DNA from: an uncultured Chloroflexia bacterium
GTDB lineage: Bacteria > Chloroflexota > Ktedonobacteria > Ktedonobacterales > JADMIN01
Direction of reading: 5' to 3'
Length of the DNA: 32,000 nucleotides
Assembly (NCBI GenBank): GCA_963718915.1
Contig: CAVRAI010000014.1
Location: forward strand, 211,033 to 243,032
Shown here: positions 1 through 32,000 of the stretch, in pieces
Layout: every line of letters starts with the position of its first letter
How positions within the stretch are numbered: the stretch's first letter is position 1
Program-made: the position numbers and the translations under genes
The notes under the pieces: model-generated
Told to the model about the DNA's origin: nothing
Database searches by the model: none
What the model saw: the letters and a program-made list of their open reading frames with translations, nothing else

Positions 1-234
1 GTGGCCGTGAATATCTGCGCATCATCTACGGGCCAGACTACACCGAGCCAGCCAACCTGGAGCGGCTGCGCCTGCGCGGGATTGCGCTTCAAGCGCGCAC
101 TGGCCGTCCGTGAGTTCGCCCTGGGTGTCGAGTCGCTGGAGCGCTTCATCCGCCGCGAGCCACTCTGGCGCGTGCACCAGGCGGTCTTCGCGGTGCTGGC
201 GCTCGAATCGGAGCCGGTTGATCCGCGGCTGTGA
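1..234 (+). pseudogene. 3' end of a polynucleotide kinase-phosphatase (Pnkp, RNA-repair)-like gene with an apparent 1-nt frameshift near position 81; the 5' part lies outside the window
   Basis: Frame 3 (3-110) reads GREYLRIIYGPDYTEPANLERLRLRG and then hits TGA at 111-113. Frame 1 from about 82 reads LRFKRALAVREFALGVESLERFIRREPLWRVHQAVFAVLALESEPVDPRL with a stop at 232-234. The joined text matches my recollection of the conserved Pnkp C-terminus. Confidence 0.5.
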
Positions 235-423
235 GCCAGACCTATCGCGCTTGTGTTATCCTGAGTGGCAAATACCACGAAACGACACATTGAAGGGGGT
301 GTTGTCCAAACGTCCAGCGGCTATGGACGAGAGATTCGGTCCTCTGCTGTCTCTGAAGTCACTGAACCGACTGTAGATTTCTGAGTCACCGATGTTGGTG
401 AACACACACAGGAGGCATCTGCT

Positions 424-2229
424 ATGTCCTGGTTCAAACGCAAAACAACCACTGCTGGGCCCGCTGTTGCCACGCCCGCCGCAGAACCTGTAACTCCGTC
501 TCCGTCTCCGTCTCCGTCTCCAACTCCAGCGCCCGTGGTGGCTCCCGCTGCCCAGTCTCCGACGCCGACAAGCAACGGATCGTCCATCGCGACGACAATG
601 ATGGACTATCCGCTAACGCTGCAATACGCCGCCGACCGCGCCAAAAACTATTTCGCCAACCGCGAGATCGTGACCCTGACGGCGGACGGCTACGACCGGA
701 CGACCTATGGCCAGGTCTGCGACCGTGCGCGTCAGATGGCGAGCGCGCTCGAAAAGCTGGGCATCAGGCAGGGCGACCGCGTGGCCACGCTGGCCTGGAA
801 TACCGCGCGCCACTTCGAGCTATATCTCGGCGTTCCCTGCATGGGCGCTGTGCTGCATACGCTCAACCTGCGGCTGCCGCTCGATCAGTTGACGTTCATC
901 ATCAACGACGCCGCCGACCGCGTGATCTTCATCGACGCCGACCTGATGCCGATTCTTGAGAAAGTCGCGGGCCAAATCCCGTCGGTGGAATATCTCGTCG
1001 TCATGAACGGCCAGGCCAGCCCCGCAGCCGAGGGTCTGCCAAAGGTGCTGGACTATGAGGAGTTGTTAGCCACCGGCTCGCCCGACTATACCTGGCCAGA
1101 GCTGGATGAGCGCGCCCCCGCCGCGATGTGCTACACCTCCGGCACGACCGGCAACCCGAAGGGCGTCGTCTACAGTCATCGCTCGTCGCTGCTGCACGCG
1201 CTCACGGTAACGCAGGCTGATACGATAGCCCTCTCCGAGCGCGACGTTGCCATGCCGCTGGTGCCGATGTTCCACGTCAACTGCTGGGGGCTGCCACACG
1301 CGGGAACGCTGGTGGGCTGCAAGTTGGTGCTGCCGGGGCGCTTCATGACGCCGGATCGCACCTCCCAGGCGATGGTGGACGAAGGCGTGACGCTCTCGGC
1401 GGGCGTGCCGACGCTCTGGCTTGGACTGCTCCAGGTGATGGCGCAGCGGCCCGATCTCAAGTTCCCCAAACTCAACCGCGTCGTCATCGGTGGCTCCGCC
1501 TGCCCGGTCTCGCTGATTCAGGCATTGGAGGCGAACGGCATCCCGGTGCTACACGCCTGGGGCATGACCGAGACCTCGCCGATTGGCACCGTCTCGCGGC
1601 TGCTTTCGACGCTCGAGGATCTGCCACAGGACCAGCGGATAGCCTATCAGGCGAAGCAGGGCCGTGTCGTGCCAGGCGTCGAGCTGCGCATCGTCGATCT
1701 GGGGTCGGGCGAAGTCGTTCCCTCAGACGGCGAGACCTTTGGCGAGATACAGGTGCGCGGGCCATGGATTACCGGCAGCTATTACCACGCCGACAACGCC
1801 GAGATGGGCCAGGACAAATTCATGGACGGCTGGTTCCGCACGGGCGATGTGGCGACGATGGACGCCGAGGGCTACATGCAGATCGTCGACCGCACCAAAG
1901 ATGTGGTGAAGTCGGGTGGCGAGTGGATCTCGTCGGTGACGCTCGAAAACGATATCATGGGCCATCCGCAGGTGCTGGAGGCGGCGGTGATCGCGCTGCC
2001 GCACCCGAAGTGGCAGGAGCGCCCGATTGCGGTGGTCGTGCCCAAGCCGGATGCGGTGGGCCAACTGACCGAGGCCGACATCATCAGCTATCTGGAGCCG
2101 CGTGTCGCCAAATGGTGGCTGCCTGACCGCGTGATCTTCGTCGAGGCGATCCCGAAGACCAGTGTCGGCAAGTTCGACAAGAAGGTGATGCGCGCGCAGT
2201 TGGCCTCAGAGGTGAAGCTCGGCGAATAA
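424..2229 (+). CDS. AMP-dependent acyl-CoA synthetase/ligase (fatty-acid-CoA ligase family) with a 58-aa Pro/Ser/Thr/Ala-rich N-terminal extension
   Basis: 601-aa ORF. Motifs present: YTSGTTGNPKGV, WFRTGD, KTSVGKFDKK. SD AGGAGG at 411-416 lies 7 nt before ATG 424. Confidence 0.9.
   Translation: MSWFKRKTTTAGPAVATPAAEPVTPSPSPSPSPTPAPVVAPAAQSPTPTSNGSSIATTMMDYPLTLQYAADRAKNYFANREIVTLTADGYDRTTYGQVCDRARQMASALEKLGIRQGDRVATLAWNTARHFELYLGVPCMGAVLHTLNLRLPLDQLTFIINDAADRVIFIDADLMPILEKVAGQIPSVEYLVVMNGQASPAAEGLPKVLDYEELLATGSPDYTWPELDERAPAAMCYTSGTTGNPKGVVYSHRSSLLHALTVTQADTIALSERDVAMPLVPMFHVNCWGLPHAGTLVGCKLVLPGRFMTPDRTSQAMVDEGVTLSAGVPTLWLGLLQVMAQRPDLKFPKLNRVVIGGSACPVSLIQALEANGIPVLHAWGMTETSPIGTVSRLLSTLEDLPQDQRIAYQAKQGRVVPGVELRIVDLGSGEVVPSDGETFGEIQVRGPWITGSYYHADNAEMGQDKFMDGWFRTGDVATMDAEGYMQIVDRTKDVVKSGGEWISSVTLENDIMGHPQVLEAAVIALPHPKWQERPIAVVVPKPDAVGQLTEADIISYLEPRVAKWWLPDRVIFVEAIPKTSVGKFDKKVMRAQLASEVKLGE
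495..521 (+). repeat. In-frame hexanucleotide tandem repeat (TCCGTC)x4.5 encoding PSPSPSPSP
   Basis: Read directly: tccgtc tccgtc tccgtc tccgtc tcc, inside the N-terminal extension of the acyl-CoA synthetase. Confidence 0.9.
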
Positions 2230-2251
2230 TGGCCAGCTAGCTTTTCAGGAG

Positions 2252-2286
2252 CGCCTCTCTCCGTTGCTGGGGAGGGGCGTTTTCTT
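2252..2286 (+). terminator. Rho-independent terminator of the acyl-CoA synthetase gene
   Basis: 11-bp stem CGCCUCUCUCC / GGGGAGGGGCG (two G-U pairs), loop GUUGCU, followed by UUUUCUU. It starts 23 nt after the stop codon. Confidence 0.6.
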
Positions 2287-2438
2287 GTGCCAGTGCATCT
2301 ATGAGCTATCGCACAGTATTTCTGTGATGCTCACCGTAGGGCGAGACTTGACAAGCATGCAATCATAGCGTCATCGAATTATTGTGATTGCGTCGGTTCG
2401 GGATATGCGCCCGTGGGCAGCGCGTGCAGGGGTGGCTC

Positions 2439-2467
2439 GCCGCAGGCTAAAGCCCTGCGGCTAATCC
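2439..2467 (-). repeat. REP-like palindromic element, GGATTAGCC-hairpin family, copy 1
   Basis: gccgcaggctaaagccctgcggctaatcc is the perfect 29-nt reverse complement of 6525-6553. It contains an 8-bp stem GCCGCAGG/CCTGCGGC with a 7-nt loop. Confidence 0.85.
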
Positions 2468-2514
2468 TGACTCTCCAGGTCTCCTTATGCAAGGAAGGCC
2501 AGAACGGTGGCTCA

Positions 2515-2560
2515 GGGATTAGCCGTGGTCTTCAGGCCACGGTGCGCGGCTTTGCCGCGC
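2515..2560 (+). repeat. REP-like element, variant of the GGGATTAGCC family followed by two GC hairpins
   Basis: gggattagcc is followed by CCGTGG-tcttcagg-CCACGG and GCGCGGC-ttt-GCCGCGC. It faces copy 1 as an inverted pair (ggctaatcc / ggattagcc). Confidence 0.7.
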
Positions 2561-2668
2561 TGATGGGATAGCTCTCCCGAACTGACGGGTTTTTGCGTTG
2601 AAACAGGATGATACCGGGAGGGGAGAAGATACCTGGTCATCTTGCAACGCGCCGTGAAAGGGCCTCCG

Positions 2669-3754
2669 ATGACGCACTTCTTCTTGTCATCATGGAAGCG
2701 ACCCAGGACAGGACTCCTCATTCTTTGTCTCTCGTTGATGCTCGCCCTGGCTGCCTGTGGGAGCAGCACGACACCAGGGACGGGCGATCTCACCGCTGGC
2801 GCGAATCCAACTGCTACCACCACCAGCGGAGGCAGCGGCTCGCCGACCGCGACAACCAGCACAGGTGGCGGCTCGCCCACCGCGACGCCATCGGGCAGCG
2901 GCACGCCGGATGCGGTGGCTCCGCCGTTCTTCTTTACCGTCCGCGCGACCGTCAGCAATAGTGTCGGTGACTACACCCTCATCGACAACGTCGTCACGAA
3001 TGGCGACCCTGGCCTCGTCCTCTTCGTCACGGCGAACTACAACCCGAATGGCGCTGGCGGGGTCTATGACAACCATCCGCTGGGGGTCTTTTACATCAGC
3101 GGAACCACCAACAAGTGGGCGATCTATCATGATGACAAGACACCCTACATCATCAATGCCAGCTACAACGTCTGGGCACGTGAGACCAGCCAGCCCGGCA
3201 CGTTCATCTGGCGCGCCAGCGCGGCCAACAGCGCGGGGGACTACACCATCATCGACAATCCCGCCACGAACGGCAACCCCAACGTCGTCATCCTGGTGAC
3301 CCACAACTGGAATCCCGGCGGAGTCGCTGGCATCTACGAGAATCACCGGCTGGGCGTCTACTATATCGGGGGAACCACCAACAAGTGGGCGATCTACCAT
3401 CAGGACACGACACCCTACACGCTCAACGCCAATTACAACGTCTACGCGACGGTCGCCGACGGCGCGACGCGGTTCGTGGCGCACGCCTGCTCCGCGCCGT
3501 GTACCTACGACTACATCACATTCAGTAGCTCGGCGTCGAACAACAAGCCTGGCGCCATCGTCTTTGCCACGGCGAACTGGAATCCCGGCGGCACGGGCGG
3601 CGTCTATGATGACCACAACCTGGGCGTCTTCTATTCCAGCGGCTACCTGCGCTGGGCGGTCTATCACCAGGATCAGGCGGCCTACATCGCCAACTCCTCC
3701 TTCAATGTGGTGATCCCGCAGACCGGGCGAGTGAGGGCAGACCTCACCCCCTAG
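2669..3754 (+). CDS. Secreted lipoprotein of unknown function with three tandem ~90-aa repeat modules
   Basis: The ORF opens at TTG 2642, but ATG 2669 gives MTHFFLSSWKRPRTGLLILCLSLMLALAACGSS, a signal peptide plus lipobox LAAC. A T/S/G/P linker follows. The modules lie at about 2927-3199, 3200-3466 and 3467-3751 and share NWNPGG.GG.Y.NH.LGV.Y..KWAIYH.D..PY..NA.YNV. Confidence 0.8.
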   Translation: MTHFFLSSWKRPRTGLLILCLSLMLALAACGSSTTPGTGDLTAGANPTATTTSGGSGSPTATTSTGGGSPTATPSGSGTPDAVAPPFFFTVRATVSNSVGDYTLIDNVVTNGDPGLVLFVTANYNPNGAGGVYDNHPLGVFYISGTTNKWAIYHDDKTPYIINASYNVWARETSQPGTFIWRASAANSAGDYTIIDNPATNGNPNVVILVTHNWNPGGVAGIYENHRLGVYYIGGTTNKWAIYHQDTTPYTLNANYNVYATVADGATRFVAHACSAPCTYDYITFSSSASNNKPGAIVFATANWNPGGTGGVYDDHNLGVFYSSGYLRWAVYHQDQAAYIANSSFNVVIPQTGRVRADLTP

Positions 3755-3779
3755 CCCCCTCTCCCACGAGGAGAGGGGG
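3755..3779. repeat. Perfect 10-bp GC hairpin immediately after the lipoprotein stop codon (possible terminator or REP unit)
   Basis: CCCCCTCTCC-cacga-GGAGAGGGGG. No U-tract follows. Confidence 0.6.
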
Positions 3780-3811
3780 AACCAGACACCACACACGGAC
3801 GCGGACTCCGG

Positions 3812-3925
3812 CTCTGGCTCCCCTCCCCGCGCCGGGGGCTGGTGCGCGAGCCGTCAGGCGAGAAGCGCGCGACGAGCGCGCGGAGCTCCAGCGGCCCGAA
3901 GGGCGGGGTTGGGGGAGAGGTCCGC
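3812..3925. repeat. REP-like element (CTCTGGCTCCCCTCCCCGCGCCGGGG...GGGGTTGGGGGAGAGGTCCGC family), expanded copy with a 67-nt internal insertion
   Basis: 3812-3837 equals 6602-6627 (26 nt) and 3905-3925 equals 6629-6649 (21 nt). The two halves are separated here by 3838-3904. Confidence 0.85.
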
Positions 3926-4008
3926 GCCACCTTGAATGCTATTGCCCCAGATGTTACACTGGCAGGGCAGCCGGACGGCATATATCTGTAGCACAGGGGT
4001 CGGCCATC

Positions 4009-4752
4009 ATGAGCGAGACGGATTCCTACAAAATCTTCATCTCCTATCGCCGCGACGACACTCAGGCGACCGTTGACCACATCTATGACTGGCTGGTGCG
4101 CGCGTTTGCCCGCGAGCTAGGCGCCAAAGCCATCTTCAAAGACGTGGACGCGATTCCAGTGGGCTATGGCTTTCCTGGCGTGGTTGCCAGCAAGATGCGC
4201 CAGTGTCGCGTGGCGCTGATTGTGATTGGCCCCTCCTGGACAACGCTGCTCTCGCATGATGATCCCTACACGGGGCAGCCGCGTCTCAACGACCCGGCCG
4301 ATAACGTGCGTGTCGAGGTGGAGCAGGCGCTGGTGTTGGCCCCGATGAACGAAGCGGGGGAGCCTGCCAGTCAGCTCCTCCTGATTCCGGTGCTGGTGCA
4401 GGGCGCACGCATGCCCCGCGCGGAACAGTTGCCCGAGAGTCTTCGTCCACTGACCCTGCGCAACGGCACGCCGATTCGTCCTGACCCCGACTTCGCGCAC
4501 GATACCTGGCGGCTTATCACGCGGATGGCGGACTGGATGGGCGTGACCGCTGACGACCCGCGTGGTGGACATGTCACGCCGCCCGTCGTCACGCCTCCGC
4601 CATCGTCTCCAACGCCCGCCGATCCGATAGCCGACCTGCTGGCGCGCTTCCTGCCACAGCTGCGCGCCGCCTTCGACGCGCAAGACTGGCCGCAGGTGGC
4701 GCGGCTGGCCGCCTTCATCCAGCGCAGCGTCCCTGCCGAGCGGCTGCCCTAA
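4009..4752 (+). CDS. TIR-domain protein (intact ORF; probably the surviving N-terminal module of a longer TIR-TPR gene)
   Basis: YKIFISYRRDD..FKDVD..CRVALIVIGPSW..VRVEVEQAL is a TIR_2-like signature. A Pro-rich linker follows. The ORF ends at TAA 4750-4752, but homologous-looking text continues in another frame. Confidence 0.75.
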   Translation: MSETDSYKIFISYRRDDTQATVDHIYDWLVRAFARELGAKAIFKDVDAIPVGYGFPGVVASKMRQCRVALIVIGPSWTTLLSHDDPYTGQPRLNDPADNVRVEVEQALVLAPMNEAGEPASQLLLIPVLVQGARMPRAEQLPESLRPLTLRNGTPIRPDPDFAHDTWRLITRMADWMGVTADDPRGGHVTPPVVTPPPSSPTPADPIADLLARFLPQLRAAFDAQDWPQVARLAAFIQRSVPAERLP

Positions 4753-5423
4753 CGAGGTCTACGCGATGCAGGGGCGGGCGCTGATGGCCGAGCGCGACTA
4801 TGCCGGAGCAAAGACCGCCTGGGATACCGTGCGGCAACGTGACCCACTCGATGTCGTGGCGCTACGTGCCGCCGCCGATGCCCGCATCGCGCTAGGCGAG
4901 AAGGTCGCACGCCCTGCCGCTGCTCGACGACGCGCTCACGCTCACATCAGATCGCGCTCAGCGGCTGGCGTTACTGCGTATCTACGCCAGCGTGCTCGCC
5001 GATGTCGCCCGCGCCGAGCAGGGAAGAACGCTGCCAGCGCCCAATCCCACTGGACGACGCTGCTCCGGGTGGCCAATGAGGGGCTGACCCTGGCGGGAGA
5101 GGGTGACCCGGGCTGGCAGACGACGAGGCTGGAGGCGCTCGCTGGGCTGGGACGCGACGGTGAGGCGCTGGAGGTGGCCCGCGTGCTAACCGCCCGGCAG
5201 GACGCCACCGCCGCGCTCTGGCTGACCCGCGCCCGACTGGCGTGGAAGCTGGCGGGCGAGATCGCCCACCGACGAGGTGCGCGCCGCCCTCGACGCCGCC
5301 AGTCGCCTGGCGCCAAACGACCCGACCATCACCCAGGCGCGGCAGGAACTGCTGGTGATCCTCAAGCCTGATCGCTTCCCGCCACGGCTGGCAGAGTTGG
5401 GGTTCACTGCTCAGGAAGCGTGA
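4751..5423 (+). pseudogene. TPR-like helical-repeat region broken by frameshifts (continuation of the TIR gene)
   Basis: Readable segments switch frame. Frame 2 reads NEVYAMQGRALMAERDYAGAKTAWDTVRQRDP..ALGE. Frame 0 reads ALPLLDDALTLTSDRAQRLALLRIYASVLADVARAEQG. Frame 2 reads LLRVANEGLTLAGEGDPGWQTTRLEALAGLGRDGEALEVARVLTARQD. Frame 0 reads PTDEVRAALDAASRLAPNDPTITQARQELL and ends at TGA 5421. Confidence 0.6.
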
Positions 5424-6160
5424 GTGGCGTCAAGTTCATCCTACCCGCCGGTCTGCGCCGTGCCCGCGGGCGAGTTCCTCATGGGCAGCGATCCCAGACG
5501 CGGATAAGGATGCGCAGGCCAGCGAGCAGCCGCAGCATCGCGTCAATCTGGCCGCCTTCTCGATCGGCCGCTTCCCGGTGACGGTGGCCGAGTACGCCTG
5601 CTTCGTCGAGGCGACGCAGCAGCGCCAGCCAAATGATTGGCCGAACCAGATGCAGAAAGCTCGATCATCCCGTCGTCTATGTCTCCTGGGATGACGCCGT
5701 CGCCTATGCCGCCTGGCTGGCGCGGACGACCGGGCAGCCCTGGCGCTTGCCGACCGAGGCGGAATGGGAGAAAGCGGCCCGGTGGGACCAGCGCGACGGG
5801 CGTCGCGCGTCTCTATCCCTGGGGTGATACGTTCGACCAGTCGCGTGCCAATACCAGCGAAAGCGGCAAGGGCGGCACAACCGCCATCGGCAGCTATCCG
5901 AGCGGGGCCAGCCCATACGGCGCGGAGGAGATGGCGGGCAACGTCTGGGAGTGGACGCACAGCCTCTACAAACCGTATCCATACACTGTGAGTGATGGTC
6001 GTGAAATGGAGAATTCCACTGAGAATCGAGTGCTGCGTGGCGGTTCGTGGGGCGACGACCAGCAGTCGCGCGCGCGGCCTTCGCACGGCCTCAGGCCGGT
6101 CATCCTCGACATTGGTATCGTCTCGTTGTCGGCCTCGGCTGGTTCTAGTAGCCATTAACT
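5424..6160 (+). pseudogene. FGE-sulfatase (SUMF1/EgtB/PvdO-type) domain gene or module, multiply frameshifted
   Basis: Ordered hallmark blocks lie successively in frames 0, 1, 2, 0: VPAGEFLMGSDP; [25 protein letters not shown]; [32 protein letters not shown]; YPWGD..GNVWEWT..RVLRGGSW. The C-terminal GFR block is scrambled. Confidence 0.7.
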
Positions 6161-6310
6161 CTGGTTCTTGATTTCTCAATCACGCTCATGTAAGTGTATC
6201 GGGTATATCGTGCGGGTTTCTGGTTCTGTCCGCGCGAGCGCGGAAATTCGCGGATTTTTTGTGAGCGCCGAGGGGTAGTTTGGAATCCCGTGCGTGTGAG
6301 AGGATGTCCT

Positions 6311-6415
6311 ATGGATGATGTCCCTGAAACACCATCACTCTATGATCGTCTCTGCTCCTTCGAGAATCTCCTGCCGTATCGCGCGCCGTTCGCGGCGATA
6401 GGTGCTGGCGGTTAA
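6311..6415 (+). pseudogene. 5' stub (34 codons) of a retron/group-II-like reverse transcriptase gene
   Basis: MDDVPETPSLYDRLCSFENLLPYRAPF.. resembles the conserved N-terminus (..LWERLISFENLLLAAKQAQRGKR..) that I recall for stand-alone bacterial RVT_1 proteins. SD GAGAGGA lies upstream. The reading is truncated where the repeat at 6413 begins. Confidence 0.4.
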
Positions 6416-6479
6416 AACCGCGCCTGAAGGGCCTCGCTGCGCTCTGCCACGAAACCCGCCTGCGCGGATTCCCAGAGCG
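6413..6479 (+). repeat. REP-like element, TAAAACCGCGCCTGAAGGGCCTCGC...AAACCCGCCTGCGCGG family, copy 1
   Basis: About 85% identical to 7831-7902. It contains an N7-CTGC-N7' hairpin (AACCCGC-ctgc-GCGGatt). Confidence 0.8.
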
Positions 6480-6524
6480 TTGAGCTACTTTGGTGTCTGT
6501 CCATTGGGCGCTCCTGAGCGACTG

Positions 6525-6553
6525 GGATTAGCCGCAGGGCTTTAGCCTGCGGC
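6525..6553 (+). repeat. REP-like palindromic element, GGATTAGCC-hairpin family, copy 2
   Basis: Perfect 29-nt reverse-complement match to 2439-2467. Confidence 0.85.
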
Positions 6554-6601
6554 GGGGACACCCAGAATCGGGTTGCCTCTTCCCGCCTGCTCCGTTCGCA
6601 T

Positions 6602-6649
6602 CTCTGGCTCCCCTCCCCGCGCCGGGGAGGGGTTGGGGGAGAGGTCCGC
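6602..6649. repeat. REP-like element, compact copy, abutting the osmC stop codon
   Basis: Matches both halves of 3812-3925. The hairpin CCCCTCCCC-gcgcc-GGGGAGGGG lies at 6610-6632. Confidence 0.85.
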
Positions 6650-6650
6650 C

Positions 6651-7094
6651 CTACTGGTCGAGCGTGGCGTTGACCGTGATCTCGACGTTGTTGCGCAGCG
6701 CGTTCGAGACGGGGCAGCCCTGCTCCGCTGTGGCCGCCGCAGCCGCGAATCCCGCCTGATCGAGACCAGGTACCTTGCCGTGGACATCGAGACGCACGGC
6801 GGTGATCTTCATCTTGCCGTCCACGCGATCCAGCGCGCAGGTCGCCGTCACGTTTAGTTGCTCCGGTGGCGTGCCCGCGCCGTTGAGCGTATTCGAGAAG
6901 GCCATCGCATAGCATGAGGCATGCGCCGCCGCGATCAACTCTTCGGGGCTTGTCCGCCCATTGGGGTCTTCGGTGCGTGACGCCCAGGTGACGGGCAGTG
7001 TGCCGAAGGCCCCGCTTCCCGGAGTCACCGTCCCGCTCCCCTGGATCAAGTTTCCCTGCCAGACCACTTCCGCCCTGCGTTCCGCGACTGCCAT
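6651..7094 (-). CDS. osmC: OsmC/Ohr-family peroxiredoxin
   Basis: MAVAERRAEVVWQGNL..TSPEELIAAAHASCYAMAF..EQGCPVSNAL carries both conserved Cys contexts. I take ATG 7092-7094 as the start because it has a weak upstream SD (AAAGGAAAA); the ORF-track start at 7205 adds non-homologous residues. Confidence 0.85.
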   Translation of the reverse strand: MAVAERRAEVVWQGNLIQGSGTVTPGSGAFGTLPVTWASRTEDPNGRTSPEELIAAAHASCYAMAFSNTLNGAGTPPEQLNVTATCALDRVDGKMKITAVRLDVHGKVPGLDQAGFAAAAATAEQGCPVSNALRNNVEITVNATLDQ

Positions 7095-7128
7095 GGTTGT
7101 TTTTCCTTTCACTTCACTGTGAAGTCTG

Positions 7129-7476
7129 CTAGGCGTGTGCTGTATAGAGTGTATCCGTTCGCGCCGCCAGAATGAAATCGTTGCGGTGCAGCCCGCCGAT
7201 GGCATGCGTCCACCAGGAGACGGCGACTCGCCCCCACTCCGTCAGCAACGCCGGATGATGGCCTTCCTGCTCGGCCAGCGCGCCGACACGATTGGTAAAG
7301 TCCAGGGCGCTGGCAAAGTCGGGGAAGGTAAAGACGCGCATCAGCCGGGGAATGCCGCCCTGCTCGACAATGCGCCATGTGGGGATCTGCTTCAGGTATT
7401 CCTGGCTATCCTCCTCGGATACCGTTGGTTCGCCAGCCCGACAGGCCACACACGTCATCTGCGCCAGTGGCTCCAT
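7129..7476 (-). CDS. phhB: Pterin-4-alpha-carbinolamine dehydratase (PCD/DCoH)
   Basis: 115-aa protein, [63 protein letters not shown], with the HHP motif. A strong SD (AAGGAGG) precedes ATG 7474-7476. The 133-aa upstream extension of the ORF runs over repeats. Confidence 0.85.
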
Positions 7477-7691
7477 CTTGCGCCTCCTTCTTCCCGTGCA
7501 ACCCTCCAGGGCAACGTAGCTTCCAGTGCAGAACGTAGCACAGAGCGGGCCGGAAAGGCGATGGGGGCGCGTGGCGGTATGGGGAGAGGTTCTGGCGGAA
7601 GATGCCTGGGGATGCAGGCCGAAGCGTGTTGTCGGGTAATCCATGAAATGGGTCTGGCAGAGGGAGCGCGGGCGGTTACTGTCGTTATAGG

Positions 7692-7829
7692 ATGTGCGAC
7701 GGACACGGGCATTGCGGTGGGGCGAGCAGACCGGAGCGTTCACGCTACGGCGAATTTCCTGGCCCCATTTGCTGGCAGGCTCCGGCGCGCTCGCCTCAGC
7801 ACACTGTACGGCGTTACTGCTAAAACTAC
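7692..7829. repeat. MITE-like element, copy A (75-nt conserved core plus an imperfect terminal inverted repeat)
   Basis: The core at 7692-7766 is about 89% identical to 17888-17961. Ends are gtcgttatag and ctaaaactac, which are 8/10 complementary. Confidence 0.7.
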
Positions 7830-7830
7830 A

Positions 7831-7997
7831 TAAACCGCGCCTGAAGGGCCTCGCCTGCTGCGCACGCTCCGCCACAAAACCCGCCTGCGCGGGTTGCAGA
7901 GGCTCGCTCGCCAGTCAGGTACGCCGTTGGGGGCAGGATCTGGGGAGTCCGCGTCGGCGGACTTCGTGGCCGCAGGCCCTCAAGGTGCGGTTTTAAC
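7831..7997. repeat. Inverted pair of the TAAACCGCGCCTGAAGGGCC family flanking about 70 nt
   Basis: 7831-7902 is copy 2 of the 6413 family. 7971-7997 (gcaggccctcaaggtgcggttttaacc) is a degenerate reverse-complement copy of its left end. Confidence 0.7.
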
Positions 7998-8061
7998 CGC
8001 CCGCGTACCCGCGCGGTGTCCCTGGTATTCTGTAAAACCACATCAGTCGCCAGCGTCCGTG

Positions 8062-8358
8062 GAAAATACGAGAGGGGCGGTGATCTACCGCCCCAACAAG
8101 TATTTATGTGGAGAAACAGCCTCCACCAACATCGAAGAGAAACAGCCTCTTCGTGTTGAGCGCCGCCAAGCAGAAAACAGCCTGCTCATCCGGCGATGCA
8201 CGGCAGAAAACAGCCTGCCCGCATTTCCACCGACACCGAAAAACAGCTCGTTGCCAATGGGAGTGATCTGACTCCGACTAACCCTCTTCATCAGATCGGT
8301 GATGGGGATAGTATACCCGCGCATTTGCCGGAAGTCCAATATATGTTTGTGAGGTTAC
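8062..8358 (-). ncRNA. Candidate novel ~300-nt ncRNA carrying five tandem hairpins with a conserved GCUGUUU(U) loop
   Basis: Bounded by the promoter at 8365-8394 and a terminator hairpin GGGGCGG-uagauca-CCGCCCC (8074-8094) followed by UCUCGUAUUUUCC. The hairpins lie at 8108-8126, 8134-8154, 8169-8186, 8202-8219 and 8234-8253. The only ORF (8085-8339) starts at TTG and reads the repeat in three different frames. Confidence 0.5.
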
Positions 8359-8364
8359 TCATAA

Positions 8365-8394
8365 ATTATAGTTAATGACTGTGGTGTATAGCAA
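8365..8394 (-). promoter_or_regulatory. Sigma-70-type promoter reading leftward into the hairpin array
   Basis: The minus strand reads TTGCTA (8394-8389), an 18-nt spacer, then a perfect TATAAT (8370-8365), inside the most AT-rich patch of the region. Confidence 0.45.
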
Positions 8395-8407
8395 GCGTTC
8401 TGCTATG

Positions 8408-8436
8408 TTGTCAATGCGCTGCTGCTGTGATATGCT
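8408..8436 (+). promoter_or_regulatory. Possible sigma-70-type promoter for the histidine kinase gene
   Basis: TTGTCA-N17-TATGCT, about 165 nt upstream of ATG 8603. Confidence 0.3.
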
Positions 8437-8602
8437 GAACCGGCATTTCACGCCACGCTACGCGCTTCGTCACTGGCTCGATTCCTGTATGATCTGGCGC
8501 TCACTGAATACGGCAATCTGGCGCATCGCGTCATCCTGTGGGGTAGCGTCTAGTTCAAGCGGTTCAGGCGCGCGGAGACGCAGCGAGAGAAGATAGTTAA
8601 GC

Positions 8603-11272
8603 ATGCCATCTCGATCATCCCAGCCACCCAAAACATCCACCGGATCACCACCAGACGATGCGCCCGACGCCTCGGGGCGCGAGCACGCCCGTCCGGACGA
8701 CGCCCTGAGCGACATCGATATCGCGCGCCTCTATCAGGACGCCCTTGCGGGTGCGCTCAAACTCGTCGGCGCCGACGGTGGCGAGCTGGCAATGCTCGAT
8801 CCCCAGCGCCGGGTGATGGCCGTCCGCGCGCGTCTGCGGGGTGAGCCGGGCGCGTCTGGCAGTGGCTCGGCATTCGGCGCGCCCGCGCGCTCATCGCAGC
8901 CCCTCGCGTATAGCAGCGTCCGCTACGATCCATCACGCGCGCCCGCGCCACAGCCCGCCGATGACGATCCTGAGTTGGGCGAGCAGCCGACTGTCCTGCT
9001 TGCGGCGATCCCCACCGCGCGTGTCTACCGTCAGAGTGAGGGGCTGGTAGGCGCCGTCTGGCAGCGCGCCGATGTCATTGTGTTACGCGGCGAGGAATTT
9101 CGCGTGCTCGCCCACGGCACTGGCGCTCCCGGCGCCGAGGCGCACTGGCATGTCGGGGTGCCAATCTACCGCCCCGGCGCGCTTGATGTCATTCCGCCAA
9201 TTGGGAACAACGGCGACATCATCGGGGTGCTTGCGGTCTATTCGGATGGGTCGCGTGGGTTCAGCGCGCGTGATGTCGAGATGCTCCGTCTGCATGCCGA
9301 CCGGGTAAGCCGTCACCTGCGCATCGCCGAGCTGGCGCGCCAGGGCCAGAGCCAGAGCGAGTTGCTTGAGGTGCTCTGGAGCGACACGCAGGACCTGCCC
9401 GCGCTGTACCAGCGGATTCGCGATCTCGTGCGTCATCTGATCGATGCGCCGTCATTTGGGCTGATTCTCTACAATGCCCAGACGAGGGAGGCGACGCTCG
9501 AGGTCGCCGAGCGTGATGGAACGCCAATTGCCCCGCCTGCCCGCCGCGCCTCGACGCTGCCCGCCTGGTGGAATGCGGTGGGCGCCGGTCAGGTAGTGCG
9601 TAGCATCAGCGCAGAGGAACGCGCCGCCCATCCCGAATTCAGCCAGTTGGGCTGGGGCGACGATATGCCGGTAGTCTCACTGCTGGCGGCGCCGCTCATC
9701 AGTGGCCAGAAGTTCCTGGGAGCGCTGGTGGTCGCCAGCCCACAGGCGGAGGCATATAGCCCTGAGCAGGCGCAACTGTTCGAGTCCATCGCGCGCGCGG
9801 GCGCGGTCGTGCTGGAGAACACGCGGCTGGCGTTTGAGACGCGCGACAACGCCGCCCGTAATCAGGCGAAGGCGTACCAGATGGCCGCCCTCAACAATGC
9901 GGCCCTGACCATCAATGCGTCCCTCGACCTCGGTACGACTGTGCAGGCGCTGGCCGATCAGGCGTCACATCTGGCGACCGCCGAAATCTGCTCGGTCTTC
10001 CTCCTCAATGAGGAGCGTACTCACCTGGTGATGAGCGCCACCAGTCTTCCTCGCGATCCGCAGGCGCCACCGCCGATACCCACCCAGGCGCCACTGACTT
10101 GGCATGATGTGGGTCAGGTCCTCAAGAGCGGGCAGTTTAGCGTCATGGATCACCTTGACGAGGACTGGGAGGACGCCACCATTATCGGGGGTCTGCTGAG
10201 AGAATATCAGGTCTATAGCGGACTCCTTGTGCCGATTGCGCATCGCGCCGCCGACAGCAGGCAACCGGGAACCTCAGGCACGTTTAGCAGCGAAGGGCCA
10301 CAGGAGCGTGATGAGCTGCTTGGCGCGCTCTTTGTCTTTACGCCTGGTCAGCGCCACCACTTCTGGCCGACGGAAATCGGGCTGTTACAGGGGTTGGCCA
10401 GCCAGGCGGGCGCCGCCATCAGCAATGCCCGGCTCTACCAGAATCTCAAAGACGCGAAGGAAGGGCTGGAAGAGGTGGATAGGCTCAAGAATGACTTCAT
10501 CCTGACCATCTCGCATGAGTTTCGCACCCCGCTCACGACGATCAATGGCTACATCAGCCTGATTACGCGCCACGGCGAGAAGCTGGAGCCGGAGAAGTTG
10601 AACCAGTTTGGCGGCGAGATTCAGCTGGCCACCGATAAGCTGGCGGGGATGATTGGCATGCTGGCGGATGCGAGTATGCTGGAGGAGCGCGGGCTGGATG
10701 TGCATATCGAGCCGGTGAGCCTGCGGGCGATGGCGGAGCGGGCAGTGGCGGGGCTGACCGAAGACCTCAAGGGGCGCATCGCGATCGATATTCCAGCGGA
10801 TATGTGGGTGCTGGCGGATGCCGAGCGCCTGCCGATGGTCATCTCGAACCTGCTGACGAACGCGGGCAAGTATGCGCCTGGCTCTCCCTATCGCCTGGCC
10901 GTGCGGCGCGAGCAGCGCGAGCGGTTGCAGCAGAAGGGCAGGCTGGTTGGCAGGAAGGAAGCGGATGGCAAAGACGCCCGCAACAACGAGACGGTTACGC
11001 GTACCATCCGCGCCCACGAACAGTGGCTGGTGGCCCATGTGATAGATTCTGGCCCGGGAGTTGCCAGCGAGGAGCTGGATCGTATCTTCGCCCGGTTTGT
11101 ACGCACCCCCCAGTCGCTCACCACTCCCGTGCGCGGGACAGGCCTGGGGTTGTGGATTTGCCGCGAGTATATCGAGGCGATGGGCGGTAATATCTGGGTC
11201 GAGAGTTCCATTGGCAGCGGCTCAGACTTCCAGTTCTGCCTACCAGAGACCGCGCCTCCACAGACGCCCTGA
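8603..11272 (+). CDS. Multi-GAF sensor histidine kinase
   Basis: 889 aa. Three GAF-like blocks are followed by the H-box ISHEFRTPLTTINGY, the N-box NLLTNAGKYAP, and G-boxes DSGPGV / GTGLGLWICREYIEAMGG. Confidence 0.9.
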   Translation: MPSRSSQPPKTSTGSPPDDAPDASGREHARPDDALSDIDIARLYQDALAGALKLVGADGGELAMLDPQRRVMAVRARLRGEPGASGSGSAFGAPARSSQPLAYSSVRYDPSRAPAPQPADDDPELGEQPTVLLAAIPTARVYRQSEGLVGAVWQRADVIVLRGEEFRVLAHGTGAPGAEAHWHVGVPIYRPGALDVIPPIGNNGDIIGVLAVYSDGSRGFSARDVEMLRLHADRVSRHLRIAELARQGQSQSELLEVLWSDTQDLPALYQRIRDLVRHLIDAPSFGLILYNAQTREATLEVAERDGTPIAPPARRASTLPAWWNAVGAGQVVRSISAEERAAHPEFSQLGWGDDMPVVSLLAAPLISGQKFLGALVVASPQAEAYSPEQAQLFESIARAGAVVLENTRLAFETRDNAARNQAKAYQMAALNNAALTINASLDLGTTVQALADQASHLATAEICSVFLLNEERTHLVMSATSLPRDPQAPPPIPTQAPLTWHDVGQVLKSGQFSVMDHLDEDWEDATIIGGLLREYQVYSGLLVPIAHRAADSRQPGTSGTFSSEGPQERDELLGALFVFTPGQRHHFWPTEIGLLQGLASQAGAAISNARLYQNLKDAKEGLEEVDRLKNDFILTISHEFRTPLTTINGYISLITRHGEKLEPEKLNQFGGEIQLATDKLAGMIGMLADASMLEERGLDVHIEPVSLRAMAERAVAGLTEDLKGRIAIDIPADMWVLADAERLPMVISNLLTNAGKYAPGSPYRLAVRREQRERLQQKGRLVGRKEADGKDARNNETVTRTIRAHEQWLVAHVIDSGPGVASEELDRIFARFVRTPQSLTTPVRGTGLGLWICREYIEAMGGNIWVESSIGSGSDFQFCLPETAPPQTP

Positions 11273-11407
11273 TATTTGCCTGGCACGCTATACTGAAGCA
11301 GGGCGCTGAAACGCGAGCGGATGATGTCGCCGCCGCTTCAGCGGGAGAGACGCGCGTACTCATAACGCATATATGCAGCACACGTGTATAGAGAAAGAGG
11401 ATGACGC

Positions 11408-11776
11408 ATGCCACACGCGCCAACAGTATTGATCGTGGATGACGACCCAGCGATCCGCAAGTTGCTGGTCGAGGTGCTATCGCTGGAGGGCTATCCGACG
11501 GAAACAGCAGTCAATGGGCGCGAGGCGCTGGACCTGATAGCACGCGGTGGCGCGCGGGTGATCCTGCTCGACTTGATGATGCCTGTACTGGATGGCCGTG
11601 GTGTGATGACGGAGCTACAGGCCAATCCAGCGGAGCGTGGCCGCCACAAGGTGATTCTGGTGTCAGCGATCGGCTTTCTGGAAGGCGCGCGCGACCTGGA
11701 GGCGGATGGCGTGCTGGCCAAACCGTTTACGGTTGAGCAACTGTTGAATGTGCTGGAAACGGCCACCACGCCCTAA
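11408..11776 (+). CDS. Single-domain response regulator (CheY-like receiver)
   Basis: VLIVDDDPAIRKLL..LLDLMMPVLDG..VSA..KPF. SD AAGAGGA lies before ATG 11408. Confidence 0.9.
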   Translation: MPHAPTVLIVDDDPAIRKLLVEVLSLEGYPTETAVNGREALDLIARGGARVILLDLMMPVLDGRGVMTELQANPAERGRHKVILVSAIGFLEGARDLEADGVLAKPFTVEQLLNVLETATTP

Positions 11777-11827
11777 GTTCTCCCGTACCGCGTGCTGGGG
11801 GCGCGCCTGCCGGAAGCCCAAAGGCCC

Positions 11828-11985
11828 CGGCGAATGGGCCTGAGTGGCGGAAATTCGCCGTAGCATTTATGCTACGGTCTGCCTCGCCCGCCGCCACGCG
11901 CGGGGTTCGGAGGAATCAGTGAACGTTCATCAGGCTCCGGCGAATCCAGCTATCTTGTCCATTCGCCGGAGCGTTGACGCTCCGG
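11828..11985. repeat. Two tandem composite two-hairpin REP-like modules
   Basis: Module 1: CGGCGAAT(11828)..ATTCGCCG(11860) overlaps CCGTAGCA-ttta-TGCTACGG (11858-11877). Module 2: CCGGCGAAT(11937)..ATTCGCCGG(11969) overlaps CCGGAGCG-ttga-CGCTCCGG (11966-11985). Confidence 0.8.
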
Positions 11986-12026
11986 CTTGCCTATCCACCA
12001 GCGACCCAGCCTGATTCGTATCAGAC

Positions 12027-12050
12027 GTAGCATGGTAGCATGGTAGCATG
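12027..12050. repeat. Octanucleotide tandem repeat (GTAGCATG)x3
   Basis: Read directly. It lies 9 nt downstream of the stop codon of the minus-strand gene 12059-13006. Confidence 0.9.
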
Positions 12051-12058
12051 AGCCGAGG

Positions 12059-13006
12059 TTAATCCGCGTCGACGATCATTGGATTGCGGATAATCGGCGC
12101 TTTGCCAGTCCGCGAGCTGATCGATGGCGCACCGCCGCCACCGCCGCCACCGCCGAAGCCGCCCGCGCGTGGCGCCTGGGGCTGTTCGCCTGATTCGACC
12201 ATAATCATGCCCTGGCGTAGCATATCGAGGTCGCGCAGGAAGCATGCGACCGCGCTGGCCGCCGAGCCTTTCGACTGGGAATTATCGTAGCGGCGCGCGG
12301 TATTATCGGGGGCGTTTGGGCCTGCTGCGCTGAAGGAATCGGTATAGATCTGTTCCCAGCCGTTCCAGCGTCCGCGCAGTGGTTTCCAGCCGAGCTGGCT
12401 GTCGCTGACCGCGCGCCACTTCTCCTCGGTGAAGGCCATCCAGTCTTCGATCAGCCGCGAGTAGGTGGCGAGCATGTCGCGCAATTCCTCGGAGCGCTCA
12501 TCCAGCCGCATGCTTGGCACACCGCCGCGCCCGTAGTCATCATACTCACCATAATCGTCCTGCCCATAGCCGGGGCCGAGCGCTCCCTGGCCGTAGCCGG
12601 GGGCATATCCCCCCGCCAGACCCATGCCACCATAGGCAAGCTGGCCCTCGTGCAGCGAGCCATCCTCCGTGGTGAACATATCTGGGCGCAGGCCGCCGAT
12701 GATGATTTCCTCGGTGCCCATCGCATCCATCAGCCGCCATGCCAGCCGGGGATGGCGCATGGCCCAGAGTCCCTTGCGCATAAGGTAGACGAACGAGAAG
12801 GCGAAATTCACGAGCAGCCAGATGGCGCCTTTGACCGCGATCCAGTTCAGCAGGCCAAACAGCGCCCATTCAGTCGGCGTGGCGTTTGAGCTGCCTTTCT
12901 CGATCACCGTCAGGATGATGGCGACGAGCAAGCTTGGGTCACGAATGGGATTAATCAGACCAAAAAGACGGGAGCCAAATCCTCGTTTCCGCTCGCCGTT
13001 CGCCAT
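12059..13006 (-). CDS. Hypothetical membrane protein with a Gly/Tyr-rich low-complexity segment and a C-terminal poly-Gly tract
   Basis: 315-aa ORF. SD GAGGGAG precedes ATG 13004-13006. Two hydrophobic helices lie near the N-terminus. It also contains YGGMGLAGGYAPGYGQGALGPGYGQDDYGEYDDYGRGG and GGFGGGGGGGGA. I recognise no family. Confidence 0.6.
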   Translation of the reverse strand: MANGERKRGFGSRLFGLINPIRDPSLLVAIILTVIEKGSSNATPTEWALFGLLNWIAVKGAIWLLVNFAFSFVYLMRKGLWAMRHPRLAWRLMDAMGTEEIIIGGLRPDMFTTEDGSLHEGQLAYGGMGLAGGYAPGYGQGALGPGYGQDDYGEYDDYGRGGVPSMRLDERSEELRDMLATYSRLIEDWMAFTEEKWRAVSDSQLGWKPLRGRWNGWEQIYTDSFSAAGPNAPDNTARRYDNSQSKGSAASAVACFLRDLDMLRQGMIMVESGEQPQAPRAGGFGGGGGGGGAPSISSRTGKAPIIRNPMIVDAD

Positions 13007-13362
13007 TGCGTTCTCCCTCTGCTCTCACGCGCTATTCTGTGCCAAGCCGATAACACCGTTCACCGTGAGGCGAACTATCGGCCGTTCTCAAGACGTTATC
13101 GAGACTATCGAGACATGCCGCCGTTGCCGTGTGGAATGTGGATGGCTGAGGCGACCGTGTTTGTCCTGGCAAGTTCAGTATCACCGAGTTCTCAAAGCAG
13201 GCTATCTCACCAGCGAAAAGCGTCAGGCCAGTGCGGTGCGAAATGCCCAAAGACTATTTTCACACAGCGGTGTGAAACCAGCAATGACACTAGGCCATTC
13301 ATACCGCCCTCCGTGTATAAAACGTCCGCAGTGGGTGAATCGCTCAGTGGCATGTCGCGCTC

Positions 13363-14037
13363 TCAGCGTGGCGCGGCGCCATCGAGAAAGAAGCGCGCCA
13401 CCTGGATTGCTACCTGGCGATGCTCGTCGGGCGTGCGCGCGCTGTGGCCTCCCTGCGCGGTGAAGGCGTCGAGCAGACCGAACCAGGCGCGCACAAGGAA
13501 ATCGGCGTTGCCCTCCGCGATCGCGCCCAGGCGCATACCGTCGCGCATGAGTTGGGCGATGGGCGCCAGCATCTCGCGCGCATAGGTCTCGTGAACGCGC
13601 CGCCCGTGGGAGGCGCCCAGCAACTCGGTGGCGTCGCGCAGCATCGGCTCCATCGTCGCGTCGGCATACTGAAAGTAGCCCGCGGCCAGGTCTTCCAAGC
13701 GTTGCCGCGCGGTGGCGTCCGCCTCTGTTACCGAGCGAATGTAGCCGCCAACCTCCCGCATCAGGTCGCAGAGCACATCGGCATAGAGGCCTTCTTTATC
13801 GCCGAAGTGATAGTAAAGTGTTGGCTTGGTGACACCCGCCGCGCGGGCCACCTCGCCGACGGCCACATCGGCGAAACCACGTTGTATGAAGAGGCGACGT
13901 GCCGCCGTCAGAATCAATGTGCGTGTCTCCACCTCAGCGATGGGCGCGTCATTAGTGGGACGTCCGGGGCGACGGCGCGCGGCGCTGGCCACCGCTCCGG
14001 GTAGGCTGGGCGCTGGAATCTCGTTGTTTTCTAACAT
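13363..14037 (-). CDS. TetR/AcrR-family transcriptional regulator
   Basis: HTH block ILTAARRLFIQRGFADVAVGEVARAAGVTKPTLYYHFGDKEGLY. SD AGGAAA lies before ATG 14035-14037. Confidence 0.9.
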   Translation of the reverse strand: MLENNEIPAPSLPGAVASAARRRPGRPTNDAPIAEVETRTLILTAARRLFIQRGFADVAVGEVARAAGVTKPTLYYHFGDKEGLYADVLCDLMREVGGYIRSVTEADATARQRLEDLAAGYFQYADATMEPMLRDATELLGASHGRRVHETYAREMLAPIAQLMRDGMRLGAIAEGNADFLVRAWFGLLDAFTAQGGHSARTPDEHRQVAIQVARFFLDGAAPR

Positions 14038-14115
14038 GGTTTCCTGACTTCATGCCAGGGGCGGGCATGCGCGCGGTCGGTTCGTCGGGAACGGTTCGCC
14101 GCTCCTTCTGTCGAG

Positions 14116-14129
14116 AATAGTATACAATT
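14116..14129. promoter_or_regulatory. Candidate TetR operator (imperfect 14-bp palindrome) in the divergent promoter region
   Basis: AATaGTATACaATT is centred on GTATAC, between the divergent TetR and oxidase genes. A second inverted repeat, CATGCC-N7-GGCATG, lies at 14051-14069. Confidence 0.3.
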
Positions 14130-14173
14130 GCCTCAGGCGGCATGCTATTGAGCGCAAGATCGGAGGCCTGGGC

Positions 14174-15253
14174 GTGGAGCCTATCAATATCGCCGAGTAT
14201 GAGGAACTGGCCGCTGAACGGCTGGCGCCGATCACCTGGGACTATTACCGTGGCGGCAGCGATGACGAGCAGACGCTCCGTGCCAATCGCGACGCATTCG
14301 GGCGCATCAAGCTGCGGCCGCGGGTGCTGGTGGACGTGAGCCGGATAGCGCTTGGGACGACCGTGCTGGGAATCACATTGCCTACCCCGTTGCTGGTCGC
14401 GCCGACGGCTTATCATGGGCTGGCGCACCCCGAGGGCGAGTGCGAGACGGCGCGCGGCGCGGGCGCGGCTGGTTCGCTGATGGTTGCGAGCACGATGTCA
14501 AACCGGTCGCTGGAGGAGGTTGTCGAAGCGGCAACCTGCCCGCTCTGGTTCCAGCTCTACGTCTATCGCGACCGCCAGGTGACAGAGCAGCTCGTGCGCC
14601 GGGCGGAGGCCGCGGGCTATCGCGCGCTCGTGCTGACGGTGGATACCGCGCGGCTTGGTCGGCGCGAACGCGATATCCGCAATGGATTTGGTCTGCCACC
14701 GCATCTGCACATGGGTAATTTCGAGGGCGCTGCCCACGAACAGCCTGGTCAGGAGCCAGGTCTTTCCGGCCTCGCGGTCTATGCGAATGCGCTGCTGGAT
14801 AGCTCGCTGACCTGGGAGGCGCTCGACTGGCTGCGCTCGATCACGACGCTGCCCATCGTCGTCAAGGGTATCCTGACGGCGGAAGACGCGAAGCTGGCGG
14901 TGGAGCATGGCGCGCGGGGAATCATTGTCTCGAATCACGGCGGGCGTCAACTTGATAGCGGGATGGCGACCATCGAGGCGCTTCCCGAAGTGGTCGCGGC
15001 GGCGCATGGAGGCGCGGAGGTCTATCTAGATGGCGGTATCCGCCGGGGAACGGATGCGCTCAAGGCGCTCTCGCTCGGCGCGCGGGCGGTGCTGCTAGGC
15101 CGACCGATCCTCTGGGGGCTGGCGGTCAGCGGGGAGCAGGGAGTCGCCCGCGTCCTGGAGTTGCTCAACGCCGAACTGGAGATGGCGATGGCGCTTGTGG
15201 GCAGCCCCTCGCTGGCCGCGCTCGGCCCGGAGTTGGTGCGCCTGCCAGTATAG
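14174..15253 (+). CDS. FMN-dependent alpha-hydroxy-acid oxidase/dehydrogenase (glycolate oxidase / L-lactate dehydrogenase family)
   Basis: 359 aa. Contains YYRGGSDDEQTLRANRDAF..LRPRVL, VVKGILTAEDA, SNHGGRQLD and DGGIRRGTD. GTG start at 14174 with GGAGG 7 nt upstream. Confidence 0.9.
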   Translation: MEPINIAEYEELAAERLAPITWDYYRGGSDDEQTLRANRDAFGRIKLRPRVLVDVSRIALGTTVLGITLPTPLLVAPTAYHGLAHPEGECETARGAGAAGSLMVASTMSNRSLEEVVEAATCPLWFQLYVYRDRQVTEQLVRRAEAAGYRALVLTVDTARLGRRERDIRNGFGLPPHLHMGNFEGAAHEQPGQEPGLSGLAVYANALLDSSLTWEALDWLRSITTLPIVVKGILTAEDAKLAVEHGARGIIVSNHGGRQLDSGMATIEALPEVVAAAHGGAEVYLDGGIRRGTDALKALSLGARAVLLGRPILWGLAVSGEQGVARVLELLNAELEMAMALVGSPSLAALGPELVRLPV

Positions 15254-15385
15254 CGGCAACCTCAACTTTCGGCGCGCATTTGTAGCATCGGTAGCTCAAG
15301 CACATCCGTCCGCCCAAACGGGGCGCGGGATATTGCGACATATACACCGCATGGTACACTGCTGAGTGAACACCGTGTAGCCTGT

Positions 15386-15409
15386 GTATGGTCTTGCGTA
15401 TGGTCTTGC
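15386..15409. repeat. 12-nt tandem duplication (GTATGGTCTTGC)x2
   Basis: Read directly in the leader upstream of the DUF4126-like gene. Confidence 0.85.
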
Positions 15410-15443
15410 GGCGTGTCATTTGGCGCGCAGGAGGAGATGACCC

Positions 15444-16286
15444 ATGCCATTTTCGTCGGGCGACCCCATTACCGACCCGCTGAGTCCGGTTGCGCTGACG
15501 ACGCTGCTCACCGCCCTGGGACTCAGTTCCACTGCTGGGCTGCGCGCCTATCTGCCGCTGCTGATTCTTGGCATCGCCAGCGACATCCGCGGCCCGGATG
15601 GTGTGGCGCTGCTGCCGGTTCAGGATCAGTTCCATGTCCTGGGCAATCCGATTGTGCTTGGGGTGCTGGCGATCCTGGTGGTACTGGAGTTCCTGGCGGA
15701 TAAAGTGCCGGGCGTGGATCACATCAGCGATATCGTGCATACGGTCATTCGCCCCGCCGCTGGCGCATTGATTATGGCGGGCAGCGCCAATACACTGAGC
15801 GACGAGAGCAAAATCGTGGCGGCGGTGGTGGGCGCGCTGGTGGCGCTGGCGACACACTTCATGAAGGCTGGCACACGCGCTGCGGTCACATCGACTACCG
15901 CTGGCATAGGCAACCCTTTTGCCAGCTTCCTCGAAGATATTCTGGTCGTGGGGGTCATTCTGCTGCTGGTGCTGGCGCCGATTGTCGGATTCATCGCGCT
16001 GGTGTTGCTGCTGATTCTCTTCTTCAAGGCTGCGCGGGCGATGTTCCGCGGCGTCCGGCAGATCTTCGGCGGTGGAGGATCCAAACCGGCGGGAGCTGCC
16101 AAAGCGCCTAACGCGTTTTCTGACACAACGATGACCTATTCATCCCCATCAGATGACTCGCTTGCGCCGCTGGGAACCACCTATGGCGCATCTGGCGCGC
16201 CACCAGCGCTGCCAACCGTCTCCGGCGGATACGCGGCCAACGCGCCCTATCCTCCCGACGCCGACACGATTCAGCGGCCAAACTAG
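15444..16286 (+). CDS. DUF4126-like integral membrane protein with a Pro/Ala-rich C-terminal tail
   Basis: GLSSTAGLRAYLPLLILGIA..FLADKVPGVDHISD..RPAAGALIMAG matches my recollection of DUF4126. SD AGGAGGAG lies 7 nt before ATG. Confidence 0.7.
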   Translation: MPFSSGDPITDPLSPVALTTLLTALGLSSTAGLRAYLPLLILGIASDIRGPDGVALLPVQDQFHVLGNPIVLGVLAILVVLEFLADKVPGVDHISDIVHTVIRPAAGALIMAGSANTLSDESKIVAAVVGALVALATHFMKAGTRAAVTSTTAGIGNPFASFLEDILVVGVILLLVLAPIVGFIALVLLLILFFKAARAMFRGVRQIFGGGGSKPAGAAKAPNAFSDTTMTYSSPSDDSLAPLGTTYGASGAPPALPTVSGGYAANAPYPPDADTIQRPN

Positions 16287-16294
16287 CGCTTACC

Positions 16295-17821
16295 ATGCCA
16301 GACAGCTCGCCCGGTTCTGAATCTACATCCGCCGCCCACCGCCGTTCCCGGTTGTGGGCGGCTGTCGTTGTGGCGGTTGTGCTGACGATTATCGGCTCGG
16401 CGGCCATCGCGCATGCGCTGGTGGAGCGAGCGCGCCAGGCCGAGGCGGTTGTCGCCGCGCCGTCCCTGCCAACGCTCCCGGTAGTAGCGGTTGCCCACCC
16501 GGAGGCGGGCGCGCTCCTGACGGCGTACGATTCTGCGACCGGCAACCTCGCGACACTTGCCAGCCAGCGCGAGCCGTTCTGCCCGCCCGTCGGCGCGTGC
16601 CAGCCCGTTCGCCCGGATGCCTTCGTCCTGCTGAATGGCGCGAGTGGCCAGCAGATAGCACGGACGCCCCTGACCGGCGACGCCTCCGCCGCAGCCGACA
16701 CGCTGTTGCTGCTGGATGATCCGGTACGCCAGCGGGCATACGCCATTGCGCCCAGTACGATAACGAGCTTCTCGACTGTGAATGGCGCGTTAGTTGGCCA
16801 TCTGACACTGGCGCACATTGCCCCCTGGACTGGCGGCGCGCTCGATGCCGCGACTGGCCATCTTTATCTTGTCGGCGGTGGGCAGGTGGTGACGCTTGAC
16901 GTGGCGACCGGGAACGCGCTGGCCGCGGCAAGACTCTCCATGACGAGCGACATACCTGTTCCCGATGGGCCGGTCTTCGATATAGCGCGGCGACTGCTCT
17001 ACATCGCGATACGCCCCAAACTTGCCAGCGATGCGCCCCACCTGCTGGCGCTGGATGCCGCGACGCTCCGGCAGGTCAGCGCGCTGGCGTTGCCGGTTGG
17101 CGCGCGCCTGGGGCCGATTGACGCGGCGACCGGAGCGCTCGATATCTTTGGTGGCGATGGCCGTGGCTGGCAGCTTCACGCGGGACTGGCGACTGCCCCG
17201 ACGCTCACGCGGGCGCCCATGCTCGACGGCGCGCTGGCGGTGGGGGCGAATCCAGCCCTGCGGCGCCTCTATGTCGCTGGTTTCACGCAGACGCTCTCGC
17301 TGGATACGCGCGATGGGCGAATGCTCGCGGGGCTGCCCCTGGTAGCGCGTTGGCCCATGTATGAGCCGCTGCCGGTGGATCAGGCGCATGGGCTGTTCTA
17401 CCTGCCATCCGATCACGGCGCGATAGTCATCGTCCGCGATGGCGCGGGCAACACACGCATAACTGCGCCCTCGGCGGCGATTCTGGCGCGGGCAGCGCTG
17501 GCGGAATTGCTGCCAGATACGAATCAGGATCCGCCGTTCGTCGCGCCCGATACATTCCCGCTCGGCGCAGGCACGCCCGCGCATCCCGAGACGCGCGCGC
17601 TGGACTTCTGGATCCACTTTGCCGACCGCGGCTGGCAGGGGCCGTATCCTGGAACCGCCAGCGTCGCCGTCACGACGAATGGCGCGCAGCCCGGCGGCTA
17701 CATCGTCACGTTTACGATGACCTGGCGGCAACTTTTCGAGCGGACGCATACATGGGTCTGTGCGGTTGCGCCAGGCGGCACGGTGGCGCTACGTTCCGAG
17801 ACAGGCGATACTGTGCCGTAG
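16295..17821 (+). CDS. Membrane-anchored hypothetical protein, probably a beta-propeller (YVTN/YncE-like repeats)
   Basis: N-terminal TM helix LWAAVVVAVVLTIIGSAAIAHALV. Recurrent LY(L/V)..G...V..LD..TG motifs. The start lies 8 nt after the preceding stop codon. Confidence 0.6.
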   Translation: MPDSSPGSESTSAAHRRSRLWAAVVVAVVLTIIGSAAIAHALVERARQAEAVVAAPSLPTLPVVAVAHPEAGALLTAYDSATGNLATLASQREPFCPPVGACQPVRPDAFVLLNGASGQQIARTPLTGDASAAADTLLLLDDPVRQRAYAIAPSTITSFSTVNGALVGHLTLAHIAPWTGGALDAATGHLYLVGGGQVVTLDVATGNALAAARLSMTSDIPVPDGPVFDIARRLLYIAIRPKLASDAPHLLALDAATLRQVSALALPVGARLGPIDAATGALDIFGGDGRGWQLHAGLATAPTLTRAPMLDGALAVGANPALRRLYVAGFTQTLSLDTRDGRMLAGLPLVARWPMYEPLPVDQAHGLFYLPSDHGAIVIVRDGAGNTRITAPSAAILARAALAELLPDTNQDPPFVAPDTFPLGAGTPAHPETRALDFWIHFADRGWQGPYPGTASVAVTTNGAQPGGYIVTFTMTWRQLFERTHTWVCAVAPGGTVALRSETGDTVP

Positions 17822-17887
17822 ACGCGAATGAGGCGATCCCGGCCTTGACGCAGCTCTGCTAATAGTGATGGCTATCTCGGCCTTGAT

Positions 17888-18087
17888 GTCGTTTTAGCAT
17901 GTGCGATGGACACGGGCATTGCGGTGGGGTGAGCAGGCCGGAGCGTGAACGCTACGCGAATGGACGCATGCGACGATATGCGCTGGTGGGGCAGGGAAAT
18001 TCGTGGGGCATGTATGCTCCGGCACGCGTCTCTCAGCAGACCGCTGGCGCAAGCTGGAGATTTGTCCCTCCTATGTTCTAAAACGAC
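17888..18087. repeat. MITE-like element, copy B, with perfect 10-bp terminal inverted repeats
   Basis: GTCGTTTTAG (17888-17897) pairs with CTAAAACGAC (18078-18087). The core at 17888-17961 is about 89% identical to 7692-7766. It sits directly upstream of the rph SD. Confidence 0.7.
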
Positions 18088-18116
18088 GTTATGGCCGAGA
18101 AAGTCCCAAGGAGAAG

Positions 18117-18839
18117 ATGATGACGCGCGTAGATGGACGTGCCAACGATGAGATGCGCCCGGTGACGGTGACGCCTGACTACATCAGCCATGCCGAGGGG
18201 TCGGCGCTGATTGAGTTCGGCAGAACACGCGTGCTGTGCGTGGCGACGATAGAAGACGGCGTGCCGCCATGGCTGACCGGGCGCGGCCAGGGCTGGATTA
18301 CCTCGGAATATGCGATGCTGCCACGCGCGGGGACGCAACGGTCGCGGCGCGAGTCGGTCGCGGGCAAGATCGGCGGGCGTACGCACGAAATTCAGCGGCT
18401 GATTGGGCGCTCGCTGCGGGCGGCGGTGGACTTGAAGGCGCTGGGCGAACATACCATCACCCTCGACTGCGACGTGATTCAGGCGGATGGTGGCACCCGC
18501 ACCGCCGCGATTACCGGCGCGTGGATCGCGCTGCAACGGGCGACGAAGCGGCTAAAGGCGCGCCATACGCTGCGAGTTGATCCGATCCGGGTGGGCGTCG
18601 CGGCGATCAGCGTTGGCATCGTCAAGGGCAGCGTGATGCTCGATCTCGCCTATGACGAAGACTCGAAGGCCGAGGTGGACGCCAATGTCGTGATGACGAG
18701 CAATGGCGAGTTCATCGAGGTGCAGGGCACGGCCGAGGGCAAGCCGTTCTCCCGCGCCCAACTGGACGAACTGCTAGGACTGGCCGAGGGTGGCATCCGC
18801 AAGCTCCTGGAGATGCAGCAGAAGTTTGTAGAGCTTTAG
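18117..18839 (+). CDS. rph: Ribonuclease PH
   Basis: [88 protein letters not shown] at 18108-18113. The start is ATG 18117 or 18120. Confidence 0.92.
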
Positions 18840-18840
18840 G

Positions 18841-19554
18841 TTGATGGCTATGGTTACTCCCGACACAATGACGGCGCTGGTGATCGCGGCGCACCCCGAC
18901 GACATCGAAAGCTGGTGCGCGGGCGCGGTTGCCGGGCTGGTGCGGGCCGGATGGCGGGTGGTCTACGTCCTTTGCACCTCCGGCGAGAAGGGTACGAGTG
19001 ATCCCATTGAGTCACTACAGGCGGTGGCGGCGCGGCGCGAGGAGGAGCAGCGCGAGGCCGCGCGACTCGTTGGCGCTGATAAGCCGGTCTTTCTGCGGCT
19101 GGGCGACGGCGAACTGGAAGACACTCGCGAGTTCCGTGGATTGCTGGTGCGTGAGATACGCCGCCACCGCCCACGATTGCTCATCACCCACGACCCGGAG
19201 CATCCCTGGCCGCCGTACACAACTCACCGCGATCATCGTATCGCCGGGCGTGTCGCACTTGACGCCGCCTATCCCTACGCGCGCGACCCGTTCCACTTTC
19301 CCGAACAGCTTGCCAGCGAGGGGTTGACGCCGCACGCCGTTCCGGAGGTCTGGCTTTTCAGTTCAGATACACCAGATCATTACGTGGATATCAGCGCGAC
19401 GCTTGACGCCAAGATTGCGGCGCGACTGGCCCACGCCAGCCAGACAAGTGATCCCGACGCGCTGGCGGAGTCGTGGCTTCACCGAGCGCAGGAGACGGGG
19501 CAGTCCGCTGGGTTGCCCTATGCCGAGGCGTTCAAGCGGCTGATACTGGGCTAA
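18841..19554 (+). CDS. PIG-L/LmbE-family deacetylase
   Basis: LVIAAHPDDIESWCAGAV..ITHDPEHP....HRDHR are the zinc-site motifs. The start could be TTG 18841, ATG 18844 or ATG 18850, right after the rph stop codon. Confidence 0.85.
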   Translation: MMAMVTPDTMTALVIAAHPDDIESWCAGAVAGLVRAGWRVVYVLCTSGEKGTSDPIESLQAVAARREEEQREAARLVGADKPVFLRLGDGELEDTREFRGLLVREIRRHRPRLLITHDPEHPWPPYTTHRDHRIAGRVALDAAYPYARDPFHFPEQLASEGLTPHAVPEVWLFSSDTPDHYVDISATLDAKIAARLAHASQTSDPDALAESWLHRAQETGQSAGLPYAEAFKRLILG

Positions 19555-19578
19555 CATATCCGCGATGTCGCTCGTCCG

Positions 19579-19944
19579 CTAAGATGCTGATGCGTTGTCG
19601 CTGGCTGCCACAATCGTGTAGACGCGGCGGAGCGCGAGCGTATGGGCCTCGTCGCGAGTCGCATACAGCAGATAGTCGCCAGCGCTGTTATAAGGTTTGG
19701 GGCCAGACTTCGTGCCTTCTGGCTGGGGAGCAATGCGTTCCTTGATTTCGGCGAAAAAGCCAGTCGCGATTTGCACCCACTGATTTTTGGCCGCATTCCA
19801 GGATTCGCATATCCCTGGATAGATACCGATCGTGAAGTCGCGCCCACCCTGATGCTGAAGATGCCATATCACCGGAACCGTAGCAGGTCCCTTCGCCCTC
19901 CGAATGCGTGTATCAGAAGCGTTGTTGGTCATGATAGTATCCAT
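19579..19944 (-). CDS. Hypothetical protein (orphan) in the lower-G+C island
   Basis: 121-aa ORF with a possible SD AGGATGGA. I recognise no family with confidence. Confidence 0.45.
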   Translation of the reverse strand: MDTIMTNNASDTRIRRAKGPATVPVIWHLQHQGGRDFTIGIYPGICESWNAAKNQWVQIATGFFAEIKERIAPQPEGTKSGPKPYNSAGDYLLYATRDEAHTLALRRVYTIVAASDNASAS

Positions 19945-20030
19945 CCTGTCTGATGTTAGAAACGCGCGAAACGCGAATTTCTATGTGGTCTACGTAACGT
20001 TGCTATCTGCGAAGCTGTTGGGCGATCCGC

Positions 20031-20483
20031 TTACCCAGCGATGCGCCAACCAGCCCACAGCGCCCACCAGGCGGTGTTGCGCTGAATCCCAATCATATCC
20101 CCGACACTGAAGTGATTGAATTGGCTCTCGCTACACTTTATCTGCTGCGATTTTTGGCGCCACGTCTGCGGATCTCTGAACCGCACGAGCAGGTTACAGG
20201 GTGTATGTGAACCCACCAGGCCATCTCTGCCTTCGCCCCGATACTTCCTGGATACTACTCCCGTAGATGTAACGACCATGTTCTTTCTCCTGCCATTGCC
20301 TTCGTGGCTTTTCATTGGGGGAATGGCGCATGTAACAACTGACCCGCACGTGTACAGTACGAGCTGCAGCGGAATGAGGGCCGTGAATGCTAACCCTGCG
20401 AGAGCACGACGTATGAGGAACGGATGGATAACGCGCTCTCGCTCAATGTTCGTTACCGCAAAATCACGCACGCGCCAATGCAT
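20031..20483 (-). CDS. Hypothetical small protein; the likely true start is internal (ATG 20277-20279, 82 aa)
   Basis: AGGAGA SD lies 7 nt before the internal ATG (MVVTSTGVV..). The overlapping plus-strand ORF 20116-20613 is Cys/Trp/Arg-rich and looks non-coding. Confidence 0.3.
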   Translation of the reverse strand: MHWRVRDFAVTNIERERVIHPFLIRRALAGLAFTALIPLQLVLYTCGSVVTCAIPPMKSHEGNGRRKNMVVTSTGVVSRKYRGEGRDGLVGSHTPCNLLVRFRDPQTWRQKSQQIKCSESQFNHFSVGDMIGIQRNTAWWALWAGWRIAG

Positions 20484-20585
20484 TTATTGGCGTCTGGTGC
20501 GTCGAGCCGCTGGCAAAGTTGCAGGAACTTTTTCGATGCAGTACCCAGAGTATAGCATAAGGCAAGGCAATGGGCGCGCGAGCAT

Positions 20586-20662
20586 GCCGTTCACTCGCGC
20601 CCCAACTGGATGAACTGCTGGAGCTTCAGCAGAAGTACGCGGAGCTATAGGCGGCTATGGTA
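20586..20662 (+). pseudogene. Degenerate duplicate of the rph 3' end plus the rph/deacetylase junction
   Basis: gccgttcactcgcgccccaactggatgaactgct..ggagcttcagcagaagtacgcggagctataggcggctatggt aligns to 18753-18860. It carries a 31-nt deletion and a 1-nt insertion. Its reading PFTRAP/QLDELLELQQKYAEL* corresponds to [21 protein letters not shown]. Confidence 0.65.
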
Positions 20663-20718
20663 GATTATGGTGTAGTTGCTTCACTGCTTGCACGACACAT
20701 CAGCGCGAGTTCCGCACA

Positions 20719-21159
20719 TTGGATGCTGTCTTCGAGCGGAGACTTCTCATCTCTGAAAGTAGGTCTACCGTGAGCGCCATCACGGCGATGAAAATCGTAG
20801 CGATTGTCAATTTGGCAGTTGCGGCGCTCTGCCCTCTTATATGGTACATCTACTATCAGAGAAGGGTCGTGCCGCGTCTTCCTGGAACAGAAATGACGCT
20901 CACTCGCCGAGGCATCCACAAGCAACTCATCAAATTGGTGATCGAGTCCAGTTTGATTTACATCGCGTGGGCGGGCTTTTGGTATACTATGTCAATAATG
21001 CCGACTGCTGGTGCGAAGCTGGGCTTTGTTGCTGCTGAGAGAGTGGGCTTGGTATTGCTGATCGCTGGCTTACTGAGTCTTGGTGTTGTTGTCTCTTCAC
21101 TCTTTATGGCAATAGCAACGTTTGCGAAAGTGCAAGCGATGACACCTCGCAGCGGCTAG
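20719..21159 (+). CDS. Hypothetical membrane protein (3-4 TM helices), lower G+C
   Basis: 146-aa ORF with hydrophobic helices IVAIVNLAVAALCPLIWYIY, LVIESSLIYIAWAGFWYTMSI and VGLVLLIAGLLSLGVVVSSLFMAIA. The start codon is uncertain. Confidence 0.45.
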   Translation: MDAVFERRLLISESRSTVSAITAMKIVAIVNLAVAALCPLIWYIYYQRRVVPRLPGTEMTLTRRGIHKQLIKLVIESSLIYIAWAGFWYTMSIMPTAGAKLGFVAAERVGLVLLIAGLLSLGVVVSSLFMAIATFAKVQAMTPRSG

Positions 21160-21178
21160 GCAGTTTGGTTGTCAGTTC

Positions 21179-22117
21179 CTACTCGTGACCCGGCGCCCAG
21201 GCGACAACGAGGATGCCTGCCGCCAGCACCAGCCCGCCGAGCCAGAACGCGCCGGTCAGCGCTTCGTGCAAAAACAGGCCCGCCAGGATGCCACCGACGA
21301 CGGGCTGGGCGAAGAAGTAGATCGAGGCGACGCCCGCCTCCATATGGGCGATGCCGCGATACCAGAGGAACCATGCCAGCGCCGTCGCGCCCAGGCCCAG
21401 ATAGAGTACCGCGCCCACCGCGCCGGGCGAGAAACTGAGCGCGCGCCAGTCATCGCGCAACGCCAGTTCGATGGCCGCCGCCGGGAGCATGAACAGCAGG
21501 CTCCAGCGCGTGGCGGAGGTCGCGGCGACCAGCGCGGAATGCCTGCGGATCAGCGGTGCGCCGACGACCGTAAACAGCGCCCAGCAGAGCGCCGAGAGGA
21601 CGAGCAGCCCGTCGCCCAGCAGCGCCGTCTGGTTGGCTGAGCTGCCAGTATCCGTAGCGGTCTGCGCCGCGACGACGATGGCGACGCCGACCACTGCCAG
21701 CAGCATCCCGGCAACCACAGGCCAACGAGGCCGCTCGCCGAGCAGCATCCACGCCAGCAGAACCACGAAGACTGGCGTACTCGTCGTCAGCAGCGCGCCG
21801 TCGTGGGCGCTGGCCAGCGCGGTGCCGAGAAACTGCGTGATGATGGTCGCGGCGACGATGCCCCCCAGCGAGATGGCGCGCCAGCGGTCGCCGGATGTCC
21901 AGGAGAGACGCGCAGTCGCCGCCAGTTTCGGATTGCGCCGGGCCGCCAGCCAGAGCGCCAGCGTGAGCGCCGCGCCGCCAATGACAACCCGCAGCGCGCC
22001 CAGCGTGACCGGGGGAATCAGCCCGAACCCGGCGCGGCTGACGACGTACATCCCGCCCCACAGGCATGACGCCAGCAGCGGATCGATCCCGGCGCGCAGA
22101 CTGCCTGGCGATCCCAT
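21179..22117 (-). CDS. EamA/DMT-family transporter
   Basis: 312 aa with about 10 TM helices and a duplicated EamA-like half structure. It starts 4 nt after the upstream hydrolase stop codon. Confidence 0.8.
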   Translation of the reverse strand: MGSPGSLRAGIDPLLASCLWGGMYVVSRAGFGLIPPVTLGALRVVIGGAALTLALWLAARRNPKLAATARLSWTSGDRWRAISLGGIVAATIITQFLGTALASAHDGALLTTSTPVFVVLLAWMLLGERPRWPVVAGMLLAVVGVAIVVAAQTATDTGSSANQTALLGDGLLVLSALCWALFTVVGAPLIRRHSALVAATSATRWSLLFMLPAAAIELALRDDWRALSFSPGAVGAVLYLGLGATALAWFLWYRGIAHMEAGVASIYFFAQPVVGGILAGLFLHEALTGAFWLGGLVLAAGILVVAWAPGHE

Positions 22118-22121
22118 GGCG

Positions 22122-23129
22122 CTAGCTCATCCGCGGCTGGATAGTGGAGCGCAGCCACGAGCCGACGACGCGGACGAACTCGTCGGGCAGCTCGTCCTGT
22201 GGCAGCCCGCCACAATCGAAGACGCGCAGATCGGTCCGAGGATTGAGCTGACGGAAGGCGCGCGCGTGCTCCAGCGGCGTGAGACGGGCGTTTTTGCCCC
22301 AGAGCAGCAGGATGGGCATCGTCAGCCGCATATACTCCTCATCCACGGGCGTATCGAGCGCGCCGGAGATAAAGCTGGCGGGGGCATAGCGCGCGTTGGG
22401 CTGGTGCGCGAGCGTGTAGTAATAGTCAATCAGGTCGTCGCTGACCTCCTCGCGCCGCTCATAGACCATGCGCAGGTAGTAGCGAATGGAGAGGCGCGAG
22501 GCGACGGCGTTATACATTGACTGGCCCAGTAGCGGCGAACGCAGAATCGCGCGCCAGAAGACATGGCTGCTCTCCTCCGGGTCGGAGGCGAGATCCTGGA
22601 TGCCCGTCGGCTGAATCAGCGCCAGCCGGTCGAAGAGGTCGGGCCGCTCCGCCGCCGCGCGCACTGTGAACGCCGCGCCGAGTGTCGAGGCGATCACCTG
22701 CACCGGGTGGTCCATCGCGCCGACGACCTGCCGCACGAAGTCCTGGATAAGGGCGACGTAGAGGTCGGGAGTGTAGGTGATGCGCGGGCGATCCGAGAGG
22801 CCGAAGCCGAGCAGGTCGAACGCATAGACGCGGTGATGCTCGGCAAGCTGCGCGAAGACGCGGCGAAACTCGAACGACGACGCGCCCGCGTAGATTCCGT
22901 GGATCAACACCAGTGGCTCACCGCGCCCGCGCACGGTATAGCTGATGCCGCCGCGCGTCCAGGCGTAGCGGCCATGCTCGCCTTCCAGCACGCTATATGG
23001 CTCGCCCGCCGTTGCCTCAGCGATCCGATTGGCCAGCGCCAGGAGACCGATGCCGCCCGCCGTCGCCAGCGCCGCGATCTGCCATGTCGCTGGCCGCCGA
23101 CGCCTCCCCACCTGCTCACCGTTCCACAT
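22122..23129 (-). CDS. Alpha/beta-fold hydrolase
   Basis: N-terminal TM helix, then PLVLIHGIYAGASSFEF..YAFDLLGFGLSDRP, which is a typical alpha/beta hydrolase N-terminal half. SD AGGAGG lies before ATG 23127-23129. Confidence 0.75.
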   Translation of the reverse strand: MWNGEQVGRRRRPATWQIAALATAGGIGLLALANRIAEATAGEPYSVLEGEHGRYAWTRGGISYTVRGRGEPLVLIHGIYAGASSFEFRRVFAQLAEHHRVYAFDLLGFGLSDRPRITYTPDLYVALIQDFVRQVVGAMDHPVQVIASTLGAAFTVRAAAERPDLFDRLALIQPTGIQDLASDPEESSHVFWRAILRSPLLGQSMYNAVASRLSIRYYLRMVYERREEVSDDLIDYYYTLAHQPNARYAPASFISGALDTPVDEEYMRLTMPILLLWGKNARLTPLEHARAFRQLNPRTDLRVFDCGGLPQDELPDEFVRVVGSWLRSTIQPRMS

Positions 23130-23149
23130 GCGGCTTTTCCTCCTGCCAT

Positions 23150-23204
23150 GCTTGTGCCGTGCTTGTGCCGTGTTTGTGCTGTGTTTGTGCTGTGTCTATG
23201 TGCC
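23150..23204. repeat. 11-nt tandem repeat x5 in the hydrolase leader, abutting its SD
   Basis: gcttgtgccgt gcttgtgccgt gtttgtgctgt gtttgtgctgt gtctatgtgcc. On the mRNA strand this reads (ACRGCACAARC)n followed by AUGGCAGGAGG. Confidence 0.9.
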
Positions 23205-23349
23205 CGCGCGACCTCCCGCCGCGCCGTCATTGTACCCCAAGGAGTCCCAGCGGAGGCGAGACAGGTACCCTCGCCACGCACTTCTTGTATATCCTTGTCT
23301 CTATATCCTAACGTGCGAGAGCGTGGCTACGCCTCAACGATATTTGCCG

Positions 23350-23844
23350 CTATCCGCCGTGTGATGTATTGCGCCCGGTGACGAGATCGACGGCGTGTGG
23401 CAACACCGGCAGAATCACCTCCAGACATTCGCGCACGCCCCGCGGGCTGCCAGGCAGGTTGACGATGAGCGTCGTCCCGCGGCACCCAGCCACGGCGCGC
23501 GAGAGCATGGCGAACGGCGTCTGCAGCAGGCTTTCCTGGCGCATTGCCTCGGCCAGCCCCGGCACGAGCCGGTCGATCACCGCGAGCGTCGCCTCGGGTG
23601 TGACGTCGGTTGGGCTAAGGCCGGTGCCGCCGGTCGTGAGAACAAGGTTGAGATGGAGATCGTCGGCCCAGTGGCGCAGGACCGATTCGATGGCAGCGCG
23701 GTCGTCGGGGACGATACGCTGATCCGCCACGTCGGCGGAGAGCGGAACCGCCGTCACGAGCTCGCGAATCGCCTCGCCAGAGGTGTCCTCGCGCTGGCCC
23801 GCCGCCCCCAGTGTGCTCACGGTCAAAATGCCCACGGTAATCAT
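23350..23844 (-). CDS. Molybdenum cofactor biosynthesis protein, Mog/MoaB family
   Basis: MITVGILTVS..LVLTTGGTGLSPTDVTPEAT..PGLAEAMR..MLSRAVAG..TLIVNLPGSPRG. SD GGAGGGAG upstream. Confidence 0.88.
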   Translation of the reverse strand: MITVGILTVSTLGAAGQREDTSGEAIRELVTAVPLSADVADQRIVPDDRAAIESVLRHWADDLHLNLVLTTGGTGLSPTDVTPEATLAVIDRLVPGLAEAMRQESLLQTPFAMLSRAVAGCRGTTLIVNLPGSPRGVRECLEVILPVLPHAVDLVTGRNTSHGG

Positions 23845-23870
23845 CGCGTATCTCTCCCTCCATCAAAGGC

Positions 23871-24028
23871 GCTGGCGGCTGAAGCCGCAGCTAAGGGACG
23901 CGCTCCCGCGCATCCGCGAAGCCTGCCTGCGCAGGCTCCAGACATTACCCCAAACGTTCACGCTTCTGGGAGGCCGCGAAGGCGGCCTTTGCCGCCGCAG
24001 GCGCTTAGGCGCGGCTTCAGCCGCCAGC
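23871..24028. repeat. 158-bp MITE/REP-like element with perfect 18-bp terminal inverted repeats
   Basis: GCTGGCGGCTGAAGCCGC (23871-23888) is the exact reverse complement of GCGGCTTCAGCCGCCAGC (24011-24028). The interior consists of GC hairpins with 4-nt loops (AGCCTGC-ctgc-GCAGGCT, GGCCGC-gaag-GCGGCC). Confidence 0.8.
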
Positions 24029-24081
24029 CGTCATCACCCCACAATAATGTTCCGCCTACACCCTCACTGACAACCAACCGA

Positions 24082-24111
24082 TTGACACAAATACACAAGC
24101 AATGTTACACT
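24082..24111 (+). promoter_or_regulatory. Sigma-70-type promoter for the riboswitch-permease transcript
   Basis: Consensus TTGACA (24082-24087), 18-nt spacer, TACACT (24106-24111). Confidence 0.45.
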
Positions 24112-24204
24112 AGATTTGTCCGAAACACGTCGGACACATCCCGTATAGTTCCGGGGATATGGCCCGGATGTATCTACCAGGCGACCGTAAATCGCCCGAC
24201 TACG

Positions 24205-24457
24205 AGATGAAGTGCATCTAGGGTTCCGTGCCTGCCAGCTCCATGCGCAGCATCGGCGCAGTGTCGCGTCGTCCATCATCTGGATTTATCATAGCGGCGC
24301 GTTTTGGCGAGCGGCGGCGGTCTGGTCCGAGCGATGCAGGCATGTCGGTTCCGCGTGAGATGATAAAGCGGCACTGTGCATGTTACACCACGGGGAAGAA
24401 AAGCCCGGATGGTAGGTTCACTCGCGCAGAAGGACCTACCACCGGGCTAATGTTTTT
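24205..24457 (+). promoter_or_regulatory. ykkC-family riboswitch-like leader (guanidine-I / subtype-2 class) with an overlapping intrinsic terminator
   Basis: Three motifs occur in canonical order: CUAGGGUUCCG (24218-24228), GGUCCGAGCG (24324-24333) and ACACCACGGGGAAGAAAAGCCCGG (24385-24408). The terminator pairs GCCCGG..GGUAGGU with ACCUACC.CCGGGC (24403-24447), followed by UAAUGUUUUU. Its 5' arm reuses the aptamer 3' strand. Confidence 0.6.
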
Positions 24458-24520
24458 CCGGTGTGCAGGTCTGGTGATTTGGGACCGTCGCCTGGTGTCC
24501 TTTTCAGGAGGATTCTCTCC

Positions 24521-26002
24521 ATGGCCTCTGAGGTCGCGCCAGAGTCAACTGCAACAGCTTCGTCTTCGTCGCGCGCCGGTGGTATCTTTGCCACGATCAT
24601 GAATCCCGGGCACCGTGGCAGCAGTCATCGTATTGAGTTCATCGCGGGCCTGACGACCTTCGTCACGATGGCCTACATCATCTTCGTCAACGCCAGCATC
24701 ATGGAGGCGGCGGGGCTGAATTTCGACGCCCTCGTCATCGGCACCATCTTCTGCGCCGTCGTCCCCACGCTCTTCATGGGGATTTGGGCCGATCTGCCGT
24801 GGGCGTTGGCCCCTGGCCTCGGCTATAACGCCCTCTTCGCGTTTACCGTCGTCGGTCAGCGCCACTTCCCGGTGGGCGCGGCGCTCGCGCTCGTCTTCCT
24901 GGATGGCCTCGCCTTCCTGCTGATCGTCGTCGGGCCGTGGCGCGAATCTATCATCAAAGGGATTCCGCTGCCGATCAAGCTGGCCGCTGGCGCTGGCATT
25001 GGCCTGTTCATTGCCTTCATTGGCCTTGCCAATGCGGGCATCATTAAGTTCAGCGCCTTCGCCGACATCAAAGCGGGGCAGACGGTGCCCTTCGGCGACG
25101 CCTTTGGCCTGCCGGGACTGAGCGTGCTCAACGACCCCGTCGTCATCGTGGCCTTCGTCGGGCTGCTGCTGACGGGGCTGCTGATGGCGTGGCGGGTGCG
25201 TGGCGCGCTGCTGATCGGCATCCTGGTGACCACGGCGATTTGCTGGGTCGCATCAATGGTCAACACGTCACTGCGAGGGCAGCTGCTGCCCAACGCTCCG
25301 AAGAATCCTACTGGCGTCAGCAGCTTCATCGCGCTGCCCAACCTGGGCCAGTTCTGGAGCCAGCGCGGCCTGATCGATTTCGGCTCGCTCTTTAGTGGCA
25401 ACCTGGCTACCGGCGCGATCATCCTCTTCTTCGTGACATTCCTCGTCACGGATATGATGGATTCGCTCGGCACCTTCAGCGGCCTGGCCACCAAGCTTGG
25501 CATCCTCGACAAGGAAGGCAACTTCCCGCATTCGGGGCGCGCGCTGATTGTGGACGCCGCCGCTGGCATGTTTGGCCCAATCACCGGCAACGCTACCATC
25601 GCGACATTCATCGAGAGCGCGGCGGGCGAGAGCGAGGGCGGCAAGACTGGCCTCACCTCCGTCTGGGTCGCGATCTTCTTCCTGCTCACGCTCTTCCTGG
25701 TGCCGTTCATTGGGCTGGTGCCGCCGGTGGCGACGGCTCCGGCGCTGATCGTCGTCGGCTTCCTGATGATCGAGCCAATTGTCAAGATCGGCTTCGATAG
25801 CATCACCGATGGCCTGCCCGCTTTCCTGGCGCTGCTGTTCATGCCGCTGACCTACTCCATCGCGGACGGCATGTTCGTCGGCATCGTCAGCTATGTCGTG
25901 CTCAAGACGCTCACCGGCAAGATTCGCGAGGTCAGCTGGATCATGTGGGTCTTTGCCGCGTTGCTCATACTCGCCAAGATACTCGACGCGGCGAGTTTGT
26001 AG
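24521..26002 (+). CDS. NCS2-family (AzgA/PbuG-like) adenine/guanine/hypoxanthine permease
   Basis: IEFIAGLTTFVTMAYIIFVNASIM.. is a typical AzgA N-terminus, with about 13 TM helices. SD AGGAGGA at 24505-24511. I take ATG 24521 as the start rather than the upstream ORF start at 24461. Confidence 0.88.
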   Translation: MASEVAPESTATASSSSRAGGIFATIMNPGHRGSSHRIEFIAGLTTFVTMAYIIFVNASIMEAAGLNFDALVIGTIFCAVVPTLFMGIWADLPWALAPGLGYNALFAFTVVGQRHFPVGAALALVFLDGLAFLLIVVGPWRESIIKGIPLPIKLAAGAGIGLFIAFIGLANAGIIKFSAFADIKAGQTVPFGDAFGLPGLSVLNDPVVIVAFVGLLLTGLLMAWRVRGALLIGILVTTAICWVASMVNTSLRGQLLPNAPKNPTGVSSFIALPNLGQFWSQRGLIDFGSLFSGNLATGAIILFFVTFLVTDMMDSLGTFSGLATKLGILDKEGNFPHSGRALIVDAAAGMFGPITGNATIATFIESAAGESEGGKTGLTSVWVAIFFLLTLFLVPFIGLVPPVATAPALIVVGFLMIEPIVKIGFDSITDGLPAFLALLFMPLTYSIADGMFVGIVSYVVLKTLTGKIREVSWIMWVFAALLILAKILDAASL

Positions 26003-26055
26003 ACCTCTCCCTACCCCCTCCCCTAAAAGGGAGGGGCCGCAAGGGAATTTAGTAG

Positions 26056-26092
26056 TCGCCTCCTGTCACTCGCTGGCAGGGGGCGATTTTTA
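26056..26092 (+). terminator. Rho-independent terminator of the permease gene, overlapping the stop codon of the convergent gene
   Basis: 10-bp stem UCGCCUCCUG / CAGGGGGCGA (one G-U pair), 11-nt loop, then UUUUUA. It is preceded by a REP-like hairpin CCCCTCCC-ctaaaa-GGGAGGGG at 26015-26036. Confidence 0.65.
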
Positions 26093-26731
26093 TGGCATAG
26101 AGGCGTGCTGTGCCGCATAGCGCGCGTGCTCCTCGATGATACGTTGGGCGATGGTGTCGCGGTCGGGGAAACGCTCATCAATTTGCCAGAGCACTGGCAA
26201 TTGCGATGAAACAATTCGGAGTTTGAGGCTAAAGTCAGTGCCATAACGTGAGCTTGTAACTTTCAAACCGACAGACGCCAGCTTGCCATACGGTATGGTG
26301 AAAATACGCCCCTTTTGCGTGCCCTCCCAGGGCCACGATGTTATTCCAGTCGACAGTCCTGAGGGCAGCCTGCCGACACGACCTACGACTCCCTCTGGTG
26401 TGAGTACTAATACTTGTTTTGGCGTTGAATCTGTCTGCGCTAGCAACATGCGGCCCTGGCGTGCAAAGTAGACAGCTAACAACGCGATGAGTATTCCAAG
26501 TGGCAGAAGCACAAAGATCAATGTGCCTGCCCCCCAGATATCTGTTAGGCCTGAAATGACGAGGGAAACCACACCTGAGGCGGCTCCTAGCGCCAAAAAT
26601 AACGCAATGATAATGTAGAGGCTTCCAACGACTCTGAAATACGACTTCCTGGCCCGGTAGACCTTCCATATGTCGGGCGCTGTGCCCGCGTCAACGGTGT
26701 CGAGGATGGCCTGAGGATCGAACGTAGCCAA
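26090..26731 (-). CDS. Hypothetical membrane protein: two TM helices plus a cytoplasmic domain (possibly bacterial PH/DUF304-like)
   Basis: 213-aa ORF with lower G+C and a TTG start. The topology (2 TM helices followed by ..VLVLTPEGVVGR..IFTIPYGKLASVGLKV..) resembles YdbS/YdbT-type proteins. This assignment is weak. Confidence 0.5.
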   Translation of the reverse strand: MATFDPQAILDTVDAGTAPDIWKVYRARKSYFRVVGSLYIIIALFLALGAASGVVSLVISGLTDIWGAGTLIFVLLPLGILIALLAVYFARQGRMLLAQTDSTPKQVLVLTPEGVVGRVGRLPSGLSTGITSWPWEGTQKGRIFTIPYGKLASVGLKVTSSRYGTDFSLKLRIVSSQLPVLWQIDERFPDRDTIAQRIIEEHARYAAQHASMP

Positions 26732-26849
26732 TGCGTCTTGCCTCGTGAGGAGGGAGGAATGGCTGCTCCCTTACCTGTTATACGGCATGCGAAAGGCCCG
26801 GCGCCATACGACACCGGACCTCGAAAATACCACCAAAAATACAGATAAA

Positions 26850-28253
<1,404 letters not shown>

Positions 28254-28497
28254 TTCCCCGCAATCCCTCCTGAAGAACGTCCAACCAGCAGCGAAGGATG
28301 CGCGTCCCGTATCCAGTCATACAGGACGTCATAACGGACGCTCGCCCGCCGCGCGGGCCGTTGCGCCCCATTCACGCCGGGGTTCCCTACCCGGCGCATA
28401 TCCCATCACTCTACTGAAACGAACATCGTCGCAAAACTAAACTTCAAGCGAAAATTGTCCATACAGCCACATGCGTCTTGGCCACTGCTGCTACGTG

Positions 28498-30639
28498 TCA
28501 TCCCCAGATATCCGTCGCCGCGTCGATGGCCCGGCGCTGTGACAAGAGCAGCTTCTTGCGCGTCATCAGCGTGCGCAACGCCTCGTCGTCAGCCTCGCGT
28601 ACCAGATAGTCCAGTTCAGCCATCTCCGCCTTCAATCGCATCCGCTTCAGCCGATAGGCGGCTTTGCTGGCGATTTTCGTGAGTGATGGGCCAGATTCGG
28701 GCAGATTCAATGAGACACGCGCGCCCGCAGCCGCGGCAACCTGGCGTAGCTCTTCAGGCAACATCCCGCTGAATGCATCACCCTGTGCGGATGGGGCTAG
28801 TCTCCCCTCGCGCGTCGCCATCGCGAAGATGGTATAGATCGCGCGCATATCCGCGCTGGTGAAATCGCTCTCATCGAGAATCGCGAAGATATCCATCCAT
28901 GTCGCCGGGTTCGCCGCCAGCAGCCCCACGCAGTATTCCGCCTGCGCCAGTTCCGCCAGCAGTTCGCCCGTCGCCCCGGCAGCGCCTGAAGCTCTATAGT
29001 TGAAGAACGGGCCAGTTGGCGACCCTTCCGCCTCAGAGTACTTTCGTCCGGGTGAGTCGTCAGCAGCGTCTGAATCTGCTTGTCCAGAATCTACCGGGCC
29101 GCGTGACTGTCCGCCCTGCGCGCGCGTCTCGCGATCCAGCCGTCTGCGTGTCTGGGCGAGGTCGCGTTGCACGTCATGCACATCGAGGTGCAGGTGGGCC
29201 GCCAGCCGATCCGCGTATTCGCCGGCCAGCGTGCGATTGCGCACCTCCGCCAGAATCGGCAGCAAGCGGCGCGACGCCTCCATTTTGCCCTGAGGCGTAT
29301 CCAGCGCGAGGTCGGCGGTCTGGGCGGCGATGAGGTATTCGATCAGCGGGGCCGAGTGCTCGATGGCCTGCTGCCAGCCAGCGGGGTCGCGCCGCGCGAA
29401 TTCGTCTGGGTCTTCGTGTGGCGGCAGCTTCGCGACGGTGATCTCGGCGTCCACCTGCTCCTCAAAACTGACGATGCCCCGTGGCGAGCCGCGCTTGCCG
29501 CTGTGCGTCGCCCAGCCCCCTTGCTGCGCGCGCGCGGAATCTGGCGCTGGCCCAGGCACGGGCACGACGACACGGTCGAACGCTTGTTGCGCGACGGTGA
29601 TACCACGCAGGGTGGCCGACTCACCCGCCGCATCGGGATCGAGGGCGAGCGTTACCCGGCGGGTCAGCTTTTTGATCTGGCGGATGTGCTTCTCGGTGAT
29701 GGCGCTGCCGATACAGGCGACGACGTTGCGCGTGCCATACTGGTGCGTCACGACAGCATCCATGTAGCCCTCGACGATGACGATCCGATTGCCACGGCGG
29801 ATGGCGTCGCGGGCGAGATCGAGGCCGTAGAGGGTGGCGCTTTTATCGAAGAGCAGCGTCTGTGGAGTGTTGAGGTACTTGATGTTACTGCCATCCAGCG
29901 CGCGCGCGCCAAAGGCGATGGTCTGGCCGCGTACGTCGCGGATCGGGAAGATCAGTCGATTCCGGAAATAGCCATAGATGCCGCCGCCACGACTCGCCTC
30001 GCGTTCGCGAGCCAGCCCCACCTCGACCAGCTCTTTCTCGCTATAGCCGACGCTCAGCAGATACTGCGTCAGCGCGTCGCCATCGGGCGCGTAGCCGAGC
30101 CGCCACTGCGCGATGGAATCGTTGCTGACGCCGCGCGAGTCAAGGTAGGAGCGGCAATACTGGGCGCTGGTGGACTGGAGCAGTTGGTGGTGGAACCAGA
30201 TGGCGGCGGCTTCGTTGAGCGCGCGCATGCGTTTGCGGGCCGAGGTTTCGGCGGCTTCTTCGGCGCTTTCCGGGCGGCTGCCGCTCTCCAATGGGATACC
30301 CGCGCGTTCGGCAAGTAGCTCCAGCGCCTCGCGGAAGTCGAGCGATTGCTGCTTCTGCACAAAGGTAATGATGTCGCCGCGCTCGCCACAGCCAAAGCAG
30401 TGCCAGTCCTGCTTATCGGGGAAGACGTAGAACGAAGGGGTGCGCTCGCCGTGGAAGGGGCAGAGACCCTTGAAGGCCTTGCCAGACTTCTTCAGCGAAA
30501 CAACCGCCCCAATTTCTTCGACGATGTCGAGCTTCTGCTTAATGCGCTCGATAATGCTCGTTGCGTCCGTTGCCGTGATCCTCTGAGGGATAACCGCCCC
30601 TCTGGTCGCGCTAGATGTGTCAGAAACCGAGACTGACAC
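28498..30639 (-). CDS. dnaG: DNA primase
   Basis: CHC2 zinc finger CPFHGERTPSFYVFPDKQDWHCFGCGERGD. TOPRIM blocks IVIVEGYMDAV and LALDPDAAG. GTG start at 30637-30639. Confidence 0.92.
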   Translation of the reverse strand: MSVSVSDTSSATRGAVIPQRITATDATSIIERIKQKLDIVEEIGAVVSLKKSGKAFKGLCPFHGERTPSFYVFPDKQDWHCFGCGERGDIITFVQKQQSLDFREALELLAERAGIPLESGSRPESAEEAAETSARKRMRALNEAAAIWFHHQLLQSTSAQYCRSYLDSRGVSNDSIAQWRLGYAPDGDALTQYLLSVGYSEKELVEVGLAREREASRGGGIYGYFRNRLIFPIRDVRGQTIAFGARALDGSNIKYLNTPQTLLFDKSATLYGLDLARDAIRRGNRIVIVEGYMDAVVTHQYGTRNVVACIGSAITEKHIRQIKKLTRRVTLALDPDAAGESATLRGITVAQQAFDRVVVPVPGPAPDSARAQQGGWATHSGKRGSPRGIVSFEEQVDAEITVAKLPPHEDPDEFARRDPAGWQQAIEHSAPLIEYLIAAQTADLALDTPQGKMEASRRLLPILAEVRNRTLAGEYADRLAAHLHLDVHDVQRDLAQTRRRLDRETRAQGGQSRGPVDSGQADSDAADDSPGRKYSEAEGSPTGPFFNYRASGAAGATGELLAELAQAEYCVGLLAANPATWMDIFAILDESDFTSADMRAIYTIFAMATREGRLAPSAQGDAFSGMLPEELRQVAAAAGARVSLNLPESGPSLTKIASKAAYRLKRMRLKAEMAELDYLVREADDEALRTLMTRKKLLLSQRRAIDAATDIWG

Positions 30640-30647
30640 GGAAACAC

Positions 30648-31344
30648 TCAGGTGTCGTTGGTATCGCTGGATGCGCTGTCATCATCACGATCACTGGCGC
30701 CGGTCACGCGGCGCGCCACGGCGATGACCAGTCCAATCGCCGCCAGCCCGGCGAGCAATCCGCCGCCCACCAGTGCCGCTCGTCGTAGCCACACGCGCTG
30801 TTCTGGCGCAAGAGCCGCCGCCTTTTGGCATAATGACCACCCGCCCACGTGGCGTGGTGAGGTGACGCATGCTTGCGGGCGAGACTGCCTCGCCGCGTAG
30901 TGCGACGGTGGCGCGGTCACGCAACGCTCCGGCGAAGTGTTCCGCCGAGCCGTTCCACGCGGTTCGGCGCTCGCTGTGCAGTCCCGCCAGCACAGGCGAC
31001 TTGATTTCCCAGTCCGAGGCAACCAGCGTCTGCTCGTCCTGTTGTACGAGGTCGAGCAGCCCATGCCCGCTGAAAGGGCCGTCTGGCCCATGCCCCTCCA
31101 GGTCTGCGCGCAGATGGTTGGGCGATTGCACGGCGCTGAGCGTGAGCATGAGGATGTAGACATCCGCGCCGGGGCCGCGCCGCAGCCGGATTTCGTAGAT
31201 GAGTGGTTGCTCGCCCACGGCCGGACCAAGCTGCACCAGACGCTCGCAGCCCGGAATGATCTGGCCGAGCATGTCCGGGTGCGTCAGGGTGGAAAAAACG
31301 TCTTCGATGGGCGCAGGAAAGATATACGTACCTTCAATACGCAT
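30648..31344 (-). pseudogene. SRPBCC/CoxG-like protein with a C-terminal TM anchor, interrupted by an apparent 1-nt insertion (or sequencing error)
   Basis: Frame A (31344 down to about 30830) reads MRIEGTYIFPAPIEDVFSTLTHPDMLGQIIPGCERL.., which is CoxG-like. The C-terminal TM helix AALVGGGLLAGLAAIGLVIAVA and a stop codon 8 nt before the dnaG start appear only in frame B. The span is 697 nt (3n+1). The A4 run at 30823-30826 is a plausible site. Confidence 0.55.
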
Positions 31345-31365
31345 CCATAGCTCCTCATCGCCTGC

Positions 31366-31899
31366 GGAGACTACCGTCTGGTAGTCTCCAGTATACGCTA
31401 CGCGCTCGCTGAATCGCCAGGTGAGCGCGCACTACAATGACAACACACAGGCATCACGCCTCGGCGTCGGGGCAAAGCAATGCTCCTGGTGACAACTCCC
31501 CACAGCTAAAGCCGGGGGCTTCTAGGCCGAAGCCAGAGACTGTTGCCCCAGTCTCAAAATGTTCAAGCTAGCGTTGTAGTCGCGGTCTAACACCACCCCG
31601 CAACAGGGGCAGGTATAGGTGCGGTTAGCGAGGTCGGAGAGGGAGAGTGGTTGCCGATGGCCACACTGCGAGCAATCCTGAGACGTATACGCAGGGTTCA
31701 CCGCGACATACTGCCGACCGGCCCATGCTGCCTTGTAGGCGATGAGGGCTGCGAACTGACTCCACGCGGCGTCCTGGATACTCTTGGCGAGACAGTGGTT
31801 ATGCACCATTCGGTTGACCGACAAGTCCTCCACCGCTATTAGGTCAAAGATGTCCACGATGCGACGACTGTGCTGATGGGTAAACCGCTGGTTTGTGCG
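31366..31899 (-). mobile_element. tnpB: IS200/IS605-family remnant: 5'-truncated tnpB (C-terminal ~125 codons), the omega-RNA region and a subterminal hairpin
   Basis: ..NQRFTHQHSRRIVDIFDLIAVEDLSVNRM..LAKSIQDAAW..VAVNPAYTSQDCSQCGH..YTCPCCGVVLDRDYNASLNILRLG gives the RuvC E, a zinc finger and the RuvC D. EAPGFS-type text lies just past the stop codon. A perfect hairpin GGAGACTACC-gtct-GGTAGTCTCC lies at 31366-31389. Homology stops at about 31897. Confidence 0.8.
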
Positions 31900-31914
31900 T
31901 AGAAGGAGCCAATC

Positions 31915-32000
31915 ATGGCCGAGCTACCCGCAGTTGTCGTACGGCCTGTCCACGAGAACGACGCCCCCGCCGTCTGGAATATTACCCGCCAGCTGGGGGT
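31915..32000 (+). CDS. Start of a probable GNAT-family N-acetyltransferase (partial, runs off the window)
   Basis: SD GAAGGAG lies 6 nt before ATG 31915. MAELPAVVVRPVHENDAPAVWNITRQLG resembles a typical GNAT N-terminus. Only 28 codons are visible. Confidence 0.4.
   Translation, partial: MAELPAVVVRPVHENDAPAVWNITRQLG

Follow-up and report, generated by a model that had tools for sequence, protein, structure and literature searches.

A conserved, undescribed non-coding RNA gene with a predicted transcript of about 240 nt in an uncultured soil Ktedonobacterales bacterium

The window, i.e., the whole stretch of DNA that was analyzed, covers 32,000 nucleotides from an uncultured soil bacterium of the Ktedonobacterales (Chloroflexota). 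Ktedonobacteria are mycelial, spore-forming soil Chloroflexota with large genomes. The window holds a conserved, undescribed non-coding RNA gene of ~240 bases on the minus strand, for which a transcript is predicted. Divergent to the RNA runs a GAF histidine kinase gene (8603-11272, plus strand), which provided the synteny anchor; an exact look-up of this kinase gave no record. A receiver-only response regulator (11408-11776) lies 3' of the kinase gene, and a promoter-like TTGTCA-17-TATGCT (8408-8436) is found near the divergent kinase. Downstream of the RNA and on the same strand are a pterin-4a-carbinolamine dehydratase gene (7129-7476, minus strand) and, following it, OsmC (6651-7094, minus strand). 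A conserved extended -10-like element, TCTGTGCTACGTT (TGnTACnnT, ~7532-7545, minus strand), precedes the dehydratase start by 60-110 nt in each of the two clades of the family described below. The dehydratase-OsmC operon therefore probably has its own promoter.

The candidate promoter of the RNA (8310-8348, minus strand) comprises A/T-rich AAACATATA, a -35 hexamer TTGGAC (8339-8334), an 18-nt variable spacer, and a -10 hexamer TATACT (8315-8310). The hexamers and ATATATTGGACTTC were invariant in 13/13 loci, with a variable spacer and discriminator. A consensus promoter scan picked TGGACT-17-TATACT. Scanning metagenomes with the promoter string returned eight loci, six of which contained the RNA. 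The sequence-only reading had placed the promoter further upstream, at TTGCTA-N18-TATAAT (8394-8365), and had expected a transcript of ~300 nt. That promoter turned out not to be conserved: its TATAAT belongs to the N6 spacer, the variable part of a conserved palindrome. With the invariant promoter at 8339-8310, the transcription unit becomes ~60 nt shorter at the 5' end than first claimed, and the predicted RNA measures ~240 nt (8062-8303, minus strand). It would start near A8303, at the conserved CATCA 7 nt after TATACT, and would end in UCUCGUAUUUUC past the terminator stem. The 20-bp palindrome (8359-8378, no strand) has the consensus CCATAAA-N6-TTTATGG and reads TCATAAATTATAGTTAATGA in the window. 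Its half-sites were conserved and its N6 spacer was variable in all 13 loci, including the most distant one (L127). The palindrome is centered ~65 bp upstream of the presumed RNA start and is likely an operator for a transcription factor, or else an upstream activating site, serving the RNA promoter and possibly the divergent kinase promoter as well.

Read from its 5' end, the RNA begins with hairpin H0 (8265-8297, minus strand), which has the stem GAUCUGA/UCAGAUC and the loop UGAAGAGGGUUAGUCGGAG. The stem was 100% paired in the 12 near-clade sequences, and the 19-nt loop was nearly invariant there (11/12, the first U being C in L136; the W position is U or A). L127 carries an unrelated 5' hairpin in place of H0. 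The next element, H5 (8227-8260, minus strand), is a long irregular hairpin with the outer stem CAUUGGC/GUCGGUG and the inner stem CGA/UCG; its outer helix (helix 3) showed G·U-to-G-C changes and two compensatory pairs. Four canonical hairpins follow, all on the minus strand. Hairpin 4 (8196-8224) consists of GGCAG, GCUGUUUU, and CUGCC plus a bulged outer stem. Compensatory changes were found at four of its pairs (helix 5), and its orthologous stems include GGACAG/CUGUCC and, in L127, GAGGCAG/CUGCCUC. Hairpin 3 (8161-8195) consists of UGAGCAG, GCUGUUUU, and CUGCUUG with the outer helix CGCC/GGCG. It showed three compensatory pairs (helix 6), and in L127 it reads AUAG/CUAU with the outer helix GCGAG/GUCGC. 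The distance from hairpin 4 to hairpin 3 was exactly 33 nt in 13/13 sequences. Hairpin 2 (8127-8158) is built from CGAAGAG, GCUGUUU, and CUCUUCG, with CGGGUAG/CUACCCG at its position in L127. Hairpin 1 (8108-8126) is built from GUGGAG, GCUGUUU, and CUCCAC and ends ~14 nt before the terminator. Its stem in relatives is GUGGAG/CUCCGC, CGUGGAG/CUCCGCG, or AUGUGGAG/CUCCGCAU.

The 3' end of the RNA is formed by an intrinsic-terminator-like hairpin, GGGGCGG-UAGAUCA-CCGCCCC, and the conserved CUCUCGUAUUUUC (8062-8094, minus strand). The hairpin is present as earlier described, at 8094-8074 on the minus strand. Its helix (helix 10) was 99.1% paired with three compensatory pairs, and the stem varied to GGAGCGG/CCGCUCC in L123 and to GGGGCAGG/CCUGCCCC in L127.

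The sequence-only reading had described five equivalent hairpin units. Its positions for hp1 (8108-8126), hp3 (8169-8186), hp4 (8202-8219), and hp5 (8234-8253) hold, and hp2 is shifted by one to 8133-8153, which puts the loop start at 8140 and makes the loop spacings 26, 34, 33, and 33 nt in place of 27, 33, 33, and 33. Only four of the units are canonical. The fifth, hp5, lies inside the longer irregular hairpin H5 and is not conserved: its loop is GCUGUUUUU in one sub-clade only and GCGGUUAUU in most relatives.

Soil metagenomes supplied 13 distinct syntenic loci with a conserved copy of the RNA, and the structure of the array is conserved with it; all family sequences come from metagenomes or MAGs. 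Dehydratase-OsmC was the next gene pair downstream, on the same strand, in every locus with enough sequence. The gap from the terminator to the dehydratase ATG ranged from 136 to 585 nt and accepted REP-like insertions. L127 is a distant member: its neighboring kinase shares just 49% identity, and its stems have been rewritten and still pair. Kinase orthologues at 43-47% identity (L128, L138, L139, and L140) yielded no RNA by regular expression or by covariance model. In the three with the upstream flank present (L128, L138, and L139), a peptidase gene stands upstream of the kinase instead. In Ktedonobacteraceae, the dehydratase loci L141-L150 have another gene context, and the RNA was absent from them. 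Searches of viral contigs, phage records, and plasmid records gave no match to the RNA.

The fold was supported by the alignment. Its 64 pairs were paired in 96.9% of the alignment cells, and both-side (compensatory) changes occurred at 15 of the 64 pairs, compared with 4.9 ± 1.5 in shuffles (0/500) and 1-4 in slid registers. Compensatory pairing beyond such controls is what marks a structured RNA. Diversity among the sequences is low, at an effective sequence number of only 1.22, and much of the covariation is carried by one distant member. In that member, L127, the stems of hairpins 1-3 are replaced and the stem of hairpin 4 is extended, with the pairing and register kept. The stems of the four hairpins within one molecule are likewise unrelated to each other. 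The minimum free energy of the ~240-nt transcript was -103.6 kcal/mol (z = -5.0). Folding energy was discarded as a strand test: both strands fold well, so the G·U versus A·C asymmetry was used instead. The helices contained 75 G·U versus 9 A·C cells, showing that the minus strand is the folded one. The GUGGAG/CUCCGC variant of hairpin 1 points to the same strand: read from the opposite strand, its U·G wobble turns into a C·A mismatch. The promoter and the terminator also lie on the minus strand. This agrees with the original proposal of a folded strand in which the stems are selected for pairing and the loops for sequence. The covariance model scored near relatives at 151-176 bits and L127 at 93.7 bits, and the next-best matches (≤26 bits) were spurious. 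L057 (25 bits) was rejected as a family member; it is a 27-nt tandem repeat without the hairpins.

The hairpin tops share the motif AG-GCUG-N-U-Y-U(U)-CU, in which position 5 and the loop length are free. The loop had been called invariant, and within the window it is identical; across relatives, positions 1-4 and 6 do not vary, position 5 can be U, A, or C, and the length is 7-9 nt. The two base pairs closing the loop (A-U and G-C) are invariant. Linker identity was 0.25, compared with 0.81 for stems. The core letters of the loops are far less variable than the spacers, as would not be the case for a decaying duplication. One linker tolerates a 17-nt insertion (L121). Repeat families were confined to the hairpin tops, the units differing outside the loop. 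The direct repeat GCAGAAAACAGCCTGC occurs twice, 33 bp apart.

The array is not a product of chance. AAACAGCC occurred four times in the 32 kb, all within the array, versus 0.54 expected. Perfect-stem hairpins (≥5 bp) around GCUGU3-4 numbered four in the window; of 1000 Markov simulations of the window, 998 contained no such hairpin and two contained one (~0.002 expected per window). Unrelated loci (~860 kb) gave seven isolated hairpin matches, none clustered. A scan of the genome collection with three copies of AAACAGCC returned at least 120 unrelated tandem-repeat or CRISPR-like loci, with the hairpins in none of those listed. The ~170 kb of family loci, a small sample, held no single hairpin copies in mRNA leaders.

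The minus-strand open reading frame at 8085-8339 exists as described, and the judgment that it is non-coding was borne out. In several relatives it is frameshifted or stopped after 20-25 codons; L136 has ACG in place of the ATG, and L127 lacks the 5' part of this 84-codon frame, which spans the array. A conserved promoter, a covarying terminator, and a broken reading frame are together the sequence features of a generic stand-alone sRNA gene.

The absence of a known family was confirmed with cmscan against Rfam 15 (4227 models), in which no family reached its gathering threshold. The best sub-threshold matches were 23S-methyl (16.7 bits, threshold 50, E = 9.8) and Atu_C4 (15.1 bits, threshold 80), and L127 gave nothing above 18.7 bits. 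A hammerhead or C/D-box, considered for the CUGAUGA in the 5' hairpin, was dropped for want of Rfam support. Our literature search for sRNA work on Ktedonobacteria or Chloroflexi, or for such hairpin motifs, gave nothing relevant, and we know of no convincing match of the loop to an rRNA, tRNA, boxA, or boxB mimic.

Several known systems share parts of this architecture. The actinobacterial 6C, staphylococcal RsaE/RNAIII, and alphaproteobacterial CcsR 'cuckoo' RNAs present 2-4 hairpins with an identical loop in one small transcript, and it is through these C-rich loops that they pair with G-rich ribosome-binding sites. In contrast to 6C, RsaE, and CcsR, the loop here is G/U-rich with a single C, a free position, and a variable length, and it has no Rfam match. 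TwoAYGGAY and similar Rfam orphans, which come as hairpin pairs, are recognized by a conserved sequence in the terminal loops and have no known function. They differ from the present RNA in loop sequence and copy number, and they gave no cmscan match even at E = 10. The array resembles ToxI-type antitoxin repeats and CRISPR arrays in its short structured units with a period of ~30-36 nt. However, ToxI and CRISPR units are near-identical throughout and lie beside toxin or cas genes, whereas here the hairpin top alone is shared, the linkers are unrelated, and the neighbors are metabolic and signaling genes.

The closest likeness is to the Csr/Rsm sRNAs. The rsmX/Y/Z genes combine a palindrome upstream with a motif repeated in unpaired form and with a terminator, and sequestration by Csr/Rsm sRNAs needs multiple motif copies (PMC2375449). 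Like CsrB/CsrC and RsmX/RsmY/RsmZ, the present RNA has a stand-alone gene, an upstream palindrome, a shared motif on several hairpins, variable stems and linkers, and a terminator. Its motif, AG-GCUGNUYU-CU, differs from the (A)NGGA of Csr/Rsm. Several relatives have lost the GGA triplets at 8221-8223 and 8189-8191, and the only conserved unpaired GGA is in the H0 loop of the near clade and is absent in L127. Lacking a repeated GGA motif, the RNA does not qualify as a Csr/Rsm member. The Csr/Rsm models of Rfam gave no cmscan match at the gathering threshold or at E up to 10, for the window or for L127. The setting is different as well, in that the host belongs to Chloroflexota and the two-component system next to the RNA lacks a DNA-binding regulator.

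The gene itself is solid; for its mechanism, we favor the reading, at a probability of about 0.45, that it encodes an independently transcribed, regulated sRNA of ~240 nt whose four hairpins are repeated sites for one RNA-binding protein, following a CsrB/RsmZ-like logic. The sigma-70-type promoter TTGGAC-N18-TATACT, ~65 bp downstream of the palindrome as a likely regulator site, would start the RNA, and transcription would stop at the GC-rich hairpin and U-tract. The RNA has a beads-on-a-string fold, with a clade-specific 5' domain and then the four hairpins. The outer stems are free to change provided that pairing is kept, the top of each hairpin being fixed. The four identical tops could bind one sequence- and shape-specific protein, possibly a dimer or oligomer, and the induced RNA would titrate, recruit, or scaffold the bound protein. 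More tentatively, the RNA may be the palindrome-switched titrating arm of an undescribed Chloroflexota system, with a protein unlike Csr/Rsm, Hfq/Crc, and ProQ. Against the favored reading, the neighborhood genes suggest no RNA-binding partner protein, the adjacent receiver-only response regulator is not a DNA-binding regulator, and single hairpin copies were absent from mRNA leaders in the small sample of family loci.

The locus is a clean candidate with clear boundaries: its promoter is defined, an operator is probable, and the four identical hairpin tops are followed by a terminator. Should a protein bind the hairpins, they would represent a new code of RNA-protein recognition and, with it, a second example of sponge design outside Csr/Rsm. 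In that case, the 12-nt motif could be used at once as bait for the partner protein and as a search pattern for mRNA targets; should the titrating-arm proposal hold, the hairpin would likewise be a bait with which to identify the protein and the mRNA regulon under its control. Even without protein binding, the RNA is a new entry for an RNA-family database, with a ready covariance model.

A protein reader was preferred over base pairing for several reasons. In the base-pairing alternative, which we consider unlikely, the loops, perhaps with the H0 loop, would act as several seeds for ARANCAGC sites in target mRNAs or in another RNA, perhaps through kissing loops. Repeated, exposed, conserved loops are a hallmark of such multi-seed sRNAs, and a terminator at the end is typical of trans-acting sRNAs. 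The H0 loop is also seed-like, with its single substitution (L136) among the 12 near-clade members, but it is missing in L127. Against this alternative, the loop keeps no contiguous invariant stretch longer than the four bases GCUG. Position 5 flips between U, A, and C in close relatives, and this, together with the 7-9 nt loop length, would break a 7-8-nt duplex. The closing pairs are invariant even though they are unavailable for pairing with a target, and the linkers tolerate the L121 insertion. AAACAGCC is absent elsewhere in the window, and RNAduplex gave no complementarity above background (z from -0.6 to +1.8) between the loops and the 5' regions of the neighboring genes (kinase, dehydratase, OsmC, and response regulator).

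The strict linkage to dehydratase-OsmC counts against an independent sRNA and leaves a cis role open. The RNA could be a cis-acting leader of that operon, in which a hairpin-bound factor, acting by attenuation or by processive antitermination, decides between stop and read-through. Wherever the sequence extends far enough, the gene pair directly follows the RNA, and the RNA is absent both where the kinase has another neighbor (L128, L138, and L139) and where the dehydratase is in another context (L141-L150). We nevertheless regard a leader as improbable: the long and variable gap to the start codon with its REP-like insertions, the promoter-like TGnTACnnT of a probably self-promoted operon, and the lack of an alternative (antiterminator) pairing competing with the terminator all argue against it.

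Another structured-RNA role, as a precursor from which four hairpin RNAs are cut, a ribonuclease or toxin decoy, or a scaffold, seems more improbable again. The constant 33-nt spacing of hairpins 4 and 3 across the family and the beads-on-a-string fold would suit processing or scaffolding, but no nuclease, toxin, or Cas-like gene was found linked to the RNA locus, and the units are non-identical outside the loop, unlike ToxI or CRISPR repeats. That the locus is no RNA at all (duplex-DNA factor sites, a decaying tandem duplication, or a small protein gene) is very improbable despite the direct repeat GCAGAAAACAGCCTGC and the 84-codon frame spanning the array, since that frame is frameshifted, truncated, or start-less in relatives, the compensatory changes and the G·U excess over A·C would be meaningless for duplex DNA or neutral decay, and it is the loops, not the linkers, that are conserved.

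Four of the five tandem hairpins proposed by the sequence-only reading (hp1, hp3, hp4 and hp5) were confirmed at their plus-strand coordinates (array 8108–8253). The remaining one, hp2, exists, but it is displaced by one base from where it had been put: it spans 8133–8153, its loop starts at 8140, and the corrected loop spacings are 26, 34, 33 and 33. The terminator-like hairpin (8094–8074) and an 84-codon minus-strand ORF over the array were found as described. The 8-mer AAACAGCC has four copies in 32 kb (expected 0.54), every one within the array. Perfect stems of ≥5 bp enclosing GCUGU3–4 form four hairpins in the window; by the same criterion, 998 of 1000 Markov simulations of the window yielded none and two yielded one. 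A relaxed hairpin pattern gave seven isolated matches and no cluster in ~860 kb of unrelated DNA.

The window is from an uncultured Ktedonobacterales bacterium, and its DnaG shares 82–95% identity with proteins listed under Ktedonobacterales at NCBI. Orthologues of the GAF histidine kinase next to the array (8603–11272, +) formed a graded series from 90% to 40% identity. Their contigs shared the order OsmC (6651–7094, − in the window), pterin-4a-carbinolamine dehydratase (7129–7476, −), long intergenic region, kinase, and receiver-only response regulator (11408–11776, +). The array was found in the intergenic region of every locus with this order. When metagenomes were scanned for the promoter string of the RNA, eight loci came up, and six of these carry the RNA. 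Array and structure were kept in 13 distinct sequences, 12 of one near clade plus the distant locus L127; kinase identity was 70–90% in the six near-clade loci reached via the kinase and 49% in L127. A covariance model built on array and terminator scored near members at 151–176 bits, L127 at 93.7 bits and all else at ≤26 bits. The two best of these remaining matches were spurious: the one in L057 is a 27-nt tandem repeat, and the one in L121 lies on the opposite strand and overlaps the terminator. The RNA was found neither where the kinase adjoins a peptidase gene (L128, L138, L139) nor at Ktedonobacteraceae dehydratase loci (L141–L150), and viral, phage and plasmid collections held nothing resembling it. 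The family is confined to a sub-lineage of Ktedonobacterales. One Ktedonobacterales-type locus with the RNA (GCA_050258275.1, JBLMYM010000065.1) sits in a MAG named Nitrososphaerota archaeon at NCBI, probably a binning or labelling error.

RNAalifold, applied to a structure-blind MAFFT alignment, recovered ten helices. Among the 64 pairs counted, 96.9% of cells were paired. Both partners had changed in fifteen pairs, whereas shuffling the columns gave 4.9 ± 1.5 such pairs (0/500) and sliding the partner by 1–3 columns gave 1–4; the effective sequence number behind these figures is 1.22, and they are carried by a few lineages. L127 kept four hairpins in register, with the hairpin 4 stem the same but extended (GAGGCAG/CUGCCUC) and different stems in hairpin 3 (AUAG/CUAU, outer GCGAG/GUCGC), hairpin 2 (CGGGUAG/CUACCCG) and hairpin 1 (GUGGGCAG/CUG(A)UCCAC). 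The four stems inside each molecule are mutually unrelated. Folding energies (z = −3.8 and −6.1) did not discriminate between the strands. The helices, loop-closing pairs excluded, held 75 G·U cells versus 9 A·C cells, so the folding strand is the minus strand, in agreement with promoter and terminator. Compensatory stem changes and this G·U excess bear out the proposed minus-strand structured RNA, and we put the probability of a genuine structured non-coding RNA gene at about 0.9.

The promoter originally suggested, TTGCTA-N18-TATAAT (8394–8365), was not conserved in the aligned upstream regions. These showed an invariant A.AT.TATTGGACTTC, an 18-nt variable spacer and an invariant TATACT (8315–8310), then a variable discriminator and a conserved CATCA, a distribution of conservation that is classical for promoters. 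The predicted transcription start lies around A8303; from there, the RNA would run for ~240 nt into UCUCGUAUUUUC (about 8062). A 20-bp palindrome, CCATAAA-N6-TTTATGG (8359–8378), is centred ~65 bp upstream of this start, in the stretch that separates the RNA promoter from the divergent kinase promoter. Its half-sites were kept in 13/13 loci and its N6 spacer, into which the former "TATAAT" falls, was variable. Most simply, it is likely a regulator-bound operator or activator site. The window has no second good copy, the next best (5979–5998) having three mismatches. Members of the near clade share a conserved block, GATGACAACATAGCAG..GCTTGCT (8385–8436), which includes the former "−35" TTGCTA and overlaps a plus-strand promoter-like TTGTCA-17-TATGCT (8408–8436), probably the kinase promoter. 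An exact ATATATTGGACTTC-N15-TATACT also occurs ahead of a protein-coding gene, without the RNA, in a low-GC metagenomic organism (L133, 1995–2029; L137, 2858–2892); this could be chance, about two chance matches being expected by our own estimate, or a common promoter type.

From its 5' end, the RNA comprises a 5' hairpin, a long irregular hairpin enclosing hp5, four canonical hairpins and the terminator. The status of hp5 as a conserved repeat unit was not upheld, GCGGUUAUU standing at its position in most relatives. Across 52 hairpins, the hairpin top reads AG|GCUG-N-U-Y-U(U)|CU. The loop had been called invariant; this holds for positions 1–4 and 6, also in unbiased alignments, but position 5 (U 29, A 17, C 6), position 7 (U 49, C 3) and length (7, 8 or 9 nt) vary over the relatives. 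The two closing pairs are constant except for one A-U to G·U change. Identity is 25% in linker columns and 81% in stems. The hairpin 4 to hairpin 3 distance is 33 nt in every member, and the hairpin 2-to-1 linker accommodates a 17-nt insertion in L121. The 5' hairpin (8265–8297, −) has a 19-nt loop, UGAAGAGGGUUWGUCGGAG, almost invariant in the near clade (one substitution, in L136) and there more conserved than any stem. Inside it lies a CUGAUGA string, with possible tandem G·A/A·G pairs beside the stem. In L127 this hairpin is absent and a different one is present instead.

At gathering thresholds, the single Rfam 15 match in the window was a purine riboswitch outside the array. At E up to 10, no match exceeded 17 bits in the array region, and L127 likewise gave none above 18.7 bits, which agrees with the view that no described family is involved. 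A full-text literature search returned no account of comparable sRNAs in Ktedonobacteria or Chloroflexi. We regard the sRNA family as genuine and clearly bounded and, by Rfam 15 and the literature searched, as previously undescribed. In rsmX/Y/Z, several GGA motifs are required for sequestering RsmA, and the genes are laid out as palindromic upstream site, promoter, repeated unpaired motif and terminator (PMC2375449). Our RNA gene shows the same layout, but it lacks repeated GGA and a family model match and is therefore not a member of that family. The design of the RNA is that of a sponge-like molecule, and its motif is new. The sRNA biology of the class Ktedonobacteria appears unexplored, and the loop motif offers a direct experimental handle.

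We tentatively favor, at somewhat less than even odds, a function through repeated protein binding, by titration or recruitment. A protein reader is preferred because the invariant part takes in two base pairs unable to pair with a target, no more than four adjacent bases of the loop stay constant, loop length and one loop position vary freely among close relatives, and the sites occur four times on flexible linkers. Moreover, the 5' regions of neighboring genes show only background complementarity to the loop (z from −0.6 to +1.8), and the 32-kb window holds no other copy of its complement. The fixed closing pairs, the four-base core, the drifting position 5 and length, and the background complementarity also argue against multi-seed base-pairing, which we consider unlikely.

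A cis-acting leader of the dehydratase–OsmC pair is a live rival, albeit a quite improbable one. The pair always comes next after the RNA on the same strand, but the gap to the dehydratase ranges from 136 to 585 nt. It is longest in the window because two inverted copies of a GC-rich, REP/MITE-like element fill the stretch between RNA terminator and dehydratase promoter. This dispersed element (cores GGCGGTTAAAACCGC and CCTGAAGGGCCT) lies at 6404–6475 (+), 7832–7895 (+) and 7940–8004 (−), and, in L130, L134 and L136, also in the gap downstream of the terminator; weak CRISPR-DR28 matches coincide with it. A conserved extended −10-like element, TCTTTGCTACGCT (TCTNTGCTACGNT; 7532–7545, −; TGTGATACCGT in L127), intervenes in all loci, 60–110 nt ahead of the dehydratase start, which suggests a separate promoter for the pair. 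The predicted folds contain no structure competing with the terminator. For these three reasons, we treated the RNA as an independent transcription unit. Other RNA roles are distinctly improbable.

Non-RNA readings are hardly tenable. The ORF frame of the window meets stops after 20–25 codons in L123, L129, L131, L132 and L135 and shifts in other relatives; its ATG start is ACG in L136, and the region is absent in L127. The broken frame contradicts a protein-coding reading, against which the sequence-only reading had already argued on other grounds. For a duplex-DNA site or a decaying duplication, the compensatory stem changes and G·U asymmetry would be meaningless.

Several other features of the window were recorded. 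A 315-aa ORF (12059–13006, −) and a 508-aa ORF (16295–17821, +) have no Pfam match. The former adjoins the response regulator in most loci reaching that far, except L127 and L139; since it is also syntenic in two loci without the RNA, we do not link it to the RNA. Upstream of the locus, a DUF7452 protein (2642–3754, +) and a TIR-domain protein whose Pfam score is borderline (4009–4752, +) are unrelated to the RNA. The purine riboswitch aptamer (RF00167, 24121–24222, +, 77 bits) lies directly 5' of a xanthine/uracil permease ORF (24461–26002), an ordinary arrangement.

Follow-up and report, generated by a model that had tools for sequence, protein, structure and literature searches.

A probable tandem guanine-PRPP riboswitch upstream of an AzgA-type nucleobase permease gene in Ktedonobacterales

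A leader with ykkC-type blocks in front of a nucleobase permease gene raises the question of what such an RNA senses, and whether it senses it alone. The locus considered here lies in a window of 32,000 nucleotides (the whole stretch of DNA analysed) from an uncultured member of the Ktedonobacterales (Chloroflexota), and the original prediction read it as a single ykkC-like ON element with an unusual insertion. The leader (about 24120-24460) is very probably a tandem guanine-PRPP riboswitch, with two aptamers and one terminator. The single-element reading would then have covered just the 3' half of a device with two aptamers, and it overlooked the guanine aptamer upstream. Positions of the features are collected in Table 1.

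Table 1. Features of the leader and its surroundings (positions in the window)
Feature	Position	Strand	Basis
Sigma-70-type promoter-like site: TTGACA, 18 nt, TACACT, with upstream TG	24082..24111	+	consensus match only
Guanine-class purine riboswitch aptamer	24138..24208	+	RF00167 match
Guanine aptamer P1	24138-24145 with 24201-24208	+	
Guanine aptamer P2; P3	24149-24169; 24178-24198	+	
P0 helix 5' strand of PRPP aptamer (CGAG-A-UGAA)	24203..24211	+	R1 alignment
PRPP aptamer P0, one bulge	24203-24211 with 24417-24424	+	
P1, CUAGGGUU internal loop, P1a and extended P1b	24213..24338	+	cmscan, cmsearch alignments
PRPP aptamer P1	24213-24218 with 24333-24338	+	
PRPP aptamer P1a	C24226, C24227 with G24324, G24325	+	
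P2 hairpin, GGCAUGU (24339-24345) with GCAUGUU (24378-24384)	24339..24384	+	alignment, folding
Ligand-pocket strand and 3' tail	24385..24424	+	R1 alignment
Outer P3	24388-24390 with 24410-24412	+	
P3	24393-24395 with 24404-24406	+	
Shared intrinsic terminator: hairpin 24402-24448, then UAAUGUUUUU	24402..24457	+	folding
Shine-Dalgarno AGGAGG (24506-24511) and AzgA-type permease gene	24506..26002	+	Pfam, PDB searches
rpoD-like gene	26850-28253	minus	downstream of permease
dnaG	28498-30639	minus	downstream of permease

The regulated gene and the upstream aptamer

The permease open reading frame (24521-26002; ATG at 24521, 493 amino acids) matches Pfam Xan_ur_permease and is of the AzgA type in the NCS2 family. 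Its best solved relatives in a PDB sequence search are the Arabidopsis adenine/guanine permeases AZG1 and AZG2 (E 6e-63), in agreement with the gene originally proposed as the regulated one; an NCBIfam search with the protein gave no match. The gene is monocistronic, with its upstream neighbours on the minus strand. It is neither a gene of de novo purine synthesis nor codA.

When the window was scanned with Rfam at the gathering threshold, the sole match was a Purine aptamer. This RF00167 match (24121-24222 in cmscan) scores 77.1 bits (gathering score 37), with an E value of 2.6e-12, and its alignment covers model positions 1-102 of 102, the full three-way junction. In purine riboswitches position 74 is C in the guanine class and U in adenine-sensing members. 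Here the specificity nucleotide C74 is C24200, and GACUACG is aligned to the consensus GACUA; by homology, the ligand of this C74-type aptamer would be guanine or a close purine. There is one mismatch, C24141·A24205, within P1. The ykkC-like element had been predicted to start at 24205, a position that falls inside the 3' strand of this helix. The promoter-like site has 10/12 matches (shuffles average 0.3 sites in the region), and a leader start from it would fall about 25 nt 5' of the guanine aptamer P1.

A ykkC aptamer, probably of the PRPP type

The ykkC-like part surfaces in cmscan only at E-value thresholds, under the guanidine-I model RF00442. A search with that model had been proposed as a check on the original prediction; it is ambiguous without a subtype-2b model because the score lies below the gathering score (41.2 bits vs 63), while the match has an E value of 5e-6 on the 551-nt region. 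Because a Rfam 15 scan of the region gave no separate PRPP or ppGpp family match, the proposed membership in subtype 2b rests on residue mapping and on a covariance model, R1, that includes P0 and has 20 published tandem guanine-PRPP sequences as its seed. In the R1 seed 96.3% of the model pairs are formed, and cmsearch of the whole window with R1 gives an end-to-end match at 24204-24426 (58.6 bits, E 1e-15). The ykkC scaffold of P1, P1a, P1b, P2 and P3 is aligned over its full length to both RF00442 and R1. The conserved ykkC blocks CUAGGGUUCC, GGUCCGAG and ACACC...GGGA.AAAAGCCC are all found in the aptamer, as CUAGGGUUCCG (24218-24228), GGUCCGAGCG (24324-24333) and ACACCACGGGGAAGAAAAGCCCGG (24385-24408). 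The ordered blocks on which a ykkC-family aptamer had been predicted are therefore present, although the form given for the last of them, ACACGG.GGGA.AAAAGCCCGG, was approximate.

Residues were mapped from the published T. mathranii sequence and structure paper (PMC6031431), according to which the marker position is a pyrimidine in the PRPP type (C49 in T. mathranii) and adenosine in guanidine-I. Within the GGUCCGAGCG block G24331 is G48 and C24332 is C49, the subtype marker; the ACACC at 24385-24389 contains C75 (C24386), A76, C77 and C78. On alignment, GCCC-G24407-G24408 is placed on GCCC-G95-G96; G96 is more than 97% conserved in the PRPP type, where it pairs with C75, and the position is not G in ppGpp (2a) aptamers (PMC6031431). 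The P0-forming tails carry AAG at 24210-24212 and UAGG at 24413-24416. In the T. mathranii structure the ligand is contacted by A5 and G6, whose counterparts here are A24211 and G24212; 24414-24416 take the places of A103-G104-G105. The purine at position 101 is absent (GGAUGG-UAGG, as in 26/26 members of the clade described below). In T. mathranii, A101 contacts the alpha-phosphate of PRPP; a purine at this position is weakly conserved (>75%).

By these marks the ykkC-like aptamer is assigned to subtype 2b (PRPP) and not to guanidine-I. The original prediction had likewise set guanidine-I aside and had listed PRPP among the ligands of a subtype-2 RNA. Judged from the homologous systems of B. 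megaterium and T. mathranii, the 3' aptamer would have PRPP as its ligand. Of the ykkC-family models in Rfam, RF00442 alone matches the region, which might suggest a guanidine-I riboswitch (ykkC subtype 1) recruited to the permease gene. The probability of this is close to nil: the score is below gathering, the marker C24332 is not A, there are conserved tails at both the 5' and the 3' end, forming a P0 helix not found in guanidine-I, and a guanidine carboxylase or exporter is missing from the gene context.

Conservation and the P1b insertion

The variant found here is that of a clade of 26 sequences, located before AzgA-type permeases or before operons of an NCS1 permease and a cytosine deaminase. 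In nine relatives of the clade the genes that follow encode an NCS1 permease and a CDA-fold deaminase, a cytosine-deaminase-type context. Assignment to Chloroflexota is possible for 6/26, the window and five MAG loci. The 22-mer AAAAGCCCGGAUGGUAGGUUCA is identical in all 26 members. The PRPP consensus fold holds up in 23 distinct sequences of the clade, with 96.9% pairing as against 27-38% for slid controls, and changes on both sides occur in nine of its pairs, a count reached by 0/500 shuffles. P0 on its own is 95.7% paired in this set; P2 is 95.6% paired, with both-side changes in 4/7 pairs within the clade. The conserved blocks are invariant, P1b and distal P2 (the latter extended by 32 nt here) are free to vary, and the permeases of the relatives are 69-96% identical. 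Two loci carry CUCAGGG or CUGAGGG variants, and both were included in the covariance-model alignment.

Several features set the clade apart from the Firmicutes consensus. Its P3 loop is 8 nt rather than 7 nt in most members, and the A-run and U-run of P0 are one nt shorter (UGAAG/GGUUCA vs UGAAAG/GGUUUCA). These invariant differences adjoin the ligand pocket, and could mark a ykkC subtype-2 variant, still in tandem with guanine, that binds ppGpp, a nucleoside diphosphate or another phosphoribosyl compound. The pocket without residue 101, the enlarged P3 loop and A97/U98 would fit such a change, and the signature was not found in published alignments; moreover, single mutations switch ykkC specificity, as in G96A with its 40,000-fold effect (PMC6031431). 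A different ligand is nevertheless unlikely. All reported direct PRPP contacts are present except the weakly conserved A101, and G96 excludes high-affinity ppGpp binding. At least one published tandem sequence is also gapped at position 101 and others share A97/U98, and both the P0/guanine-P1 overlap and the contexts of base salvage and cytosine deaminase match PRPP logic. It is also rather improbable that the Chloroflexota-type aptamer has branched off from the PRPP class in function, with an altered ligand or gate logic and specialised for nucleobase uptake. The basis named for such an offshoot is the 26 invariant sequences, the loss of residue 101, the enlarged P3 loop, the shortened P0 junction and the weakened guanine P1.

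The guanine aptamer abuts the ykkC aptamer in 25/26 clade members, and it is kept in relatives L001-L005 and in 19/20 metagenome relatives. Clade member L082 has a singlet PRPP-type aptamer without a guanine aptamer, and several Bacillota permease leaders also have a singlet ykkC aptamer of this kind. The tandem architecture is found before homologous permeases in Bacillota as well (L019, Dethiobacter, and L017), and singlet guanine riboswitches occur at 7/80 of the homologous permease loci examined.

The insertion of about 85 nt that had been predicted in the aptamer is present (83 nt by cmscan) as the P1b stem, which spans about 24228-24323 and leaves 106-107 nt between the starts of blocks one and two. 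It had been called atypical, but the block-to-block distance is 13 to 135 nt in the 20 published tandem sequences vs 107 nt here, and 31-106 nt among the relatives, in which P1b is variable in both length and sequence. It folds no more stably than shuffled sequences do (z = +0.36), and cmscan gave no Rfam match inside it. On these grounds a special structure was rejected; the insertion is an ordinary variable stem extension.

A 9-bp long-range pairing had also been proposed. The complementarity exists and is perfect in the window (24227-24235 with 24336-24344, the first coordinate having been off by one), but it is not kept in relatives. In a gapless alignment of 14 distinct sequences the helix is 77.8% paired (shuffles, 73.1%), and each of two central pairs is lost in half of the sequences or more. 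With such near-shuffle pairing, and in competition with the covarying consensus P1 and P2, with which it is incompatible, it was rejected as a conserved helix. One of its pairs (columns 23-48) does covary.

These results bear on whether the leader could be a single-input ykkC ON switch, with the 9-bp pairing taking part in the aptamer or in switching and the upstream sequence without a role. In its favour are the ykkC blocks and the overlap with the terminator, both confirmed, the perfect complementarity in the window, and the singlets of L082 and of the Bacillota leaders. It is highly improbable all the same, since a full-scoring guanine aptamer abuts the element and has nucleotides in common with P0, the tandem arrangement is kept in nearly the whole clade, and the 9-bp helix is neither kept in relatives nor compatible with P1 and P2.

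Terminator, gate and comparison with known systems

The terminator hairpin has a folding energy of -32 kcal/mol (z = -6.0 against shuffles) and is kept in relatives. The GCCCGG... end of the aptamer supplies the 5' arm, which takes in the P3 3' strand, G96, the A103-G105 tail and the first part of the P0 3' strand; this overlap agrees with the earlier proposal that the aptamer end doubles as a terminator arm in an ON element. The U-run (24453-24457, within UAAUGUUUUU) begins 4 nt past the stem, a spacing not ideal for an intrinsic terminator. A simple terminator scanner overlooked 24402-24457 because the loop and U-run spacing are above its limits; what it did report, a site within the ORF, is irrelevant. 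In the minimum-free-energy fold of the whole leader the terminator and P2 are seen; this fold is otherwise uninformative on ligand-bound states.

By the Rfam P1 definition, 4 nt separate the end of guanine P1 (24208) from the start of PRPP P1 (24213); by the published 7-bp P1 the gap is 5 nt. In the tandem riboswitch the gap between the two P1 stems is typically 5-7 nt. Six nucleotides (24203-24208) are common to the guanine P1 3' strand and the PRPP P0 5' strand, and because of them the two helices would be mutually exclusive, a model stated in PMC6031431. Binding of PRPP would need P0 and also P3 with the 3' tail (24404-24416). As long as P0, P3 and the tail stay folded as aptamer, the 5' arm of the terminator (24402-24419) would be occupied, and RNA polymerase would therefore be expected to read through into the permease gene. 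Guanine binding would stabilise guanine P1, at the cost of the six P0 nucleotides; the PRPP aptamer would be destabilised and the terminator free to form. The guanine aptamer, without an expression platform of its own, would act via the adjoining PRPP aptamer. If the leader behaves like its B. megaterium and T. mathranii homologues, it should follow the published IMPLY gate, in which the permease would be on unless guanine is high and PRPP low.

Two independent serial switches, with the guanine aptamer acting via translation or an unrecognised terminator and with no P1/P0 competition, would find room in the long P1b and P2 extensions and in the ~70-nt segment from terminator to Shine-Dalgarno, and a conserved CACCGG/CCGGUG complement flanks the U-run. 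Such an arrangement is very unlikely, given the 4 nt between the P1 stems and the six shared nucleotides; between the two aptamers, moreover, no hairpin with a U-run and no second terminator-like hairpin was found. The IMPLY logic of the tandem guanine-PRPP reading would also fit a purine-base importer, because phosphoribosyltransferase salvage of imported bases consumes PRPP; base uptake may thus pay off as long as PRPP is on hand, even in the presence of guanine. This salvage rationale complements the explanation by the stringent response in the original paper on the gate (eLife 7:e33908).

The type of gate is already known, and no new mechanism is revealed. Sherlock, Sudarsan, Stav and Breaker (2018, eLife 7:e33908) described the tandem guanine-PRPP riboswitch as an IMPLY gate, with B. 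megaterium codA and 127 examples. The published examples are all from Firmicutes, and gene association served as a sorting criterion (eLife 7:e33908); the published associations are with codA and with the de novo purine pathway as far as IMP, permeases not being among them. The Chloroflexota host (Ktedonobacterales) and the nucleobase permease in place of a purine-synthesis gene appear to be new. A literature search of papers open without subscription, whose silence is weak evidence, gave nothing relevant on a PRPP riboswitch with a permease or on a Ktedonobacter riboswitch. The locus and its 25 relatives with the identical variant widen the published description of Firmicutes, de novo purine genes and codA. 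The tandem device is present and under selection in Ktedonobacteria/Chloroflexota, where it would control nucleobase transporters, either an AzgA-type permease or one of the NCS1 family together with a cytosine deaminase, and it also stands before AzgA-type permeases in some Bacillota. In addition, Rfam-style scans with RF00442 only under-call subtype-2 aptamers with long P1b insertions.

As in the tandem of Sherlock et al., a guanine aptamer lies immediately 5' of a subtype 2b aptamer, the guanine P1 3' strand overlaps P0, P1b length is variable, and one common terminator uses the P3 3' strand and 3' tail as its 5' arm. The junction GACUACGAGAUGAAGUGCAUCUAGGG and the tail GGAUGGUAGGUUCACUC also resemble the published consensus GACUAYGAGYGAAAGYGYAYCUAGGG...GGCGGGUAGGUUUCACUC. 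The locus differs from that tandem in its host and regulated gene, as noted above, and in the clade variant without residue 101, with an 8-nt P3 loop, UGAAG/GGUUCA and the C·A mismatch in guanine P1.

With the T. mathranii PRPP aptamer (PDB 6CK5; Knappenberger, Reiss and Strobel 2018, eLife 7:e36381) it has in common the P0-P1-P1a-P1b-P2-P3 architecture, equivalents of G48, C49, C75, C77, C78, G96, A103, G104, G105, A5 and G6, and, as in the native context there, a P0 and a guanine P1 that would exclude each other. In contrast, P1b is about 95 nt here vs 14 nt there, distal P2 has its 32-nt extension, A101 is missing and the P3 loop is one nt longer.

The ykkC scaffold and most of the conserved tertiary-contact nucleotides are those of guanidine-I (RF00442) as well, from which the aptamer is distinguished by C instead of A at the marker, P0-forming tails, a sub-gathering score and another gene context. 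Singlet guanine riboswitches, reportedly described by Mandal et al. in 2003, are known upstream of pbuG-type hypoxanthine/guanine permease genes. The guanine aptamer here, unlike those singlets, is without its own expression platform, but it belongs to the same aptamer class and precedes the same type of gene.

Two aptamers in the permease leader

The leader upstream of the permease gene contains two aptamers placed back to back, with 4 nt separating their P1 helices. The 5' aptamer had been overlooked in the original prediction, whose start coordinate, 24205, falls within the 3' strand of its P1. When all Rfam families were searched at gathering thresholds, the sole match in the window was the Purine riboswitch (RF00167), found at full length with 77.1 bits versus a cut-off of 37. 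The specificity position is C24200, and C at this site identifies the guanine class.

The 3' aptamer had been recognized by three conserved ykkC blocks, and direct reading of 23900-24800 finds all of them. With permissive settings, Rfam also matches its ykkC model, Guanidine-I (RF00442), within 24050-24600, at 41.2 bits (E 5e-6) where the gathering score is 63; the alignment has insertions of 83 nt in P1b and 32 nt in the P2 loop. Non-guanidine ykkC RNAs have been divided into subtypes by Sherlock et al. 2018 (PMC5912903). Subtype 2b was shown to bind PRPP, and 127 of its 257 examples lie directly 3' of a guanine aptamer with one terminator in common. The published tandem consensus (PMC5912903 supplementary alignment) reads ...GACUAYGAGYG-A-AAGYGYAY-CUAGGGUUCC (variable) CUGGUCCGAGCGGUACAG (P2) ACACC-G-A-AGGGAUAAAAGCCCAGGCGGGUAGGUUUCACUC. 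The window counterpart is ...GACUACGAGAUG-AAGUGCAU-CUAGGGUUCC (insertion) CUGGUCCGAGCGAUGCAG (P2) ACACC-A-C-GGGGAAGAAAAGCCCGGAUGG-UAGGUUCACUC. Set side by side, the window sequence fits the consensus, including its 3' tail, a part that guanidine-I riboswitches lack.

The T. mathranii sequence in the published alignment served to transfer the residue numbers of the crystal structure (Knappenberger et al. 2018, PMC6031431) to the window. The subtype marker C49, an adenosine in guanidine-I (PMC6031431), is C24332, and G48 is G24331. Also present are A5 and G6 (A24211, G24212), C75, A76, C77 and C78 (24386-24389), and A103, G104 and G105 (24414-24416). G96 is G24408; this residue is >97% conserved in PRPP aptamers, ppGpp aptamers have a non-G there, and G96A gives a 40,000-fold specificity switch (PMC6031431). 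The only ligand-contacting residue absent from the window aptamer is A101, termed weakly conserved by Knappenberger et al. 2018 (PMC6031431). A guanidine-I identity was rejected given the RF00442 score below gathering, the marker C24332 and the presence of the 3' tail; the window aptamer is not a guanidine-I riboswitch.

A covariance model of the PRPP aptamer half, R1, was seeded with the 20 published tandem sequences, copied with ungapped lengths that agree with their coordinates. The PRPP half was cut out and aligned (alignment A2), and P0, P1, P1a, P2 and both P3 parts were annotated. Pairing in this seed reaches 96.3% of cells, and both sides change in 18 pairs. R1 has a single match in the 32 kb, covering all 129 model positions with 58.6 bits (E 1e-15).

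Features of the window discussed in the text
Feature	Position	Strand	Remark
Purine riboswitch match, RF00167	24121-24222
Guanine aptamer P1	24138-24145 with 24201-24208		RF00167 alignment
R1 match	24204-24426
RF00442 match	24207-24413
First ykkC block	24218-24228		CUAGGGUUCCG
Second ykkC block	24324-24333		GGUCCGAGCG
Third ykkC block	24385-24408		ACACCACGGGGAAGAAAAGCCCGG
Terminator hairpin	24402-24448		UAAUGUUUUU directly 3'
AGGAGG	24506-24511		Shine-Dalgarno position
Permease ORF	start ATG 24521		Pfam Xan_ur_permease
rpoD-like primary sigma factor	26850-28253	-	convergent with permease gene
DnaG primase	28498-30639	-	usual dnaG-rpoD order, convergent with permease gene

Conservation in relatives and the variable P1b

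Permease relatives were sought in one genome per species. The best matches are three Ktedonobacterales MAGs with 96, 95 and 86% identity (loci L001-L003), followed by a Chloroflexia MAG (L004, 71%) and a Ktedonobacterales MAG (L005, 69%). The window is collinear with L001 and L002, with ~90% DNA identity over both flanks, so that its source is a member of the Ktedonobacterales (phylum Chloroflexota). At each of the five loci both a Purine aptamer and an R1 match occupy the corresponding position. The six-way alignment shows no change in any conserved block, and differences of length and sequence in P1b and distal P2. A 22-mer, AAAAGCCCGGAUGGUAGGUUCA, invariant in these six sequences and unlike the Firmicutes consensus, was used to scan metagenome contigs and gave 20 loci. 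Each of these has a full-length R1 match (55-78 bits), directly preceded in 19 by a Purine aptamer; the exception, L082, is a singlet. Neither of two published alignments contains the Chloroflexota-type signature CCCGGAUGG.

Over the 23 distinct clade sequences (the window, L001-L005 and the metagenome loci), 96.9% of the PRPP fold is paired (95.7% for P0) in an alignment that was fitted to R1 and hence biased towards the model structure. Nine pairs change on both sides, a result reached by 0 of 500 shuffles, and moving partners by 1-3 columns lowers pairing to 27-38%. These controls with moved partners, and the fact that P1b and P2 vary freely, argue for a real pairing signal.

The original prediction included a possible 9-bp long-range helix. 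The complementarity exists, with the first coordinate off by one (24227-24235 with 24336-24344), and much of it is supplied by the conserved CG/CC and GG/CG dinucleotides of P1a/P1b and P2. In a gapless alignment (A5), anchored on conserved blocks and made from 14 different sequences of the clade, the helix is 77.8% paired versus 73.1 ± 1.5% for shuffles and 29-56% for slid versions; two pairs near its center fail to form in 9 and 7 of the 14 sequences. With pairing this weakly kept in relatives, and with covarying P1 and P2 destroyed if it formed, the helix was rejected as part of the structure.

Covariation is seen at one pair of this helix (columns 23 and 48 of A5, 24233 and 24338 of the window: UA, GU, UG, CG). 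Position 24338 is also a partner in the outermost P1 pair, and in L083/L100-type sequences that P1 pair is mismatched and the alternative pair with 24233 intact. The covariation may be due to chance among few lineages; a transient role for the helix as an alternative fold is possible.

The insertion, located in the distal part of P1b, had been regarded as atypical. This does not hold: the distance from CUAGG to GUCCGAG is 107 nt in the window and 13-135 nt in the 20 published sequences; another published member has a still longer insertion. The inserted segment has a folding energy like that of shuffles (z = +0.36), and its length and sequence are unconserved, even in close relatives. The insertion does not set this aptamer apart; it amounts to an unremarkable, variable lengthening of the stem.

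Proposed gate and neighboring repeats

The leader has a single terminator, the long G+C-rich hairpin at 24402-24448, whose 5' arm opens with the GCCCGG of the third block; it has a folding energy of -32 kcal/mol versus a shuffle mean of -15.1 kcal/mol (z = -6.0). Segment 24402-24419 is common to this arm and the PRPP aptamer, where it includes the P3 3' strand, G96, the A103-G105 tail and the start of the P0 3' strand. Segment 24203-24208 is common to the 3' strand of guanine P1 and the 5' strand of P0. Within it, A24205 pairs with U24422 in P0 and forms a mismatch with C24141 in guanine P1. The window and its closest relatives share this mismatch without exception; in other members of the clade C24141 is replaced by U, which gives a U·A pair. 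We infer that the mismatch may bias P1/P0 competition towards P0.

PRPP and guanine are the predicted ligands, and the gate logic is likewise predicted by homology with studied systems, namely transcription and reporter assays on B. megaterium codA and the T. mathranii structure with its proposed P0/P1 competition. PRPP binding would lock P0 and P3, block the terminator and let the permease gene be transcribed. Guanine, once bound, would lock P1 and remove the P0 5' strand, destabilizing the PRPP aptamer and favoring termination; PRPP would override guanine. Uptake would then be shut off only when base is high and PRPP scarce, since imported guanine or hypoxanthine should be useful only if PRPP feeds a phosphoribosyltransferase.

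CACCGG (24440-24445) in the terminator 3' arm has its complement, CCGGUG (24458-24463), just past the U-run, and this complementarity is maintained, with wobble changes, in most AzgA-linked relatives. The two could form a small alternative hairpin round the U-run after read-through.

Several repeats occur in the window. A ~158-nt element at 23871-24028, with the divergent moaB/mog-like gene on one side and the riboswitch promoter on the other, ends in 25-nt inverted repeats (GCTGGCGGCTGAAGCCGCAGCTAAG / CTTAGGCGCGGCTTCAGCCGCCAGC, 92% complementary). Related copies are found near 6396-6476 and 7832-8006 and in L001; the element resembles a MITE/REP-like family of intergenic repeats. An Rfam CRISPR-DR28 match on the L002 copy is spurious. 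Another dispersed repeat, ~54-70 nt long, has direct copies at 7680-7749 and 17887-17956 (90% identical) and an inverted 54-nt arm at 11849-11902 (76% complementary). Two adjacent 232-nt direct repeats (2942-3443), 72% identical and with a 270-nt spacing, fall within a pair of long ORFs that overlap on opposite strands, 2642-3754 (+) and 2690-3796 (-); they probably reflect an internal protein repeat.

Regulated genes and host range

The regulated gene had been correctly called AzgA-type: besides the Pfam match, its nearest solved-structure relatives are Arabidopsis AZG1 and AZG2 (E 6e-63), which are adenine/guanine permeases. A Purine aptamer precedes the gene at 14 of the 80 homologous permease loci, in tandem with a PRPP-type aptamer in seven (L001-L005 and Bacillota L017 and L019, Dethiobacter). 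Strong singlet PRPP-type aptamers occur at four more (Bacillota L009, L010 and L024, and L037, a Desulfovibrio-labelled MAG), and L033 has a weak match. R1 scores of singlets without a guanine aptamer are 95-105 bits for these four and 77.7 bits for L082; all five precede AzgA-type permease genes. If the Desulfovibrio binning is right, L037 is a further non-Firmicutes occurrence. An AzgA-type permease is downstream at 10 of the 20 metagenome loci. Nine others with the Chloroflexota-type tandem leader (L081, L083, L086, L087, L091, L094, L097, L098, L100) have an NCS1 cytosine/purine permease (Pfam Transp_cyt_pur), then a ~150-aa CDA-fold (Fcy1-like) deaminase.

In the searchable literature, PRPP riboswitches are associated with de novo purine synthesis up to IMP and with codA, in Firmicutes, and no paper was found that connects one with a permease; permease-linked examples may have been omitted from the original sorting, which was made partly by downstream gene. 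The leader is best read as a tandem guanine-PRPP riboswitch, and it is unlikely that the clade variant has shifted ligand specificity or gate behavior. What is new here is limited to the phylum, the regulated gene class (nucleobase transporters) and a conserved sequence variant particular to the clade. The NCS1 permease and CDA-fold deaminase context of the clade echoes the published codA association. The window leader departs from the published description of the class in lacking the weakly conserved residue 101, in its gene association and in its taxonomic range, the last not counted as a defining feature of the class.
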